DNA of 64,000 nt. It comes from Pseudomonadales bacterium (lineage in GTDB: Bacteria > Patescibacteriota > Microgenomatia > UBA1400 > PJMF01). Below the pieces are notes generated by a model, which had not been told where the DNA came from, ran no database searches, and was given only the letters and a program-made list of their open reading frames with translations. This document shows positions 1 through 64,000 of this stretch, piece by piece. The position numbers and the translations under genes are program-made. The DNA is taken from positions 455 through 64,454 of the forward strand of contig JACKFW010000001.1 in assembly GCA_020632265.1 (NCBI GenBank), written 5' to 3'. Positions within the stretch are counted from its first letter, which is position 1. Every line of letters begins with the position of its first letter.

Positions 1-826
1 TTCCCATTGGTACTCCCTTACCTACTAGGGCCTCAATGATAGGGATAACGCTTATAGAATTAGCGTAAAGTGGGACTCCAAGTAAAGTTGCTGTTGGAAC
101 ACTCCACAAAGACGCACCTGATAAGGTATTGCTGATAAATGATTCTGGTACTAAACCGTGAATCAATGCTCCAAGCGTTACTCCCAACAATACATAAGGA
201 TATATTTTTTTAGTAATGTCCCACATTTCACTTGTCCAGAGCTTTATCCTCTCACTAAGGGGAACATATTGACCCTCATATCTTTGAATAAGTTTTTTTT
301 TGCCTGTGAAAGCTAAAATGTCAGGTTGAATATATTTTTCAAATTTCATTTTTTGGATCAAATACCCACCAGTAACTGCAATAAAAATGCCAAGCAAGTT
401 ATAAAGCAAGGTTATTTTTATTCCAAATACGCTTGGAAATAAAAACAGAGAAGACTCATTGACCAGTGGAGAACTAATCAAAAAAGCAAAAGTAACTCCT
501 AATGGAATTCCTGCTGATAGAAAACCCATAAACAGTGGAATTGATGAGCAAGAACAGAATGGAGTTACTACTCCAAGAATTGCAGCAAAGAGATATTGTG
601 TTCCATACCAGTTTTTTCTTGTGAGCAAATCCCTGACTTTTTCCATCGGAAAGTAGTAACGAGTAATTCCCATAAAATAGTTGATGACAATCAGAAGAAT
701 GCTAATTTTGAGGACATCGTAAATCCAAAAGTTTACTACTCCTGCTAGATAGCTTTGTTCTGTAATGTTGAGCCAGTCATAGGTGACAAAATCTGCAAAT
801 ATTTGGAAGGGAGAAAATATATCCAT
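1..826 (-). CDS. ArsP-like permease (COG0701/DUF318 family), N-terminal part; the gene continues beyond the window start
   Basis: Reverse-strand translation from the ATG at 824-826 reads MDIFSPFQIFADFVTYDW...TPFCSCSSIPLFMGFLSAGIPLGVTFAFLISSPLVNE. The TPFCSC motif and TM-rich sequence are typical of this permease family. An AGGAGAAA RBS lies upstream. It is not in the ORF track because it is truncated at the window edge. Confidence 0.6.
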   Translation of the reverse strand, partial: MDIFSPFQIFADFVTYDWLNITEQSYLAGVVNFWIYDVLKISILLIVINYFMGITRYYFPMEKVRDLLTRKNWYGTQYLFAAILGVVTPFCSCSSIPLFMGFLSAGIPLGVTFAFLISSPLVNESSLFLFPSVFGIKITLLYNLLGIFIAVTGGYLIQKMKFEKYIQPDILAFTGKKKLIQRYEGQYVPLSERIKLWTSEMWDITKKIYPYVLLGVTLGALIHGLVPESFISNTLSGASLWSVPTATLLGVPLYANSISVIPIIEALVGKGVPMG

Positions 827-837
827 CGTTTTTCTCC

Positions 838-1086
838 TTACTTGGCTTTGATAATAGCTTTTTTAATTTTTTCTTTATCAGGAGAAAAACCAACCATAGC
901 AGTCTTATTATTTACTGCTAATACTGGACTACTCATTGCTCCTAGCTCAATAATTCTGCTAGTACCTTCAACGCCAGTTAGATACTCAAGCTCTATGTGA
1001 CCACTCATTTTTGAAGTGACTTCTTGAGTAATGTCAAATAGTTTTTTACAAGTAGCGCACCCCGAGCCTAAAACTTGTACTTTCAT
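838..1086 (-). CDS. Small thioredoxin-fold redox-active disulfide protein (thioredoxin family protein, TIGR00412-like)
   Basis: 82 aa starting MKVQVLGSGCATCKK, with a CxxC motif. It is the usual operon partner of ArsR and COG0701 permeases. Confidence 0.7.
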   Translation of the reverse strand: MKVQVLGSGCATCKKLFDITQEVTSKMSGHIELEYLTGVEGTSRIIELGAMSSPVLAVNNKTAMVGFSPDKEKIKKAIIKAK

Positions 1087-1409
1087 TTTTCCTCCTTACT
1101 ACTCAATAGTTTGAGTAATTTGATAACTTTTTTACCCTTTTTAGAAAGGGAATATGTTACTTGTCGTCCAGATCTTTCAAACTCAACCAAAGATAATTCC
1201 TTGAGGGCAATCAAGTGGTGAGAAACCAGACTTTGAGACACTGCTAAATGATCCACTAAGTCATTGACTGGATGATCTCCTGAGTTCAAGACACAAAGTA
1301 TTTGCAATCTGTTTTTATCAGAAAGTAGTTTGATCAGAGAAAGTTGAGACAGTATTTGCTCACTTTCTTCTGTTTGATTGTCACAACATTTATATGAATA
1401 CATATTCAT
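1083..1409 (-). CDS. ArsR/SmtB family transcriptional regulator
   Basis: 108 aa with a wHTH region (LQILCVLNSGDHPVNDLVDHLAVSQSLVSHHLIALKELSLVEFERSGRQVTYSL). It has a 4-nt overlap with the downstream thioredoxin-like gene. Confidence 0.8.
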   Translation of the reverse strand: MNMYSYKCCDNQTEESEQILSQLSLIKLLSDKNRLQILCVLNSGDHPVNDLVDHLAVSQSLVSHHLIALKELSLVEFERSGRQVTYSLSKKGKKVIKLLKLLSSKEEK

Positions 1410-1480
1410 ATATTATACACAAAAAATGATATTTTAATAGTCAATAATAATATGCTGAAAAGTATTGATACATCAATATT

Positions 1481-1494
1481 GTGACCCCACGGGG
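1481..1494 (-). repeat. Partial copy of the tRNA-Glu 3' end (gtgaccccacgggg), distal att-like repeat
   Basis: It matches the 3' acceptor/T-arm end of tRNA-Glu (1852-1865) for 14-16 nt. It is preceded by a GC-rich GAGCGA-rich module. Confidence 0.6.
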
Positions 1495-1701
1495 AAGCTA
1501 CGACTCCTTCGTTTCGCTCAGTCGCATGCACTATCCTGGCTCGCTACACTCTCGTTAGCTCGCCATGCACCCCAGGGCACCTTCTCTTGCTTCGCAATTC
1601 ACCTTGTGGCGGAATCCAGCCTCAATTCATTCAGCGAGCGTGCTCTTCCAACTTTAAGATCAAACAAAAAAAAAAGCGTATAAATCCGCTTTTTCTCTCG
1701 T

Positions 1702-1715
1702 GTGACCCCACGGGG
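1702..1715 (-). repeat. Partial copy of the tRNA-Glu 3' end (gtgaccccacgggg), proximal att-like repeat
   Basis: It matches tRNA-Glu 3'-end nucleotides for 16-18 nt. The adjacent sequence ...gagcgagtgaaatgagc... is related to the module at the tRNA-Asp island. Confidence 0.6.
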
Positions 1716-1851
1716 AATCACTACGAGAGTACTTCTCGGGCTCATTTCACTCGCTCGAAGTTCGCGAACCAATCAGTACTTTGTGCTGAAGTTAAATCAG
1801 CGTTGAGATAAAATAATAAAAAAGAACCATAAATGGCTCTATTTTATTATG

Positions 1852-1923
1852 TGACCCCACGGGGAATCGAACCCCGGCTGCCAGGATGAAAACCTGGTGT
1901 CCTAACCGCTAGACGATGGGGCC
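1852..1923 (-). tRNA. tRNA-Glu (anticodon UUC)
   Basis: The reverse complement folds as a cloverleaf: acceptor GGCCCCA/TGGGGTC, D-arm GTCT-AGCGGTTA-GGAC, anticodon stem CCAGG/CCTGG with loop TTTTCAT, T-arm CGGGG-TTCGATT-CCCCG, and discriminator A. Confidence 0.85.
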
Positions 1924-1966
1924 GTTTTTAAACGGCGTTGACTTTCACAAACAATTTTCTTGTTTT

Positions 1967-2407
1967 TTATGGCCAACTTACATTTTCAAAGTGCTGTATT
2001 TGTGGGTTAACTAGTTTGTCATCACCTTTTAAATACTCAATTGCTATAATATCAAATCTATAGTCGTTATTATAGCCTCTCTGCCTTAAATAATTTTGGG
2101 CAACGAGATTCATGTTTTTTAATTTGTTTTTTGTAACTGCTTGCGATGGATTTCCAAAAAAACAATTACTTCTAGTTTTTACTTCAATGAAGACTATTTC
2201 ATCAAATTTGTTGTCTAGAGCGATTATGTCAATTTCGCTATTATTTATTCTAATGTTAATTTCTAAAATTTTGTAACCTAAAAAACCCAAGAATTTTCTT
2301 GCTTTTTGCTCTCCCTTTTTTCCTAGAGAAAAATTATTCAGCCTTAACTGCTTTAGTGTGAGTGTCTTTTTCTTTAATTCTAGTAGCGGATTTACCGAGT
2401 CTATCAC
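1967..2407 (-). CDS. YraN family (UPF0102) endonuclease
   Basis: The [21 protein letters not shown]...RFDIIAIE core is typical of YraN. The annotated GTG start overlaps rplS by 74 nt, so the true start is probably further downstream. Confidence 0.7.
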
Positions 2408-2687
2408 GTAAGTAGTATAACTTCGCTCTTCTTACATTTCCCTTACGTTTAACTTCAATTTTTTTGATTTGCGGCATATTAATTGGATATATTTTTTCTA
2501 CACCAATTCCGCCAGCGCCAATTTTCCTGACCGTAAAGGTTTTTCCATTGCCTCTGTTTTTGATTGCAATAACAATGCCTTCAAAAATTTGAATTCTGGT
2601 TTTATCACCTTCAGATATTTCTTGATGAACTTTAACAGTATCGCCAACTGAAATTTTAAGGTCGTTATGTGTTAAATATTGTGCCAT
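2334..2687 (-). CDS. rplS: 50S ribosomal protein L19
   Basis: 117 aa. [21 protein letters not shown]...[20 protein letters not shown] is a typical L19 sequence. Confidence 0.9.
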
Positions 2688-2801
2688 GATTATTGTCCTA
2701 TTTGCTTAAAGCTATAAACCTAATTACAAGGCTTATCATTTTACTCGAAAACTCATAAATATGCAATCTTAAACTATTTGGGTATAGTTTATCTTAAATT
2801 A

Positions 2802-4496
2802 CTATTTTTTTGATTGTTTTATAACTGCTTTTAAGTATTCAACAAAAATTGGATGTGGTTTTAATGGTTGAGATTTATATTCTGGATGCGCTTGGGTAGC
2901 AAGAAAAAATGGATGTTTATTTTGTGGTAATTCAATCATTTCGACAAAAAAATCGTCTGGTGAAGTCCCAGAAATTATAAAACCGGCATTTTCTAGTACT
3001 TCTCGATATTTATTATTAAATTCAAATCGATGTCTGTGTCTTTCAGAAATTAAGTTTTTATTTTCATCTTTGAAAGCATGGTGTTTTTTATAAATATTGT
3101 GAGCCAGAGTATTTGGTTTCAAAATACAATCGTAGGCTCCAAGTCTCATACTGGCACCTTTACCTTTAATTTTTTGATATTTTTCTTCAAATGGGATGTC
3201 ATGAATAATTGGATATGGAGTTTCTGGATTGACTTCGACAGTATTGGCATCTTTTAATCCTGCAACGTTTCTAGCAAACTCAATACTTGCTAACTGCATA
3301 CCATAGCAAAGCCCTAAATATGGAACTTTATTTTCTCTAGCATATTTGATTGCTGAAATTTTTCCCTCAACTCCTCTTTCTCCCCAACCAATTGGAACGA
3401 TGATTCCATCAACTGATTTTAAATCATTAAGAGCCTTATCTTTTTTTGTTTCTAAGTCGGTGGCTTTAATAAACACAATCTCCATATTTGTATCTGTGTA
3501 CGAGCTTGCAAATTTTAGAGATTCAATCAATGATACATAAGAATCTGTCAATTCATAATCTCCGGTTGCCAAGTATTTAGCTATGATTGCAATTTTTACA
3601 CTATGTTTTTTATTAGCTTTAAACTTTTTGACAAAATTATTCCATTCAGTCAAGTCTGCCTTATTAATTGGTAGTCCAAGCTTAATAAGAACTCTTTCAT
3701 CAAACTTTTGCTCTGCTAATATTGGTGGAATTTCGTAAATACTTTCACAATCTGGATTTGAAATAACATCATCTTTATCCATGCTGCTATAAAAGGCAAC
3801 TTTTTCTTTTCTTTTTTCATCAATTGGGAGCTCGCCTCGTCCAACAATAAAATCTGGTTGAATTCCCATAGAATTCAGAGTTTTAACAGATAATTGAGTT
3901 GGTTTTGATTTCAACTCATTAATATGTGAAGGATTTGGAAAATATGTAACGTGAATATGAATAGTATCTTGAGGTGTCTGAAGATTCATAATACGATAAG
4001 CTTCGTAATAAATTACATTTTGATATTCTCCTGCAGTGCCACCAAGTTCTACCAAACAAATATCATAACCCTCACCAGCTTTTTTAATTCTTTCGATTGC
4101 TTCTTGAGGAATGTATAGCCAGGCGTCAACTGTTGCGCCGTTGTAGGCTAGGTTTTTGGTATTGTCAATAACTTTTGAATAAATTTGACCTAATGTAGTA
4201 AAATTTTTGTGGCCTACTTCTTCACCTAAGAATCTTTCATATGAACCAAGATCTAAATCCGCTTCCAGACCATCTTCACATAAAAAAACGTCTCCGTGCT
4301 CAATGGGATTGATGTTGCCTGAATCTATGTTTAGATAATTCTCACATTTTATGTTGGTGATGCTATAACCTCTATTTTTCAGGAGCAATCCTAAAGATGC
4401 AGCGGTTATACCTTTGCCTAGGCCAGAGAGAACACCTCCTGATACGAAGACATATTTAGTATTTTTAATTGGGGTATTATTACCATGAATGCTCAT
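2802..4496 (-). CDS. pyrG: CTP synthase
   Basis: 564 aa. The N-terminal synthetase domain (YVFVSGGVLSGLGKGITAASLG) and the C-terminal class I glutamine amidotransferase region (GLCYGMQL) are both present. Confidence 0.95.
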   Translation of the reverse strand: MSIHGNNTPIKNTKYVFVSGGVLSGLGKGITAASLGLLLKNRGYSITNIKCENYLNIDSGNINPIEHGDVFLCEDGLEADLDLGSYERFLGEEVGHKNFTTLGQIYSKVIDNTKNLAYNGATVDAWLYIPQEAIERIKKAGEGYDICLVELGGTAGEYQNVIYYEAYRIMNLQTPQDTIHIHVTYFPNPSHINELKSKPTQLSVKTLNSMGIQPDFIVGRGELPIDEKRKEKVAFYSSMDKDDVISNPDCESIYEIPPILAEQKFDERVLIKLGLPINKADLTEWNNFVKKFKANKKHSVKIAIIAKYLATGDYELTDSYVSLIESLKFASSYTDTNMEIVFIKATDLETKKDKALNDLKSVDGIIVPIGWGERGVEGKISAIKYARENKVPYLGLCYGMQLASIEFARNVAGLKDANTVEVNPETPYPIIHDIPFEEKYQKIKGKGASMRLGAYDCILKPNTLAHNIYKKHHAFKDENKNLISERHRHRFEFNNKYREVLENAGFIISGTSPDDFFVEMIELPQNKHPFFLATQAHPEYKSQPLKPHPIFVEYLKAVIKQSKK

Positions 4497-4536
4497 GGAA
4501 AGGTATTATACTTTCTATTTAATGATTAAGCAAAAG

Positions 4537-7500
4537 TTATTTTAATATATTGGCAATTTTCTTTTCTAATTCTGGGCTCCAATTCACTCCGTAAGGTAAC
4601 AACATCTTTTGAGGTTTTGAGCCATTTGGGATAAGCACTATTACGCTTTGGGAACCTTGTTGAGATTTAAGTAAATCTCCTAATTTTTTAAGTGTTTCTT
4701 TACTTGTTTTTCTGGGAACAAATATTTCTTTATGGATCGAAGATCCTTCATGAAATAAGTCATCTTCATTTGGGACGTTTATGGTATCAACTAGTAATTG
4801 TAGTTCCCCATCTCTTTCATCTACCTTGGCTTTTATCATGATGACTGCATTGTCATGAATAATGTTTGAATATTTTTCAAATGTTTTGGGAAATATTACA
4901 ATGTCAATTGAACCAGTATCGTCTTCAAGCTTTGCAAATGCCATATTTTTACCCATTTTTTTGGTAGTAATATTACGCACGTTGGTTAGTAGTCCTCCAA
5001 ACTGAAACACTTTGTCTTTATGAATGCTTTCATCTAAATCCTCTATCTTTTTATTTGCACTCTTTGAAACTGCAGTTAGTTGGTGAGCTAAAGGATGATC
5101 TGTTAAATAAAGACCAAGTAATTCTTTCTCAAATGAGAGTAGTTCTTGTTGTGGATATTCTGGAAGTTTTGGAAAAGTATCTTCTAGAGTATCGTCTACC
5201 GAAGTCACGTCATTAAAAAGAGAATCTTGTCCTTCAATTTCTGATTGAAGTTGAGATGCAGTTGTTCTAATTTTCTCAAGTCCTTCAAGCATACTTGATC
5301 GATTTCCAAATTTGTCCATCACACCAACTTTGATTAAAGTTTCGAGAGTAGTTTTGTTTACTTTTCTACTATCAGTTTTGTGAATAAATTGAGTCAGTGA
5401 GGAAAATGTTTTTACTTCTTTTCTTGTTTCTAAGATATTTTCGATTGCCTTTGAGCCGATGTGTTTAATAGCATTAAAACCAAATCTAATAGCCAAACCT
5501 TCCAATGAATCTTTATCTTTTTCAATAATGAAATCATCCGAAGATTTATTTAAATCAGGAGGATAAATTTTGATTCCCATTTTTTTTGAGGTTTCAATTG
5601 CTTGAGCAATTTTAATATCTCTATTCATAGAATGGGAAGCTGACTCGACACTCATAAGAGCTGTCATATACTCCACAGGATAGTTGGCTTTAAGATATGC
5701 GGTTTGGTAGGAAATCATCGCATAACTAGCTGCATGTGCTTTGTTGAATCCGTAATTGGCAAAAGCTTCAATAAAGCCCCAAACCTTTTCGGCAACAGCT
5801 TTTTTATAACCTTTGATTACTGACTGATCAATAAATCTTCTTTTGTTTTCATCTAAAAGCTTTTTTTTCTTTTTACCGATTGCTCGACGTAAAATATCTG
5901 CTTCTCCAAGGGTATAGCCAGCCATAAGATTAGCAATTTCGAGAATCTGCTCCTGGTAAACCATGACCCCATATGTTTCTTTTAAAATCGGTTTTAGTGA
6001 TTCATGAGGATAGTGAATAGACTTAGGATTATGTTTTCCTTCAATGAAGGTTGGAATTAGATCCATAGGTCCAGGACGATAAAGAGCAACCATAGCAGTA
6101 ATGTCTGAAAATAGGTTTGGTTTAAGTGTTCTAGCAACTCTTCTCATTCCTGCAGATTCAAGTTGAAAAACCCCAAAAGTATCACCCGATGATAAAAGTT
6201 TATAAGTCTTTTTATCATTTAGTGGTAATTTATCGATATCAATATCAACATTCTTATTGACTTTAATCAATTGAAGCGCGGTATTTATAGTGGTTAAGTT
6301 TCTTAAACCTAAAAAATCAAATTTCAAAAGCCCAATTGCGTTATCGTCAATATTACAGTCAAGAGCATACATGTCATATTGAGTGATTGTTTTTCCAGAT
6401 TTTGAATCTTTTTGAATTGCAACATAATCCGGTAAAGGCTTGTCAGTAATGATAATGGCAGCCGCGTGCACTGACGAATGCCTGATACTACCCTCGACTT
6501 TCATTGCTAAATCAATTAGTTTTTTAAATTTTGGTTGCTTATAATATTCGGCTAATTCTGGAACTGTTTCAATTGCTTGTTTAAGTGATGTTTTTTTTGC
6601 TGGAAGGTTAGGAATTAATTTTGCAATTTTGTCAGGATCTTCGTAAGGCATGCCTAGAACTCTGCCAATGTCTCTAATTGAAACTCGAGCTTCCATTTTT
6701 CCGAATGTAATCACATGAGCAACGTGATCGTCTCCATATTTTTGAGCTACATAGTTGATAACTTGATCTCTTTTGGTGTCAGCAAAATCTAGATCAATGT
6801 CAGGAGGTGTGGGTCGCTGTGGATTTAAGAAACGCTCAAAAGCAAGTCCGTGCTTTAATGGATCAATGGTTGTAATTCCAATACTAAATGATACCAATGA
6901 TCCTGCCGCTGACCCTCTTCCCGGTCCAACTGTAATGCCATTTTCTTTTGACCAGTTAACAAAGTCTTGAGTAATTAAAAAATACGCAGCGTAGCCTTTG
7001 TCATTAATAATTTTTAGTTCATAATCGAGTCGTTCTTTAATTTCTGGAGTTAATTTACCAAGTTTATCTTTTGCACCTTTGTATGACATTTTTTGGAGAG
7101 CAGTGGCTAGCGTCTCACCTTTGGGAATTGGGTATTCAGGAAAAATTAGTTGTCCTGTGGGAATTATTAAATTACATTCATCAGCTATTTTTACTGTGTT
7201 TTCAATTGCATCAGGATAATCTTTGAACAAATCAATCATTTCTTCACTAGATCTTAAATAGAAATCGGGAGAGTTTAGCATGGTCATGCGTTTGTCATCA
7301 GAAATTAATTTTCTAGTTTGGATGCAAAGTAATGCATCTTGGGCAATTGCATCATTTTTTTCAACATAATGCACATCATTAGTTGCAACTATCGGAATAT
7401 CGAGTTTTCTGGCCATTTCAACTTGGAGTTTGGTTAGACTAGATAATTCTTTGATTGAAGGATGAACTTGAATTTCAATGTAAAATCTATTTGGAAATTT

Positions 7501-8046
7501 AGTTTTAAATAGCCTGAATTTTTTTTCTGCTTCTTCAATTTTACCATCCATAAGTAGTTTATTAAAAATGCTACTCATACATCCACTTGTACAGATAATT
7601 CCTTTTGAATATTTAAATAAAGTCTCTTCATCAATGCGTGGTTTGTAAGAAAAACCTTCAAAATTAGCAATTGAAACTAACCGATTGATATTTTGATATC
7701 CTGTAAAATTTTTTGCCAATAGGGTGAGATGAAACTGATCGGAACCCAATCTGATTTGTTTATCTTTTCTAGATTTTTTAGCCATGTAGATTTCGACGCC
7801 AACGATCGGTTTAATACCGTTTTTATTACATTCGTTGTAAAAATGGAGTGCACCATACATTGCTCCATGGTCTGTTATTGCTAGAGCATGTTGGCGATGT
7901 TCTTTGGCACTGGACATTAAGTCGGGAAGTTTAGACAGACCGTCTAATAGAGAATATTCAGTGTGTACATGAAGATGTACAAATTTTCCCTTTGGAAGTT
8001 GTTTTAATTGTTTTGTGTCAGCCATATCTAGTAGATATGGTAGCAT
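4537..8046 (-). CDS. dnaE: DNA polymerase III alpha subunit
   Basis: 1169 aa. It has the PHP domain (HLHVHTEYSLLDG), polymerase core motifs and an OB-fold tail. Confidence 0.95.
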   Translation of the reverse strand: MLPYLLDMADTKQLKQLPKGKFVHLHVHTEYSLLDGLSKLPDLMSSAKEHRQHALAITDHGAMYGALHFYNECNKNGIKPIVGVEIYMAKKSRKDKQIRLGSDQFHLTLLAKNFTGYQNINRLVSIANFEGFSYKPRIDEETLFKYSKGIICTSGCMSSIFNKLLMDGKIEEAEKKFRLFKTKFPNRFYIEIQVHPSIKELSSLTKLQVEMARKLDIPIVATNDVHYVEKNDAIAQDALLCIQTRKLISDDKRMTMLNSPDFYLRSSEEMIDLFKDYPDAIENTVKIADECNLIIPTGQLIFPEYPIPKGETLATALQKMSYKGAKDKLGKLTPEIKERLDYELKIINDKGYAAYFLITQDFVNWSKENGITVGPGRGSAAGSLVSFSIGITTIDPLKHGLAFERFLNPQRPTPPDIDLDFADTKRDQVINYVAQKYGDDHVAHVITFGKMEARVSIRDIGRVLGMPYEDPDKIAKLIPNLPAKKTSLKQAIETVPELAEYYKQPKFKKLIDLAMKVEGSIRHSSVHAAAIIITDKPLPDYVAIQKDSKSGKTITQYDMYALDCNIDDNAIGLLKFDFLGLRNLTTINTALQLIKVNKNVDIDIDKLPLNDKKTYKLLSSGDTFGVFQLESAGMRRVARTLKPNLFSDITAMVALYRPGPMDLIPTFIEGKHNPKSIHYPHESLKPILKETYGVMVYQEQILEIANLMAGYTLGEADILRRAIGKKKKKLLDENKRRFIDQSVIKGYKKAVAEKVWGFIEAFANYGFNKAHAASYAMISYQTAYLKANYPVEYMTALMSVESASHSMNRDIKIAQAIETSKKMGIKIYPPDLNKSSDDFIIEKDKDSLEGLAIRFGFNAIKHIGSKAIENILETRKEVKTFSSLTQFIHKTDSRKVNKTTLETLIKVGVMDKFGNRSSMLEGLEKIRTTASQLQSEIEGQDSLFNDVTSVDDTLEDTFPKLPEYPQQELLSFEKELLGLYLTDHPLAHQLTAVSKSANKKIEDLDESIHKDKVFQFGGLLTNVRNITTKKMGKNMAFAKLEDDTGSIDIVIFPKTFEKYSNIIHDNAVIMIKAKVDERDGELQLLVDTINVPNEDDLFHEGSSIHKEIFVPRKTSKETLKKLGDLLKSQQGSQSVIVLIPNGSKPQKMLLPYGVNWSPELEKKIANILK

Positions 8047-8076
8047 ATTTTTATTTGATTTGAGGATGTGGAAAGT

Positions 8077-9426
8077 TTATTTATTAAGTTCTTGAATTAT
8101 TAGCGTTGATAATAAATTGGCGTCTACTTTTTTGCCAATCAATCTTGCAGTTTGGCCTATGAAAAATCCAAGAACTTTTGTTTCACCAGTTTGAAATTTT
8201 TTAACAGCATCTGAATTTTGTGAGAGTACAATATTTATTTTTTTTAGGATTTCATCTTGGCTTACATCGTCCAATTGAAATAATGATTTAAATGTTGTTA
8301 TTATATTGCTTGCTTTATTTTCACGTGAAATGTCAATTTTCTTATTAACAATCGCACTTGCAAGCTGGTTCGGTGTTAAAGAATCATTAATTAATAAATT
8401 GAATGATTCCTCAATTAAATTAGCTGATTGGATATCAGTTATTAATTGCGCGGAATAGCGCTCTTCTACCTTATATTCTTCAAACCATCTACTAGCTATA
8501 TTTGCAGGCAACTCTGGAAGTGATTGTTCAATGAAATCAACATTTTCACGTGAAAATCTAATTGGAGGAAGATCTGGGTCTGGGAAATATCGATAGTCTT
8601 CAGCGTCTTCTTTGGAGCGTTGTGAGAACGTCATAGATTTATTTGAATCCCATCCTCTTGTTTCTTGGACTGGTATTTCATCATTGTCTAAAATTTTTGC
8701 TTGCCTTATCATTTCGAAAGATATTGCTTGTTCGGCAAATTTAAAAGAGTTGATATTTTTAACCTCAACTTTATAATTTGGTAAATTTTCTTGATCAATT
8801 TTAGCAAGTGAAATATTGGCTTCCAATCTCATTCCGCCTTGATCCATATCGCAGTCCGCAACTTCTAAATATCTAAGAATTTGACGTATCTTTTTTCCAT
8901 ATTCCTTTGCTTGTTCTGGTGAATAAATTTCAGGTTCAGTAACGATTTCTATCAAAGGAACACCACTTCTATTAAAATCAATTAAACTAACCTTTTTGCC
9001 ATTTATGACTTTATGTAATAGTTTTCCAGTGTCTTCTTCAAGATGAATTCTTGTGATTTTAACTGGGCCGTATGAAGTTTCGAGAACACCATCAAAGCAA
9101 AATGGTATATCATATTGACTGATTTGATAAGCCTTTGGCAAATCTGGATAAAAGTAATTCTTTCGATCAAATTTGGAAAATAAGTTAATTTTACATTTTA
9201 AAGCCAGGCCAACTTTAATAGTCCATTCTATGGCTTTTTTGTTGGCTGTGGGTAGACCACCGGGCATTCCTAAACAGACTGGACATGTATAAATATTTGG
9301 TTCCTTAGCTCCGAAAGGATCATTTTTACAACCACAAAACATTTTTGAGTCAGTCTTCAATTCTGCGTGAATTTCTATCCCGCAAATGAGCTGGTATTCG
9401 TTTTTGTTTGTTTTTATTGTTTTCAT
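8077..9426 (-). CDS. gatB: Asp-tRNA(Asn)/Glu-tRNA(Gln) amidotransferase subunit B
   Basis: 449 aa. The N-terminus (GIEIHAELKTDSKMFCGC) and the operon order with gatA and gatC support the call. Confidence 0.9.
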   Translation of the reverse strand: MKTIKTNKNEYQLICGIEIHAELKTDSKMFCGCKNDPFGAKEPNIYTCPVCLGMPGGLPTANKKAIEWTIKVGLALKCKINLFSKFDRKNYFYPDLPKAYQISQYDIPFCFDGVLETSYGPVKITRIHLEEDTGKLLHKVINGKKVSLIDFNRSGVPLIEIVTEPEIYSPEQAKEYGKKIRQILRYLEVADCDMDQGGMRLEANISLAKIDQENLPNYKVEVKNINSFKFAEQAISFEMIRQAKILDNDEIPVQETRGWDSNKSMTFSQRSKEDAEDYRYFPDPDLPPIRFSRENVDFIEQSLPELPANIASRWFEEYKVEERYSAQLITDIQSANLIEESFNLLINDSLTPNQLASAIVNKKIDISRENKASNIITTFKSLFQLDDVSQDEILKKINIVLSQNSDAVKKFQTGETKVLGFFIGQTARLIGKKVDANLLSTLIIQELNK

Positions 9427-9478
9427 TGTTTATTGATAAAATTTTTGTATCCGTGAAATATTTTTCACGAGTCTTATA

Positions 9479-10855
9479 TTAATTTCTCCATCTGTTCCAT
9501 TTGGTTGCTTTTTCAAAGGCGTCTGCAACTTGAATTACTAAATCTTCACGATACATCGGAGCTACAATATTCATACCTAGATACAAATTAGTTTTGTCAT
9601 CTTTATAGCAAGGAATTGAAATTCCTGGAAGACCACTTAAAGAACTTGCTTCGAGGAGCAAATCTTCTAATTCTCCAAACATTGCTTGTCCTTGAGTAGC
9701 GCCAATTTTTTTAGCATATCCAGGTGAAGTTGGTGAAATTAATACATCATATGTTTTAAATAATTTTTTGAAATCTTGAATATATAAAGTTCTAACCTTT
9801 TGAGCCGTATTATAGTATTGATCAGCATAACCTTTTGATAAAGTATAAGTACCTATCATTATTCTTCGCTTTGCTTCATCGCCAAAATTTGAACGGTTTT
9901 TTCCAAATCTAATTCCATCATATCTTCCAAGATTGCTACTAACTTCACCTCTCTGAACAATTGTATAGACACTTACTCCATGTTTTGGATTTATTGCGTT
10001 GACCACGTCTACTGTGGCACCTAAGGTTTCAAATACCTGCATTTGTTCTGAAAATATTTTAGTAATTTCATCCAAGCCCTTCAAATCTTTATATAAATAA
10101 CCAATTTTAAGATTTTTTACACCTAGGTTTAAGGTTTTTGTAAAATCTGGAATAGATATTTGAGCAGAAGTGGAATCAAGAGGATCATGTCCAGCGAGAT
10201 AATTTAGTAAAATAGCTGAATCTTCAACGGTCTTTGTAATTGGACCAGGTGAGTCGGTTGAGGAAGCCATTGCAATAATTCCATATCTGCTACAACGGCC
10301 ATAAGTAGGTTTTAAGCCAACAACTCCACACCAAGCTGCTGGTTGTCTTATAGAACCTGCTGTTTCAGTTCCGAGTGAAGCGATGCACATATCGGCTGCA
10401 ACTGCAGCAGCACTGCCTCCAGAAGAACCACCTGGTAAATATTCTGTATTTAAAGGATTCAATGTTCTTCCGTATTGTGAGGTTTCAGTTGAAGAACCAT
10501 GAGCCCAAGCATCCATGTTGGTTTTACCTAAAATAACACCTCCCGAATTTTTCAAGTTCTTACTGACTGTGGATTCGAAGGTTGGTATAAAGTTGTCAAG
10601 AATTATTGAAGAGGCTGTAGTGCGCAAGTCTTTTGTGCAATAATTATCTTTTAAGGCAATCGGAATACCTTTTAAAGGTTTATTTAGGTTAGTATTTGCT
10701 GTTTCAAAAGCATCTCTGTTGAGGGTTAAATAAACGTTTAACTTTTTATTCTGAGATTCAATACTTGAATTAATATCATTATAAAGCTCCTCAAGAGTAA
10801 GAGATTTATCATTGAGTTTGTCTAAAGCTTTTTTTAGAGTAAGTTTATTATTCAT
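9479..10855 (-). CDS. gatA: Glu-tRNA(Gln) amidotransferase subunit A (amidase signature family)
   Basis: 458 aa. GGSSGGSAAAVAA is an amidase signature motif. It overlaps gatC by 8 nt. Confidence 0.9.
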   Translation of the reverse strand: MNNKLTLKKALDKLNDKSLTLEELYNDINSSIESQNKKLNVYLTLNRDAFETANTNLNKPLKGIPIALKDNYCTKDLRTTASSIILDNFIPTFESTVSKNLKNSGGVILGKTNMDAWAHGSSTETSQYGRTLNPLNTEYLPGGSSGGSAAAVAADMCIASLGTETAGSIRQPAAWCGVVGLKPTYGRCSRYGIIAMASSTDSPGPITKTVEDSAILLNYLAGHDPLDSTSAQISIPDFTKTLNLGVKNLKIGYLYKDLKGLDEITKIFSEQMQVFETLGATVDVVNAINPKHGVSVYTIVQRGEVSSNLGRYDGIRFGKNRSNFGDEAKRRIMIGTYTLSKGYADQYYNTAQKVRTLYIQDFKKLFKTYDVLISPTSPGYAKKIGATQGQAMFGELEDLLLEASSLSGLPGISIPCYKDDKTNLYLGMNIVAPMYREDLVIQVADAFEKATKWNRWRN

Positions 10856-11180
10856 GAGTTAATACTCTGGGTACTACGAAATACCCAGCGTGAGTTTCTT
10901 TAGCATTTTTTAACGCTTCTTTTTGTGAGAACATATTTTCTTGATTTACTTTATCTTCACGAAGAATATTTTCGAATCCGGTAACTTGATGTGTGGGTTC
11001 AATATTGCTTATGTCCACCGATTGTAATTCAGCAATTGTATTTAGAGTCTGTTCAAATGCTAATCTGAGTTCTTCTTCTTCAACCTTTGTGATAGGAATT
11101 GCAGCAAGATTTGCAATATGAATTATTTGTGCAGTAGAAATTTTTTGTGATGAAATATTTTTTTTCGAATTATTATTCAT
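10848..11180 (-). CDS. gatC: Glu-tRNA(Gln) amidotransferase subunit C
   Basis: 110 aa. It sits immediately upstream of, and overlaps, gatA. It has a GatC-like helical sequence with an N-terminal extension. Confidence 0.7.
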   Translation of the reverse strand: MNNNSKKNISSQKISTAQIIHIANLAAIPITKVEEEELRLAFEQTLNTIAELQSVDISNIEPTHQVTGFENILREDKVNQENMFSQKEALKNAKETHAGYFVVPRVLTHE

Positions 11181-11213
11181 ATTTTAACAATCTATATCAA
11201 TTTTTGGAGAATA

Positions 11214-12122
11214 TTAAGTCCCAGATAAACCTCTGAGCACTGCTAATCTTTGTTCTACCGGTGGATGTGTCATGAATAGTGAAGCAAACATTCCAGTTTG
11301 CGAATGAAGATTTTTTAAAGGATTACTAATATATAGGTGGGCAGTTGCTTTATTTGCTGCTTCCAAAGGTTCTTTATCTAGAGAAATTTTCTCAAGGGCT
11401 CTAATTAATCCTTGTGGGTTTTTTGTCATTCCTACTCCACTGGCATCTGCAAGAAATTCTCGTTTTCTAGAAATAGAAAGTTGAATTAATTTAGCAATTA
11501 ATGGAGACAAAAGTGCTAGAAGTAATCCGACAATAAAAATGATTGTTTGCAATTGTCCAGAGTCGTTGTTATCTCTTTTGCGACCTCGAAAATTTAATCT
11601 AATCATCCAATCGGATAAAAGTGCAACAAATCCCACTAAAATGGTAACAATCGACATTAGTCTTATATCATAATTTCTTACATGAGATAATTCATGGGCA
11701 ACAACTCCTTCAAGTTCTGATCGATTTAATTGAGATAGCAAGCCAGTAGTAACACAAATTACTGCGTGTTCTGGATCTCTGCCAGTTGCAAAAGCGTTTA
11801 AAGCTGTATCTTCCATAACATAAAGTTTTGGTTTGGGCATTTTTTGTGAAAGCGCTAAATTTTCAGCAACGGTATAAAAATCAAAATATTTCTCTCTCTT
11901 TGCTTCATGAGCTCCTGAAATTCCTAGAATTATTTTGTCTGAATACCAATAGGATGCAAACGACATAAATCCCGAAAAAATTAATGCAATGCCAACTACA
12001 TCTAATCCATATCCAAAGCTATATGAAATAAAATAGGTAGTGGAAATTATGAAAGCAATGAAAAATATGATGATTAGAAAAGATTTTCTTTTATTACTTT
12101 CAATCAGTTGATAATGTGTCAT
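11214..12122 (-). CDS. htpX: M48 family zinc metalloprotease HtpX
   Basis: 302 aa with two N-terminal TM helices, an HELSHV zinc-binding motif and a downstream E. Confidence 0.85.
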   Translation of the reverse strand: MTHYQLIESNKRKSFLIIIFFIAFIISTTYFISYSFGYGLDVVGIALIFSGFMSFASYWYSDKIILGISGAHEAKREKYFDFYTVAENLALSQKMPKPKLYVMEDTALNAFATGRDPEHAVICVTTGLLSQLNRSELEGVVAHELSHVRNYDIRLMSIVTILVGFVALLSDWMIRLNFRGRKRDNNDSGQLQTIIFIVGLLLALLSPLIAKLIQLSISRKREFLADASGVGMTKNPQGLIRALEKISLDKEPLEAANKATAHLYISNPLKNLHSQTGMFASLFMTHPPVEQRLAVLRGLSGT

Positions 12123-12133
12123 TTTGAATTATT

Positions 12134-12745
12134 TTAAAGGTCGATTTTGATGTCCTTCATTTCTTCAGAACTGACCTCTACATGACTTCCGGTCGTTGCA
12201 ATAGCCAAACCTTTTTCTTCTTTAAAGCCAAAAAGATTTGCTATTATTGATGATGGAAAAACGACTAATTTTTGGTTGTATGATTGCGAAAGATCAATAA
12301 CTGATCTTCTTGCATACATAAGTTTGTCGGCGGTGTCGGTAAGTTCATTCATTAATTTTGCTACGGCTTCATTACTTTTTAATTCCGGGTTATCTTCAAT
12401 TGCAATAGAAATTTTTGGTACTAATGATTGGATATTTTCAATTGCTTTTTCTATGTCAGCAACTTTGCCAGAATCCTGAGCGGTATTGATTGATTTTCTA
12501 GCCTCGGTAAGCATTTTAAAGATTGAGGATTCTTGTTTCATTATTCCTTTGACAGATGCTTGTAGATTTGGAATAAGAGATGCCTGTCTTTTAAGTTGGT
12601 TACCAATTTCTTGAATACTGGCTTTAATTTGAGTTTTTAGTATTTGCAGTGAGTTGTAGATTGAAATGATGTAAGCAGCTATTGCTACTCCAGCGATTAG
12701 TAATATTGGGATTAATTGCATATTTTCTCCTATTTTTATATACAC
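12134..12745 (-). CDS. LemA family protein
   Basis: 203 aa with an N-terminal TM and a LemA-like helical domain. It starts at GTG. The LemA-HtpX pairing is a common neighbourhood. Confidence 0.75.
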   Translation of the reverse strand: MYIKIGENMQLIPILLIAGVAIAAYIISIYNSLQILKTQIKASIQEIGNQLKRQASLIPNLQASVKGIMKQESSIFKMLTEARKSINTAQDSGKVADIEKAIENIQSLVPKISIAIEDNPELKSNEAVAKLMNELTDTADKLMYARRSVIDLSQSYNQKLVVFPSSIIANLFGFKEEKGLAIATTGSHVEVSSEEMKDIKIDL

Positions 12746-12842
12746 AAATCATACTACAAATATTACATTCTTTCTAGATGAATTTATTAATTACTTCTTG
12801 GTAAAACCCGAAGATTAAAGTATAATTAAAGTTTGATAAAGT

Positions 12843-12918
12843 GGGCCCGTGGTGTAGTGGTTAACATGTCTCCCTGTCACGGAGAAGATCGTCGGTTCGA
12901 ACCCGATCGGGCTCGCCA
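12843..12918 (+). tRNA. tRNA-Asp (anticodon GUC), CCA encoded
   Basis: Cloverleaf: acceptor GGGCCCG/CGGGCTC, anticodon stem-loop CTCC-CTGTCAC-GGAG, T-arm GTCGG-TTCGAAC-CCGAT, then GCCA. Confidence 0.9.
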
Positions 12919-12929
12919 ATATAAAAAAA

Positions 12930-12954
12930 TAAGCCAAATAAGGCTTATTTTTTT
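12930..12954 (+). terminator. Rho-independent terminator after tRNA-Asp (hairpin taagcc/ggctta plus T-run)
   Basis: aaaaaaataagccaaataaggcttattttttt has an A-run before and a T-run after the hairpin, so it could act on either strand. Confidence 0.55.
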
Positions 12955-12962
12955 ATATTGTT

Positions 12963-13097
12963 GAGTTCAAATTGTAAGCGAAGACTAAATTTGAAAAATT
13001 TAGAGTTCGCGACGGAGAGTGATGAGCGGGAGCGAAGAACCCTCCTAGTGCAAGTGAGCGAGTGAAACGAGCGAATCGTGAACCCGATCGGGCTCGC
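12963..13097 (+). repeat. Island repeat module A, ending in a tRNA-Asp 3'-end copy (aacccgatcgggctcgc)
   Basis: gagttcaaattgtaagcgaag...gagttcgcgacgg...gtgagcgagtgaaacgagcgaatcgtgaacccgatcgggctcgc. Its last 17 nt are identical to the tRNA-Asp 3' end. Confidence 0.65.
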
Positions 13098-13151
13098 AAA
13101 TGTTCGTTTGGATTGATTTACAAAGATATTTTTATGATACTGAGTATTTAA

Positions 13152-13802
13152 TTATTTATTATTAGATCTTCTATGTTCTATAATTTTCTTAAGAAGGTTT
13201 TCTAGTACTGTTATAGTATTTTCATCAAAGTGTTGGTCTCTACTTGCTTTTAGTCTCCAACCCAGTGCTTTATATTCATGTTTTTGGGCATGATATTTAA
13301 CTGTTCCACCATTATTTTCTATTTGTTCAAAAGTAGATTTTTTAATATCTGGATCAACTGAATGAACAAACTCTTCAACCCCTTTTGAGAACCAAAATTC
13401 TTTAATTTTTCCTTTAAACTGAAGTTCATTGAAATTATCAATTCTAGTTAGTATAGTTTCCAGACTATACCCTTCAAATTCTTTAAGAAAGCTAGTAGAA
13501 ACTACTATTGTTTGGTATTGAGCTAAATATACAATTGTCATGCCTTTAGGCAGTTGGTCAAAATCTACTCTAGGAAGAGTTATATCTTTGATTTTATTTC
13601 TTTTTAGTAATTCTTTATAGGCATATTGGATACCATTGCAAAAAATTTCCATTAGGTGCCCAGCCTCTTCAGCATTTCCTTTATAGTTTTCTTTTTTTAA
13701 GTGATTTTCCCAAATTTTAAAAGTACTACTTATTGCCTCACGGAAGGATAAACCATTTTGATGCTTTAATCCTTCAGCTGAATTTTGTAGATCTTCAATC
13801 AT
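13152..13802 (-). CDS. Hypothetical protein (island cargo, no recognisable domain)
   Basis: A 216-aa ORF filling the segment between module A and module B. No motif was recognised. Confidence 0.45.
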   Translation of the reverse strand: MIEDLQNSAEGLKHQNGLSFREAISSTFKIWENHLKKENYKGNAEEAGHLMEIFCNGIQYAYKELLKRNKIKDITLPRVDFDQLPKGMTIVYLAQYQTIVVSTSFLKEFEGYSLETILTRIDNFNELQFKGKIKEFWFSKGVEEFVHSVDPDIKKSTFEQIENNGGTVKYHAQKHEYKALGWRLKASRDQHFDENTITVLENLLKKIIEHRRSNNK

Positions 13803-13861
13803 ATATGGAAATTATATCAAAGTATCTATAATTTTCTTGGCAATCAATTAAACAACAGCAG

Positions 13862-14139
13862 ATGAGTACCCCACATCTTCAGGAGTGAACCAGTTTCCCA
13901 TCACCTCCATAATCTTCTCAAGTGAGTTATAAAGTGGTTCCACCCAATTCTGCTCCAGCTCGCATAAATAAAAATCAGACCAAAATGGTCTGTTTTTTTA
14001 TTTATATGAGTTCAAATTGTTAGCGAAGACTAAATTTGAAAAATTTAGAGTTCGCGACGGGAAGGCTGAGCAATAGCGAAGCCACCCTAGTGCAAGTGAG
14101 CGAGTATCACGAGCGAATCGTGAACCCAATCGGGCTTGC
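13862..14139 (+). repeat. Island repeat module B (full-length ~280 bp copy), ending in a degenerate tRNA-Asp 3'-end copy (aacccaatcgggcttgc)
   Basis: It shares ...catcacctccataatcttctcaagtgag...ggttccacccaattc.gctc.ag...hairpin...gagttcaaattgt.agcgaag...ttcgcgacg...gagcgaatcgtgaaccc.atcggg with module C. Confidence 0.65.
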
Positions 14140-14320
14140 CATAAACTAAAAAGACCTATTTATATTTCTTTTTTAACTTAGTTCATAGTATACTTTTAAG
14201 ACTTTTTATTAACTTACACTACTTTAAATATAATTTGAGATCTAAAAACCTCTAGGTCTTTGGGGAGGTAAAGTAAATAATTTTAACTGGTGGGGTTGAA
14301 TAGGCTCTCTAGCTTATTTA

Positions 14321-14590
14321 TTAGCCACCTTTAATCCCATGTCTTCGTGCCCTCTTAGGTTTTCTACTGTTTTCACCCTCATTTTGCTTTTTACCTTTAT
14401 CCAACTCCTTTTTGGGTTTCTGGTTTAGCTCAGCCGCAAGTTCTTCAAGATATCTTAGTTCTGCATCACATAGTTTGCCAGTACCTCCAATTAAACCATT
14501 GTTTCCAAATAAATCAACGCTACTTTCATTTTCAACACTCAACTCAATATTTTCTTTTAATTTTTCAATTGAATAGTTTTGGAAAATCAT
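14321..14590 (-). CDS. Hypothetical small protein with a basic C-terminus
   Basis: An 89-aa ORF. Its GC content is locally higher than the flanks. No known motif. Confidence 0.35.
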   Translation of the reverse strand: MIFQNYSIEKLKENIELSVENESSVDLFGNNGLIGGTGKLCDAELRYLEELAAELNQKPKKELDKGKKQNEGENSRKPKRARRHGIKGG

Positions 14591-14667
14591 TCAACTAATA
14601 CATAAATGAATAATACAATTACGAGATTTTTTGTGATTTTCTAAGTGATTTTAATAAAAAAATATTT

Positions 14668-14832
14668 TTAGTGATTTTTAATTACTGTTTTTCCTCTTTC
14701 ATGACGAATAATTTTTCCTTGTTCTTTAGCTATTTCAACTTCGCTTTGCGTTTTTCTTTTTGTTTTTTTACCGCGATTATTTCTTTCTTTTCCCATTGAA
14801 TAGTATGAGTTTGCTTCTATAGACTTTGACAT
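14668..14832 (-). CDS. Hypothetical small basic protein (54 aa); a pseudogenised paralog lies at 25382-25504
   Basis: Hand translation gives MSKSIEANSYYSMGKERNNRGKKTKRKTQSEVEIAKEQGKIIRHERGKTVIKNH. It is below the ORF-track length cutoff. A conserved promoter-like module lies upstream at 14838-14889. A homologous sequence elsewhere in the window carries in-frame stops. Confidence 0.35.
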   Translation of the reverse strand: MSKSIEANSYYSMGKERNNRGKKTKRKTQSEVEIAKEQGKIIRHERGKTVIKNH

Positions 14833-15057
14833 AAAAATTATTTACTTTCATTCATCAATTATACAATACTGCAATACCTATTATGTTATATTAGCCCAGG
14901 ATTTATAAACTAATCAAGAAGTATTCTTAATTTATTGCCAAATTTACTCTGGGACTAAACAAAAACCACTGCACCCACTCTCTGGTTCGTTTAAGCACCG
15001 GTTGGCGTCGCCAAATATAAAAAATAACCCTATCGGGTTCATTTTTTATATTTGATG

Positions 15058-15135
15058 AACTAGAGCGGAATTGGGTAGAACCGCTGTATGACTCACTTGA
15101 GAGGGTTGTGGAGGTGATGGATAATTGGTTTACAC
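15058..15135 (-). repeat. Inverted partial copy of the island repeat module (first half)
   Basis: The reverse complement ccatcacctccacaaccctctcaagtgagtcatacagcggttctacccaattccgctctag matches modules B and C. It is preceded (14978-15048) by a degenerate tRNA-Asp 3' half and a hairpin aaccctatcgggtt. Confidence 0.55.
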
Positions 15136-15253
15136 CAGAGGAAGTTGGGTTTGTACCTGCAATTACTTAATTTATTACCCACTTAATTATGGAACTTAAC
15201 GACAAACCCCGTCATTATTACAGCGGGGTTTGCACATTTATTGCTTAGTTTTA

Positions 15254-15979
15254 TTACATTTCTTTGAGTTTCTGTTCCAACTTCCGAGCATATTCAAAAT
15301 CACTCTCATCAAGTCCAAGATCAGACTCGAAGTTTCGCCAATGAGCAGTGAAAGCATCATCTGCCAAAAGAAGCCTGAGTTTTTCCTCATCTTCATTCAG
15401 CATTACCTCTGCGATCGCTCGCAGGGCAACAACTGGCCCAACTTCAATTAACTTCTCGGCCAAATCTTTGGCAGACCACTTTTCAATCATGTTGAGTTGA
15501 TCAGGTGGCCACTGATTAGTCATACTTTTATACGGTTTTTTCATTTGAACCTCCAAATTTTTTAATTTGGAAGCAAAGAAATATAAATCATCTAAAACAT
15601 CATCTGAAACACCTAGTCGAGCTAAATCAGAAAGATATCCTGGCATATTTCCAAACATTAAACATCCTGCCTTAAAAGCTGGAATAATTAAGGCTCTCTT
15701 TGCTGTATCTGAGATGGTTATAATACTTGTAGATTCTTGACCTAGTAATCCTAATTCACCTAATGTCAAACCTGTTTCTTCTGACAATGAAACCCATGCT
15801 GGATAGTTATCAGCTTTTTCAGTAGGGGCATATGACTCAACTTTCTGGTATCTAGCTTGTTTATCCCAAATAGATCTTTGAAAAGTCATTGCAATTCGAA
15901 TATCTTTTTGTGTTTTAGGTATTGGGATTATTTCATAACCCATTTTATTAATTTCGGGTCCTGTAGTTTCTGCAAACAT
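15254..15979 (-). CDS. Hypothetical protein (island cargo, compositionally atypical)
   Basis: 241-aa ORF. Its GC content is noticeably higher than neighbouring genes. No recognisable domain. Confidence 0.45.
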   Translation of the reverse strand: MFAETTGPEINKMGYEIIPIPKTQKDIRIAMTFQRSIWDKQARYQKVESYAPTEKADNYPAWVSLSEETGLTLGELGLLGQESTSIITISDTAKRALIIPAFKAGCLMFGNMPGYLSDLARLGVSDDVLDDLYFFASKLKNLEVQMKKPYKSMTNQWPPDQLNMIEKWSAKDLAEKLIEVGPVVALRAIAEVMLNEDEEKLRLLLADDAFTAHWRNFESDLGLDESDFEYARKLEQKLKEM

Positions 15980-16111
15980 AAAATATTAACTTTCTTCATT
16001 TTAAATACCAGTTTAATTATACCATAGAACTTTGTTCAAATACTTCTTATTGAATTTAGATATTTTACTAATGTTCCATAAACAACTTGGAAATAAATTA
16101 TGCTGATATCG

Positions 16112-16401
16112 GCATATGTCCCACATTTTCTGGTGAAAGCCAATTCCTCATCACCTTCAAAATCTTCTCAAGTGAGGTATGTAATGGTTCCACCCAATTC
16201 CGCTCTAGTTAGTATAAATAAAAAACAAACCAAACGGTCTGATTTTTATTTATATGAGTTCAAATTGTGAGCGAAATTCAGACTCCATTCTGAGGTTCGC
16301 GACGAGCAAGTAGTCGAACGAGAGTGAGAAGCCTACTTAGTGCATGTGAGCCATCCTCTAGAAAATAAATAGTAGCGAATCGTGATCCCGATCGGGTTCG
16401 C
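16112..16401 (+). repeat. Island repeat module C (full-length copy), ending in a degenerate tRNA-Asp 3'-end copy (atcccgatcgggttcgc)
   Basis: It shows module-length similarity to 13862-14139, including the internal hairpin and the gagttcaaattg...ttcgcgacg...agcgaatcgtga core. Confidence 0.65.
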
Positions 16402-16531
16402 AAGTAGTATTTAAATTTGATTTATCTGGATATATTTATAATAATGAAGGTTTTTTTTCAAACTAACAACCCATGAGAACGCAGTCGCCCTAGTATTAGA
16501 GTTGTTACTTACATGTTTGTATTTAATTTTG

Positions 16532-18649
16532 TTAATTAAAGTAAACACTAAGAACTCTTTTTATATTCAATGGATGATTATCAGCTAATTGACCTCTAGA
16601 TTTAAAATGTAAAACCAATGATCTAATTCTATCCTTCAAATTAACACCACTTAAATGATAATAATTATGATTTAAAGTTTCGCATAGTTTAATTAAATCT
16701 GCATCTGTATTTAACTTAGATTCTAAATATGCAATATAGTCATTTTCTGAGAAAACTTCATCTAAAGATAAATTATCATTATTGTCTGATTCTAATTTTA
16801 AAATAGCATTTCTTATTTCATCTATAGATTTATCACTTCGTCTCTCAAATAATCTAACGAGCTCTAAAAATTTCATAGGTAGATTACTTCCAGTTACATC
16901 ATCATATCTTATCCCTAAAATCTGAAACAAAGCTCTTGCTTGAGAATCTGTATTTATTTTTTTTGTAAGAGTCCTATAAATCGATTCTTCACCTTTATCT
17001 TGGAATGCTGGTTCAGAACTTCCACCATTGTGTACTACTCCAAAATCAGATAAATCTATATCTGGTCTTAAAGAATTTATAGCTGAAAGTATTTTATTAA
17101 CTCCTAAATGTCTATTACCATAAGCAACTAATTCTCTAGCTTTACCACTAAGATCAACACCTTCCACATCTTCATAATTTATTCCAGCAAATTGAGATAT
17201 CATTTTAAGCTCAGCTAAGTTAACTCGATCTATAAGAATAGTTATCAACTTTATCGTATCATTATGACGTAACTCTGTTGGCAATCCTTCTATTAATTTT
17301 ATTTTTTCACCTTTATTTTGGAATGCTGGTTCAGAACTTCCACCATTGTGTACTACTCCAAAATCAGATAAATCTATATCTGGTCTTAAAGAATTTATAG
17401 CTGAAAGTATTTTATTAACTCCTAAATGTCTATTACCATAAGCAACTAATTCTCTAGCTTTACCACTAAGATCAACACCTTCCACATCTTCATAATTTAT
17501 TCCAGCAAATTGAGATATCATTTTAAGCTCAGCTAAGTTAACTCGATCTATAAGAATAGTTATCAACTTTATCGTATCATTATGACGTAACTCTGTTGGC
17601 AATCCTTCTATTAATTTTATTTTTTCACCTTTATTTTGGAATGCTGGTTCAGAACTTCCACCATTGTGTACTACTCCAAAATCAGATAAATCTATATCTG
17701 GTCTTAAAGAATTTATAGCTGAAAGTATTTTATTAACTCCTAAATGTCTATTACCATAAGCAACTAAATCTCTAGCTTTACCACTAAGATCAACACCTTC
17801 CACATCTTCATAATTTATTCCAGCAAATTGAGATATCATTTTAAGCTCAGCTAAGTTAACTCGATCTATAAGAATAGTTATCAACTTTATCGTATCATTA
17901 TGACGTAACTCTGTTGGCAATCCTTCTATTAATTTTATTTTTTCACCTTTATTTTGGAATGCTGGTTCAGAACTTCCACCATTGTGTACTACTCCAAAAT
18001 CAGATAAATCTATATCTGGTCTTAAAGAATTTATAGCTGAAAGTATTTTATTAACTCCTAAATGTCTATTACCATAAGCAACTAAATCTCTTTCAACAGG
18101 TTTTGTGTATCCTTTTGTTTGTTCTGTGGTTCTTCCAGATTTTGATCTAAGAAATGGACGCTTTTCAAGTATATATCCCCTTAATTGCTCAATTGAATCT
18201 CTGCGATAAAAATCTTTAATAAGTTCGATAATTTTAACTCTTTGTGTTTCACCTCGAATATTAGCCCAATTTAATCCAAAGTATGAGCAAAGTTCTTGCG
18301 TATCACTTACACTAAAGTTAGATGTTAGCCATTTGGCAACATCCAACATGTCAGAATCCATTAATGCATAGTCTTTCCCAGATGAAATAATCCCAGAGTT
18401 ACTTCGTCTATCTACAATAGCATCAATTAAATTCTGGATAATATTCAAATTTTTACATTTTTTAACTAGTGACTTGGTTCTTTCTTCTTGAATATTACCT
18501 TCTAATTGGCTCCATTCAATATTCAGACTAAAACAAATTGAATCAAGCTCGTCCTCAGTAAACAAATTATTAAGAGCTTGAGTTACTTTTTCATTTCTTG
18601 CTTCTTCATCATTTAGACTTTCTTTGTCAAAATGTTTAAATATTCCCAT
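16532..18649 (-). CDS. Tandem-repeat protein built entirely of ~7 death-like / effector-associated-domain (EAD)-type helical adaptor repeats
   Basis: 705 aa. Four near-identical 106-aa repeats (...LKMISQFAGINYEDVEGVDLSGKARELVAYGNRHLGVNKILSAINSLRPDID...) are flanked by divergent copies of the same pattern at the N- and C-terminus. The pattern is G(I/V)xYEDVxG..LxGKARxLVxYxxRxxxxxKILxAIxxLRPD. It resembles the LCFxLGVDYEDLxG..KxxKARELVxYxxRRGRLxELV....RPD adaptor domain that prefixes effectors in bacterial STAND/conflict systems. No enzymatic domain is evident. Confidence 0.55.
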   Translation of the reverse strand: MGIFKHFDKESLNDEEARNEKVTQALNNLFTEDELDSICFSLNIEWSQLEGNIQEERTKSLVKKCKNLNIIQNLIDAIVDRRSNSGIISSGKDYALMDSDMLDVAKWLTSNFSVSDTQELCSYFGLNWANIRGETQRVKIIELIKDFYRRDSIEQLRGYILEKRPFLRSKSGRTTEQTKGYTKPVERDLVAYGNRHLGVNKILSAINSLRPDIDLSDFGVVHNGGSSEPAFQNKGEKIKLIEGLPTELRHNDTIKLITILIDRVNLAELKMISQFAGINYEDVEGVDLSGKARDLVAYGNRHLGVNKILSAINSLRPDIDLSDFGVVHNGGSSEPAFQNKGEKIKLIEGLPTELRHNDTIKLITILIDRVNLAELKMISQFAGINYEDVEGVDLSGKARELVAYGNRHLGVNKILSAINSLRPDIDLSDFGVVHNGGSSEPAFQNKGEKIKLIEGLPTELRHNDTIKLITILIDRVNLAELKMISQFAGINYEDVEGVDLSGKARELVAYGNRHLGVNKILSAINSLRPDIDLSDFGVVHNGGSSEPAFQDKGEESIYRTLTKKINTDSQARALFQILGIRYDDVTGSNLPMKFLELVRLFERRSDKSIDEIRNAILKLESDNNDNLSLDEVFSENDYIAYLESKLNTDADLIKLCETLNHNYYHLSGVNLKDRIRSLVLHFKSRGQLADNHPLNIKRVLSVYFN
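16988..18092 (-). repeat. Near-perfect 318-bp tandem direct repeats (about 3.5 copies) inside the 705-aa gene
   Basis: The same junction point recurs at 17282, 17600 and 17918 (period 318 bp = 106 codons). Copies differ by only a few nucleotides. Confidence 0.85.
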
Positions 18650-18789
18650 AGTTCCTTTTTATAATGTTATAAATTCAATCTATATTTTTATTTTGTACAG
18701 TACAACATTATCTCACTTAGTATCTTATTTTTACAAGTCTTTGTTTTAACACCACCCATTTTGAGGTGAGAGCAGTGACAATCTAGTCA

Positions 18790-18843
18790 TTATTTACTTT
18801 CTTTCATCAATTATACAACAGTACTTAATACCTATTATGTTAT
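18790..18843 (-). promoter_or_regulatory. Duplicated promoter / 5'-leader module (paralog of 14838-14889), upstream of the 705-aa gene
   Basis: ttatttactttc.ttcatcaattatacaa...aatacctattatgttat occurs at both sites. On the minus strand it reads ...ttgtataattgatgaa.gaaagtaaataatg with a TATAAT-like -10 box. Confidence 0.4.
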
Positions 18844-19158
18844 TGTTATAGGCACATACTGTTCGAAAAACTACTTTGTATAAATTGTATAGGTGATAGA
18901 TAATTTAAAGCAATGTGAGGTTGCCTGTTGTTGTACCAATTAAGATACTCAGTTTGTTTAACATGAATAGCAACCAAATCAAGTTTTTAAGAAAAAACTT
19001 GAGCATCTGGTCAAAGTTTTTTTAATTGCTAGTCTATAATTTATTTTAGGCATAATTAGTCTCGATAAACTACATAAATCAAAATCATAATTATACTATC
19101 TAGATAAATACAAATTTTAACCCCTCACGTTTCACGCAACTTCTGCTATACTTTCCAC

Positions 19159-19998
19159 ATGAAAGCACAAAGTGTTCAACTGATTTCAGTTGACTTATTA
19201 CAAACAAATCCTTTTCAACCTCGAGAAAAAATTCATAAAGAAGATCTTGAAGATTTAGTTAAATCCATAAAAGTTCATGGTGTTTTGGAGCCACTAATTG
19301 TAGCTCATACTCCAGCTGGTTATCAAATAATTGCGGGTGAAAGAAGATGGCGAGCATCTCAACTTGCAAAGCTAAATGAAGTCCCAGTTATCATCAAAGA
19401 AACAACTCCAAAGGGTATGTTGGAGATGGCCATAATCGAAAATTTACAAAGAGTAAATTTAACAGCAATTGAAAGAGCTCAGTCATTCCAAAGATTGCAA
19501 AGAAATTTTGATTTAAGTGTTGGTGAAATCGCCGAAAGGATTGGAAAATCCTCGTCATTTATTAGTAATTCCCTTAAATTATTAAACCTTCCAGACGCCA
19601 TTAAAGATGGAATGCTGGGAAAACAAATTACTGAGGGCCATGCAAGAGCTATTTCGGGTATACAAGACTTAAATGCCATGATCCAGGTTTATAAACAAAT
19701 ACTCAAGGAAAATGCCTCAGTTAGAAGAGCTGAAGAACTAGCAAGATTAGCAAAAAGTAAGATTGGTCAAACTAGGATTTTTAAACCCCACTCAGTCATC
19801 TATCAAATAGATGATAAAAAAATTCAAATTTTTGAGAATAAAATCAAAAGATACTTGGGTACAAAAACCAAACTTAAACTAAAAAGAACTGCAAAGCAAA
19901 CACAAATTAGTTTCATTATCAGGGGGGATCTTGAGGAAACTCAAAAAAGCTTAGAAAAAGTGATGAATATGGTTGATGAGGCTCTAAAAAAATCTTAG
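19159..19998 (+). CDS. parB: ParB/Spo0J family partition protein (ParB N-terminal nuclease-like domain plus HTH)
   Basis: 279 aa. It carries the GERRWRA motif and an HTH region (SVGEIAERIGKSSSFISNSLKLLNL). No parA is adjacent. Confidence 0.8.
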   Translation: MKAQSVQLISVDLLQTNPFQPREKIHKEDLEDLVKSIKVHGVLEPLIVAHTPAGYQIIAGERRWRASQLAKLNEVPVIIKETTPKGMLEMAIIENLQRVNLTAIERAQSFQRLQRNFDLSVGEIAERIGKSSSFISNSLKLLNLPDAIKDGMLGKQITEGHARAISGIQDLNAMIQVYKQILKENASVRRAEELARLAKSKIGQTRIFKPHSVIYQIDDKKIQIFENKIKRYLGTKTKLKLKRTAKQTQISFIIRGDLEETQKSLEKVMNMVDEALKKS

Positions 19999-20570
19999 TA
20001 ACTTACATTTTTAATTGGTCCAATTTTATCCATTGGCCAGTATCTAAAAAATGCCTTCCCAACAATTTCTGAACTACTAACAGGACCCCAAACACGAGAA
20101 TCACTTGAATGAGATCGGTTATCGCCTAAAGCAAAATATTCATTAGGACCAATTGTCACAGTTCGTCCTACGATGAATTTTCCTTCAATAGTTTTATAAT
20201 CCTCAGGAAGATAAGTTTCTTCCAATTTTTCATCATTTAAATAGACATTACCATCATGAACGGCTACCCTATCTCCCGGAACTCCAATCACTCGCTTGAT
20301 AAAGTCACAACCTGTTCCAGTAGGACAACCTGCCTCAGGTGGTGCATGAAAAACAATTACATCACCTCTTTGAGGTTCCCCAGTTCTATAACTTACTTTA
20401 TCTGTTAATACATAATCTCCTGAATCAAAGTTCGGGAACATTGACAACCCATTTACTTGATGAGGTTGCATAAAAAATAAATATACGATTAGGAAAAATG
20501 ACAAGCCAATAACTGTGGTTTCAAGAAGATCCAAAAAAAAACTACTGATAGATTTGATAACTCTATTCAT
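19995..20570 (-). CDS. lepB: Signal peptidase I (S26 family)
   Basis: 191 aa with an N-terminal TM and S26 motifs (GLSMFPNF, GDNRSHSSDSRVWGPV). Confidence 0.85.
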   Translation of the reverse strand: MNRVIKSISSFFLDLLETTVIGLSFFLIVYLFFMQPHQVNGLSMFPNFDSGDYVLTDKVSYRTGEPQRGDVIVFHAPPEAGCPTGTGCDFIKRVIGVPGDRVAVHDGNVYLNDEKLEETYLPEDYKTIEGKFIVGRTVTIGPNEYFALGDNRSHSSDSRVWGPVSSSEIVGKAFFRYWPMDKIGPIKNVSY

Positions 20571-20617
20571 ATAAAGGGATTATGCATTTTCAAGACATTA
20601 GTTTCAAGGACTAAATA

Positions 20618-21868
20618 TTGCCATCAAATTGTAGTAAGATAGAGACTATGGGTTATACAAAAAATACAATATCTGGCTTCAGCTGGCAAACACTTCTAAA
20701 AATTGCTGTGACACTCATAACTCTTGGTAAAATAATGGTAATTGCTAGAATCCTGAATCCTCAAGATTTTGGTTTATTTGCTTTGATTGCTATTGCGTTA
20801 GGTCTTGCGGAAGCCACAACTCAAACAGGAATTAATCTTACAATCCTTCAATCTAAAAAAACTATCGGATATTTTATTAATACCGCTTGGGTAATTGCAA
20901 TCACTAGAGGATTAATTATTGGCATAATCATGGTCGTTATGGGAGTTGGCATGACTCGCTACTATAATGAACCCAGACTAAGCATCTTAATTTCAATCGC
21001 AGCTTTCATTCCAATTATTAAAGGATTTATAAATCCAAGTGTGATATTATTTCAAAAAAACCTAGAGTTTTTGAAAGACAGTGTTTTCAAACTCTCACTC
21101 GTAATTATTGAAGCTTTTTTCGCTATCATACTATCAATTTTTTTTAGAGATGTAATTGCCTTAATATTAGCAATGATTACATCAGCATTCTTTGAGGTTC
21201 TTATTTCATTTTGGATATTCAAAGATAAACCAAAGTTTCAATACATATCAAGTAGATCAAAAGAAATTTTTTCCAACGCAAAAGGTTTGACTGTTTCCGC
21301 TGCTCTGTCATACCTAAATGAAAATATAGATGATTTTTTACTTGGAAAAACTATTGGAACTCATAATCTTGGACTTTATCACAATGCATATAGTTTAGGT
21401 CACAAAGCAAATTATGATTTTGCAAAATCAATCAATCATAGTACATTGCCAATTTTCTCAAAAATAACAGAAGATATAAAAAGATTAAAAAGTGCATTTT
21501 TAAAATCCATGACAGCGACTATTTTAATTGTTTTTTCAGTTTCACTTCCATTACTCATAGCACCAAATTTAATTGTAAATTTTGTTTTAGGACAAAAATG
21601 GCTCTCAATTGTCCCAAGTCTCTATTTGTTTGTTTTTGCTGGGATACTTCAAAGTATTACAATTATTTTTTACACACTTTTTTATGCTAAAAAAAGATAT
21701 ACTGCATTAAATTTTCACCTCTTTTTAACAGTCTTAATTCTGATCATTTTAATTAAATATCTTAGTCCCATATCTGGAATTACTGGTGCTGGCCAAGCCC
21801 TGGTAATTAGTAGATTAATTACTTTGCCTATAATATTTTATGAAACATTCAAAATATTTAATAAATAA
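20618..21868 (+). CDS. Wzx-like oligosaccharide/polysaccharide flippase (MOP superfamily)
   Basis: A 416-aa polytopic membrane protein (~12 TM), first gene of a glycan locus. Confidence 0.65.
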   Translation: MPSNCSKIETMGYTKNTISGFSWQTLLKIAVTLITLGKIMVIARILNPQDFGLFALIAIALGLAEATTQTGINLTILQSKKTIGYFINTAWVIAITRGLIIGIIMVVMGVGMTRYYNEPRLSILISIAAFIPIIKGFINPSVILFQKNLEFLKDSVFKLSLVIIEAFFAIILSIFFRDVIALILAMITSAFFEVLISFWIFKDKPKFQYISSRSKEIFSNAKGLTVSAALSYLNENIDDFLLGKTIGTHNLGLYHNAYSLGHKANYDFAKSINHSTLPIFSKITEDIKRLKSAFLKSMTATILIVFSVSLPLLIAPNLIVNFVLGQKWLSIVPSLYLFVFAGILQSITIIFYTLFYAKKRYTALNFHLFLTVLILIILIKYLSPISGITGAGQALVISRLITLPIIFYETFKIFNK

Positions 21869-21885
21869 TAAATGAATCAAATGAT

Positions 21886-22674
21886 ATGATGAAAGGTCAA
21901 ATTCCAATTACGATAATTATTCTTACAAATAGGAATGACTCTAGGTTTATAAATTCGCTGAAATCCTCTCAAATTGCTAAAGAAGTTCTCATCATTGATA
22001 ATAATAGCAAAAATAATTGGCAAAAACTAAATAAAAAATTTCGCTTTAAATTATTGACTTACTCAGATCAGATAGAAAATTTTGCTAAAGCTAGGAACCT
22101 TGCTCTAAAAAAAGTTGAAACAAATTGGGTAATATTTTTGGATAGCGACGAAACTCTTGGAAATTCAGAGGATCAGTTGAAAGCAAATATTAAGAAAATT
22201 GAAAATATTATTAAAAAAGATTTATTTGATGGTGTTAGTATAATTAGAAAGGATATTTTCTTAAATAAAATGTTAAATTTTGGAGAAGCGGGCAACACAA
22301 AAATAATTAGAATGTTTAAAAAAAATAATGGAAAGTTTGTAAAAAATGTTCATGAGGTGGCCCAGATTGCTGGTAAGGTGGGAGTATCGGATATTTTAAT
22401 TTCACACTTTTCACACACAAACATATCTAGTTTTCAAAAAGATATTCAAATTTATGCATTCATGGCTTCTATAAACGAACAAGCCAATCCTAGACTAAAT
22501 ATATTAAAAATGATTTTTTATCCCATCATTAAATTTTTCCTAAATTATTTTATTAAACTTGGATTTTTAGATGGGTATAGAGGTTTAACATATGCAATCA
22601 TGATGAGTCTACACTCATTTTTTGTAAGAATTTTTTACTTTGAAAAGAAAAATATAAACTCTCATGCGCCATAA
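21886..22674 (+). CDS. Family 2 glycosyltransferase (GT-A fold)
   Basis: 262 aa with a GT2 N-terminal signature (ITIIILTNRNDSRF...IIDNNS...FLDSDE, DxD-like). Confidence 0.7.
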   Translation: MMKGQIPITIIILTNRNDSRFINSLKSSQIAKEVLIIDNNSKNNWQKLNKKFRFKLLTYSDQIENFAKARNLALKKVETNWVIFLDSDETLGNSEDQLKANIKKIENIIKKDLFDGVSIIRKDIFLNKMLNFGEAGNTKIIRMFKKNNGKFVKNVHEVAQIAGKVGVSDILISHFSHTNISSFQKDIQIYAFMASINEQANPRLNILKMIFYPIIKFFLNYFIKLGFLDGYRGLTYAIMMSLHSFFVRIFYFEKKNINSHAP

Positions 22675-23914
22675 ACTAATCAATTTACTACTTTGGATAT
22701 TTATTGGATTAATTTCACTGGGACAATTACAAAGAATTGAATTGTCAGGAATTTTTAATGGTATAAATTTTTATCTTCATGACGTATTTATTCTAGTGTG
22801 GTTGATTGCGTTTTTTTTCAACCATTTCTCAAAAATTTTAGGAGCAATAAAAAATGCCCTCAAATCTTACTCAAATATTATAAACACAAAATATTTTTTT
22901 GAAAAAATGTTTCTATCGACATTAATTGTTGGAATTTTAATTAATATTGTTAAATTTCAAGACTATGTTTCATTATTATATTTACTAAGACTACTAAATT
23001 ACATTGGCTTTGCAATATCATTAAAATATTTGATAAAGATAAAATCAATTACAACAACTAACCTCAGATTTAAATTTTTTAGCTTTGGAATAATGATAAT
23101 GTCACTTGGACTATTACAAATTATTTTCATTAACGATACTAGATTTCTTTCAATTCTTGGATGGGATGATCATTTTCACAGGTTAATTAGTACTATTTTT
23201 GATCCTGGTTTTACCGGAATAATCCTAGTCATTTCACATTTATATTTTTTAACTCTTGATACTTTAGTAAAAAATAAATCCATAAAATTTTTAATATCCT
23301 TCAGTTTTCTACTGGCAATTTCATTAACTTTTTCCAGAGCAACATATCTTGCTCTTATATTAGGATTAATGGGAATACCTATACTTAATAAACTTATTTC
23401 ACATGAAAAAATTAATATTGTCTCTAAAGAAATTATAATGTATATATTTATTTTTATCTTTATGCTAATTTTTATACCAAAGCCAGGTGGAGAAGGAGTA
23501 AATTTAATCAGAACTTCAACGGTTGAGGCTCGAACTTCTATAGCAATTTCTCAAATTTCAAATCTTAGTTTTCAAACACTTTTGGTCGGTAATGGACTAT
23601 TTTCAAAACAAAACAGTCTGGTTTTAAAATCAGTACAAAATAATAATTCAATAATTCCAAGCCATTCCAGAATCCCTGACAATTTATTTATCAATATATT
23701 ACTTTCAACAGGAATAATTGGAGTATTTTGCGCGATTTATTTAATAATTAAATATTTAACATATTTAATAAAAGTTGATTTAATGCTTGCAATAGCCTTT
23801 ATTGTTACACTATTCCATAGCCAATTTAGCAATTCGCTTCTACAACCTTTTGTTTTGCTTCTACTATTGGGTGGAATTGCCACAATAAAAAAGACGATTA
23901 AGATTAAATACTGA
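22664..23914 (+). CDS. O-antigen ligase / Wzy-like polymerase family membrane protein
   Basis: A 416-aa polytopic membrane protein with a large periplasmic loop between late TMs. It follows the flippase and GT2 genes. Confidence 0.5.
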   Translation: MRHKLINLLLWIFIGLISLGQLQRIELSGIFNGINFYLHDVFILVWLIAFFFNHFSKILGAIKNALKSYSNIINTKYFFEKMFLSTLIVGILINIVKFQDYVSLLYLLRLLNYIGFAISLKYLIKIKSITTTNLRFKFFSFGIMIMSLGLLQIIFINDTRFLSILGWDDHFHRLISTIFDPGFTGIILVISHLYFLTLDTLVKNKSIKFLISFSFLLAISLTFSRATYLALILGLMGIPILNKLISHEKINIVSKEIIMYIFIFIFMLIFIPKPGGEGVNLIRTSTVEARTSIAISQISNLSFQTLLVGNGLFSKQNSLVLKSVQNNNSIIPSHSRIPDNLFINILLSTGIIGVFCAIYLIIKYLTYLIKVDLMLAIAFIVTLFHSQFSNSLLQPFVLLLLLGGIATIKKTIKIKY

Positions 23915-23951
23915 TAATGATTAAAAAGTTGGGCTTCTATAAATGTGTAGA

Positions 23952-24764
23952 TTACAATTTAAAATTATAAATTAGATCAATTTTAACAGAATTTTTTGCT
24001 TTATCTTCGGATTTAACCTCAATTTTATTTTCACCCTCTTCTAATCTTAAAGTATGTTCAAAATCACCATCCGAGTTAGGAAATACCACACGTTTATTAA
24101 CATAAATTTTGGTATCAGGATCGGTTTTTCCTTTTAAAGTAATCGATTGATTTGCGCGAGATTCAAAAGTAGTGCCATTTTCAGGCTCGGAAATTTCAAG
24201 TAATGGAGCCTTTGTATCCAAAAGTGTTTCATATTCTCTTGTCAAAATGGATTCATTTTCTGCCTTATCAATGCTATATGCAACAATTGTGTTCTTACCT
24301 TCATCTAATTGAATTCCTAATTCGAAAGATCCATCTTCATTAATTTCAATTGAGTCTTCTTTTTGACCGTTTAATATTAAGACCAATTCACTCTTCGGCT
24401 CACCAAATCCCGAAATTTTAATACTAGCACTACTTGTTGCAGTTGGGGGAGCTGAAATAATTGGCACTTGAGGAGCAATTTCATCTTTTTGTTGAAAAGG
24501 AGTAGAGGAATCAAAAAAGTTACTAGTTAACTTAAAAAATCCAGGAATTATCACAAAAACAAAAGCAATTAAAATTAAAATAGAGAAACCAATGAGTACG
24601 ACAGATTGATTGACTACTTTCTTTTTTTCTCGATTAACTCGCCTGGAAAAGCCTCCCAAAGAAGAAGCTGAATAACTTCGACTATTTGTATATATTGATT
24701 TTGAATTATTTCTTCGTCTGCTTTTTGCCATCATCATGTCAAGTATACATCTAATTCCAAACAC
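23952..24764 (-). CDS. Hypothetical membrane-anchored extracytoplasmic protein (beta-rich, Ig-like)
   Basis: 270 aa with a basic N-terminus plus one TM, then a Thr/Ser/Pro-rich linker and beta-rich repeats. It starts at GTG. Confidence 0.45.
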   Translation of the reverse strand: MFGIRCILDMMMAKSRRRNNSKSIYTNSRSYSASSLGGFSRRVNREKKKVVNQSVVLIGFSILILIAFVFVIIPGFFKLTSNFFDSSTPFQQKDEIAPQVPIISAPPTATSSASIKISGFGEPKSELVLILNGQKEDSIEINEDGSFELGIQLDEGKNTIVAYSIDKAENESILTREYETLLDTKAPLLEISEPENGTTFESRANQSITLKGKTDPDTKIYVNKRVVFPNSDGDFEHTLRLEEGENKIEVKSEDKAKNSVKIDLIYNFKL

Positions 24765-24787
24765 AAATCAACTTTTAAACTTTATTG

Positions 24788-24860
24788 AGCCGAAGGTGGG
24801 AGTCGAACCCACGACCTATGGTTTACGATACCAGTGCTCTACCAACTGAGCTACTTCGGC
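24788..24860 (-). tRNA. tRNA-Thr (anticodon CGU)
   Basis: The reverse complement gives GCCGAAG-TA-GCTC-AGTTGGTA-GAGC-A-CTGGT-ATCGTAA-ACCAT-AGGTC-GTGGG-TTCGACT-CCCAC-CTTCGGC-T, a complete cloverleaf. Confidence 0.85.
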
Positions 24861-24947
24861 ACAAAATGATTTTAATATTACTACAAAATATTTAATTCTT
24901 TCACGAATTTAATAATTATATGCTTGATTCATTATAAACTTGAATGA

Positions 24948-25355
24948 TTATAAACGAGGAAGTAAAAGTTTTGTGTTTGGGAAAATTAAATCAGGATTTT
25001 TACCAATAATTTGATTATTTAATTGATATATTTCCATCCATCTATACGAATCCAAAAGTTCTTGATCTGCAATTTTCCATAATGAATCATTAACTTTCAC
25101 AATATAATAATTAGGCACTGAATTTTGACCAAAGATTTCAAAATTCTTAATTTCATCAACTTGAGTAGAAACTGCTTGATCAGAAATTCGACCTTGAGAA
25201 ATACGTTTATTCATAGAAATAATTAAAATGTTTGTAGCTAATAAGATTACTGATAAAAACCCTACAATAAAAACTAATAAATGAGTTTTTTCTCTGAAAC
25301 CCTTAATAAGTTGTTTAAGATCTATTTCATCCATAAAACATTCTTGGGCGGACAA
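24948..25355 (-). CDS. LysM domain-containing membrane protein
   Basis: 135 aa with an N-terminal TM and a C-terminal LysM domain (YYIVKVNDSLWKIADQ...YQLNNQIIGKNPDLIFPNTKLLLP). Confidence 0.7.
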   Translation of the reverse strand: MSAQECFMDEIDLKQLIKGFREKTHLLVFIVGFLSVILLATNILIISMNKRISQGRISDQAVSTQVDEIKNFEIFGQNSVPNYYIVKVNDSLWKIADQELLDSYRWMEIYQLNNQIIGKNPDLIFPNTKLLLPRL

Positions 25356-25381
25356 TCAAAATTATTTCTTAATATAACAGA

Positions 25382-25504
25382 ATGGCTAAAAATAATCGCG
25401 GTTAAAAAACAAAAAGATAAACGCAATTAGATGCTAATATAGCTAAAAGAGATGTAAAAGTTATTCGTCATGAAGAAGGAAAAACAATAATTAAAGATAA
25501 CTAA
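25382..25504 (+). pseudogene. Degraded paralog of the small basic protein gene (14668-14832), with in-frame stop codons
   Basis: atggctaaaaataatcgcggtTAAaaaacaaaaagataaacgc...gttattcgtcatgaagaaggaaaaacaataattaaagataactaa aligns with the intact copy (…aataatcgcggtAAAaaaacaaaaagaaaaacgc…attattcgtcatgaaagaggaaaaacagtaattaaaaatcactaa). At least two stops are visible. Confidence 0.4.
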
Positions 25505-25705
25505 AAATATTTTTTAGATTAAAATCACTTAAAACATCACAAAAAAATCCTAAAGCAAGACAATATTAAAAAATTTCAAAGCTCCCATTTTGAGATTAAA
25601 TGAAAACATTACTATGCACGAAAAGAGATCGATTGGTAGATAGCTTTGACAATTAAAGGAAAATTTATAGACCCAATTTTTTTAACCATAATATCAAGGT
25701 TTGGA

Positions 25706-25915
25706 TCAAGATTTTGTTCTGAGTGTGATTCCATATTTTTTTTCTGCATCAAGCAATAGACTTGGATTTGGAACAAATGAACCACCCCTATTATCTTCTC
25801 CCGGAACCCATTCATAAGCTCCATTTGTTGGAATCACCGCAAATTCTATTTCTCCTGGAAGAGGGACAAACCTTAGTAAATTTTCAATGTTTCTTTGATT
25901 TGACATTTTTAACAA
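25706..25915 (-). CDS. Hypothetical small protein downstream of rpmA
   Basis: A 69-aa ORF beginning 18 nt after the rpmA stop. An overlapping alternative-frame ORF exists at 25612-25824. Coding status is uncertain. Confidence 0.3.
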   Translation of the reverse strand: MLKMSNQRNIENLLRFVPLPGEIEFAVIPTNGAYEWVPGEDNRGGSFVPNPSLLLDAEKKYGITLRTKS

Positions 25916-25933
25916 TCCTTTTTAGATAAGTAA

Positions 25934-26191
25934 TTAAGCGCCAATAACGTTAGCAACAGTGCGTCCAAATTTTTTAGAAAAATTAACAACGCCATCTACC
26001 ATTGCAAAAATTGTGTGATCTTTGCCCATACCTACGCCTTTTCCTGCTTTGTATTTAGCACCTCTTTGTCTAAGAATGATGTTTCCAACTATGACTTTTT
26101 CACCGCCATATTTTTTAAGACCTAATCTTTTACCATGGCGTTTGCCTTGTGCTTGTTGTGCGACTTTTCCACCTGCTTTAACGTGTGACAT
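25934..26191 (-). CDS. rpmA: 50S ribosomal protein L27
   Basis: 85 aa. [31 protein letters not shown] is a typical L27 sequence. Confidence 0.9.
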
Positions 26192-26203
26192 TTTAAAACT
26201 CCC

Positions 26204-27391
26204 TTATTTATTGAATCTAAATCTATAAATCTGTCTTTGTACCACTGCATTTGGGCGATGATATAAAACAGGCTTAGATAAAGTAGTGTACCCGAGTGCA
26301 GTTAATTTGTCAATCAACTTATCGAGATTATATTCAATTATTTTTTCGTTTTTATTTTTCACAGACACAGTTGGAAAAACGATTACAATTGTTGCACCAT
26401 CTGCGAGCAATTTCGTCCAATGTTTAAATGCTCCTAAATACATTTTTAGCAGACCTTTAAAAATATATGGAAGTTTACTTGAATTTGGTTTAGGCTTTCC
26501 CAAAAATGGTTCAGTAACTAGATATTGAATTGGATATTTTTGTTGAGGAATTTTTGCAGCATCGAACATTATTACTTGGCTTTCTGCTTCGATTTTAAAT
26601 TCTGACGAAAGCCATTCTAAGTTTCTTTTGGTTCCAGCTACCGAGAGAGGATCAATGTCAGAACCAATCACATCCAATTTTTCTAATAAGGCTTCAATTA
26701 AGACAGTGCCTGTTCCGGTAAATGGATCTAACAGGAGATTTTTTCTTCCTTTAGCAGGAGGATTATCTCCCAAAGCTAGATTGAGCATTATTTTTGCAAT
26801 TTTGGGAGGTAACATACCTTTTTTTGGATCAAAGTAAGGTTTACCTCTATCTTTGAGTGTCCAGAGATCAATATTTTGAGTTGCTAATGTTTCGCCCATA
26901 AAAACACCTTCGGGAGTTTGAATAATATAAATTTCAACAACTCTTTTTTTATGAATCAATATTGCCGCTGATAGTCCATGTCTTGAGCCTTCAACAAATC
27001 TAGCAGATTTACCACCTTGCTCAATCTTTGATTTAATTTCATACGCTTCAATTTTTGGAAGATGATCTCTTCCATATTCGGAAAATCCAAAGTGAATTTT
27101 TTTACCTTCTTTTTCGAGAAGATAATTTGCAACAGTCTCGATAACATTTTTTTCCGATTTATCTTTAAATTTCAAAATTTCTTTGACAATTTTCACTGAA
27201 CCGGCCAAAGTATTTATAACATCAATTGCTGATTTGTCATTTTTTAGTTCCAATGAGGCTAGATGAGTAGCAACTCTTTGGACTTTACTATCACCTAAGA
27301 CAGCATCGATTTCTTGGAGAGATAATTCAGGAGTGTTTCCTAGTTGGATATAGTATTTATGCATATTTGATTTTTGAGTACTTATCAACAA
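26204..27391 (-). CDS. Class I SAM-dependent RNA methyltransferase with an N-terminal THUMP-like domain (Trm14/RlmL-like)
   Basis: 395 aa with a DPFTGTGT SAM-binding motif I and a downstream PF-type motif (TEPFLGKP, NPPY-like). It is inserted between rplU and rpmA. Confidence 0.6.
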   Translation of the reverse strand: MLISTQKSNMHKYYIQLGNTPELSLQEIDAVLGDSKVQRVATHLASLELKNDKSAIDVINTLAGSVKIVKEILKFKDKSEKNVIETVANYLLEKEGKKIHFGFSEYGRDHLPKIEAYEIKSKIEQGGKSARFVEGSRHGLSAAILIHKKRVVEIYIIQTPEGVFMGETLATQNIDLWTLKDRGKPYFDPKKGMLPPKIAKIMLNLALGDNPPAKGRKNLLLDPFTGTGTVLIEALLEKLDVIGSDIDPLSVAGTKRNLEWLSSEFKIEAESQVIMFDAAKIPQQKYPIQYLVTEPFLGKPKPNSSKLPYIFKGLLKMYLGAFKHWTKLLADGATIVIVFPTVSVKNKNEKIIEYNLDKLIDKLTALGYTTLSKPVLYHRPNAVVQRQIYRFRFNK

Positions 27392-27409
27392 AACTAGGAA
27401 GGATAAAAC

Positions 27410-27727
27410 TTATGCTTTAATTTTAACAACCTCAAGTGTGCTTTGATGTTGTCTGTGACCAATTACTTTTCTATATTTTGATTTTGATTTATATTTAAGG
27501 ACTCTGATTTTTTTACCTTTGCCGTTATCAACAACTTTTAATATTACTTCGGCATTTTTGATAGTAGGAGTGCCAACTGTGCTTGAATTTTCGTCTGCAA
27601 CTAATAATACATCGGTAACCTTAACAGTATCACCAATTTCTTTATCTACAATTTTATCGGTTACAATTGTTTTTCCTTCTTCAACCTTAAATTGTTTGCC
27701 GACTATTTGAATTATTGCGTAAGACAT
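27410..27727 (-). CDS. rplU: 50S ribosomal protein L21
   Basis: 105 aa. MSYAIIQIVGKQFKVEEGKTI is a typical L21 sequence. Confidence 0.9.
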   Translation of the reverse strand: MSYAIIQIVGKQFKVEEGKTIVTDKIVDKEIGDTVKVTDVLLVADENSSTVGTPTIKNAEVILKVVDNGKGKKIRVLKYKSKSKYRKVIGHRQHQSTLEVVKIKA

Positions 27728-27815
27728 ATTTACCTCTTAAATTTCTAACATTTGATAATTTAATTGAACAGTGATTATATCACGAAACGCGAGTTTTGGC
27801 TCAAACATAATTATT

Positions 27816-28880
27816 TTATGATAAATGAAGTGTGACTTCTTGTTTTTGATTTATTCTAATTGATTGAATTATTCCAAACATACTGATCAATGACAATATC
27901 GAACTACCTCCGTAAGAGATAAAAGGTAGCGTAATGCCCGTGATTGGCAAAATTCCCATATTCATGCCAATGTTAATTCCAATTTGAATTGTTGTCATTA
28001 TGGCTACTACATAACAAAATTTTTTTTCTAACTCATTTTTTGATCTATTAGCTGTGGAAATTAATATAAAAACTAAAGTAAAATACAAAAAAATTATCAA
28101 GCTAGATCCAATAAATCCAAATTCTTCAGCAAAAGATGCAAATATGAAGTCAGTTTGACGTTCTGGTAAAAATCTTAGATGTGACTGAATTCCTTGTCCT
28201 AATCCTTTTCCCAGTAATTTTCCTGATCCAACGGCAATCAGTGATTGGCGAGCATTGTAGCCGGTACCCTGTGAGTCATTGGGAGAAATAAATGAAGTAA
28301 TACGAGATTTTTGGTAAGGTTTTAGAATTAAGTTCCAAGCAAGAAATATTCCTAAAATAGTTAATAAAAACAGAGGAAAAATATGTTTTAGGCTTGTTTT
28401 GGATAAAAAAATTATTATTGATATAGAAGCTAAATAAACTAGAGTAGTTCCCAAGTCAGGTTCAATCAATATTAAAATTGCCGGAATTAAAGTAATGAGT
28501 AAAAATAAAAGCAAGTTCTTTAATCTAGTGAGATGTTTTTTTTGGAAAGTATGTAATAAAAATAGACTGACTGTTGGGATAACTATTTGTGAGGGTTGGA
28601 TTGCAAATATTCCTAAAACATCGATCCATCTAGATGTTCCTCTAGTAATTGGAGCAAGAATTAAGGTAATTGCCAGCAATATAATTGTGCCGAAATATAA
28701 GATAGGACTTATTTTTAATAGTTTTTTGAATGGAATTTGGGCAATCAAAAAAAATATTGCAAAACCAATTAAAAAAAACGATAATTGTTTAGGTGCGAGA
28801 GTTGGAGCAATGCTTGAGAGAATCAAGATGCTTAGTAACCCCAAGACTGAAATAATTGCGGGAATTATCCATAATTTCAT
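27816..28880 (-). CDS. SEDS family peptidoglycan glycosyltransferase (RodA/FtsW-like)
   Basis: 354 aa with ~10 TM and the SEDS C-terminal conserved region (GILPITGITLPFISYGGSS). Confidence 0.8.
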   Translation of the reverse strand: MKLWIIPAIISVLGLLSILILSSIAPTLAPKQLSFFLIGFAIFFLIAQIPFKKLLKISPILYFGTIILLAITLILAPITRGTSRWIDVLGIFAIQPSQIVIPTVSLFLLHTFQKKHLTRLKNLLLFLLITLIPAILILIEPDLGTTLVYLASISIIIFLSKTSLKHIFPLFLLTILGIFLAWNLILKPYQKSRITSFISPNDSQGTGYNARQSLIAVGSGKLLGKGLGQGIQSHLRFLPERQTDFIFASFAEEFGFIGSSLIIFLYFTLVFILISTANRSKNELEKKFCYVVAIMTTIQIGINIGMNMGILPITGITLPFISYGGSSILSLISMFGIIQSIRINQKQEVTLHLS

Positions 28881-29051
28881 TTATAAAAGTATACAGCAGA
28901 TAAAATTTTTGCCAATTCTTTTTTTACTCTTTTAATTTTTTTGTTAAAAAAATTGAGTTGACAGATATAATTGCTCACAATTCATTTGAAATTCAAATTT
29001 GGTTTAGAAATATTAAAATATGGTTTTTAAAATCTAGATTTAATATTAAAA

Positions 29052-31883
29052 CTATTCCACAATTTTAAATTCTTTGCCAATTTTAAGTTTTGTTCCAGTT
29101 TTTTTTTCAATCTCAGTTTTCCATTTTTCTGGCCATTTAGAAATTTCGATAATAACATTGGTTCCTACCTTGAGACCTGCTTTTTTTCTTAATTTTTGAA
29201 TATTTCTGATTATTTCTCTAGCTTCGCCTTCTGCCTTTAAATCATTATCAATTTTGGTATTCAAAATTACTCTCATTGATTCAGTAGTTCGATGCCAATT
29301 CACTTTTTTAACATTAATTTCATCCGCTAAAACTTGCAGAATTAATTCTGTTGGTTCTGCTAGATTGACATAACAAGTTATTTCTTCAAGAGGTTGTCTG
29401 ACTTTAATTCCCGCTTCACTTCTGAGGGCATGAGATTTTTCAACAACTTTCCTAATTATATCAATTTGTTCTTCTAAGGATTTATCAATTGCTTTCGTGT
29501 CTGCTTGTGGCCAATCTGAGTGATGAACACTTGAGTTTTCATTAACTAAATTGTGCCACATTGTTTCACTAAAAAATGGTGTTATTGGAGCAAATAATTG
29601 AGCAATTTTGATTAAAACAAAACCAAATACTTCTTGAGAAGGGTTAAATTGATCGCGCAATCGATCCCTACTTCTTCTTAAATACCAGGTGGAAAGTTCG
29701 TCAATAAAGCTTATCAATCCCCTACTAGCCTTGAGGATATTATAATTGTCCATATATTTTGTTGTATCTTTAATTAATGAATTTAAGCGACTTAAAATCC
29801 ACTTATCCATCACATCACTTGATTCAGGAGATTTTGCAAGGTTAATTTGATGATCTTGATTAGCATAAAGCTTGTAAAAGGCAAATAAGTTCCACCAAAT
29901 TAAAAATACTTTTTTTCGGACATCGGAAACCTCTTTTTCATTGAAATTAAGGTTTTCAGATTTCATTACCGTAGAACTCATCAGATAAAGTCTTAAACTA
30001 TCAACTCCATATTCGTTTATTAAGAGCATAGGATCTGGATAGTTTTTTTTGGATTTACTCATTTTATTACCATCTTGAGCCAAAATTGTTCCAGTTGTAA
30101 GTATATTTTCAACTGCATTTTTATTAAATATACCTACTGAAAGAACGTGCATGGTATAGAACCACGCTCTAGTTTGAGCAATATACTCACTCACAAATTG
30201 AGCAGGATAAGTATCTTCAAATTCTTTTTTATTTTCAAATGGATAGTGTTTAGAAGCAAATGGCATTGATCCCGATTCTACCCAGCAATCAAATACTTCG
30301 GGAATTCTTGTTCCTTTGATAGTTTTTTTATCATCAATCCAAACTTCAAGATCATCTAAAAACTCACGATGAATGTCATCTATTTTTTCAACTTGTTTTG
30401 GATTTACCGCCCATTTCTTTAGTTCTTCTATTGAACCAATGACTCTAATTTGTTTGTCCTTAGAAATCCAAATAGGCATTGGTGTTCCCCAGTATCTTGA
30501 TCTTGAAATGTTCCAGTCTGGAGCTGTTTCAATACCTTTACCAAACCTTCCTTCTTTAAGATGTTTAGGATACCAATTAATATTTTCATTTTGTTGGAGT
30601 AAGTCATTTTTTAATTTTTGAACATTTATAAACCAAGCCGGAACTGCATTATAATAAAGAGGAGTCGAACATCTATAACAGAATGGATAAGAATGAGTGA
30701 TTTTTTCTTCCTTAAACATAAGACCGCGCCTAGCCAGATCTTCGTTGATTGTTTTTTCTGCATTTTTGTAAAATTTTCCCGCAACAAGTTTGACAAAAGG
30801 TAAAAATTTTCCTTCTTCACTTAGAGTTGGAACTAATGGTAAATCTTTTTTTAAGGCTAAAGCGTAATCATCCTCTCCAAAGATGGCTGCCGTGTGTACA
30901 ATTCCAGTTCCATCTTCCATGCTAACGAAATTTCCAGATAAAATTGACCACGCGTTTGGTTTTTTTGATTTTACGTAGTTAAATAAAGGCTGATAGTGTT
31001 TTCCAACTAATTGTTTTCCTTTTACTGTTTTAACAATTTTGAATTTTTTCTGAGCGAAAACTTGATTGACTAAGTCTTTGGCTACCCATAATAATTCGTT
31101 TTCGAATGCAATTTGAACGTAGTGAGCGTTTTCATCTACTGCCAAACCAACATTACCAGGTAGTGTCCATGGAGTTGTTGTCCAGGCTATCAAGTATTCA
31201 TTTTTATTTTTAGAAGTTAAATCATTTTCATTGATTTTAAATTTTATATAAACCGAAAAATCTTCAACGTTTTCATATGAGTTGTCCATTGCAATTTCAA
31301 AGTTGGATAACGGAGTTGAACATCTTGGACAATACATAACAATTTTTCGACCTTCGTATATTAGATCTTTATCGATTAATTGCTTGAAGCCCCACCATAT
31401 AGATTCCATATATGATTTATCCATGGTTTTATAATTATTTTTAAAATCTACCCATCTGCCCAATCGATCAATTATTTTTTCCCACTCAGTGTCTAATCTC
31501 ATCACTTCTCTATGGCAAGCTTGGTTAAACTTATCAATTCCAAGGTCTTCAATACCCTTTTTTCCGCCTTTTATATCTAATTGTTTCTCTATCATGTTTT
31601 CGATTGGTAATCCATGACAATCCCAGCCCCAAACTCTTTCAACTCTATATCCTTTCATGGTCCAATATCTGGGAATTACATCTTTAGACGTACTTCCAAG
31701 TAAATGTCCATAATGAGGAAGACCTGTGGCGAATGGAGGACCGTCATAAAAAACATAGGATTTTGCTTTGTCTCTCATTGAAACAGATTGTTCAAATGAT
31801 TTATTTTTTTTCCAATATTTTAAGACTGAATCTTCTAATTCTGGCAAGTTTGGTCTAACTGGCATTTGTGATAGTTTTGGCAT
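29052..31883 (-). CDS. ileS: Isoleucyl-tRNA synthetase (type 2, archaeal/eukaryote-like)
   Basis: 943 aa with a class I HIGH region in the PPFATGLPHYGH form and a KMSKS motif. Confidence 0.9.
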   Translation of the reverse strand: MPKLSQMPVRPNLPELEDSVLKYWKKNKSFEQSVSMRDKAKSYVFYDGPPFATGLPHYGHLLGSTSKDVIPRYWTMKGYRVERVWGWDCHGLPIENMIEKQLDIKGGKKGIEDLGIDKFNQACHREVMRLDTEWEKIIDRLGRWVDFKNNYKTMDKSYMESIWWGFKQLIDKDLIYEGRKIVMYCPRCSTPLSNFEIAMDNSYENVEDFSVYIKFKINENDLTSKNKNEYLIAWTTTPWTLPGNVGLAVDENAHYVQIAFENELLWVAKDLVNQVFAQKKFKIVKTVKGKQLVGKHYQPLFNYVKSKKPNAWSILSGNFVSMEDGTGIVHTAAIFGEDDYALALKKDLPLVPTLSEEGKFLPFVKLVAGKFYKNAEKTINEDLARRGLMFKEEKITHSYPFCYRCSTPLYYNAVPAWFINVQKLKNDLLQQNENINWYPKHLKEGRFGKGIETAPDWNISRSRYWGTPMPIWISKDKQIRVIGSIEELKKWAVNPKQVEKIDDIHREFLDDLEVWIDDKKTIKGTRIPEVFDCWVESGSMPFASKHYPFENKKEFEDTYPAQFVSEYIAQTRAWFYTMHVLSVGIFNKNAVENILTTGTILAQDGNKMSKSKKNYPDPMLLINEYGVDSLRLYLMSSTVMKSENLNFNEKEVSDVRKKVFLIWWNLFAFYKLYANQDHQINLAKSPESSDVMDKWILSRLNSLIKDTTKYMDNYNILKASRGLISFIDELSTWYLRRSRDRLRDQFNPSQEVFGFVLIKIAQLFAPITPFFSETMWHNLVNENSSVHHSDWPQADTKAIDKSLEEQIDIIRKVVEKSHALRSEAGIKVRQPLEEITCYVNLAEPTELILQVLADEINVKKVNWHRTTESMRVILNTKIDNDLKAEGEAREIIRNIQKLRKKAGLKVGTNVIIEISKWPEKWKTEIEKKTGTKLKIGKEFKIVE

Positions 31884-32200
31884 ATTTCCTTATGACTTAA
31901 TTAATTTAGTTAATATTAAAAAAGCCCTCTTGTAACTAGTTTATTTTCATGCGCACGACGCATTATTTTTTACTAGTTACAAGAGGGCCTTCAATTCAAA
32001 AAGAATTTTGATGGCGGTTCCACCTCTTTTATTTGAATAGAGGCGTTGATGATTCAACACTTTTTTATTCAAACATCTTATTTCCAGCTATTACGGGCAT
32101 ACCCGAAGAGATCTACTAATTTTGCGATTGGTAAATGATTTGAAATCAATTTATTTATCGCTCAACTTTCTACTCCCACCTTGTTCTGTGATTTCCTTTT
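31884..32200 (-). promoter_or_regulatory. Putative T-box riboswitch leader of ileS (Ile specifier AUC, ultrashort Stem I, transcription-attenuation type)
   Basis: On the minus strand there is a T-box-like AGAGGTGGAACCGCC (rc of 32013-32027). An antiterminator can form from AGAGG / bulge UGGAACC / GCC...GGC / CCUCU. A mutually exclusive terminator follows: a perfect 17-bp stem gccctcttgtaactagt (31924-31940 / 31972-31988) plus a U-run, about 30 nt before the RBS AAGGAA and the ATG. A short upstream hairpin GUUGA-AUCA-UCAAC (rc of 32045-32058) presents AUC+A in its loop. Confidence 0.45.
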
Positions 32201-32226
32201 TATTGGCAGAACTCAAACGGATTTAA

Positions 32227-33021
32227 TTGTGTGCATTTATTATAACACAATTTTCAATATGTTATTATTTAGGGATGATAATAAATACAGATTTACTCAA
32301 ATCTTTAAGAGCGGTAACTTCTGTTAAAGAATTTAATAATTTAATAAAAACTTTTTTTAGTAAAGTAGGCATTCCAATAGTTGTTTCTGGAAGTATCCCA
32401 AAAGCAACGCCATTGCTAGTGATCTCAAATCATCCTGGGGCAATAGATAGTTTTTTATTGTCATCTTATGCAAATCGTGAAGATACATATTTTGTTGGCA
32501 TTGCAAAATTTTCAGTATTTGGTCCGGTGGTAAAAAAAATGCTTCTGCCAATATATATTAAAGAAAAAATTGACGAGAAAATCTTAAATTTTATTTTAGG
32601 TTTTTTTACAAAAGTTGAAAGCAATTCTCAGTATTCTCAAGAGCAAATGAAACAAAAAAATCGTGAATCAATTTCGCGAGCGGCTGAGATGGTTAATCAA
32701 GATAATATGGTGTCAATATTTCCTGGGGGTGATGGTGGAAAATTAATTTCAGGAAGCGAATGGAAAGCTGGAGTTGGGTTTATGGTTAAAGAAATTTCTA
32801 ATCCTAAAACTCAAGTTGTCTTTGTGAAAATCCATGGCACTAAACCAACTGATTATATGATTTTTGCCTCAGAAACTTTGAGAAAATTATTTTATAAACC
32901 TCAGCCTGTTCAAGTAGTTATCAAAGAGCCAGTTCTTTTATCAAAAATAATTAATCCAGCAGAAAATGGACAGTCTATCACTAGATCTTTGGAAGATAGG
33001 TATAATCAGATTTTTGGGTGA
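32227..33021 (+). CDS. Lysophospholipid (1-acyl-sn-glycerol-3-phosphate) acyltransferase family protein
   Basis: 264 aa. The NHPGAIDS motif (HxxxxD) is characteristic of PlsC-type acyltransferases. Confidence 0.55.
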   Translation: MCAFIITQFSICYYLGMIINTDLLKSLRAVTSVKEFNNLIKTFFSKVGIPIVVSGSIPKATPLLVISNHPGAIDSFLLSSYANREDTYFVGIAKFSVFGPVVKKMLLPIYIKEKIDEKILNFILGFFTKVESNSQYSQEQMKQKNRESISRAAEMVNQDNMVSIFPGGDGGKLISGSEWKAGVGFMVKEISNPKTQVVFVKIHGTKPTDYMIFASETLRKLFYKPQPVQVVIKEPVLLSKIINPAENGQSITRSLEDRYNQIFG

Positions 33022-33063
33022 TTTAAGTGACTTAAAAGAAATTTACAAAAATATTGAATTTTG

Positions 33064-33134
33064 AGCGGGTAAGGAGAGTCGAACTCCTCTATCCAGCTTG
33101 GGAAGCTGGCATTCTACCGATGAACTATACCCGC
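33064..33134 (-). tRNA. tRNA-Gly (anticodon CCC)
   Basis: The reverse complement gives GCGGGTA-TA-GTTC-ATCGGTA-GAAT-G-CCAGC-TTCCCAA-GCTGG-ATAG-AGGAG-TTCGACT-CTCCT-TACCCGC-T. Confidence 0.85.
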
Positions 33135-33169
33135 AATATTTATCAATATTTTGATAACTAAGGATGTAT

Positions 33170-34519
33170 CTAACTTTTTTTACGTCTCAAAAAAGCTGGA
33201 ACTTCAAATTCATCTTCAAAAGCACTTAGGATTGATTTTCTTTTTTGTTCTGGTTTTTCATCATTTTCTTCTTCGTTGGAGTCTTGCGTGGATTTTTTTG
33301 CCAGAGGATTAAAAGCTTTTATGCCACCACTAATTTTATCGCCAAAAGCTTGAGATCTAACAAATGGTCCAGAGATTTCATCATTTTTTGTTGATGCAAT
33401 TTGAGCTGTACTGAGAGGTTGGGTAAATCCTGTTGGCGCTCTATCATATTTGACTTCTGCTGGATCGGGTTGTTCTTCTTTCTTTTTTTGTTCACTCAAT
33501 CTATTTCTTGAATCTCTGCCATATGCTCCGAACAATGGTCTGTTGGATGGAATTTTTAGATCACCGTCATCAAAACCGGTGGCAATGACGCTAATTTTAA
33601 TTTTTGTTCCCATTGTTTCATCAATAGTTGCTCCAAAAATAATGTTTGCTTCTGGATCGGCCGCATTTGCAATAATCGTTGAAGCATCTGAAACTTCACT
33701 CATAGCCATATCAGGACCACCAATAATGTTGTAAAGAATTCCTTTGGCGCCATCAATAGATATTTCTAACAAAGGTGATGCTATAGCCATTCTAGCCGCA
33801 GTTGCTGCTCTATTTTCACCACTAGCTTCACCAATTCCCATTAAGGCAGACCCTGACTCTGACATAATTGTTTTGACATCTGCGAAATCAACATTAATTA
33901 GACCTGGAATAGTAATTAGATCTGAAATTCCCTGAACACCCTGACCAAGAACGTTATCGGCTAGTTTGAATGCATCCAAAAATGTCATTTTTTTATCTAC
34001 AACATCCATAAGTCTTTGATTTGGTATAACGATGAGTGTATCTACGCTATCTTTTAGACTGGCTACACCCTCTTCCGCAGTCATCATTCTTTTTTTGCCC
34101 TCAAAGGCAAATGGTTTAGTTACAACAGCAACAGTGAGTGCTCCTGATTCTTTTGCAATCTCGGTAATTACTGATGATGCGCCAGTTCCAGTGCCACCGC
34201 CCATACCAGCAGTAATAAAAACCATATCAGTATCAAACAATAAATCTTTGAGCTTGTCGTAAGATTCTTCAGCAGCAGTTCTACCAACTTCTGGATCTGC
34301 GCCGGAACCTAAACCTTTTGTAAAATTACTTCCAATTTGTAATTTTGTTTCTGCTTTTGAAGTTAGAAGGGCTTGAGCGTCTGTGTTAACTGCAATAAAT
34401 TCCACACCTTGAATTTGATTGGAATCTATCATCGAATTAACGGCGTTTCCTCCTCCGCCTCCGACTCCGATAACTTTAATTTTTGCGAATGTAGTGTTTG
34501 TTGGTTTTACAAGTGCCAT
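33170..34519 (-). CDS. ftsZ: Cell division GTPase FtsZ
   Basis: 449 aa with the GGGTGTG tubulin signature and a long disordered C-terminal linker. Confidence 0.95.
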
Positions 34520-34597
34520 ATATTAATCTTAAATGTATAAACTAGTACTCTTAATGACAAAGTGTATCACTAAAATGAAGTGATCAGCAAGAGCAAT

Positions 34598-35908
34598 TTA
34601 GGGTATTAATGATTTAATAAATTTACCCACAGTATTAGGTATTGATCCAAACGAAAATCCTTTAAATATTGATTTAAGATTAAATCCTTCTCCAGTACTA
34701 CTGCCTCCTTCTCTTTTCCCATAAATTAAAAGTCCAATACTTGTTGCATATCCAGGTTTTTTAATATCAGATGTAAGTCCTTGAAGTTCAATTGGTTTCC
34801 CAATTCTGGCAGAGAGATTAAGTTCTCTCTTTGCAACCTCGGCAATTTTTGTTGTTTCTGCTCCACCTCCAGTAATAACAATGCCGGCTGGAATAAGTGG
34901 AAATAAGTTTTCTTTTTTAAGTTCATCGCCCACGAGTGAAAAAATTTCTTGCATTCTTGGGAGCATAATTCTTTCTACTACTTCTTTTTTAGAAAGAGTT
35001 TCAGAAGTGTCACTTGTATCATCAAAGTCTGATAAATTAAGTTGATCAACTTTTTGTTTCCTTTTGTTAAAATCTTGTTTTGATTCTCCTGAAATTGGAG
35101 AAAGATTTTTAAAAGATTCTTTGGAAAGTGCAATTTTAACTTTTTCAGCTGTATCTAGGCTAATTTTACAACCAAGTGCAATGTCTTGAGTAATGTGTCT
35201 TGCGCCAACTGGAAGTGAAGAAGAATATTCAAGTGATCCATCTACATACACGCAAAGTGAGCTTGATCCTGCACCAATATCAAGAATAGCAACTCCAAGT
35301 TCTTTTTCAGTTTCTGATATTACTACGTCTGCTGATGCAAGTCCTGAAAATACAAAGGCATCAACATTTATGCCCAGATCATTAATACATTTTTCCATAT
35401 TTTTTAATGCAGTAGAAAGTCCAGTGATAATATGAGCTTCTGATTCAAGTCTGACTCCAGTCATTCCAATTGGATCTTTAATTCCAGTTTGAGAGTCTAC
35501 CCGAAAATCTTTTGGAACTACATGGATTATTTCTCTCTCAGAAGATAGTGAAACGGCTCGAGCTGCTTCGATGACCCTATCTACGTCGTCTGGGATAATT
35601 TCTTTATTCGGAGAAGCTACAGCAACAACACCTTTGGAATTTTGCGAAGAGATATGTGTTCCGCTAATTGAGACATAAGCACTTTTTACTTCTAATCCAG
35701 CCATTCTTTCTGCTCCATCTAGACTTTCAGTTATTGTTTCAAGCACTTTTTCAAGATCAATAATTTGACTTCGCTTCATTCCTTTGGAAGGAACAGCAGA
35801 TACGCCCATCACTCTAAGAGTCTGAGTTGGTTCTTCAATTGAAGCAATCAAACTAACACATTTATCAGTTCCGACATCAATTGCAGCTATAATTCTATTT
35901 TGAGACAT
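34598..35908 (-). CDS. ftsA: Cell division protein FtsA (actin-like ATPase)
   Basis: 436 aa. It starts MSQNRIIAAIDVGTDKC and has an actin fold. It sits upstream of ftsZ. Confidence 0.9.
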   Translation of the reverse strand: MSQNRIIAAIDVGTDKCVSLIASIEEPTQTLRVMGVSAVPSKGMKRSQIIDLEKVLETITESLDGAERMAGLEVKSAYVSISGTHISSQNSKGVVAVASPNKEIIPDDVDRVIEAARAVSLSSEREIIHVVPKDFRVDSQTGIKDPIGMTGVRLESEAHIITGLSTALKNMEKCINDLGINVDAFVFSGLASADVVISETEKELGVAILDIGAGSSSLCVYVDGSLEYSSSLPVGARHITQDIALGCKISLDTAEKVKIALSKESFKNLSPISGESKQDFNKRKQKVDQLNLSDFDDTSDTSETLSKKEVVERIMLPRMQEIFSLVGDELKKENLFPLIPAGIVITGGGAETTKIAEVAKRELNLSARIGKPIELQGLTSDIKKPGYATSIGLLIYGKREGGSSTGEGFNLKSIFKGFSFGSIPNTVGKFIKSLIP

Positions 35909-35932
35909 AATTCATTTACTAGGATATCAAAT

Positions 35933-36631
35933 TTATTGAGTTGTGCGTAGTACTGGTAAATTGTAACGGAGGTCAATTTCTTTAATAGGCTCCTCATAAT
36001 TTTTGATTTCTCTAGAATCAAGTAATAATTGCAGGCTTTTCAATCTGGATTTGATAGTTTCTTCATCAATAATTACTTCTGGACCGCCGGATATTTCTAA
36101 GATAATCTCTTCATTCTTTTTCCAATTAACCTTTTTAATTATATTCTTATTATTGTCTAGACTATTAATAATTTCAACAATTTGTTGGTGTTTGCTCTGT
36201 TGCACAGATGTATCATTGATTGGATTTTTAATTTCAGGGCTAAAAAAAACAGTGATCAAGTTTTCAATTCCTTGATTATTTGCAAGTATATTTCCGAATT
36301 CACTGATGTAGAAGATTTTATCTCCAACGTTTATTTGATATAAAACTTTTTCATTATTAAAATTTAAGATAACTGTACTTGGAAGACGTTTAGAATAACT
36401 TTCTAATAGAGCAGTTTCAGAATTAAATTCTTGAGCGCTTAATTCTTGTTCAATATTTACTAGAAAAATTGATTTATTTTTAAGTTTTTCAAGTTTTTTA
36501 TACAATGTTTGACCACAATTATCTAAGGAGATTTTACAATCAATAGTATGAATTTTGAATTTGTCAGCACTAAATATAAGTAGCGAAACAGTTATCAGTA
36601 TTAAAACTAAAATCTTTGTGAGCTTTTTCAT
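35933..36631 (-). CDS. FtsQ/DivIB-like cell division protein (single TM plus POTRA-like region)
   Basis: 232 aa with an N-terminal TM. Its position between murG and ftsA matches the canonical dcw order. Sequence similarity is weak. Confidence 0.5.
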   Translation of the reverse strand: MKKLTKILVLILITVSLLIFSADKFKIHTIDCKISLDNCGQTLYKKLEKLKNKSIFLVNIEQELSAQEFNSETALLESYSKRLPSTVILNFNNEKVLYQINVGDKIFYISEFGNILANNQGIENLITVFFSPEIKNPINDTSVQQSKHQQIVEIINSLDNNKNIIKKVNWKKNEEIILEISGGPEVIIDEETIKSRLKSLQLLLDSREIKNYEEPIKEIDLRYNLPVLRTTQ

Positions 36632-36632
36632 T

Positions 36633-37757
36633 TTATGAATTTTTAGAAACTTCTTTAACTAAAGTATAAAGTTTTTTTTCAGAATTTTTTGACTTTATAA
36701 AAGATTTGAGGTTTCTTGAAAATTTTCTATTAAATTTATTTACCAAGTTAATACTATCGATCAAACTTTCAGGATTTAAAAATTTTTGTTCTAGCAGTAT
36801 TGCTTGTTTATTATTAGAAAGAGCTTGAGCATTTTTTAGCTGTTCATCATGATGAGAAAATGGGAGAGGAATTAGAACAGAGGGAATTCCTCTACTAGCA
36901 ATTTCTTCAGTAGTATTTGCTCCAGCTCTTGAAACAATTGCTTTTGCATTTGAATATACCCAAGAAAGCTCTTTCTCATCCAACCATTCCCTTATATAAT
37001 AATTATTTCTATTTAATTTAGGTAATTTATTTTTAATTTCCTCTAGCTCATTTTTATAATTTCGCCGCTTAGTTGGGTTTCCACACTGATGAATTACAAT
37101 CCAATCTTTTGAAATTATTCTAATGATTTGTTCAATCGTATGATTAATGATTTCTGATCCTTGACTTCCACCAGTAATATATAGAATTGGAAATGATAAT
37201 TCTTTATTTATCCATTTGGGTTTATTATTTTCTTCACATAAAATATTTTGTCTAATGAGATTTCCTGTCAAAACTGTAGATTTTTGAGGAAAAAACTTTT
37301 TGCTTTCTGGATAGGAGATTGCAATTTTGTGAGCAAATTTTGCAATTAGTTTGTTTGCAACCCCAGCAGTTCGAGTTTGTTCATGAGTAACAATGGGCAC
37401 TCTCATAATCCAAGAAGCCATAGCTATTGGAACTGCTAAATATCCACCAAATGAAACAAACACGTCCGGTTTAGTTTTTCCTAGCACTAACACAGCTTTT
37501 AGGGTTGAAGTAATTAAGAGCGGAATAGACTTAATTTTTTCAAAATAATTATTTTTAGCTAACTTAATTGAGTGAAATGGAATAAAAACAATATTTCTTT
37601 TTTTAGTTTCTTGTTTTTCCCTTGATTCCTGACTAGATTTTTTTCTAGTATGAGTTCTTCCGATAAATATTATCTCATTTTTCGGATGATTATTTTGAAT
37701 ATAATCAATAAATGCTAGTGCTGGAGTAAGATGACCTCCAGAAATTAATATTTTCAT
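36633..37757 (-). CDS. murG: UDP-N-acetylglucosamine--N-acetylmuramyl-(pentapeptide) pyrophosphoryl-undecaprenol N-acetylglucosamine transferase
   Basis: 374 aa with a GT28 fold (MKILISGGHLTPALA; C-terminal GGSQGS motif). Confidence 0.85.
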   Translation of the reverse strand: MKILISGGHLTPALAFIDYIQNNHPKNEIIFIGRTHTRKKSSQESREKQETKKRNIVFIPFHSIKLAKNNYFEKIKSIPLLITSTLKAVLVLGKTKPDVFVSFGGYLAVPIAMASWIMRVPIVTHEQTRTAGVANKLIAKFAHKIAISYPESKKFFPQKSTVLTGNLIRQNILCEENNKPKWINKELSFPILYITGGSQGSEIINHTIEQIIRIISKDWIVIHQCGNPTKRRNYKNELEEIKNKLPKLNRNNYYIREWLDEKELSWVYSNAKAIVSRAGANTTEEIASRGIPSVLIPLPFSHHDEQLKNAQALSNNKQAILLEQKFLNPESLIDSINLVNKFNRKFSRNLKSFIKSKNSEKKLYTLVKEVSKNS

Positions 37758-37795
37758 TTATTTATATCCTTTTAACTATGATCCCGCTAATGTGC

Positions 37796-38893
37796 TTACG
37801 TTTTTTTACCGATTCTGACTAGAATACCTGTGGCAAAGAGTAACATGACTAATGACGATCTTCCATATGAGAAAAAAGGAAGCGTCATTCCAGTAAGTGG
37901 AACTAGTCCAACTACTGCACTTAAATTTAATATAACTTGTAAGCCTATCCAAATTATAATACCAAATCCTAGCAATTTAATTGATTTTTCTTTGAGTGAT
38001 GTAATTATTATCTTGTATGCATTATAAAAATATGCGGAAAATAGCCCTAAAATAGTGATTGAACCAATAAAACCAATTTCTTCAGCAATAATTGCGAAAA
38101 TTGAATCGGTGCTTGCTTCTGGTATATATGAGTATTTTTGTTTTGAATTTCCGATTCCCTGACCAGTCCATCCTCCCCTACCTAGAGCTAAAGTAATTTG
38201 TTTAATATGAAAACTAGCTCCCAAAGGATCTGATTCTGGATTAATAAAAGTTGTTAATCTTTTTAATCTGTAGGGAGAAAAAAGAATTGCAATGATCACA
38301 ATTGGAATACCAATTGTTGCTAAACCAAAAAGTTTCATTTTATCTCCGCCAGCAACAAAAAACATTCCGCAAGCAATTGCAATTAATAACAAAAGTGATC
38401 CTAGATCAGGCTGAAGAATCACTAATAATGCTGGAATTGTTGTTAAAAATAGAAATGGTCTAAAATTTTGATGTTTGCTTAACCAGCTGGAGAAAAAAAC
38501 AATTAAAGCAAACTTAAAAAATTCAATTGATTGAAATCGGATGTTACCAATAGATATCCATCTTCTTGATCCATTAAGTGAAAGTCCTAGTCCAGGAACA
38601 AATACCAAACACAACAGTATTATTCCAACAATGTACCATAACAATGAAGATTTTATCCAAAGTTTTGATGGAATAATTAAGCCAATAATTAAGGCAACTA
38701 AGCCAATTACCAGTCCAATACTATGTTGAAATAAAAAATGATATTGATTATCAAAAAGAGTAAAGCTTTCTGCTGTAGATGATTCAAACACAAAAATTAG
38801 TCCCAAGAAGCTCATTATTAAAGTAATAACAAGTAAATAAATGTGATTTTTGGATTTGGGTAATTCTTTGATTGGATTTCTACTCATGGGCAA
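37796..38893 (-). CDS. ftsW: SEDS family lipid II flippase / peptidoglycan polymerase FtsW
   Basis: 365 aa and polytopic. It has the SEDS C-terminal motif (GLVPLTGMTLPFFSYGRSS). It lies within the dcw cluster between mraY and murG. Confidence 0.8.
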   Translation of the reverse strand: MPMSRNPIKELPKSKNHIYLLVITLIMSFLGLIFVFESSTAESFTLFDNQYHFLFQHSIGLVIGLVALIIGLIIPSKLWIKSSLLWYIVGIILLCLVFVPGLGLSLNGSRRWISIGNIRFQSIEFFKFALIVFFSSWLSKHQNFRPFLFLTTIPALLVILQPDLGSLLLLIAIACGMFFVAGGDKMKLFGLATIGIPIVIIAILFSPYRLKRLTTFINPESDPLGASFHIKQITLALGRGGWTGQGIGNSKQKYSYIPEASTDSIFAIIAEEIGFIGSITILGLFSAYFYNAYKIIITSLKEKSIKLLGFGIIIWIGLQVILNLSAVVGLVPLTGMTLPFFSYGRSSLVMLLFATGILVRIGKKT

Positions 38894-38937
38894 TAGAGAA
38901 ATTTAAAATATTTTTTGATCAATGCATTATAAAAAAC

Positions 38938-39981
38938 TTAAAGAACGGCCAGCCAGACTCCAAAAATGGTAAGCATTATTTGTAACAACCAGGCTCTTTG
39001 TACAATTTTTGGTTCTTCCCATCCATACTTTTGCAGACTTAAATGAATTGGAGCTGCTGGAAATAATTTCTTTTTCAAGAATTTTTTTGATAAAAGTTGA
39101 ATCAATGAGCTTGAGATTTCAATAACAAAAATAAAACTAATTACAATTAAAGCGATGATTTTTCCTAATAATAAACCAATGACAGCAAGAGTTGCTCCAA
39201 AGGCTAAAGAGCCTACGTCTCCCATAAAAATTCTGGCTGGATATACATTGAAGTATAAAAATGAAATCATTGAGCCGATTAATAATGCTAAAAATATTGA
39301 AATTGGAATATCTAATATCGCTGATGATAAAAACCAGAGTCCAAAAAGTGAAATCATTAGTGATCCAGCTGCCAAACCATCTAGGCCGTCTGTGATATTA
39401 ATAGCATTTGCAAAAGAAACTATTGTAAAAGTAGCAAAGGGTATGTAAAAAATTCCAAGTTGGAAGGTACCAACAAAAGGAATATTGAGTATTGAAATAC
39501 CGAGGTTGTAATAAAGCATTACGGCTATGATGAAACTTAATATAATCTCAAATATTAATTTGTGTTTTAGTCTCAGACCAAATAAGCCTTTTTGTTCAAA
39601 TTTAAAAAACTTCTTAACGTCATCATAAAGTCCGAGCATTCCAAATGAAAGAAATGTGAAAAATAAAATATTCACTTCTTCTTTTATTGCTCCATAGTTA
39701 CTCGTAATGTCTACTCCAAAATAGTTGACCATTGGCATTAAAATAAAAAATAATGCTGAAACAACTGTTATTACAAGAAAACCGCCTCCGACTGGAACAC
39801 CTGCCTTAATTTTATGAAATTTATTGAATATTGGAGTAAGAGCTCCAAATGCATCTCTGGTTTCCTGTTTTGCTCGTTGAAATTTTAATTTATATAAAAG
39901 ATCGATAAAAGGTATTATGGTAATGCTAGTGACAACAAAAGATAAAATTAATATGCTTAATATTAATGCTAAGGAGTTCAT
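38938..39981 (-). CDS. mraY: Phospho-N-acetylmuramoyl-pentapeptide transferase
   Basis: 347 aa with MraY motifs (NAINITDGLDGLA, FMGDVGS). Confidence 0.9.
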   Translation of the reverse strand: MNSLALILSILILSFVVTSITIIPFIDLLYKLKFQRAKQETRDAFGALTPIFNKFHKIKAGVPVGGGFLVITVVSALFFILMPMVNYFGVDITSNYGAIKEEVNILFFTFLSFGMLGLYDDVKKFFKFEQKGLFGLRLKHKLIFEIILSFIIAVMLYYNLGISILNIPFVGTFQLGIFYIPFATFTIVSFANAINITDGLDGLAAGSLMISLFGLWFLSSAILDIPISIFLALLIGSMISFLYFNVYPARIFMGDVGSLAFGATLAVIGLLLGKIIALIVISFIFVIEISSSLIQLLSKKFLKKKLFPAAPIHLSLQKYGWEEPKIVQRAWLLQIMLTIFGVWLAVL

Positions 39982-39995
39982 ATTAGTTAATTCTA

Positions 39996-41312
39996 TTACT
40001 TTCTGACAATCTTTGCACCCATTGATTTCAATCTTTTATCAAGTGATTCATAACCTCTATCAACATGTTCAATATTTTTGATGATTGTTGTGCCCCTAGC
40101 AACCATAGCAGCTAAAATTAAAGTAGCTCCGTGTCTTAAGTCTTTCACTTCAAAATTACCAGATTTCAATGGAGTTGATCCTTTAATTTTAATTGCGTGT
40201 TTATAGGAGGGATCATCATCTTTTAAATCAAAGTTATAAATGTTTTCAGGATGAGCTATTTTTGGATTGAATAGCTCAATATTTGCTCCCATACTTATTA
40301 ACTCATCAACATACTGAAAACGATTTGCCATAATTGTTTCATGTAGAACACTTGTTCCTTCGCACTGAGTTAGCACTGTTGCCATTAATGGTTGCCAGTC
40401 AGTCATAAATCCTGGTTCAATTTCAGTAGTAATATCAGCAGCTTTTAATTTTCCTTTGTAATAAAATCTAATACCATATTGACCTATTTCAAATCCAGCG
40501 CCTATTTCTTCTAGCTTATTTAAAAATGCTTTTAAATGATCGTGGCGTGCATTTTCAATAATGACGTCACCCTTAGTTGCAATTGCAGCGCAAGCATAAC
40601 TCACTGCTTCATTTCTATCTGGAATGATTTTATGAATTGCTCCGTGGAGTTTTTTAACTCCATCTATTTCGATAATTCTATAAGATCTTCGTCGAATTCT
40701 TGCTCCCATTTCATTTAGGTAATCAATAAGATCGTCGATTTCAGGTTCCAAGGCTGCATTTTCTAAAATAGTTTGTCCTTTGGCTTTGACAGCCGCCATA
40801 ATTAATGTTTCAGTTCCTGTATGACTATTTTTTTCAAATTTATAGCGATTGCCAATTAATCCTGTTGTTTTTGCTATATACATTCCTTTTTCTAGAATAA
40901 CTTTTGCGCCTAGGGCTTCAAGACCTTCGAAATGTCTACCCAGTGGTCTTTTTCCAATTTTGTCACCTCCTGGAGCTGGTACCCTAGCTTCTCCAAATTT
41001 AGCTAAAAGTGGAGGAATAAACATGGTAGAAAATCTACCTTGTTCACCATGCTCTCGATCTATTTCAAATGAATTAATGCTTTTTGGGTGTATGGATATG
41101 GCTCTCTCTCCAGCTCGATTAACTTTGGCACCTAAGTATGAAATAATTTTTGCAACTAATTCAACATCGCTGATTCTTGAAAAATTCAACAATCTAGATT
41201 CAGTATCTGCTAATAATGAGGCAATCATTAGTTTGTATGAAGCGTTTTTTGCTCCACCAATTCTTACCGAACCATAAAGAGGAGTTCCTCCAGTTACATG
41301 AAATTCTGACAT
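39996..41312 (-). CDS. murA: UDP-N-acetylglucosamine 1-carboxyvinyltransferase
   Basis: 438 aa with an EPSP-synthase-like fold and a MurA N-terminus (FHVTGGTPLYGSVRIGGAKN). Confidence 0.9.
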   Translation of the reverse strand: MSEFHVTGGTPLYGSVRIGGAKNASYKLMIASLLADTESRLLNFSRISDVELVAKIISYLGAKVNRAGERAISIHPKSINSFEIDREHGEQGRFSTMFIPPLLAKFGEARVPAPGGDKIGKRPLGRHFEGLEALGAKVILEKGMYIAKTTGLIGNRYKFEKNSHTGTETLIMAAVKAKGQTILENAALEPEIDDLIDYLNEMGARIRRRSYRIIEIDGVKKLHGAIHKIIPDRNEAVSYACAAIATKGDVIIENARHDHLKAFLNKLEEIGAGFEIGQYGIRFYYKGKLKAADITTEIEPGFMTDWQPLMATVLTQCEGTSVLHETIMANRFQYVDELISMGANIELFNPKIAHPENIYNFDLKDDDPSYKHAIKIKGSTPLKSGNFEVKDLRHGATLILAAMVARGTTIIKNIEHVDRGYESLDKRLKSMGAKIVRK

Positions 41313-41328
41313 AATTACTTTCTATTTA

Positions 41329-42483
41329 TTAATGAGTGATTCCTTTTAATTCGCTTTCTTCAAATCCTAAAAAAAATATTTCAGGTTTTAGTTTTATTCC
41401 AGCAATATTTTTCGTTTCTTCTATGATTTTTCTGATTAGTTCAAGATAATCTTTAGCAGTTGCATTTCCAACATTTTCTAAAAATGCCGCATGATTTTCA
41501 GATATTTTTACATCACCAATTCTATACCCTTTTTTATTGAGAATGTGTTCTACAATGTATCCTACACTTGAAGTTGGATAATTTAATGAGTTTTTTTGAT
41601 TCTCAGTAAGATTCTGAAATATGCATCCTAAAGATTTCTTAGGCTGTATTGCTTTTCTAATGGCCCATTCTTTAGCTACATTAGCAGCCATAATCTTATC
41701 TCCTTTAAACAATTTTAGTCTTGCAGAAACGATGATTTCGTTATTGCTGTGAAATCTTGATTTATCATAGCCAATTTTTAGTTTATTTTTTGGAAGTATT
41801 TTAATTTTACCATTTTCATCAATTATTTTTACTGACTCAATTACTTCAGAAATAAAATGTGTTCCGCCATGAATATTATTATAAATAGCTCCTCCTATTG
41901 TGGCTGGAATTCGTGAATACCATTGTAGCCCTGTTATACCTCTTCCAATTAAAGTATTAATGGCTACTGGTAATGCTACTCCTGAGTCTACTTCAACAAT
42001 TACTGTGGGATAGTTTGATTCGTCATAATCTAAATCGGAAAATTCGTATTTGAATGTTCCCTTAACTTTATCTGAATGCCAGCGGGATTTTAAAACTCCA
42101 CTTTTATGATTTATATCTTTGATATTTATGGATTCATTTGTTGTTTTTTTTGTAGTTTGATCATTGGTTTGATCCTCGGTTTCATCTGTGACTTTATTGG
42201 AATTTTCGATAACCTGAATATTATTTGAATTGTTTTTAATTACCAATCCTCTAATTCCTTTGTCTGAGATTAATACATTTGCACCCCACCCTAGGATTGT
42301 GAAGGGAATTTTTTCTTTTATCGAATAAGAAATGAGCTTAACAAAATCTTGAGAGTTTTTGGTTTCACAAAATACTTCGGCTGGACCTCCAATTTTAACC
42401 GTAGTGTAGTTTGCTAGTAGATGTTCTTTTTTAAATTCTAATTTATTAAATTGGGTTGTAAGATTTTCGTACAGATTGATCAT
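41329..42483 (-). CDS. murB: UDP-N-acetylenolpyruvoylglucosamine reductase, with a ~90-aa low-complexity insertion
   Basis: 384 aa. An FAD-binding N-terminus (TVKIGGPAEVF) and the MurB C-terminal domain are present. An internal N/T/D/E-rich segment is absent from typical ~300-aa MurB proteins. Confidence 0.75.
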   Translation of the reverse strand: MINLYENLTTQFNKLEFKKEHLLANYTTVKIGGPAEVFCETKNSQDFVKLISYSIKEKIPFTILGWGANVLISDKGIRGLVIKNNSNNIQVIENSNKVTDETEDQTNDQTTKKTTNESINIKDINHKSGVLKSRWHSDKVKGTFKYEFSDLDYDESNYPTVIVEVDSGVALPVAINTLIGRGITGLQWYSRIPATIGGAIYNNIHGGTHFISEVIESVKIIDENGKIKILPKNKLKIGYDKSRFHSNNEIIVSARLKLFKGDKIMAANVAKEWAIRKAIQPKKSLGCIFQNLTENQKNSLNYPTSSVGYIVEHILNKKGYRIGDVKISENHAAFLENVGNATAKDYLELIRKIIEETKNIAGIKLKPEIFFLGFEESELKGITH

Positions 42484-42491
42484 ATGTTTTA

Positions 42492-43901
42492 TTATAACAA
42501 GTCATGTACTTTATATATGTTGCCAGCACCAAGGGTTAACACAACATCGCCGGATTTAAGACATGCTTTGAGGTGTTTTGCGAGTTTTTCAACTGTCCCT
42601 AGATTTTCCACTTGAATGTTGGGAAATTTAGTTTTGATTCCATTTACAATGTCATCACTACTGATCGATGAATCTAGTGATTCTCTAGCTGAGGAAAAAA
42701 TGTCTAGGAATAAGACTTCATGAGCATTTTTAAATGAATCGATAAAATCTTTTAATAATCTTTTTGTTCTTGAAAAGGTATGTGGTTGAAAAACAATAAT
42801 TTTTCTTTCTTTAGGATACCAATTATTTAAAGCTGATATTACTGAAAGAATTTCATTGGGATGATGTGCGTAATCGTCATAAAAAGTAACTCCATTTTTT
42901 ATGCCTATTAATTCAAATCGTCTTTGTGTTGAGTTAAATAATTTTAAGGCATTAATTGATTCGACAATCGAGACGTTTACACTGTAGCACGCTGCAATTG
43001 CAGCTGTAGCATTCTCCAAATTATACATTCCAGGGACTTTTAGAGTTAATTCATATTTTTTGTTATTAAATATTAAGCTTCCGTTATTTGAGCCAGGATT
43101 ACCTGGTTTTTGATCATAGTAAAAATCAGCTTCCTCATTGTTACCGAATGTTAAGATTGTTTTTGCGCAAGTAGTTGGATTATAAATTAGGTCTTTGTAA
43201 TTTAAAATTAAAAAGCCATTATTTGAAATTTGATTAAAAAATTTAAAAAAAACATCTTTGGTTTGAGCAAAATCTTTATAAACATCTGGATGGTCGAATT
43301 TTAAATTTGTACAAACTGTGGTAAAAGGTTTTAAAAATGAGAATCTTGGAATAATTTTTTCATGTCTTTCTATACAACTGGGGTCAATTACGTACTCATC
43401 GGCTTCGCTAACAAATAGATCTGAGTCTTGATCCCATTTAGCTGTTTTATTTAATCCTGGAATGTTTCCAACTCCAATTGAAAATGAAGGATTTCTGCCG
43501 GTGATTTCCAAAATCCAAGCTATCATTGCACTTACGGTGGATTTTCCTCCTACGCCACAAACCGCAATTCCTTTTTTCAAATTAAAAAATTTGGCTAACA
43601 CCTCGGCTTGCGATAATGCAGGAATATTTTTCTTTTTTGCTGCTATTACTTGAGGATTGAAAGGTCCATTATGGGCAGCAGTATAAATTACATAATCAGT
43701 ATCTTTTGGTATTTCCGTTTCAAAACCATTTAATATATCAATATTTAATTTTTTTAGAATATCTTGAGTAACAAAATTTTCTTCTACATCACTTCCTGAT
43801 ACTCTTTTTTTTGCGTCAATCAGAATTTGTGCTATTGCGGTCATAGCAACGCCTTTTATACCTACTAGGAAAAAATTATTGTAATCTAAAATTGACATCA
43901 T
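42492..43901 (-). CDS. murC: UDP-N-acetylmuramate--L-alanine ligase
   Basis: 469 aa with the Mur ligase P-loop (GVGGKSTVSAMIA) and MurC-type N-terminal domain. Confidence 0.85.
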   Translation of the reverse strand: MMSILDYNNFFLVGIKGVAMTAIAQILIDAKKRVSGSDVEENFVTQDILKKLNIDILNGFETEIPKDTDYVIYTAAHNGPFNPQVIAAKKKNIPALSQAEVLAKFFNLKKGIAVCGVGGKSTVSAMIAWILEITGRNPSFSIGVGNIPGLNKTAKWDQDSDLFVSEADEYVIDPSCIERHEKIIPRFSFLKPFTTVCTNLKFDHPDVYKDFAQTKDVFFKFFNQISNNGFLILNYKDLIYNPTTCAKTILTFGNNEEADFYYDQKPGNPGSNNGSLIFNNKKYELTLKVPGMYNLENATAAIAACYSVNVSIVESINALKLFNSTQRRFELIGIKNGVTFYDDYAHHPNEILSVISALNNWYPKERKIIVFQPHTFSRTKRLLKDFIDSFKNAHEVLFLDIFSSARESLDSSISSDDIVNGIKTKFPNIQVENLGTVEKLAKHLKACLKSGDVVLTLGAGNIYKVHDLL

Positions 43902-43902
43902 T

Positions 43903-44880
43903 TTATTTAAGTATTTTTCTAAAGATATTTTCGAGTTTTTTTGAATCGTGTCTTAAATAAGATCTATAAGAAGTGTCATATTCTTTTGTTGAAACGATAT
44001 TTTCTAAAAGAAGCTCTGCTCGAACAATTCTTAAATCTCCATTTAAATCATCTTCAACTGGGAATTCTTGAGCATTTTCGTAAATTTTCAAGATATCATT
44101 GGGTATTTTAGAATCATTGATTAAAATATAATTGACCTTTTTATTAATTGCATTTTCAATTTCATCTAAATGATTTGAAATTGTCATCCCATATGTTTGG
44201 GTTCTTCTAGTCATAAGGTTGGAAATATACATAATTTTAGCATTCGATTGTTGAAATGCATTTTTTATTCCATCAACAACTAGAGTAGCGAGCAAACTCG
44301 CATAATGATCTCCTGGTCCAATAACTATGTAATCAGCTTCGATAATTGATTTTTTTGCTGGTTTGCTTAATTTACAGTTTGGAACTAAAGAAACCTTTTC
44401 AATTTTCTTAGGGTGATGATCATTATTATCTAGAATATGTTCTCCAATTGCAGTAGTACCATCTTGATAATGAATTTTTAAATTAACATTGGCTTGAGTA
44501 ACAGGTATCACCGTTCCATCTAAATGAAATATTTTTTCAGCAATAGTTAGTGATTCCACTGTATTGCCAGTCAAATCTTGAAGTGCTGTCAAAATTAAAT
44601 TGCCAAGATTATGTCCTTTTAAACCAGATCCTTTTGAAAAACGATACAAAAGTATTTCTTTGATCCATTTTTGACCTTCCTTATTTGCTAAAGCAGCTAG
44701 GGATTGACGCAAATCACCCACTGGCTGAAATCCAAACTCATCTCTAATTCTTCCCGTCGAACCTCCAGAATCTGATACAGAAATAATTGCTGAAATATCA
44801 ACGTTTAATGATTTTAAAGCAGAAACAACAGGGAAGGTACCAGTTCCACCTCCCATTGCAACTATTTTTAGTTTTTTCAT
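43903..44880 (-). CDS. YvcK/UPF0052 (CofD-like) family protein, gluconeogenesis factor / UDP-sugar-binding morphogenesis protein
   Basis: 325 aa starting MKKLKIVAMGGGTGTFPVVSALK, a typical YvcK N-terminus. Confidence 0.75.
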   Translation of the reverse strand: MKKLKIVAMGGGTGTFPVVSALKSLNVDISAIISVSDSGGSTGRIRDEFGFQPVGDLRQSLAALANKEGQKWIKEILLYRFSKGSGLKGHNLGNLILTALQDLTGNTVESLTIAEKIFHLDGTVIPVTQANVNLKIHYQDGTTAIGEHILDNNDHHPKKIEKVSLVPNCKLSKPAKKSIIEADYIVIGPGDHYASLLATLVVDGIKNAFQQSNAKIMYISNLMTRRTQTYGMTISNHLDEIENAINKKVNYILINDSKIPNDILKIYENAQEFPVEDDLNGDLRIVRAELLLENIVSTKEYDTSYRSYLRHDSKKLENIFRKILK

Positions 44881-44881
44881 A

Positions 44882-46111
44882 TTATTTCACCCTTGGATGT
44901 TGCTCATTTAAGATTTGCTCAACTGCTTTTATATCATTCCATGGATATTCTATACCGTCGTAATTCATGCTTTCTTCGTGACCTTTGCCTAGAATTGCTA
45001 TAGTATCTCCCGGTTTAGCTAATTTCATAATAGCAAATTCAATTGCTTCTCCTCTTTTGGCAATTGATAAAATCCTATCATGTCCACTAGATATTTGTTC
45101 CTTCATTTGTCTGATGATTGACCAAACATCTTCATCTCTTGGATCTTCAGCTGTGAAGATGGATAAATCCGCAAGTTGAGTTGCAATTTTACCCATTTCT
45201 GGTCTTTTTTTAATGTCTCTTTTTCCTGCGCATCCAAAGACAGTAATAAGTCTGCCAGAATTATGATTTTTTTCCTGTTTTTCTTTTAGAGATCTCAGAA
45301 CGGATTTTAAACCTTGGGGAGTATGTGCGAAGTCGACAATGATGTTGAGTTTTTTATTGTTTGCAACTTTTTCCATTCTACCTGGAACCCCCTTAAAGCT
45401 CATTAGAGCATTTACAAAATCAATTTCATTAATGTTTAATGATTTTGAAATTGCATAAACCAATTTGGCATTCATTTGATTATAATCTTCAGGAAATGTT
45501 TTTTTAATAATTCTTTGAACTTTTTTTGGCAATTGCGAATCTTTTGAATAAGTTACTAAATTATTCTTAAGAATTTTTATTAAGGGAAGATATGATTGAT
45601 CATCTGAATTAATAACTGCTATTGGTGCTTTTGCTAAAATTTCAGCTTTTGCTTTTAAATATTCATCGTAGTTAATATGATAGTCTAAATGTTCGCTTGC
45701 AATATTTGTAAGTCCAGAGATAATTGGAGTGACTCCCCAAGTTCTATATTGATAATTCCCATGAGATGTTACTTCTAATACTAAATATTCATATTTTTTA
45801 TCAACCATTCTTTTCATAAACTTTTGTAAGTCTGAAGGCTGAGGAGATGTTACATGAAAACCCGTACTTATAGAATCACTTCCTAAATAAGCTGCTACGG
45901 TAGAAAGCAAGCCCACCTTTTTTTTGGCAGTTTTTAAGACATGATAAAGTAAAGTTGAAGAAGTGGTTTTTCCATCTGTGCCAGTGATAGTAATAATTTT
46001 TAAACTTTTAGCAGGAAATTTATATTTAATTTCTGCTTTTAATCCATTCAATACTCCAGTTTTAATAAAATGATATGGTTTTTTAATTTTATATAAAAAG
46101 TGTTTAATCAT
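44882..46111 (-). CDS. murE: Mur ligase, MurE-like (UDP-MurNAc-L-Ala-D-Glu:diamino acid ligase) with a shortened N-terminal domain
   Basis: 409 aa with the P-loop GTDGKTT near residue 45, plus LEVTSHG, EHLDYH, DFAHTPQGL and KGHE motifs as in MurE. Its position after ftsI matches the dcw order. Confidence 0.6.
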   Translation of the reverse strand: MIKHFLYKIKKPYHFIKTGVLNGLKAEIKYKFPAKSLKIITITGTDGKTTSSTLLYHVLKTAKKKVGLLSTVAAYLGSDSISTGFHVTSPQPSDLQKFMKRMVDKKYEYLVLEVTSHGNYQYRTWGVTPIISGLTNIASEHLDYHINYDEYLKAKAEILAKAPIAVINSDDQSYLPLIKILKNNLVTYSKDSQLPKKVQRIIKKTFPEDYNQMNAKLVYAISKSLNINEIDFVNALMSFKGVPGRMEKVANNKKLNIIVDFAHTPQGLKSVLRSLKEKQEKNHNSGRLITVFGCAGKRDIKKRPEMGKIATQLADLSIFTAEDPRDEDVWSIIRQMKEQISSGHDRILSIAKRGEAIEFAIMKLAKPGDTIAILGKGHEESMNYDGIEYPWNDIKAVEQILNEQHPRVK

Positions 46112-46159
46112 AGCTTCATTATATATACAACCTGTTGAAGTGAAAGTCTAGATATTTTT

Positions 46160-47950
46160 TTAATCAAAACTTTCAGGAAAAACATTTAATAATAGGTTTA
46201 ATTTATTTGCAATTTTATACCAAAGTGGCGCTGCTGTTTCTGCAGCCCAAGGTGATTGAGTTGGTTCTACAAGTTTGATTATCATAATGTATTTCGGATC
46301 TTCAGGAGGTGTAAATCCAATAAAACTTGCAATAGTTTTTTCATTATCATAGCCATTTTCTGTTACAACCTGAGATGTGCCAGTTTTACCTGCTACAGCA
46401 TATGTTTTTGAGGCAATCCACTGAGCTTCTCCATGTTGTGCGGCTGTAATAAGCATTTTTGTAACTGTATCAGCAGATTCTTTTGAAATAACCCTACGTA
46501 CTTGAGTGGGTGTATTCTCAATTACTTCTCCGGTTGCAGTATTTTTTACACTATCAACTATCATGGGTTTCATCATAATTCCACCATTTGCAATGGCGCC
46601 AATTGCTCTTATTAGTTGTAGGGTGTTTACCACAACTCCTTGACCAAATGAAGTCGTGGCTAATTTCACTTCTCCCCATTGATCTGGAAAAGGAGTTGAG
46701 CGATCTTCTTGTAAGTCGATACCAATTTCTTCTCCTATTCCAAATTTTTCTAAATATGATTTATATTTATCTATTCCAATTTTTTCAGCTACAAAAATCA
46801 TTGCTGTATTATCAGATTTCGCAAGACCTTCTTCAATTGTAATGTTGGGATTGTATTCATTGTTCCAAGTTCTGATAGTATATTTTCCAAATTGTCTTGG
46901 TCCATCACACTTAATACATTGAATATCCGGTTGAATTACTCCTTCTTCAATTCCAGCTGAAACAGTAATTGCTTTAAATGTACTTCCAGGTTCATATAAA
47001 TCACTTAATGAAGGATTTTTATGAAATTGCGAATCAGTTTTATAGAATTCTGATTGTGAATAATCTGGATAAGCGGCTAATCCTAAAATTTTACCTGTTT
47101 TAGGTTCCATCACTATGGCCTCTCCAGATTTAGCTCCATATTTTTTCACTCCTCCCTCAATTTCTTCTTCAAGTAAAAATTGCACATCTCTTCTTAAAGT
47201 TGTTGTAATATTTCTGCCATCAATAAGATTACTGTCCTCAATATTTTGATCACTCAATTGCAATCCCAGAGCGTCAGTAATCACAGTATTTTTTGAAGAT
47301 CTTGCTTTTAGCTCATTTTCCAAAGCTCCTTCCAATCCAAAATAGCCAATATCGTTTCCATCTTCATCTTTACCAACAAAGCCAGTAACATGAGCTGCCA
47401 TTGATGCTTCTGGATAGTATCTTTGTAAATGAGGATCAAAACCAAGAGCATTGATTTCTAAAGATTCAATTTGTTTTTTGGTTTCTTCTGAAAGGTTTGT
47501 TTTTAAACTAATCCATCGACTATTAATATTTTCAAGCTTAATTAAAAGCTGTTCTTCATAAGATTTAGCGATTTCTTCTTTTGTGGCACTATCTGAGGCT
47601 TCAGCATATTCATCAATTTCATTTAAAAGTATGGGAGAGAGTAATTTGGATACCTGTTCTGGGTTTTGATCTAAAATTTGCGGTTGAACAAATAAAGTGT
47701 AAACTCGCTTGTTGGTAACCAGGGTATAACCGTCAGAAGTGTAAATGCTCCCTCTGTTGCCAGTTAAAGTAACTGAGCGTCTATATTGGTTTTCAGCTTG
47801 CTGTTGTAAAGAATCTCCTTTCACTATTTGCCAGTAAAATAATCTAACTGTGATTGCTAGTAAACCCAGGTATATGGTAATTAAAATGATTTTTCCTCTT
47901 TTTAACGAGGAGTCTGAATTATGCTGATTTTTTTTTGATATGTGAATCAT
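46160..47950 (-). CDS. ftsI: Penicillin-binding protein 2 / FtsI (class B PBP transpeptidase)
   Basis: 596 aa with an N-terminal TM, a dimerisation domain and a transpeptidase with STFK, SDN and KTGT motifs. Confidence 0.85.
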   Translation of the reverse strand: MIHISKKNQHNSDSSLKRGKIILITIYLGLLAITVRLFYWQIVKGDSLQQQAENQYRRSVTLTGNRGSIYTSDGYTLVTNKRVYTLFVQPQILDQNPEQVSKLLSPILLNEIDEYAEASDSATKEEIAKSYEEQLLIKLENINSRWISLKTNLSEETKKQIESLEINALGFDPHLQRYYPEASMAAHVTGFVGKDEDGNDIGYFGLEGALENELKARSSKNTVITDALGLQLSDQNIEDSNLIDGRNITTTLRRDVQFLLEEEIEGGVKKYGAKSGEAIVMEPKTGKILGLAAYPDYSQSEFYKTDSQFHKNPSLSDLYEPGSTFKAITVSAGIEEGVIQPDIQCIKCDGPRQFGKYTIRTWNNEYNPNITIEEGLAKSDNTAMIFVAEKIGIDKYKSYLEKFGIGEEIGIDLQEDRSTPFPDQWGEVKLATTSFGQGVVVNTLQLIRAIGAIANGGIMMKPMIVDSVKNTATGEVIENTPTQVRRVISKESADTVTKMLITAAQHGEAQWIASKTYAVAGKTGTSQVVTENGYDNEKTIASFIGFTPPEDPKYIMIIKLVEPTQSPWAAETAAPLWYKIANKLNLLLNVFPESFD

Positions 47951-48020
47951 TTAATTACAAACCTATTTAAGACTGTATTTATAATACAATAATTACATTA
48001 AATATATAGGATATTGCAAA

Positions 48021-48308
48021 TTATCTCGAGGCAACTTCTTTGTTTGAGGTAATAATAATTGTTTTTCCAATTCCTTGAAATTGAGCAAGATCTTCTTGAT
48101 TAATTATTTGAGATAAAGAGCTTTTTTGTGATAATTCGGCCGATAATTTTAGTTGTTGTTGAAGTAAATTATTTTTTTGTAGTTTAAGTTGAGCAATTTT
48201 TGTACTGTGATGAGATGAAAGTCCGCCCTGAAAAATAGTCATCACGATATTTATACCAACGATTGTTGTTAATACTGCATAATATAATTTTGTTTTATGT
48301 ATTTTCAT
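48021..48308 (-). CDS. FtsL-like small bitopic cell division protein
   Basis: 95 aa with a single TM followed by a coiled-coil-like region. It sits between rsmH and ftsI as in canonical dcw clusters. Confidence 0.45.
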   Translation of the reverse strand: MKIHKTKLYYAVLTTIVGINIVMTIFQGGLSSHHSTKIAQLKLQKNNLLQQQLKLSAELSQKSSLSQIINQEDLAQFQGIGKTIIITSNKEVASR

Positions 48309-49199
48309 TTATTTTTTTATAAAAATTCTCATTTTTGCACTTCTTGATCTAGAATTGCCTTTAATTTCTTCATTAGTTGGTATAATTGGATTTTTAGATA
48401 AATTTTCACCTTTTTCTTCTTGCTCCCATAGTTTAAAAGTATTTTTAACTTCTCTGTCTTCACCTTCGTGAAAAGCAATGGTCACAATCCGACCTTCAGA
48501 GTTTAATAATTCTAAAGCTTGAGGAAGTACCATCATTATGTTTTCAATTTCAGTGTTTACCGCGATTCTAAGTGCTTGGAAAACTTTTGTTGCAGGATGA
48601 AGTTTTCCTTGCTGTCTTCCTTTGATATTGATTATTAAGTTAGAAAGTTCTTTAGTAGTAGTAATTGGATGAGGACTATTTTTAATTGCTTTTGCGATTC
48701 TCCTTGCATCATTTTCTCCTCCAAATTCTCTAAACAGTTCTTCTAGCTGATTAGTTGGGATAAGAGCCAACAAGTCTTTTGCCTTAACTCCAAGACGATT
48801 ATCCATTCTCATGTCTAGCTCACCATCGCCTTCAAAACTAAAACCTCTTTCATTTGATTTAAGTTGTTGAGTACTGGTACCGAAATCAAATAATATGCCA
48901 TCAATATCTTCAATTTGTCCATCTTCTCTCAAACTAGATATTATTGAAGAAATATTTGCAAAATTTTCTCTAACCAAAATTAAATTCCCTGGTTTTATAG
49001 AGGATCCAAACATTTTCTTACCGAACTCGATTGCTTCTTGATCAACATCGAAAGCAATGACTTTTCCACCTTCTTCAAGAATTTTTTGCGTATGTCCTCC
49101 TCTTCCGAAGGTTGCATCTATATACCAATGATTTTTTTTCACTTGAAGAGCTTTTGTAGCCTCATTTAGTAGAACAGTTATATGTTGATTATTTGTCAT
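48309..49199 (-). CDS. rsmH: 16S rRNA (cytosine1402-N4)-methyltransferase
   Basis: 296 aa. It has an RsmH/MraW N-terminus (VLLNEATKAL...YIDATFGRGGH). It overlaps mraZ by 11 nt. Confidence 0.9.
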   Translation of the reverse strand: MTNNQHITVLLNEATKALQVKKNHWYIDATFGRGGHTQKILEEGGKVIAFDVDQEAIEFGKKMFGSSIKPGNLILVRENFANISSIISSLREDGQIEDIDGILFDFGTSTQQLKSNERGFSFEGDGELDMRMDNRLGVKAKDLLALIPTNQLEELFREFGGENDARRIAKAIKNSPHPITTTKELSNLIINIKGRQQGKLHPATKVFQALRIAVNTEIENIMMVLPQALELLNSEGRIVTIAFHEGEDREVKNTFKLWEQEEKGENLSKNPIIPTNEEIKGNSRSRSAKMRIFIKK

Positions 49200-49617
49200 A
49201 AATTTCTAATTCTTCAGAGATTTCTTCGGCTTTTTCCTCAATTGAGTCAATGTAGTTGTGATATATATCTCTATCCCAAACTTCAATTCTGGAAAGACTT
49301 CCAACAATGACGATTGATTTATTCAAACCTGCAAAGTTAATCAAGTACTCGGGCAGTTGGACTCGACCATTTTTGTCTGGCTGAACAGCTTGAGCTTCAT
49401 TAGTCATTAATCTAATAAAGTCGCGGTTATTTTTTTTTGTAAATGTGCGTGACTCGAATTTAGCAATTTCTTTTTCAAAGTCTTCTTCTTTAAAAATAAA
49501 GAGTCCTCCGTCCAGTCCCCTAGATACTATCCAGGATTTGCTTTCGCGTCTGAATTTCTTTGGTAAAGAAATTCTGCCTTTCTCCTCTAAACTGTGATAA
49601 AATTTTCCGATAAACAT
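49189..49617 (-). CDS. mraZ: Transcriptional regulator MraZ
   Basis: 142 aa. The two MraZ repeats (DEKGRISLP.. and DKNGRVQLP..) are present. It is the first gene of the dcw cluster. Confidence 0.9.
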   Translation of the reverse strand: MFIGKFYHSLEEKGRISLPKKFRRESKSWIVSRGLDGGLFIFKEEDFEKEIAKFESRTFTKKNNRDFIRLMTNEAQAVQPDKNGRVQLPEYLINFAGLNKSIVIVGSLSRIEVWDRDIYHNYIDSIEEKAEEISEELEIYDK

Positions 49618-49846
49618 CTTCTAAGGCTTAAATACCATTTATTACCATTACCTGGATAGAAGTATCTAATACTTCAAGTAACTTGTAAAGACAAAGAATT
49701 CCCGAATCTCAGAATTATTGAAGCTTATAAAGAAATCTATATTTAAAAACAATTATGATCCATAGTATTTGTGGTCAATTTGATGGCAACGGGTTATAAT
49801 TTAATCTGTTTGTGATTATTAAAATCAGCATCACTAGGAAAAGCTC

Positions 49847-50731
49847 ATGATAAAAAAAGCCCTGATAACCTCCGCTGGTTTTGGTACAAGATTGTTACCG
49901 ATTACCAAAACCATCCAAAAAGAAATGTTGCCAATTTTAAATAGACCGATTATTGACTACATTGTTAAGGACTGTATTGATGCTGGAATAACTGAAATTA
50001 TTTTTGTAGTTAAAGAAAGCGAGAATAAATTGGTTGAGCATTTCTACACTGAATATAGGTCGATTAAACAGCATTTAGAAAAAATGGGCAAGCTTAATTC
50101 TTTTCAAGATCAACTATTTATTCATGAAAACATCAAATTTCGATTTGTAACTCAAACAATTGCAGATAGATATGGAACTGCAATTCCAGTTGAATTGGCA
50201 AAAAAGCATCTTATAGATGAAGAAGCTTTTTTAGTTTTTATGGGTGACGATTTTATTTTTAATGCTGATGAAAGAAGTGAGGCCAAGCAGATGATTGATT
50301 TATTTTACAGATCAAATTCTAAAGGATTGGTTACTTGTATAACAAAGCCAGATGAAGAATTAAATAACTTTGGTGTTGCAGAAATTAGAACTGAAAATGG
50401 GTTCACATTTTTAACAAATTTAGTTGAAAAGCCAAAATTTGGCGAAGCTCCTTCGAATCTGATCAATATTAGTAAATATATTTTTACTCCCGAAATTTTT
50501 GACATTATTGCTAATCAGAAACCAAATAAATCAAATAATGAATACTATATTACTGATTCAGCAACGATTCTTGCTCAAAACAACAACGTATCTGTTTATA
50601 CACCTAGAGGTAGATATTTAGATGGTGGCAACTTAATTAATTGGTTAAAAGCAAATATTGTGGTTGCAAACACTAAAGAAGATTTAAAACACGATCTCAA
50701 ATTATTTGTGAAAGAAGAATTTGGTTTTTAG
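49847..50731 (+). CDS. galU: UTP--glucose-1-phosphate uridylyltransferase
   Basis: 294 aa. MIKKALITSAGFGTRLLPITKTIQKEMLPI is a typical GalU N-terminus. Confidence 0.85.
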   Translation: MIKKALITSAGFGTRLLPITKTIQKEMLPILNRPIIDYIVKDCIDAGITEIIFVVKESENKLVEHFYTEYRSIKQHLEKMGKLNSFQDQLFIHENIKFRFVTQTIADRYGTAIPVELAKKHLIDEEAFLVFMGDDFIFNADERSEAKQMIDLFYRSNSKGLVTCITKPDEELNNFGVAEIRTENGFTFLTNLVEKPKFGEAPSNLINISKYIFTPEIFDIIANQKPNKSNNEYYITDSATILAQNNNVSVYTPRGRYLDGGNLINWLKANIVVANTKEDLKHDLKLFVKEEFGF

Positions 50732-51002
50732 GGTTTGTAGATATTTGATGTTATTAGATATTTGATGCTATTAAAATTATTATTAGCAAAAAAAAAGTTA
50801 ATATAATTATTTTAAAAAGATTGCTTAATTGAATATTATAGTTATTTCTTTCAGAATTTGAAATTAATTTATTTATGTCGGAGCTAGTTATTTCTGGTCC
50901 ACGAGAAAAATTCCTCGGGTGAGGTTCGGGATCAGGTAAAGTTACGGGTTGCATATTACAATCTATTCTAGCAAATAAGTGCGATTTTTCAAACTGATTT
51001 AA

Positions 51003-51815
51003 TTATTTTAGAACCACGATGTACAATTCCATCAAATCAACCTCTGCTGTAATTGACTTACCATCGATTTCACCATTAAATTCTGTCCATTTTGAGCCAT
51101 CCCAACCCATAATTACCAAGTTTCCCTCATCTCTAGCTCTCATGGTTAAACTTGCTGTACCAGAAATTGAAGGATAGGTTTGTAATGAATATGGATCAGA
51201 CGAAATAGTACCTTTTATAGAATCAGGAAATCCTGGTGTGTTAAAAATAACTGCTAAATTTACATTTTTAAGTTTATCTGATGTTATTTGAAATTTTGCA
51301 TCTTTGGAACTAAATCCATCACTTTTGTCAACATTTTCAATATATTTCCATTCTGATTTTAAAGCATAATTTTCATCACCATTAAACCTTGTGGTGAGGT
51401 GGCCGCCAGTTACGTCAGTGTGATAAGTGCAAGCTCCTCCAGCACTACAACTACCCAACAACTGTTTTGTAGAAGCAGGAAGCTTGAGTAATTCAATCGA
51501 TCCGAAAACTCCTTGAAGTAATGAGCCTGACTGATATTCTAGTTCATAATCAACTGATGATGCGTCCTTTTTGACTGAGAGCACTGTTAGATTAATATTT
51601 TTCCCATCAGCATTTGGTTCAATGGTAATATATGGTCTTTCTTCAATATCAATGATATTTACAGGTTCAGAAATTTTTGTTTTTTTAAGTTTTGGTTCTT
51701 CTACGACCGTTTTTGAGTTGTCTTTTGATTTAACAAAAAATCCAACTCCAATTATTACAGCAAGTAATACTAAGCCTATTACAAAAAAGATTTTTTTATT
51801 TGGTTTTTTATTCAT
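51003..51815 (-). CDS. Hypothetical secreted/membrane-anchored protein
   Basis: 270 aa with a basic N-terminus plus TM (KKIFFVIGLVLLAVIIGVGFFV) and a beta-rich body with a Cys pair (GSCSAGGAC). Confidence 0.4.
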   Translation of the reverse strand: MNKKPNKKIFFVIGLVLLAVIIGVGFFVKSKDNSKTVVEEPKLKKTKISEPVNIIDIEERPYITIEPNADGKNINLTVLSVKKDASSVDYELEYQSGSLLQGVFGSIELLKLPASTKQLLGSCSAGGACTYHTDVTGGHLTTRFNGDENYALKSEWKYIENVDKSDGFSSKDAKFQITSDKLKNVNLAVIFNTPGFPDSIKGTISSDPYSLQTYPSISGTASLTMRARDEGNLVIMGWDGSKWTEFNGEIDGKSITAEVDLMELYIVVLK

Positions 51816-51820
51816 AGAGC

Positions 51821-53236
51821 TTACTTTAACATGGATATTATATAGCTTTCAAGCTTTTCAATTGATACTCTTTCTTGAATTGCTGTATCCCGGTTTCTTA
51901 CTGTTACTTGTTCATCTTCAAGTGATTCGTAATCTACGGTGACGCAAAATGGAGTACCAATTTCATCTTGATACAAATATCTTTTACCTATATTACCTCT
52001 GGAATCCCAGGTACATGAAAATTTAGAACTTAGAATAGAATAGAGCTTTTCAGCTCTAGAGACTATTTCTGGTTTATTTTTTACTAATGGAAAAACAGCA
52101 ACTTTATAAGGTGCAAGCGATGGTTTTAGTTTCAAAACAATTCTGTTTTTTTCTTTGTCATTAAAATATGCATCTGTTAGTACCATTAGAAATGCTCTGC
52201 CAATTCCAAGTGCGGGTTCAACTACATGTGGCACGAATACTTCATCTGTATGAGGATCTCTATATGCTAATGATTGTCCAGAATACTCCATGTGTTGCTT
52301 TAAATCATAATCAGTTCTATATGCTACTCCCCAGAGCTCTTTCCAACCAAAAGAATAATTGTAATCTAAGTCATAGGTGTCTTTACTATAAAAGCTTCTT
52401 TCAATGTCTGAATGTCTTCTCCACCTAAGATTTTCATTTCTAACACCTAGGTTATTAACGACAAAATTCATCATTTGTTCTTTCCATTTTTCTAAAAGTT
52501 CGTGCCAATCTTGATTTTTTGGATTGAAAAAATATTCAATTTCTGCTTGTTCTAATTCAAATGTTCTAAAAACAAATTGCCCCGTAGTAATTTCATTTCT
52601 AAAGCTTTTTCCTATTTGACCAATGCCAAAGGGAATTTGAACTCTCGTAGAGTCTAGAACTTGTCTAAAGTTTGTAAAAATGCCTTGAGCTGTCTCTCCT
52701 CTTAGATATACTTTGGTTTTTTCATCAGCAATATTTCCAATCGAAGTTTCAAATAACAGATTAAATGATTTCGGATCTGTGACTTTGTTTCCGTCAGGAC
52801 TTAAAATTTCATTTTCTTGGATAAACTTGGCCATTTCTTTTAAACTTAGTTCTTCTATATTGAAATTAATCCATTTGGTATCACCTTTTGCATTTTGATT
52901 CTCCACCCATTCTTCAATTAAGTGATCTGCGCGGTATCTTTTTTTTGTTACAACGTCATCAACCAAAGGATCGTTGAAAGAGCCAACGTGACCGGAAGCA
53001 ACCCATGTTTGGGGATGTAAAAGGATTTGGGAATCAATTCCAACCATGTCAGGGCGTTTATTAATGAATTCATTCCACCACTCGTTTTTAATATTTCTAA
53101 GTAACTCTACTCCAAGAGGTCCAAAATCATATGAATTAGCTAAACCTCCATAAATAGCGGAAGTTTGATATGCAAAACCTCTTCTTTTTGCAAGACTAAC
53201 TATTTCATCTAAAGAAGGTTGAATTGTATCGGGCAT
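51821..53236 (-). CDS. glyQS: Glycyl-tRNA synthetase (class II, dimeric alpha2 type)
   Basis: 471 aa. GFAYQTSAIYGGLANSYDFGPLGVELLRNIKNEWW is a typical glyQS N-terminus, and class II motifs are present. Confidence 0.9.
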   Translation of the reverse strand: MPDTIQPSLDEIVSLAKRRGFAYQTSAIYGGLANSYDFGPLGVELLRNIKNEWWNEFINKRPDMVGIDSQILLHPQTWVASGHVGSFNDPLVDDVVTKKRYRADHLIEEWVENQNAKGDTKWINFNIEELSLKEMAKFIQENEILSPDGNKVTDPKSFNLLFETSIGNIADEKTKVYLRGETAQGIFTNFRQVLDSTRVQIPFGIGQIGKSFRNEITTGQFVFRTFELEQAEIEYFFNPKNQDWHELLEKWKEQMMNFVVNNLGVRNENLRWRRHSDIERSFYSKDTYDLDYNYSFGWKELWGVAYRTDYDLKQHMEYSGQSLAYRDPHTDEVFVPHVVEPALGIGRAFLMVLTDAYFNDKEKNRIVLKLKPSLAPYKVAVFPLVKNKPEIVSRAEKLYSILSSKFSCTWDSRGNIGKRYLYQDEIGTPFCVTVDYESLEDEQVTVRNRDTAIQERVSIEKLESYIISMLK

Positions 53237-53470
53237 TGATTCCTTTAAAACTTAATTTCTATTAATAATACTACTATTATATTTAATTATTTGATTTGGG
53301 AGTCCTGCTAAATACCCTAAATGCTTCTTATACAAAAAAATCCCAAAGCAATAATTGCTTAGGGACCCTGCCGGGCGGTTCCACCCTAGTTCTTTTTTCA
53401 AAGCACTTTATTTTCTTGTTTAATTATGTTCCTTGCCAAAGGGACAACAAGAGATATTTAATTTTAATTA
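53237..53470 (-). promoter_or_regulatory. Putative T-box riboswitch leader of glyQS (Gly specifier GGC, ultrashort Stem I, terminator/antiterminator)
   Basis: On the minus strand there is a T-box-like AGGGTGGAACCGCC (rc of 53375-53388). An antiterminator can form from AGGG / bulge UGGAACC / GCC-CGGCAG-GGU / CCCU. A competing terminator follows: tccctaagcaat-t-attgctttggga plus U7 (rc of 53334-53365). An upstream short hairpin CCUU-UGGC-AAGG (rc of 53431-53442) presents GGC+A. A TATAAT -10 box lies near 53468-53473. The RBS is AAGGAA. Confidence 0.55.
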
Positions 53471-53489
53471 TTATAGCAGATTCTTCCTA

Positions 53490-54032
53490 TCATTTAATAT
53501 TGAGATAATCAAAGCTTTTCATTTTATTATCTGAAAGAGCTGAGACATAGTCGGAAATATTTGGATATTTTGATTCGTCTGGATGTTGATATCCTAGATC
53601 AGTAATAATTCTTGAAAATGAATCTTTAATAAATTTTGCCGTAGCCGTGCTGGTTGAAATTCTTGTTCTTAAAACTAGTATATTATTGAAAGTTTCTTCT
53701 TCTAATTCTTGCTCAACAAATAATTTTTCAAAGATTTCTAACATCTGTGATAGTTGTCTAAATGAGCCCAAGGTATGATTCATTTTAGAACAATCATCAA
53801 TTAATGATGCTTGAGTTAAAATAGGAAGTGATTTTGTGCTTACTAAAAATGCGTTAATCAAATTTCCAGGTTCCAAAAAGGCTCTTTTGGAGGATTTAAT
53901 TTTTCTAACACCTTTTGCAACACAAGTTATTTTACCAAATTCTTGAGTTAAAATATTGATAATTCTATCGGTTTCACCTACGTTGGCGCGTCTCAAAACA
54001 ATTCCTTTAGTGGAGAAAGTTTTTGCTTTCAT
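53490..54032 (-). CDS. recO: DNA repair protein RecO
   Basis: 180 aa with an N-terminal OB fold (TKGIVLRRANVGETDRIINILTQEFGKITCVAKG). It is short relative to E. coli RecO but typical for small genomes. Confidence 0.8.
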   Translation of the reverse strand: MKAKTFSTKGIVLRRANVGETDRIINILTQEFGKITCVAKGVRKIKSSKRAFLEPGNLINAFLVSTKSLPILTQASLIDDCSKMNHTLGSFRQLSQMLEIFEKLFVEQELEEETFNNILVLRTRISTSTATAKFIKDSFSRIITDLGYQHPDESKYPNISDYVSALSDNKMKSFDYLNIK

Positions 54033-54046
54033 ATTAATTAACTTTT

Positions 54047-56047
54047 TTAAAAGAAAGTTTCGTATGATGTATCTTTTTGGATTATGATTTTTTCCTGACC
54101 TCCGGTAACATCCATTAAAGTTTCAAATTGTTCAATGCCACCCTGTTTCCAAACATTAATCTTATAATTTAAATCATCAGTATATGGAATTTTATAAACA
54201 ACTTTTATTTTTGCTGACGCCTCTGGTTCTAAGGTGAAAAAACCATCGATAACTGTAAACCCATTTTCATCGTACGTCCTTGCTTCTTCTAAAAATCCTT
54301 GAGAACTAATTAGCTCGGAGCCAATTGGAATAAAAAGTCGCGTCCAATCTTTTAGAGTAGCATTTAAACATAGTAATCCAGCTTCAAGGTTACAATTGTC
54401 AGCCTTATGAGTGTTTTTATAGGTAATTTCAACAGTTTTTTCTAAAAACCCATTTTCAGGTGCTAAAACGGTCTGAGTTACTTGATAATCAATAAATAAA
54501 TTTGATTTAGCTCCCGCTAGATTTGCATTGATGATTGCCAAAAAATCACTCCCATCCTCTGGAGGAATCATTCTTCCAGCAACCTGAGCAAGTTCAGCAG
54601 CATTTCTTGCCTTTTCATCAACAAAATAAAATTGAGCATGTTTGTTTTGTACGCTTTGAAAACCAGTTCTGAATAATTCTGGCCAAGATTGTTTTGGCGC
54701 AGTGTAAGCTTTTGTTAGAAGTGATCTCATTAATGGTCCGAGGATTCCTTTTCTATCATCTCTTAAGTATGGAGTTGGTCGGGTAATAATTTCTGAAAGG
54801 ATATAAATAATTTGAGGACAATCACATCTGGGATCATTTTCGGCGCTAAAGGTACCATATCCAGGAACTTCAACTGGACCCAAAACTTTCATTAAATTTG
54901 TTAGAAAGTGTGTATCCACGGCAATAATTCCATCAATATTATCTGGTTGACCCTTAACTGTTTGATATTGTTCAAAAAATTGATCCATGGAAATTTTAAA
55001 ATCAGGAGAAATATTCATATCTCTCAAATTCCAGTATTTTTCAGTAATCAAGTATCTTCCAAGTTCTGGTGGAATTGCCACCTTATTTGTATATTTTTGA
55101 TCTAATCTGTAAATATCATCTGAAGTTTCTGCTTCAACTTTGCCATTTTCAACATTGACTATGGCGTATGCTGTTAGGAAACCTCCAGTTGGTCTTAGCT
55201 CGTTGTCATTTTGAAAAAGAATCAGATACTTTTTTCTTTCACCTCTTGCTCCAGCAACTGCGGGGAGTTCTTCAATCACAGGCCTGAATTCAGTTAGGGC
55301 AACCACAGCTCCAGAAGTGAGTTCTTGTACCTTAACAATATTTGATCTAACTTCAAATTCTTGAATCATTTCTGGGTATCTTAAAGAATCAATAGCTGCT
55401 AATTCTGATTCGACAGATTTTAAATCATTGGTAATTTCGTCTAAAATTGGTGCAATTTTATCCAAGGTTTCTAAAATAACCTTTAATCTATCTTCTGTTG
55501 TTCCGCCTGTAAAAGAGCCTTCTCCTGAAAAACCTAAAACGTCAGCGTATGGAGTGATAGCTTGAATCGATTTTTTGGCAGCTGATAATCCTGATTGAGC
55601 AGCATTAAATCCATGTAAACCATCGTTAAAATAATTTTTTGCTACAGGCAAATATGAATAAAATGCTAATTTTTGATATGTTTGTTTTGTTTGAAAAAGT
55701 TGCTGCTCTAATTGATTTAAATTTTCTTCTACAGCTGGTAAGTTTTGGTCTTTAAATAATGTGTAGGTTTCAGAGGACTTGTCTTTTAGTAAATTTGCTT
55801 GCTGTTTAATTTGAATTGCTGTTTGATATGTGTAAAAGCCTAAAGTTACTGATATTGATAAAAATAAAAGTAGGAATACTCCTAGACACAATAATATCTT
55901 TTTCATTGGTAATGATTTTACATTTAACTCTTCACCAGCTTTCAATTCTTCAGCGACCTCCAATTCTGACAAAGGTTCAACTTTTTCAGAGGCGCTATTT
56001 ATTGAATTTAATTTAGGTTTTATGTAATTGATAATTTTTTTGACCAT
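54047..56047 (-). CDS. Large membrane-anchored extracytoplasmic protein of unknown function (possibly DUF4012-type), partner of the PGT
   Basis: 666 aa with a single N-terminal TM (LLCLGVFLLLFLSISVTLGFYTY) and a coiled-coil N-region. It sits immediately downstream of the sugar transferase. Confidence 0.5.
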   Translation of the reverse strand: MVKKIINYIKPKLNSINSASEKVEPLSELEVAEELKAGEELNVKSLPMKKILLCLGVFLLLFLSISVTLGFYTYQTAIQIKQQANLLKDKSSETYTLFKDQNLPAVEENLNQLEQQLFQTKQTYQKLAFYSYLPVAKNYFNDGLHGFNAAQSGLSAAKKSIQAITPYADVLGFSGEGSFTGGTTEDRLKVILETLDKIAPILDEITNDLKSVESELAAIDSLRYPEMIQEFEVRSNIVKVQELTSGAVVALTEFRPVIEELPAVAGARGERKKYLILFQNDNELRPTGGFLTAYAIVNVENGKVEAETSDDIYRLDQKYTNKVAIPPELGRYLITEKYWNLRDMNISPDFKISMDQFFEQYQTVKGQPDNIDGIIAVDTHFLTNLMKVLGPVEVPGYGTFSAENDPRCDCPQIIYILSEIITRPTPYLRDDRKGILGPLMRSLLTKAYTAPKQSWPELFRTGFQSVQNKHAQFYFVDEKARNAAELAQVAGRMIPPEDGSDFLAIINANLAGAKSNLFIDYQVTQTVLAPENGFLEKTVEITYKNTHKADNCNLEAGLLCLNATLKDWTRLFIPIGSELISSQGFLEEARTYDENGFTVIDGFFTLEPEASAKIKVVYKIPYTDDLNYKINVWKQGGIEQFETLMDVTGGQEKIIIQKDTSYETFF

Positions 56048-56078
56048 ATTAACAAGTATAACAAAATAAATAGGAAAG

Positions 56079-56699
56079 TTACCACTTTGAAATCATAGCT
56101 TGAGGAGTTCTAAGTAAAATTTTTATATCTTCCACAATTGATTTTTTAGAAGCGTATTCAGCATCCATTTTGGCTCTTTGTTCAAAGGGAACCTCGTTTC
56201 TTCCAGAAGTTTGCCAAGGACCAGTAATTCCAGGTTTTACAGATAAAATCAAATCTTTATATTTATTAGTTTTAGGATATTTTTTAGTTTGTTGATCAAG
56301 TTCTTTTTTAAGATAAGCTCTTGGACCAACCATGCTCATTTCACCTTTAATAACATTATAAATTTGAGGGAATTCATCGATAGTTAAGGAGCGCAATGCT
56401 TTTCCTAATCTTGTAATTCTTGGGTCATTTTCTATTTTCCAATCCCCATTTTTGAATCTTTCCAATAATTTTTTATTATGCTTATGAAGTATGTCGTCGG
56501 CATTGGGAACCATTGATCTAAATTTGTACAAATAAAATTCTTTGCCGTTGATTCCCATTCTCTTGTGTTTAAAAATGATTGGTAATCCTGAATCAAAATA
56601 TATCATTAATGGCACAACAAACCACACTGGTAAAAAAATTATCGAAATAATTATTGAGGTGATAATATCTAAAATTCTTTTTTGTTGATAATAATTCAT
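56079..56699 (-). CDS. Polyprenyl-phosphate sugar phosphotransferase (small bacterial sugar transferase, WbaP/WecA-initiating type)
   Basis: 206 aa with one TM and a PGT catalytic core (DEFPQIYNVIKGEMSMVGPRA). Confidence 0.85.
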   Translation of the reverse strand: MNYYQQKRILDIITSIIISIIFLPVWFVVPLMIYFDSGLPIIFKHKRMGINGKEFYLYKFRSMVPNADDILHKHNKKLLERFKNGDWKIENDPRITRLGKALRSLTIDEFPQIYNVIKGEMSMVGPRAYLKKELDQQTKKYPKTNKYKDLILSVKPGITGPWQTSGRNEVPFEQRAKMDAEYASKKSIVEDIKILLRTPQAMISKW

Positions 56700-56705
56700 A
56701 TGGCT

Positions 56706-57809
56706 TTAAAGATATTCTTCTTTTTTTTCTTCTTTTAACTTATCAACTATTTTTTTGACATCTTGACTTTTAGACTTTGGTATTATCATCAATATTTCTC
56801 CTGTGTCAATGATAACCATATCATTAACGCCAACTAAAGATATCATTCTTCCGTTAGTATGGATCAAATTGTTTTGAGAATTTATTGCCCAAACTTTTTT
56901 AGCAGATTTATCTCCTAAGATTACATTACCAGCCTCATCTTTTTTTTCAAGATCATAAACAACTTTCCAATCCCCAACATCATCCCATCCAAAATCCCCG
57001 GGAATTAAAACTAAATTTGATGCTTTTTCTGAAATAGCATAATCAATGGAAATCGATTCAGCTTTTTGATAAATATGTTTAAGAGCTGAATGAAATTCTT
57101 TAGCTGTCAAAGTTGAAAGATTTTTTGTTAACTTATACATGTCATGCATATAAGTTTGGAATGCTCGTTCAAGCACAGAGCTTGACCAAACGTAATTATT
57201 TGCATTCCAGAAATATCTTCCAGTAGAAATAAATCCACGCGCAGTTGCCTCATTAGGTTTTTCTGTGAAACTATCAACCTTGAAAAGTGATAATCCGCGA
57301 TCTAATTTTTGTAAATCTTGACCAATTCTTATATATCCAAATCCAGTTGCGGGACGATTTGGTGAAATACCCACTGTGACAAGATAATCATTTTCACTAG
57401 CAGTTTTAGCAGCTAATTTCATGACACGTAAAAATTCTGGAACGTTAGTTACAATGTGATCTGATGCCATATTTATAATTACTGCTTCAGGATCCATTGA
57501 TTTTGCAAATAGAGTGCCAATTAACATCGCAAGAGCAGTATCTCTCTTCATTGGCTCAGCAATAATATTTTTAATTGGTACTTCTGGTAATTCTTTGTGT
57601 ACCTCTTCTTTATATAATTCATTAGTTACAACAATAATTCTTTCCCAAGGTAGAATTTTCGTAATTCTGGATGCTGCAACTTGGATCATGGTGTCTTCAC
57701 CAACTAATTTTAAGAATTGTTTTGGAGTTTTGTTTCTCGATTTTGGCCAAAGCCTGGTTCCTCCTCCTCCAGCCAATATTACTGCATAAGTATGATCCAA
57801 ATATGACAT
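56706..57809 (-). CDS. manC: Mannose-1-phosphate guanylyltransferase (GDP-mannose pyrophosphorylase)
   Basis: 367 aa. AVILAGGGGTRLWPKSRNKTPKQFLKL is a nucleotidyltransferase N-terminus. Confidence 0.85.
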   Translation of the reverse strand: MSYLDHTYAVILAGGGGTRLWPKSRNKTPKQFLKLVGEDTMIQVAASRITKILPWERIIVVTNELYKEEVHKELPEVPIKNIIAEPMKRDTALAMLIGTLFAKSMDPEAVIINMASDHIVTNVPEFLRVMKLAAKTASENDYLVTVGISPNRPATGFGYIRIGQDLQKLDRGLSLFKVDSFTEKPNEATARGFISTGRYFWNANNYVWSSSVLERAFQTYMHDMYKLTKNLSTLTAKEFHSALKHIYQKAESISIDYAISEKASNLVLIPGDFGWDDVGDWKVVYDLEKKDEAGNVILGDKSAKKVWAINSQNNLIHTNGRMISLVGVNDMVIIDTGEILMIIPKSKSQDVKKIVDKLKEEKKEEYL

Positions 57810-57818
57810 ATTAACCTT

Positions 57819-59033
57819 TCAATTCAAGCATTTTACGTGATTATTCCAACTTGTATTGACCATTTTTTCAAATTTAACTTTAAATTTATCTGTGCTTCTA
57901 CTTGCTACCTTTGATTCAATGATTTTTTTATTGAATGATGTTTTTTTGAATTTATTGAGTGCGTTTATAAGTTCTTTTTCAGTTTCCTTATGTATTATAA
58001 TTGAATCAACTCCGTCGGTGAGAAGCTCGCAAACACCACTTCTATAAAATACTATCACAGGTTTGCCAAAAATACTTGCTTCAAGTCCCGTAATTCCAAA
58101 ATCTTCTTCACCTGGCATAAGCAAAGCATCACAGTTTGTGAGTAGATAATTAACATCATTTTCAGGCAAGTTATTCGTGAAAATTATAGTTTTATTTTTA
58201 TTTAATGCTCTTTTTAACAGCTTTGGAATTGGTTCATTTTTTCTTCTTTCTATGAAATTATTCATAGATATTTTTCTTAATTCATTTCCTTGAATTCCCT
58301 CTCCGACAATTATCAGTCTGTTATTTGTAGCTAGGGTTGCTTTAATACTTAAATCAACTTTTTTATAATCAACCAGCCTTGAAATACTTAGGAAAAATGG
58401 TGAAATTGATTCCTTTTTGGTTGGAACTCTTAATTTTGTGTTTATAGGTGGATAAATTATTTGATCAACAAATTTAATTGGATAGTATTTATTTATTCTA
58501 GCTTCAACTAACGATGAAATTGCAATAATCTTATCAGGTCTAAAAATTGCAGCTTGGTCCCACCATTTTAGGTATTTTAGAATTATATTAGCGCAATTGT
58601 GAATTAACGGCAGTCTTAAAATTAGTTTTGATTTTAAATATGATTTTTTATGCGAATAAAGATATCTAGTGGGTGTTAGTAAATAACAAATATGAAGTTG
58701 ATGAGGTTTTGTAATTATTCCTTTTGCTTCAGCACTTGTTATTGAAATAATGATATCAAAATCATCAAGATTTAGACTTTCAAATGCCATAGGCATTAAA
58801 TAGGTAATTAATTGGTGATGATTCCTGAAAAATTTTATTTTTTGTAAAAATGAGGGTATTACATCAAAGGATTGAGCCCAATGAGCTTTCTTTTTTGAAA
58901 AAACAGAAGTAAATAATGGTGCCTTTGGATAAATTTCACCAATCGCTTGCAACAGATGCTCGGCTCCACCATAGGGAGTATTTACCCGATCATAAACTAA
59001 TGCTACTTTCGGACTAGATATTTTTTTTGGCAT
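57819..59033 (-). CDS. Glycosyltransferase family 4 (GT-B)
   Basis: 404 aa with a GT4 C-terminal domain and a conserved E (EDFGITGLEASIFGKPVIV). Confidence 0.7.
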   Translation of the reverse strand: MPKKISSPKVALVYDRVNTPYGGAEHLLQAIGEIYPKAPLFTSVFSKKKAHWAQSFDVIPSFLQKIKFFRNHHQLITYLMPMAFESLNLDDFDIIISITSAEAKGIITKPHQLHICYLLTPTRYLYSHKKSYLKSKLILRLPLIHNCANIILKYLKWWDQAAIFRPDKIIAISSLVEARINKYYPIKFVDQIIYPPINTKLRVPTKKESISPFFLSISRLVDYKKVDLSIKATLATNNRLIIVGEGIQGNELRKISMNNFIERRKNEPIPKLLKRALNKNKTIIFTNNLPENDVNYLLTNCDALLMPGEEDFGITGLEASIFGKPVIVFYRSGVCELLTDGVDSIIIHKETEKELINALNKFKKTSFNKKIIESKVASRSTDKFKVKFEKMVNTSWNNHVKCLN

Positions 59034-59036
59034 TAA

Positions 59037-60158
59037 TTATTGGTTAACCACTTCTTGATATATTTGAGCAGTTTTGAGAGCCATATTTTTCCAGCTGTAA
59101 GTTTTTGCTAATAAAATTCCTTTTTTTTGTTGTTTGTAATCACTTTTTTCAAGTTCTCTTACGGCGTTTATGAATGATGATTCTGCGTGTGGGCTAAAAT
59201 AATGCGCAACATCTTGATATATTTCTTTAAAGATTGGTATATCTGAAGCAAGTAGTTTTGTACCCAATCCCATTGCTTCAACTCCAGTCAAACCAAATCC
59301 TTCAGAAAATGAAGGTTGAACTAATGCTGTTACACTTAGATATAGTTTTGCTAACTCCTCATCGTCAATAAATCCTAAAAATTTAACTCTGTCTTCAATT
59401 CGATTAAATTTCACATACTTTTCTATTTTTTCTCTAAATACGCTTCTTGATCCAACAATTATGAGTGTGTAGTCTGAAAGAATCTGCAAAGATCTTAGAA
59501 TAAGTTTGATGTTCTTATGTGGATATAGGGATCCAACATAAAGAAGAGTTTTCTTTAGTTTTTTATCTGGATAAATTTTTTTATCCCAAATTTTTCCACC
59601 TTCTTTGGTAATAATGATTTTATCATTTACTTTTGGATAAAACTTTAAAATAGTTTGTTTAATTGTATTCGCAGGTACAAAAATTCTTTTTGATTTATTT
59701 ACAGCTTGGTTTATTACTAATTTATAGAAAAAATATTTCAAAAAATATTTAATTGGGCTTAAAGTTGTGACTTCCCCTCCCTTGTGTTCATGCCAAAGTA
59801 AATCATGAATAGTAACAACAATTTTTCCGCTATAAAAAATTGGAATATTAAAATGTGGGATATGAAGTAAATCTAAATTTTCTGCATTATATATTTTTGG
59901 AAGTTCGAGTTGCTCTTGAAGGGAATAATGTTTGATAGTGGTAATAACTACTTTTACATTTTTATTTAAAAGATTTGTTTTTAATACAATTTTTGCTTGT
60001 TGGGCATCATTAAAAAACAAAACCCAATTTGTTTTTGTGTCTTTTAATAAATTACTAATTAAATTTTCGGTGTAGCGACCAATTCCAGCATGTTTCAGTC
60101 CAGAAAGTCTGCAATCAATTCCAATCTTCATGCCACCTCTTTTATTTAATACACTCAC
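59037..60158 (-). CDS. Glycosyltransferase family 1/4 (GT-B)
   Basis: 373 aa with the EGFGLTGVEAMGLGTKLLASD signature. Confidence 0.75.
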   Translation of the reverse strand: MSVLNKRGGMKIGIDCRLSGLKHAGIGRYTENLISNLLKDTKTNWVLFFNDAQQAKIVLKTNLLNKNVKVVITTIKHYSLQEQLELPKIYNAENLDLLHIPHFNIPIFYSGKIVVTIHDLLWHEHKGGEVTTLSPIKYFLKYFFYKLVINQAVNKSKRIFVPANTIKQTILKFYPKVNDKIIITKEGGKIWDKKIYPDKKLKKTLLYVGSLYPHKNIKLILRSLQILSDYTLIIVGSRSVFREKIEKYVKFNRIEDRVKFLGFIDDEELAKLYLSVTALVQPSFSEGFGLTGVEAMGLGTKLLASDIPIFKEIYQDVAHYFSPHAESSFINAVRELEKSDYKQQKKGILLAKTYSWKNMALKTAQIYQEVVNQ

Positions 60159-60214
60159 AGGGAATTTGCATCCCTGTGAGTTTAATTATAAATTAATTGT
60201 ATAGAAAAGAAAAA

Positions 60215-60691
60215 CTATTTAGTTTTTTTGGTTGATTTTCTTGAAGTAGTTTTTTTAGTTACCTTTTTGGTAGAAGACTTTTTTGATGGTTTTAAAGCTT
60301 GATCAACAATTTTTTCTAATTCTTTAAGCTCGTCATCAGAAATTTCATCATCTTTGGAACATTTACCATCTGTGCAATCTCCACAGGTGCAATCACCCGC
60401 ATATAAGCTTAATTCAATTTCCATTTTTTTTGCTTTCATTTCTCTTAGAAGGTTTCCTATCATGGCATATAGAAAGAATGCTAGGGCAATTGAATATGTT
60501 ACAAGAGGAAGATATTCAAAAATTGGTGGTGCTTCAGTTAAAAGAGTTGGGTCATAGACATATCTAATTAATAATTGAGGTACCAACATATTGGCAACAA
60601 CTGCTGCTACAAAAATTGAGATAGTTTCAACACCCTTATTAAGGTTTTTGGTTCTCAATTGTTGGACGGCGAATTGATTTTTATTGTTCAT
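60215..60691 (-). CDS. Hypothetical small membrane protein with a Cys cluster (C-x-C-G-D-C-T-D-G-K-C) and a Lys-rich tail
   Basis: 158 aa with three predicted TM helices, then CTCGDCTDGKC and a KKSSTKKVTKKTTSRKSTKKTK tail. Its 4-nt overlap with the upstream GT2 gene implies co-translation within the glycan operon. Confidence 0.4.
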   Translation of the reverse strand: MNNKNQFAVQQLRTKNLNKGVETISIFVAAVVANMLVPQLLIRYVYDPTLLTEAPPIFEYLPLVTYSIALAFFLYAMIGNLLREMKAKKMEIELSLYAGDCTCGDCTDGKCSKDDEISDDELKELEKIVDQALKPSKKSSTKKVTKKTTSRKSTKKTK

Positions 60692-61572
60692 AGTGCTCCT
60701 TTTTTGATCACAAGAATATATTTAATAATACTTCTTATAAATGACGGATAGGCGTCTTTATAATGTTTGTCATAGTATTGTAACATGGTGTCGTAAAAAT
60801 GCTTTCTTGTTTTTCTAGCAATTTGTTGAGAAGTGCTTTTTATGCCTGATTTATTTTTATGATGAATTACTTTGACGTCTGGATTATAAACGACTAAATA
60901 ACCTGCTTCGCGTACTCTTTTACACCAATCTAGATCTTCAGCATACATGAAGAATCGTTCGTCTAAAAGGCCTATTTTTGAAAGCAATTTGCCTCTGATG
61001 ATCATAGCTGCGCCCGAACAAGCATCAATGGTGTGAATACTATCAAGATTTTTGTACGTTTGGTGATATTGAGCAAATAATTTTGTTTTAGGAAAAATCT
61101 TCTCAATTCCAAACATATAAGTAAAAGAAGCCCAGATTGTTGGCTCACCTCTGTGACAGGCTGGATCTAAATCTTTATTAGTAAATTCAATTCTAGGTGT
61201 AATTACTCCTACTTTAGTTTTTTTATCTAAAAAGTCTAATAAGATGTCGAGATTAGAGTTTGAGGTAAATTCAACATCAGAATTTAATAACATGATATAT
61301 TTAGCAGTAGACGTTTTGAGAGCTGTGTTATTAGCAATTGCAAAACCAAAATTTTCTTGCAATTTAATTGGATTGACCCATTTAAATTCTCTTAAAACCA
61401 TTTTCATTGAATCATCTGTTGAGTTATTGTCTACAACGGTTACATCAATTTTCTTCTTTGTTTTATTTAAATAAAATTCCTGTAAAGTTGATAAAGTTTT
61501 TTTTAACCAGAATTGACTATTGTAATTAACAATAATGATTTCTAAATCTTTTTGTTTGTTTTTATTTTTCAT
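60688..61572 (-). CDS. Glycosyltransferase family 2 (GT-A)
   Basis: 294 aa with a GT2 N-terminus (IIIVNYNS...VVDNNSTDDS) and a DxD motif (AEDLDW). Confidence 0.8.
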   Translation of the reverse strand: MKNKNKQKDLEIIIVNYNSQFWLKKTLSTLQEFYLNKTKKKIDVTVVDNNSTDDSMKMVLREFKWVNPIKLQENFGFAIANNTALKTSTAKYIMLLNSDVEFTSNSNLDILLDFLDKKTKVGVITPRIEFTNKDLDPACHRGEPTIWASFTYMFGIEKIFPKTKLFAQYHQTYKNLDSIHTIDACSGAAMIIRGKLLSKIGLLDERFFMYAEDLDWCKRVREAGYLVVYNPDVKVIHHKNKSGIKSTSQQIARKTRKHFYDTMLQYYDKHYKDAYPSFIRSIIKYILVIKKGAL

Positions 61573-61580
61573 AGTATTAT

Positions 61581-62774
61581 TTATTTACTTCCAATTCTCT
61601 TATAAATCAAGTCTAACTTATTTGAAATTAAAGACCAATCATAATTATTTTTCACAAATTCTTTGCCAAATTTTGCCATATTTTTTCTCTTTTCTGAATT
61701 ATTTAAAAGTTCGATTGCTAAATCTGCCATACCTTCCGCAGTGTCACTTGTCATAATGTGAACCCCGTTTTTAACATTTAATCCTTCAACTGCGGTATTG
61801 GTAGCGACAATTGGAGTTCCTGAAGCCATTGCTTCAAGAACTTTATATCTAGTTCCTTTGCCACTAAAAACTGGAGCCATTAAAACATCAGCTCCTGAAA
61901 ATGCATCTCTGATGTCGGGAATTCGACCAATGACCTGAATAGATTGATCTTTTCTTTCATATTGATAAACTTGATCTGTGGGTGCATTTCCAACGATCCA
62001 AAGCCTTACATTGGGTAACTTATTTTTAACAATTGGCCAAACTTTTTTAACTAAAAATTCTACCGCCTCGACATTTGGAAGCCACTTAAAAGTGCCAACT
62101 GACAGAAGAGTCGGGAATTTATGTTCGGTTTTTTTAATTTCCTCAAACCATTTAGTATCAACTCCATTTGCCACAACTTCGATTTTTTTGGATTCTTTAA
62201 TCTCATTAGAAATGTACTTTTTATCGTCTTCACTCATGACAATTAATGTATCGCAAGCTTTCCAGTAATATTTTTCCCACCTTCTAATTTTATTGATATC
62301 AATATTTAAAATCGAGCGTAACAATGGTGAGGCTTTTTTTGCATAAGATTCATATCCCAAATATTCAATTGTTTGCTCAACTAAAATTGTTGGAATTGAG
62401 GTTTTTGGAATGTGAGGCATCATGTAAAAAGTTTCTGCATGGATAAGATCATATTTTTCTCTTTTTAATTCATCTTCTACTGCAGAAATAATTTGAGGGG
62501 CATGATTTCTGATAACTAGAAAAGGATAAGAAGAAAAAGCAGTTTTAAAAACATTTTTCATGGTAAACGGTTTACTGGATCTTTTAAAAACCTTGACGTT
62601 TTTGCAATATTTCTCTAACTCTGGGATATACTTCTTTTCATTATTGTCTTTAATTAATGAAAATAAAGTAACTTCGTGTTTATTAGCTAACTTTTTTAGC
62701 AAATTATAGGTTCTAATTTGTCCTCCAGAAAGTAAAGGAAACGGTAAATAAGGAGTAAGCATTAAAATTTTCAT
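61581..62774 (-). CDS. Glycosyltransferase family 4 (GT-B)
   Basis: 397 aa with a GT4 C-terminal motif (GKGTRYKVLEAMASGTPIVAT). Confidence 0.8.
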   Translation of the reverse strand: MKILMLTPYLPFPLLSGGQIRTYNLLKKLANKHEVTLFSLIKDNNEKKYIPELEKYCKNVKVFKRSSKPFTMKNVFKTAFSSYPFLVIRNHAPQIISAVEDELKREKYDLIHAETFYMMPHIPKTSIPTILVEQTIEYLGYESYAKKASPLLRSILNIDINKIRRWEKYYWKACDTLIVMSEDDKKYISNEIKESKKIEVVANGVDTKWFEEIKKTEHKFPTLLSVGTFKWLPNVEAVEFLVKKVWPIVKNKLPNVRLWIVGNAPTDQVYQYERKDQSIQVIGRIPDIRDAFSGADVLMAPVFSGKGTRYKVLEAMASGTPIVATNTAVEGLNVKNGVHIMTSDTAEGMADLAIELLNNSEKRKNMAKFGKEFVKNNYDWSLISNKLDLIYKRIGSK

Positions 62775-63986
62775 TTAGAGTTCCAATTCTCTTTCTTGTC
62801 TAAGGTCTAAAATCATATATTCTTGAGTTTTTTCAACAATAATATATTTTGCTTCTAATTGTTTTGCTTCATCATTCATGTTTGTGGTGACGTAATGTGT
62901 AGCGCCTTTGGAAATTTTATCATCAATTTGATCACCTATAGGCCAGCCCCATCGATTTGTTTGAAATAAAAATGCTGTATCACCAAAATATGGCGCAATT
63001 ACAATTGCATCTTTGGGAAGTAATCTATCTGCAGCAATACCTGCGTCGTAAAGTTCTGGATGATTAATATTAAAATATCCTTTAACCTGCTCATTTGAAA
63101 AATATAGCGTTAATATTATCAAAAAACTAATTAGACCCATTGAAACAAGCGCATTAATTTTCTTTGATAAAAACTTATCGAGAATGAGCACGCCATGAGC
63201 CAAAGTTATTGAAATGATTGGAGTGATTAAAATCTGATAATAGTCATGTTGAATATTGCCGGTTGCAATCACTGAAAAATAAATACCTATTCCAAGCCAC
63301 CAACTTGGAATAAAAAATTCTTTTTCTTTAAGGGAGCCTAGAAAACTAATTGGTAAAAATATTATTCCCACAAATCCAAGTATTAATTTAGTGATTCTTT
63401 CATATCCCAACCATCGGAACCAGGCAGGTCTAAACCTAATACCGTTTCCATTAAAAAGCCAATCTGAAGCAGGAATACCTGCGGGAAAATTTATGATCCA
63501 CTTTCTCCAAAGTAAAAAAGGGATAATCGAAATAAGAGCATATAAATATAATCTAAAATCCTTCAATCCTTTCCAACCTTTCTTTTCTAAAATCATTTGA
63601 ATGTATAGCGGAAAAAGGAAGATTACAAATGGCTTTAGCAAAACAGCAATAGCTAGCGAAATAACAGATAAAAGATAATGGCGATATGATGGTTTGATTA
63701 AATAATATCTCAAAGTAACCAGTGAAAATGTGGAGAAAAATAACATGGTTGGTTCTGGCAAAATTGTTCGAGAGTAGAAAACTGAGTAAGGTAAAACTGC
63801 AAAGAAAAATGAAGCAAGATAAGCAGCTTTTTTTCCGTAATAAGATTTTGTCAAAAAGAACAATGAAACAAGTGTTCCAATAGAAAAAATGATTGAAACC
63901 ATTCTACTTGTTGCTTCTAATTGTAAAGTAGAAAAACTTTTTAAGATGAATGCAACTATGATGTTATAAATTGGAAATTCAACCAT
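62775..63986 (-). CDS. GT-C fold membrane glycosyltransferase (ArnT / PMT / GT39-GT83-like)
   Basis: 403 aa with ~11 TM. The first extracytoplasmic loop has a YSRT-like motif, as in polyprenyl-phosphate-sugar-dependent transferases. It heads the glycan operon. Its true start could lie beyond the annotated ATG. Confidence 0.5.
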   Translation of the reverse strand: MVEFPIYNIIVAFILKSFSTLQLEATSRMVSIIFSIGTLVSLFFLTKSYYGKKAAYLASFFFAVLPYSVFYSRTILPEPTMLFFSTFSLVTLRYYLIKPSYRHYLLSVISLAIAVLLKPFVIFLFPLYIQMILEKKGWKGLKDFRLYLYALISIIPFLLWRKWIINFPAGIPASDWLFNGNGIRFRPAWFRWLGYERITKLILGFVGIIFLPISFLGSLKEKEFFIPSWWLGIGIYFSVIATGNIQHDYYQILITPIISITLAHGVLILDKFLSKKINALVSMGLISFLIILTLYFSNEQVKGYFNINHPELYDAGIAADRLLPKDAIVIAPYFGDTAFLFQTNRWGWPIGDQIDDKISKGATHYVTTNMNDEAKQLEAKYIIVEKTQEYMILDLRQERELEL

Positions 63987-64000
63987 GCGATATCCTTCCG

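Follow-up and report, generated by a model that had tools for sequence, protein, structure and literature searches.

T-box riboswitches are textbook regulators of Gram-positive bacteria. The described systems closest to the locus studied here are two classes of ileS T-box. Class III, with an ultrashort Stem I, is known from the Actinobacteria Mycobacterium tuberculosis, M. smegmatis and Nocardia farcinica (PMC7583486, PMC10482949, bioRxiv 10.1101/2023.02.28.530422), and Class IV, with an intermediate Stem I, from species such as Actinomyces odontolyticus (PMC10482949). The output of the actinobacterial switches is described as translational, with a sequestrator that hides the Shine-Dalgarno sequence. 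Absence of the tRNA-elbow platform defines Classes III and IV and does not exclude a leader from the T-box family (PMC10482949). Reviews have argued that transcriptional T-boxes need an elbow-binding platform for fast tRNA capture (PMC7583486). In the open-access literature we found no report of T-boxes in CPR bacteria.

We analysed a stretch of 64,000 nucleotides, hereafter the window, from a genome of the Patescibacteria (Microgenomates-type). All features described below lie on its minus strand. The ileS gene (943 amino acids; 29052..31891 including the ribosome-binding site) was identified by its match to TIGR00392, at 862 bits against a cut-off of 621. It starts with an ATG at 31883, preceded by the ribosome-binding site AAGGA (31891-31887; AGGA at 31890-31887). 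Between a divergent gene and ileS lies a leader of about 350 nt, running roughly from 32233 to 31884, with a folding z of -6.2 over its whole length. A preliminary description of this DNA had placed a T-box-like attenuator of ileS at 31884-32200. The elements are present in that range, but it is too short, as the 5' strand of Stem I and its base helix extend to 32220. The proposal of a T-box attenuator is supported by conservation, covariation and fold competition, and judged from its sequence the leader is very probably a T-box riboswitch, one that senses uncharged tRNA-Ile and accordingly sets transcription of ileS by attenuation. In layout it is a complete T-box with a short Stem I, as described for ileS in Actinobacteria.

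Like the Class III leaders, the one in the window precedes ileS as its presumed target, carries AUC followed by a purine as its Specifier and has a short Stem I without a platform. In contrast to their translational output, CPR leaders end in a terminator with a U tract, and in the window and all relatives the alternative fold lies well upstream of the ribosome-binding site. They also differ in their apical loops, mostly of 7 nt rather than the 5-6 nt reported, in a three-way junction with an extra hairpin that holds the Specifier hairpin in nine CPR leaders, and in belonging to a different phylum. Compared by description, Class IV has the Stem II domain in common with the window, and the leaders of the window and four relatives further resemble it in that the Specifier occupies a side bulge flanked by two helices of Stem I, with no platform. 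Unlike in Class IV, the distal helix is very short, with 2 bp in the window and 3-6 bp in relatives, and the leader is predicted to act by termination instead of hiding the Shine-Dalgarno sequence. The proposed antitermination by tRNA follows the logic of Class I (Bacillus subtilis tyrS type, RF00230), but the leader lacks the long Stem I of that class and with it the AG bulge, the distal loop and the platform. A transcriptional output is likewise found in Class II glycine T-boxes (B. subtilis glyQS), which differ in that the ileS leader of the window has Stem II and a likely IIA/B region.

The preliminary description had held that a T-box reading would fall if there were neither a match to a T-box model nor conservation of its core element upstream of ileS in relatives. 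We found GGUGGNACC upstream of ileS, in the same leader, in 14 of the 19 closest relatives, and these together with the window make up the comparative set of 15 leaders. Three other CPR classes carry the leader in a weaker form, with the same order of modules upstream of ileS in Saccharibacteria (L026), Peregrinibacteria (L048) and Gracilibacteria (L049). The proposed Infernal search with RF00230 gave a divided result. At the gathering threshold there was no match in the window or in 18 related loci, while a permissive scan returned RF00230 as the best family, at 23.2 bits (E = 0.006) against a threshold of 93; relatives scored 33.3 and 36.0 bits, also below it. The alignment takes in the T-box sequence, AGUAG and the F-box and deletes 86 Stem I positions of the model, so that the low score is explained by the missing long Stem I.

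The T-box sequence and antiterminator, including AAAAGAGGUGGAACCGCC, occupy 31982..32030 and were recognized by fold, covariation and model match. AGAGGUGGAACCGCC lies at 32027-32013, and GAGGUGGAACCGCC, at 32026-32013, matches the conserved T-box sequence (AGGGUGGNACCGCG). Antiterminator helix A1 pairs AGAGG (32027-32023) with CCUCU (31986-31982), and helix A2, with an extended loop, pairs GCC (32015-32013) with GGC (31989-31987). Between them the 7-nt bulge UGGAACC (32022-32016) is the predicted pairing site of the tRNA 3' NCCA end. Folded without constraints, the nascent RNA to position 31981 adopts this canonical antiterminator as its state of lowest energy, at -13.0 kcal/mol. In the alignment, pairing extends to 98% of cells, compared with 28-67% in slid controls, and compensatory changes occur in each of the three A2 pairs. 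Covariation and fold competition thus bear out the same helices and bulge as the preliminary description had drawn them. An antiterminator model (R1) scored 52.9 bits on this element and, when scanned across the window, matched the ileS leader alone, with the glyQS leader giving a weak 9.9 bits. The window holds more copies of the T-box core pattern than chance would give, with seven matches at two mismatches or fewer against 0.78 expected. Further GGUGGNACC-like matches at 4032, 13933, 15074, 58553 and 58959 were rejected, as the antiterminator model matches the ileS leader instead.

Downstream, fold energy and conservation define an intrinsic terminator at 31918..31988. Its arms form a perfect 17-bp stem (31988-31972 and 31940-31924) that encloses an inner stem-loop, AUGCG(U)...(G)CGCAU (31963-31949), and is followed by a U6 tract (31923-31918). 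The 17-bp stem, the inner atgcg/cgcat and the sharing of CCUCU had all been noted in the preliminary description; the U tract given there as U5 is in fact U6. This tract ends 27 nt before the AGGA of the ribosome-binding site and 35 nt before the ATG, and the ribosome-binding site lies outside the terminator and outside every alternative helix of the leader. The terminator strand GCCCUCU also serves as the 3' strands of A2 and A1, and the two folds are mutually exclusive. The complete 3' domain reaches -48.7 kcal/mol as a terminator versus -31.8 kcal/mol with the antiterminator enforced, a preference of about 17 kcal/mol. The fold-competition analysis that had been suggested therefore came out as expected of an attenuator, with the antiterminator forming in the nascent RNA and the complete 3' domain preferring the terminator. 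In the five closest species the terminator is kept at the same place; 97.6% of its cells are paired, and two pairs show compensatory changes. Furthermore, a predicted stable hairpin overlaps the antiterminator 3' strand in 15 of 15 leaders and is followed in nearly all by a U-rich tract.

These five species keep both the 17-bp stem and the GC-rich inner stem-loop, and the distance from bulge to U tract is about 100 nt, which would suit a tRNA-Ile T-box in which the long two-tier hairpin does more than terminate, for example by serving as a site for RNase III or other processing that affects mRNA stability, or as a pause or time-delay element. A precedent comes from staphylococci, in which T-box terminators with insertions specific to a lineage are documented, as is the cleavage of a T-box leader by RNase III (PMC9177973, PMC7913692). 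The 'stem Sa' insertion of the staphylococcal glyS T-box (PMC9177973) is a precedent for elaboration of the terminator region within one lineage, but it differs in position and sequence from the long terminator stem with GC-rich inner stem-loop that five closely related CPR species share. The terminators of more distant relatives are ordinary ones of 8-12 bp, and the sequence data demand no second function. We consider an added role of the hairpin unlikely.

At the other end of the leader lies the Stem I domain (32178..32220), which was defined by pairing across leaders and is predicted by ViennaRNA. It is built of base pairs CC 32220-32219 with GG 32180-32179, an imperfect K-turn-like junction (GUUUGA / AA), a lower helix in which GUUCUG (32212-32207) pairs with CAGAAC (32188-32183), and, distally, a mini-hairpin CC-AAUAAAAA-GG (32206-32195). 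Invariant columns mark the Specifier bulge AA-AUC-A (32189..32194), in which the isoleucine codon AUC (32192-32190) is followed by the conserved 3' purine, A 32189. About 170 nt separate this codon from the T-box sequence downstream. None of the 15 leaders departs from A, U and C at its three positions, and the next base is A in 14 of them and G in one. In these 15 leaders, and likewise in L026, L048 and L049, the codon without exception occupies the 3' edge of the loop or bulge in Stem I. In the window and four relatives it is presented in a 6-nt 3' side bulge, NN-AUC-A, and in the ten relatives of Group B (10 of the 15 CPR leaders) in an apical loop of 6-8 nt, as in Class III. As the two groups present the codon differently, a single MAFFT register of Stem I is impossible, and pairs were counted directly and not from a single alignment. 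We found the Stem I helix fully paired in all 15 leaders, with 10 distinct helix sequences; the swap control is weak (71% paired) because several helices are alike. The distal hairpin covaries among the five closest species, as CC/GG, UCAGCC/GGCUGA, CCAAC/GUUGG, CCAA/UUGG and CCA/UGG. Stem I thus covaries across leaders, as do Stem II and antiterminator helix A2, and the elements themselves are conserved.

The K-turn of the window (..UGA-GUUCUG / CAGAAC-AA-GG) is non-canonical, with GA on the 5' strand and AA on the 3' strand. Among relatives L003 and L015 have GA/GA, and L001, L002 and L006 are without GA on the 5' strand; no covariation of the K-turn could be demonstrated. Stem I spans just 32220-32178 and has neither the length nor the AG bulge and distal loop that form the tRNA-elbow platform (IDTM). 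The lack of a platform speaks against the T-box reading to the extent that transcriptional T-boxes have been argued to need the platform (PMC7583486). The genome has about 31% G+C, yet the Specifier is a C-ending codon. A preference for C-ending codons is typical of T-box Specifiers.

The base of the bulge that would face the tRNA discriminator differs between the window and most of its relatives. The bulge reads UGGA in the window versus UGGU in 12 of 14 Microgenomates relatives, and UGGU is also found in four more distant loci (L026, L048, L049 and the Firmicute L064). The bacterial tRNA-Ile discriminator is usually A73, which fits UGGU. By sequence complementarity UGGA would need U73; otherwise an A.A mismatch would arise at a position known to matter. 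This raises the question of a decaying or weakened T-box, in which a U-to-A change in the bulge has uncoupled tRNA-Ile and left a constitutive partial terminator or a weakly inducible leader. The distal hairpin of Stem I, reduced to 2 bp, points the same way, as does the K-turn 3' strand with AA in place of GA. However, all other elements are intact and the terminator is perfect, and since ileS is essential an uninducible terminator of such stability would be strongly counter-selected. In addition, L015 has UGGA independently and L010 has UGGC, suggesting that the discriminator base varies in the clade. A tRNA-Ile gene was found neither in the window nor in 20 related loci, and was present in two unrelated GlyRS loci alone. 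Decay of the switch appears quite improbable to us.

The preferred reading, a functional T-box responding to tRNA-Ile, is further supported by the region that follows Stem I. Covariation, the Rfam alignment and a leave-one-out model identify Stem II with an S-turn at 32106..32177. Its lower helix pairs GGGAG (32177-32173) with CUCUU (32110-32106), the S-turn strands are UAGAAAG (32172-32166) and UUAGUAGAU (32119-32111), and the upper helix is GAGCGAU...AUCGC. Four of the five pairs of the lower helix show compensatory changes; the covariation score is 0.48 versus 0.14 in shuffles, with none of 500 shuffles reaching the observed value. The AGUAG of this region aligns with the Rfam T-box consensus. 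Furthermore, a Stem II/IIA model built without the window matches 32077-32166 alone (52.8 bits, E = 9e-11), the next match scoring 12.5 bits.

The stem IIA/F-box, CGGGUAUGCCCGUAA, is also part of the layout that emerged from the comparison. At 32077..32105 we located the stem IIA hairpin CGGG-UAUG-CCCG, an F-box-like CCCGUAA (32097-32091) and a conserved linker, GCUGGAAAUAAG (32088-32077). This region is almost invariant in the 15 leaders (CGGGUAAGCCCGUAA), aligns to CGG..CCGUUA of RF00230 and is likely, from its sequence, to be the IIA/B pseudoknot region. A candidate IIB pairing of the loop (A)GC with a downstream GC(U) is weak (GC/GC) and, being invariant or mismatched, shows no covariation; a clear IIB, GACA/UGUC, is found in L048. 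With a full Stem II/S-turn and stem IIA/F-box domain in place, the leader is not the 'minimal' T-box that had been supposed.

Next to the T-box sequence lies Stem III (32032..32073), assigned by position and fold, with an outer stem of UUUGAAUA/UAUUCAAA and an inner hairpin GUUGA-AUCA-UCAAC (32058-32045). The preliminary description had correctly seen this nested hairpin, 29 nt upstream of GGUGG, and had taken its AUCA for the Specifier AUC plus A of a minimal, lineage-specific T-box that needs no other decoding domain. The hairpin exists and is stable at -14.3 kcal/mol, and L001 and L006 likewise have an AUCA in this region. By position, directly 5' of the T-box sequence, the hairpin is nevertheless Stem III, an element that relatives carry in differing lengths and sequences and that 5 of the 15 leaders do without (L002, L004, L005, L015 and L019). 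As these five have no Stem III, and AUCA is found there in just two leaders besides the window (3 of 15 in total, with 7 of the 10 Stem III-bearing leaders lacking it), the Specifier assignment was wrong. An AUCA in a 4-nt loop is not beyond chance, as AUCA occurs four times in the 260 nt of leader upstream of the T-box sequence. The 4-nt loop would also be too tight for the stacked, anticodon-like presentation of the conserved 6-8-nt loops. Upstream, moreover, stand the fully conserved Specifier and the Stem II domain. We regard decoding by the AUCA hairpin as very improbable, and the comparison moves the Specifier of the ileS leader to Stem I.

Just as improbable is a leader that senses no tRNA, be it a plain terminator or attenuator, a palindromic repeat or a leader-peptide attenuator with a T-box-like motif: the Rfam score is under threshold and the hairpin is unusually long and perfect, but flanked as the leader is by a divergent gene and ileS there is no co-directional upstream gene in need of a terminator, the terminator arm has no further copy in the window and its hairpin recurs, compensatory changes included, at the orthologous position in the closest species, the ileS leader holds no open reading frame with ATG, ribosome-binding site or run of Ile codons, so that repeat-element origin and leader-peptide attenuation were rejected, and conservation and covariation across several domains fit the T-box layout element by element.

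For the T-box riboswitch we infer the following mode of tRNA binding, charging sensing and regulatory outcome. The short Stem I would present AUC (32192-32190) and its purine in the 6-nt side bulge, with no distal platform for the tRNA elbow. By analogy with the solved structures of actinobacterial ileS T-box-tRNA complexes, Stem I, Stem II with its S-turn and the stem IIA/F-box may form a groove that clamps the anticodon stem-loop; Stem III precedes the T-box sequence. If the tRNA is uncharged, its free 3' NCCA end could pair with UGGA in the 7-nt bulge and stabilize the weak antiterminator, and RNA polymerase would read through into ileS. Otherwise the far more stable 17-bp terminator would form through the same CCCUCU strand, and transcription would stop at U6.

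The window holds a second leader of this kind, a glycine T-box leader upstream of glyQS (about 53462-53330), of which a second copy was found in locus L166. The preliminary description had stressed a parallel architecture of the two leaders. This applies to the discriminator half and the short Stem I, and does not extend to the Stem II module, which is absent from the glyQS leader. Class II glycine T-boxes are also without Stem II, but in known glyQS leaders the platform of a long Stem I is retained, and neither leader of the window has it. Protein searches and contig look-ups recovered the glyQS leader in one of six relatives. In a metagenome scan the one close GlyRS relative had no T-box and none of 75 distant relatives had a convincing one. 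That Patescibacteria as a group regulate ileS by platform-less, terminator-coupled T-boxes, with a glycine leader that appears to lack both platform and Stem II, is a tentative generalization that we would not yet favour. If it were true, the ileS leaders would contradict the argument that transcriptional T-boxes need the platform for timely tRNA capture, and the glycine leader of the window would be the smallest natural T-box architecture, one for which current structural work suggests barely any tRNA binding.

As read from sequence and comparison, T-boxes appear to precede an essential aminoacyl-tRNA synthetase gene in Microgenomates, Saccharibacteria, Peregrinibacteria and Gracilibacteria as well, where the curated Rfam model misses them. 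A CPR-specific covariance model would better annotate these reduced genomes. Stem I without a platform has until now been studied in actinobacterial switches of the translational kind. Here it is joined to an intrinsic terminator, and the CPR leaders may thus allow a test, in a natural setting, of whether transcription can be kinetically controlled only with the elbow-binding platform.

Upstream of Stem I, sequence reading points to an extended -10 promoter element, TGTTATAAT (32239..32247), which would place the transcript start near 32233. A simple -35/-10 scan misses it because a good -35 is absent. Elements of the TGNTATAAT type lie at equal distance upstream of Stem I in L003, L010, L014, L016, L018 and L019.

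The ileS gene of the window (29052-31883, minus strand; TIGR00392, 862 bits) is preceded by a leader that lies between it and a divergently oriented acyltransferase-like ORF. When the sequence was read, all features listed in the preliminary description were found upstream of ileS on the minus strand: the T-box sequence AGAGGUGGAACCGCC (32027-32013); a potential antiterminator (pairings AGAGG/CCUCU and GCC/GGC, bulge UGGAACC); a terminator whose arms (31988-31972 and 31940-31924) pair perfectly over 17 bp, with AUGCGU/GCGCAU as the inner stem and a tract of six U after it; a nested hairpin, GUUGA-AUCA-UCAAC (32058-32045), enclosed by an outer stem of 8 bp; and the ribosome-binding site of ileS (31891-31887). 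In this genome of about 31% G+C, the T-box core motif is over-represented in the window (7 matches vs 0.78 expected), and the leader folds far better than its shuffles (z = -6.2). At gathering thresholds, Rfam returned four tRNAs only in the window and no T-box in 18 related loci. In a permissive scan of the ileS leader, the T-box family RF00230 ranked first with 23.2 bits vs a threshold of 93 (E = 0.006 on 801 nt); its alignment included the T-box sequence, AGUAG, and CGGGUAUGCCCGUAA matched to the consensus S-turn/F-box region, with 86 Stem I positions deleted. Leaders of relatives scored 33.3 and 36.0 bits.

The IleRS protein, scanned against species-representative genomes, matched MAGs of Patescibacteria (Pacebacteria/Woesebacteria type) with identities of 53-77%. 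We found GGUGGNACC upstream of ileS in 14 of the 19 closest loci. Comparison of the window leader with those of 14 relatives revealed an element order common to all 15: an extended -10 promoter, a short base helix, a short Stem I with AUC and a purine, a Stem II with AAGAA(C/A) and (C/G)UAGA in its strands, the almost invariant CGGGUAAGCCCGUAA, a GCNG..AAG linker, an optional Stem III, and then AGAGGUGGNACC, helix A2 (the GCC/GGC helix of the antiterminator), CCUCU and the terminator. The Specifier columns A, U and C are invariant (15/15) and are followed by A in 14 leaders and by G in one. In the window this Specifier lies at 32192-32190, with A at 32189; the range first proposed for the element (31884-32200) contained it, unrecognised, and ended short of the 5' strand of Stem I (32212-32207), the base helix, which reaches 32220, and the promoter at 32247-32239.

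Two layouts of the Specifier were seen. The window leader and those of the four nearest relatives (L001, L002, L003 and L006) have the codon in a 6-nt side bulge, NN-AUC-A, bounded by GUUCUG/CAGAAC and a small distal hairpin that varies in sequence and keeps its complementarity. In the other ten leaders the codon is in an apical loop, 6-8 nt long and mostly of the form NN-AUC-R-N; in nine of these a further hairpin joins the Specifier hairpin to form a three-way junction. The two layouts resemble those described for Class IV and Class III actinobacterial ileS T-boxes, respectively (PMC10482949).

The preliminary description had read the AUCA of the nested hairpin as the Specifier of a minimal T-box. 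That hairpin, directly 5' of the T-box sequence, occupies the position of Stem III, an element that is missing from five leaders (L002, L004, L005, L015 and L019), where 7-8 nt separate the AAG linker from the T-box sequence, and is variable in sequence elsewhere. In solved structures, Stem III is stacked under the antiterminator-tRNA helix. Among the 15 leaders, only those of the window, L001 and L006 have AUCA in the Stem III region, and the 260 nt that precede the window's T-box sequence contain AUCA four times. This Specifier assignment is wrong, and so is the label 'minimal', as the leader has Stem II and IIA elements.

In the antiterminator 98% of cells are paired, compared with 28-67% in slid controls, and A2 shows compensatory changes at all three pairs (GCC/GGC, GUU/AAC, ACC/GGU). 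The Stem II lower helix and IIA have 94% of cells paired, compensatory changes at four of five Stem II pairs, and a covariation score of 0.48, which 0 of 500 shuffles reached (shuffles, 0.14). Every pair of Stem I forms in 15/15 leaders with ten distinct helix sequences; the swap control was weak. Furthermore, a leave-one-out Stem II/IIA model, made from the 14 relatives without the window, gave a single match in 64 kb, at 32077-32166 on the minus strand (52.8 bits, E ~9e-11; next 12.5 bits).

For RNA up to 31981, the unconstrained minimum-energy fold was the canonical bulged antiterminator (-13.0 kcal/mol). In the full 3' domain the terminator reached -48.7 kcal/mol vs -31.8 with the antiterminator enforced, suggesting that the default state is 'off', as in characterised T-boxes. 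A stable hairpin that overlaps the antiterminator 3' strand is predicted in 15/15 leaders, and almost all of these have a U-rich tract after it. The ribosome-binding site lies outside every alternative helix, indicating that the output is transcriptional. As for other readings, a plain terminator is disfavoured because no co-directional gene upstream of the leader needs one, and a leader-peptide attenuator because no leader peptide was found in the leader. No repeat family was found for the terminator hairpin in the window. We conclude that the ileS leader is very probably a true T-box that attenuates transcription and has a Stem I of the short/intermediate type.

The five closest species keep the two-tier terminator hairpin at orthologous positions (97.6% of cells paired, two compensatory pairs), and more distant relatives have ordinary terminators; judging from these alignments, it is a lineage-specific elaboration. 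The long terminator as a repeat was ruled out by its arm, present in one copy in the window, and by this orthologous conservation. In L001 (2065-2500) and L002 (1305-1761) an extra ORF lies between the T-box terminator and ileS, whose start is 535 and 569 nt away from the T-box sequence, respectively; by its position, the riboswitch would control a two-gene unit there.

The bulge reads UGGA in the window and L015, UGGC in L010 and UGGU in the others, that is, in most relatives. A73 is usual in bacterial tRNA-Ile and fits a UGGU bulge; UGGA fits U73 of tRNA-Gly. Both T-box bulges of the window (32022-32019 and 53384-53381) read UGGA, in an identical 12-mer, GGUGGAACCGCC. A tRNA-Gly(CCC) gene with discriminator base U73 (33063-33134, minus strand) lies beside the acyltransferase/ileS region, a position kept in L003 (1718-1789) and L006 (1318-1389).

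The antiterminator and Stem II models also gave co-located, correctly ordered matches upstream of ileS in three further CPR classes: Saccharibacteria (L026; 15.8 and 25.1 bits, respectively), Peregrinibacteria (L048; 18.6 and 20.1) and Gracilibacteria (L049; 18.7 and 16.3). Inspection by eye shows in these loci short Stem I hairpins with loops CA-AUC-A, CU-AUC-AC and AU-AUC-A, S-turn strands, UGGUACC and terminators, and L048 has CCGUUA and a clear GACA/UGUC IIB pairing. According to reviews, transcriptional T-boxes generally require a long Stem I with an elbow-binding platform, and a truncated Stem I is associated with translational control in Actinobacteria (PMC7583486). Translation initiation is 'mostly' the regulated step in Classes III and IV (PMC10482949), and the descriptions of the ultrashort class give it as translational and restricted to ileS (bioRxiv 10.1101/2023.02.28.530422). 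The TBDB short-Stem-I model was searched only in Actinobacteria and among leaders that RF00230 had already found (PMC7778990). In the open-access literature searched, no paper links T-box riboswitches to Patescibacteria, Saccharibacteria or the candidate phyla radiation. The ileS leader belongs to a known T-box family, in a phylum for which this search gave no documented T-box. Sherwood and colleagues reportedly called 'many', not all, actinobacterial leaders translational in a 2015 abstract, so terminator-coupled short-Stem-I leaders may already be known in Actinobacteria.

A second T-box leader (about 53462-53330, in the region 53330-53477; minus strand) lies upstream of GlyRS (glyQS, 51821-53236). 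Its elements are an extended -10 promoter, a short Stem I whose apical loop carries UU-GGC-A(A), a 7-nt linker only in the place of Stem II, Stem III, UAGGGUGGAACCGCC and a terminator; it lacks the long Stem I platform and the Stem II/IIA-B module, and the Stem II/IIA model gave no match on it. The parallel architecture claimed for the two leaders holds only in part: the glyQS leader matches RF00230 excellently in the discriminator half (25.4 bits), and the Stem II domain is present in the ileS leader alone. At 73-83% identity, most GlyRS relatives lack a T-box, and the spacers in front of their genes measure 34-93 nt. The glycine leader is absent from five closer GlyRS relatives and kept in one other genome, that of ileS locus L005 (GlyRS locus L166, 1000-1175), with a UCAC-CCUUGGCAA-GUGA hairpin and a 28-nt discriminator core matching the window's at 27 positions; the Stem II model gave no match there. 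If the glycine leader is functional, no T-box class described so far would be as small.

The IleRS resembles MupA/MupB-type enzymes (673-680 bits, under their cut-offs). After its Microgenomates relatives, the next-closest are in DPANN archaea, at 48-50% identity, and other CPR classes follow at 42-45% (comparison including loci L021-L024 and L047); this is a hint that DPANN archaea and CPR bacteria have exchanged genes. Many public MAG records (L002, L005-L011 and others) bear the title 'uncultured Pseudomonadales bacterium' although their IleRS and gene neighbourhood clearly mark them as Patescibacteria; the taxonomy was probably misassigned on deposition. At 13965-14150 (minus strand), a GC-rich island in this AT-rich genome has a closed multi-branch fold (-59.7 kcal/mol, z = -6.5, MFE = centroid), with a clean intrinsic terminator at its end. 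The island lies upstream of an ORF of 216 aa. Rfam gave no family for the island and the ORF had no family match; a small RNA or a leader that has escaped annotation may be encoded here.

Follow-up and report, generated by a model that had tools for sequence, protein, structure and literature searches.

Can a T-box riboswitch control a glycyl-tRNA synthetase (GlyRS) gene with little more than a hairpin loop in place of Stem I? The question is raised by a stretch of bacterial DNA of 64,000 nt (hereafter the window), for which a sequence-only reading had proposed that the leader of the GlyRS gene (glyS) is of the T-box type, its Stem I being reduced to a minimum and showing GGC, a glycine codon, with a following A in a hairpin loop within an outer stem. 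This core reading is supported by the computational analysis reported here.

Organization of the glyS leader

The presence of a T-box-type leader upstream of the GlyRS gene was confirmed, with all of its elements on the minus strand, to which the leader coordinates given below refer. The leader occupies the 253-nt spacer (53489-53237) between a recO-like ORF (53490-54032, minus strand; stop codon 53492-53490), its upstream neighbour, and the GlyRS gene (ATG, 53236-53234), the sole visible GlyRS gene. The ORF as called (53236-51821) encodes a class II single-chain enzyme of 471 amino acids; PF00587 and PF03129 are found in its homologues, which bear the name glycine--tRNA ligase. An extended -10 promoter element, TGCTATAAT (53478-53470), was assigned from its sequence and from the same element in orthologous leaders, and the transcription start inferred from it would lie about 7 nt downstream, near 53463. 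The promoter had previously been placed inside the 3' end of recO; this position could not be upheld, as TGCTATAAT follows the recO stop codon at a distance of 12-22 nt and only a weak -35 element would overlap recO.

On the predicted transcript, the outer stem P1 pairs a 5' strand, UCUUGUU (53452-53446), with a 3' strand, AACAAGA (53420-53414), the latter being located 3-4 nt 5' of a conserved AAAG in the five leaders with a clear P1. The enclosed sequence, CCCUUUGGCAAGG, contains the specifier hairpin UCC-CUUUGGCAA-GGA (53444-53430), which is marked by a covarying closing stem and an invariant UUGGCA; GGC (53437-53435) followed by A (53434) sits in the hairpin loop, as had been proposed. The purine string AAAGUG (53409-53404) directly precedes Stem III, CUUU-GAAA-AAAG (53403-53392), and reads AAAG(U/A/C)G in all seven leaders available for comparison, matching the consensus uaaAGuG of the Rfam T-box model RF00230 with high posterior probability.

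The T-box sequence is present as AGGGUGGAACCGCC (53387-53374), in agreement with the earlier claim, and forms part of the antiterminator (53388-53360), which consists of UAGGG, the 7-nt bulge UGGAACC (53383-53377), GCCC-GGCA-GGGU and CCCUA. The bulge agrees with the earlier drawing, helix A1 pairs UAGGG with CCCUA, and helix A2 (GCCC/GGGU with a GGCA loop) has four base pairs instead of the three first drawn. The antiterminator overlaps the terminator hairpin GUCCCUAAGCAA-UUA-UUGCUUUGGGAU (53366-53340), the segment GUCCCUA being common to the terminator and the 3' half of the antiterminator, as in a mutually exclusive expression platform. Both this overlap and the run of seven U residues (53340-53334) had been anticipated, and the supposed 12-bp stem was corrected to 11 standard or wobble pairs with one U.U mismatch. 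The U-run ends 97 nt before the ATG, and the Shine-Dalgarno sequence AAGGA of the GlyRS gene (53245-53241) follows it by about 90 nt. The leader is compact: the predicted start is only about 75 nt from the T-box, and the distance from specifier to T-box is 52 nt, compared with 55-86 nt in the orthologues.

Specificity of the T-box assignment

The 12-mer GGGTGGNACCGC occurs exactly once in the 64-kb window, and four matches with at most one mismatch were found relative to 0.03 expected; these four near-matches include two coding coincidences and a second T-box upstream of ileS. Searches with RF00230 gave a weak yet specific match to the glyS leader (27.0 bits; E=0.047 at window scale; gathering score 93), which was the top match with permissive filters in the 451-nt glyS leader region (E=3.3e-4). 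Over the 64 kb only two matches were reported, each directly upstream of an aminoacyl-tRNA synthetase gene and on its coding strand (glyS and ileS), so the search that had been suggested as a check of the assignment did return a hit. Confident alignment was confined to the 3' half of the leader, comprising the purine string, Stem III, T-box and antiterminator, with a posterior probability near 1 for the antiterminator part; 78 Stem I positions were deleted, and the rest were forced onto recO coding sequence with low posterior probability. At the gathering threshold, Rfam models detected four tRNAs and no T-box leader in the window, the glyS leader falling below a cutoff that is an operational and not a structural criterion. 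A profile HMM built from six orthologous leaders, with the window excluded, had its sole window match at 53443-53331 on the minus strand (E=7e-19). The minimum free energy (MFE) of the whole leader was not unusual (z = -1.66), and a rule-based terminator scan did not flag the glyS-leader terminator, probably because of the U.U mismatch in its stem.

T-box-like 12-mers at 13934 and 15073 were rejected as T-box candidates, as they fall in paralogous small reading frames where NWVEP is encoded by aattgggtggaacc, the copies differing mostly by synonymous substitutions. These divergent frames, ..ELEQNWVEPLYNSLEKIMEVMGNWFTPEDVGYSSAVV and ..ELERNWVEPLYDSLERVVEVMDNWFTPEEVGFVPAIT, extend over 13848-~13975 (minus strand) and ~15055-15170 (plus strand), and their conservation reaches 5' of any ATG, GTG or TTG start.

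Lineage and distribution of the leader

All close homologues of the GlyRS and IleRS proteins encoded in the window came from Woesebacteria or Patescibacteria, and one GlyRS entry (P0001) is identical to the window protein. The source label Pseudomonadales is thus probably wrong, and the DNA probably derives from an ultra-small bacterium of the Patescibacteria/CPR lineage, as the sequence-only reading had suspected.

The distribution of the leader was evaluated at two groups of glyS loci. The six nearest loci tested (L001/L081, P0002, L161, L162, L163 and L164; GlyRS 77-83% identical) retain the gene order DUF4012-recO-glyS with spacers of 34-85 nt, and the T-box motif was absent within about 1.5 kb at the five of them with readable DNA; for P0002 only the length of the spacer (34 nt) is known. 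Because the six closest glyS relatives tested are without the leader, it appears to be dispensable in sister lineages. In such T-box-less relatives (L001, 1386-1472; L161, 1428-1500), a -10 element, GGCTATAAT, lies about 12 nt before the glyS ATG, which would imply a nearly leaderless mRNA and, in turn, a leader of about 200 nt that sister lineages either possess or lack in its entirety.

The second group, in which GlyRS is 72-76% identical to the window protein and 72-84% identical within the group, carries the leader in six of six proteins looked up (L165, L167-169, L170, L171/172, L173 and L176). Their upstream neighbours are Mur ligase or hypothetical genes, not recO; the leader therefore travels with glyS and not with recO. 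Conservation begins at the extended -10 element, which reads TGCTATAAT in L165, L170 and L173, TGCTATACT in L167, TGATATAAT in L171 and TGTTACAAT in L176. The RF00230 scores of the Patescibacteria glyS leaders range from 27 to 39 bits, some orthologues not being reported at all, and such values are so far below the gathering score of 93 that standard annotation would miss the whole group.

Several further loci were noted. L175 encodes the same GlyRS protein as L173; beyond about 60 nt upstream of the ATG its sequence differs and is without a T-box (L175 1-106 versus L173 1095-1203), and this difference, at a contig end, reflects either an error of assembly or a naturally occurring deletion. 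In two MAGs labelled Gammaproteobacteria (L009, 1290-1500; L012, 1210-1500; GlyRS 46% identical), a glyS T-box with a Stem I of about 50 nt was seen, whose hairpin covaries (AAGGG[GUGGCU]CCCUU and AAGAG[GUGGCU]CUCUU) and which also contains a second UUGGCU; these leaders score 39-43 bits with RF00230, below the gathering score. A scan of viral contigs for the antiterminator core gave no matches.

Conservation and covariation of the specifier module

The hexamer UUGGCA, comprising the glycine codon GGC, the A that follows it and two U residues on its 5' side, is invariant in seven of seven leaders (the window and six orthologues), which meets the check on codon conservation that the sequence-only reading had put forward. 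It is displayed by a conserved hairpin with a stem of 3-5 bp and an 8-9-nt loop, C(Y)UUGGCA(A/C), whose closing stem varies among the leaders as UCC/GGA, GUC/GGC, UCAC/GUGA, CCAC/GUGG and GUUCU/AGAAC. As full-length MAFFT alignments misplaced P1 and L176, N-padded module alignments were used instead, anchored by hand on the invariant UUGGCA and AAAG in only seven sequences; owing to this hand-anchoring, the pair counts lean toward the proposed structure.

In these alignments, P1 and the hairpin in the 9-nt register were paired in 61 of 61 cells (100%), relative to 72.5% for shuffles and 44-64% for slid partners, and compensatory changes were observed in 11 of the 12 pairs of the module. P1 alone, for which statistics were taken from five leaders since it is not clear in L165 and L167, was paired at seven of seven positions with compensatory change in all seven pairs, and MFE folds of single sequences contain it as well. 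A further hairpin within P1 generates a three-way junction in five of the seven leaders, the window and L176 being those without it. Unguided alignments gave partial recovery of the same elements: RNAalifold on a MAFFT alignment returned the 3-bp stem closing the 9-nt loop (two of three pairs compensatory) and, on the window and L176 alone, P1 with three compensatory pairs; P1 was not recovered in the unguided three-sequence set.

Other locations of the specifier were considered and rejected. GGA-A (53431-53428) as an alternative glycine specifier is not conserved, its orthologues having GUGA or GUGG. At the canonical site, on the 3' side of an internal loop just above P1, the window would have AUU or UUA, a non-conserved reading that mismatches the gene. 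The idea that recO conceals a long Stem I was discarded, as the upstream genes differ in the orthologues and conservation starts only at the -10 element.

Conservation and energetics of the antiterminator and terminator

The 27-nt antiterminator core is nearly invariant, with all paired and bulge residues unchanged in the seven leaders and AGGGUGGAACCGCCC...GGGUCCCU invariant throughout. This invariance agrees with the expectation stated in the sequence-only reading for the UGGAACC bulge context (unchanged in seven of seven) and establishes conservation of helices A1 and A2; it also means that no covariation signal can be obtained from the T-box, bulge and antiterminator residues. All helices that vary do covary. 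The four basal pairs of Stem III were paired in 96% of cells across the seven leaders, three of the four being compensatory, and the terminator was paired in 87% of cells, with covarying inner pairs. Taken together, Stem III and the terminator were paired in 89.8% of 98 cells relative to 71.5% for shuffles and 36-52% for slid partners, with six compensatory pairs and a covariation score of 0.59 versus 0.23.

The energies of the competing states, whose comparison had also been suggested as a check, rank the terminator as the more stable. Evaluated as helices, the terminator and antiterminator have energies of -12.9 and -11.2 kcal/mol, respectively, and for the whole 3' domain the terminator-state MFE is -25.6 kcal/mol compared with -13.1 kcal/mol for the nascent antiterminator state. 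This order corresponds to the usual default-off logic of T-boxes.

Further 3', the heptamer UCCCAAA (53301-53295) is complementary to UUUGGGA in the 3' arm of the terminator. Equivalent boxes were noted, on inspection of the sequences only, in L171, L173, L176 and partly L165, which with the window makes four or five leaders out of seven; they lie some 30-60 nt 3' of the terminator. L170 and L167, both of which have short 5'UTRs, are without such a box. In transcripts that have passed the terminator, the box could provide a new pairing partner for the 3' arm. It may also not be part of the switch.

Cognate tRNA and proposed mechanism

The only tRNA-Gly gene in the window (33063-33134) has the anticodon CCC within the loop UUCCCAA; its discriminator base is U73, and CCA is not encoded. 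The UGGA of the bulge fits its U73, and its loop fits the UU..AA flanks of the specifier; this is the CCC and not the GCC isoacceptor. No tRNA-Gly(GCC) was seen in the window, and no tRNA gene was detected in the 12 loci scanned, among them every CPR glyS locus apart from L163/L164 and duplicates of loci already covered. The loop of a hypothetical GCC isoacceptor, UUGCCAA, would be the full complement of UUGGCAA.

We consider it likely that the leader is a functional, tRNA-Gly-sensing transcription attenuator of the GlyRS gene with an apical-loop specifier and a minimal decoding domain, tRNA binding and readthrough being inferred. On this model, the first approximately 50 nt of the transcript would fold into the 7-bp P1 carrying the 3-bp hairpin, whose 9-nt loop would display GGC and then A to the anticodon of tRNA-Gly(GCC). 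The flanking UU may pair additionally with A37 and A38 of the tRNA, a possibility that arises because UUGGCAA is the exact complement of the UUGCCAA anticodon loop. Stem III and the bulge UGGA are then predicted to pair with the free U73-C-C-A 3' end of uncharged tRNA, which would stabilize the weaker antiterminator so that the polymerase reads through; charged tRNA would be unable to do so, and the stronger terminator with its U-run would form. This regulatory outcome, including tRNA-dependent readthrough, and the extended loop-loop pairing are likewise inferred.

Glycine T-boxes can lack Stem II since GGC:GCC is a strong all-G.C duplex (PMC7583486), and in this leader that duplex, together with pairing beyond the codon, might compensate for both the missing platform and the missing Stem II. 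Transcriptional T-boxes generally require a long Stem I with its elbow-binding platform, and a truncated Stem I has hardly any affinity for tRNA when Stem II is missing (PMC7583486); for these reasons, fast capture of tRNA by so small a domain is unproven.

Alternative explanations

The mode of codon display could differ from that proposed above. As first drawn, the hairpin has a 4-bp CCUU/AAGG stem and a UGGC tetraloop within the outer stem, where the tRNA would read GGC. This fold is the single-sequence MFE structure in the window, L171 and L173 and, together with P1, exceeds the open-loop register in stability by about 1.9 kcal/mol (-6.4 versus -4.5 kcal/mol); over the seven leaders, however, its cells are paired at 77.8%, equal to shuffles, with no compensatory pairs. 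It cannot form in L176, is reduced to 3 bp and a 3-nt loop in L165 and L167, and would be unable to offer three stacked bases plus a 3' purine to an anticodon. We regard it as an unlikely decoding form, which may represent a closed resting state of the hairpin. The outer stem and the position of GGC in a loop are therefore retained from the original drawing, while the tetraloop CCUU-UGGC-AAGG is dismissed as conserved pairing and lacks covariation. Loss of decoding altogether would leave a decaying or partial T-box, in which function is confined to the discriminator half, made up of Stem III, T-box and terminator, this half either sensing uncharged tRNA in general or attenuating constitutively, and the 5' hairpin no longer decodes. 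Such decay would be compatible with the absence of the canonical Stem I apparatus, the low RF00230 scores and the lack of the leader in the six closest relatives tested, but an invariant UUGGCA is unexpected in a decaying 5' half, two helices have been kept by compensatory change across GlyRS proteins that are 16-28% different, and the codon matches the regulated gene in all seven leaders; decay is accordingly improbable.

The remaining possibilities remove the tRNA from the mechanism. A protein such as GlyRS might bind the hairpin loop, with the T-box-like 3' half merely inherited and not tRNA-driven, an idea without direct evidence that was raised since so minimal an RNA may bind tRNA too weakly alone (PMC7583486). 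The loop holds the GGC codon and not the GCC anticodon that GlyRS recognizes, and hence does not mimic an anticodon; the UGGA bulge, which reads U73-CCA, never varies; and no candidate binding protein emerged, so that we rate this explanation as very unlikely. An ordinary terminator of recO that looks like a T-box by chance can be practically excluded as an explanation: a hairpin with a U7 run does lie downstream of recO and its RF00230 score is far below the gathering score, yet the element accompanies glyS behind other upstream genes in the orthologues and is missing from relatives in which recO precedes glyS, the motif is expected only about 0.03 times per window, and the orthologue-derived HMM recovers the leader at E=7e-19. 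The tRNA-sensing attenuator with an apical-loop specifier thus remains the preferred reading.

Implications of a minimal glycine T-box

What makes the variant notable is its contrast with a rule of the field, by which transcriptional T-boxes depend on a long Stem I and ultrashort versions are translational and Stem II-dependent (PMC7583486); a conserved, covarying, terminator-based glycine T-box with neither a long Stem I nor Stem II would put this rule to the test. As a very small natural scaffold, it would further be of use for the study of how codon and anticodon recognize each other without the ribosome. Furthermore, it indicates that at least some CPR/Patescibacteria, with their reduced genomes and few known regulators, control aminoacyl-tRNA synthetase genes through tRNA-sensing RNAs. 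In a full-text literature search of incomplete coverage, which did not include TBDB or Rfam-full, T-boxes were not connected with CPR or Patescibacteria in any paper. Such leaders escape RF00230 when its gathering score is applied, and a clade-specific covariance model could reveal many more; the presence of the leader in some lineages and its clean absence in sisters provide a natural comparison for why such control is kept or lost.

A more far-reaching interpretation is put forward only tentatively, as a possibility that we do not yet favour: the leader may be the simplest natural T-box architecture so far (about 125 nt from start to U-run), being transcriptional and without elbow platform or Stem II, catching tRNA-Gly by extended anticodon-loop kissing (UUGGCAA:UUGCCAA, up to 5-7 pairs instead of 3) and belonging to a Patescibacteria style of glyS and ileS T-boxes that is missed by the Rfam model. 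Both aminoacyl-tRNA synthetase leaders in the window, those of glyS and ileS, were matched by RF00230, and the ileS leader of the L165 genome is also a T-box.

Comparison with known T-box systems

The structural hallmarks of a T-box are present in the glyS leader: a T-box and antiterminator bulge UGGNACC, a competing terminator, a codon-presenting Stem I with its purine, and Stem III with a purine string. The Bacillota glyQS/glyQ T-boxes (B. subtilis, G. kaustophilus and O. iheyensis) resemble it in their location 5' of a glycyl-tRNA synthetase gene, the GGC specifier followed by A, the UGGA bulge (which in the window fits U73 of the CCC isoacceptor of tRNA-Gly), the lack of a Stem II domain (PMC7583486), the purine string with Stem III, and the competition between antiterminator and terminator. 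Unlike theirs, its Stem I is not of the long form: the K-turn, the internal loop in which an S-turn holds the specifier, and the AG bulge and distal loop that make up the elbow platform are all missing, and its codon is placed in an 8-9-nt apical loop on a 3-5-bp hairpin with UU, in place of the GAA of the S-turn, as its 5' flank. Stem II and the IIA/B pseudoknot are missing as well; between P1 and Stem III there is neither a CCGUUA-type block nor a second conserved domain, this segment consisting of just 4 nt and AAAGNG in the window and L176. As there is no platform, the leader does not fall within the canonical long-Stem-I class.

Short versions of Stem I mount the specifier in the apical loop, and ultrashort versions are translational and dependent on Stem II (PMC7583486). 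The likeness to the actinobacterial ultrashort-Stem-I ileS T-boxes that the sequence-only reading had pointed out, on the account of Sherwood et al. 2015 given in PMC7583486, extends to the apical-loop specifier and the absence of an elbow platform and stops there. As described in that account, those T-boxes are Ile-specific and translational, with Shine-Dalgarno sequestration and an essential Stem II and IIA/B pseudoknot, whereas the window glyS leader has a terminator with a U7 run, no Stem II or pseudoknot, and Gly specificity; for lack of Stem II, with a terminator in place of Shine-Dalgarno sequestration and with Gly instead of Ile, it cannot be assigned to that class either. On the same account, an ultrashort Stem I has been described so far only for translational actinobacterial ileS T-boxes retaining Stem II. 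The absence of K-turn, elbow platform and Stem II thus defines the leader as a terminator-based glycine T-box with an ultrashort Stem I.

The nearest kin of the glyS leader is found in the ileS leaders of the same lineage. In the window, the second T-box-like leader (~31884-32160, minus strand) lies upstream of the IleRS gene (29052-31883) and is matched by RF00230 at ~31981-32158 (23.2 bits; E=0.46 at window scale). It contains AAAGUG with Stem III, AGAGGUGGAACCGCC, a IIA/B-like block CGGGUAUGCCCGUAA and a 17-bp terminator with a U6 run, and it reads UGGA where the orthologue L177 reads UGGU, the base expected for A73 of tRNA-Ile. In L177 (1205-1500), the apical loop of GUUGA[UCAUCGC]UCAAC displays an Ile codon, and this hairpin shares its enclosing outer stem with another one; the corresponding loop is only tentative in the window copy. 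The ileS leaders of this lineage thus share with the glyS leaders the control by a terminator and, in L177, the junction layout of most glyS leaders, and they differ in keeping a Stem IIA/B-like block, CGGGUA(U/A)GCCCGUAA, that the glyS leaders do without.
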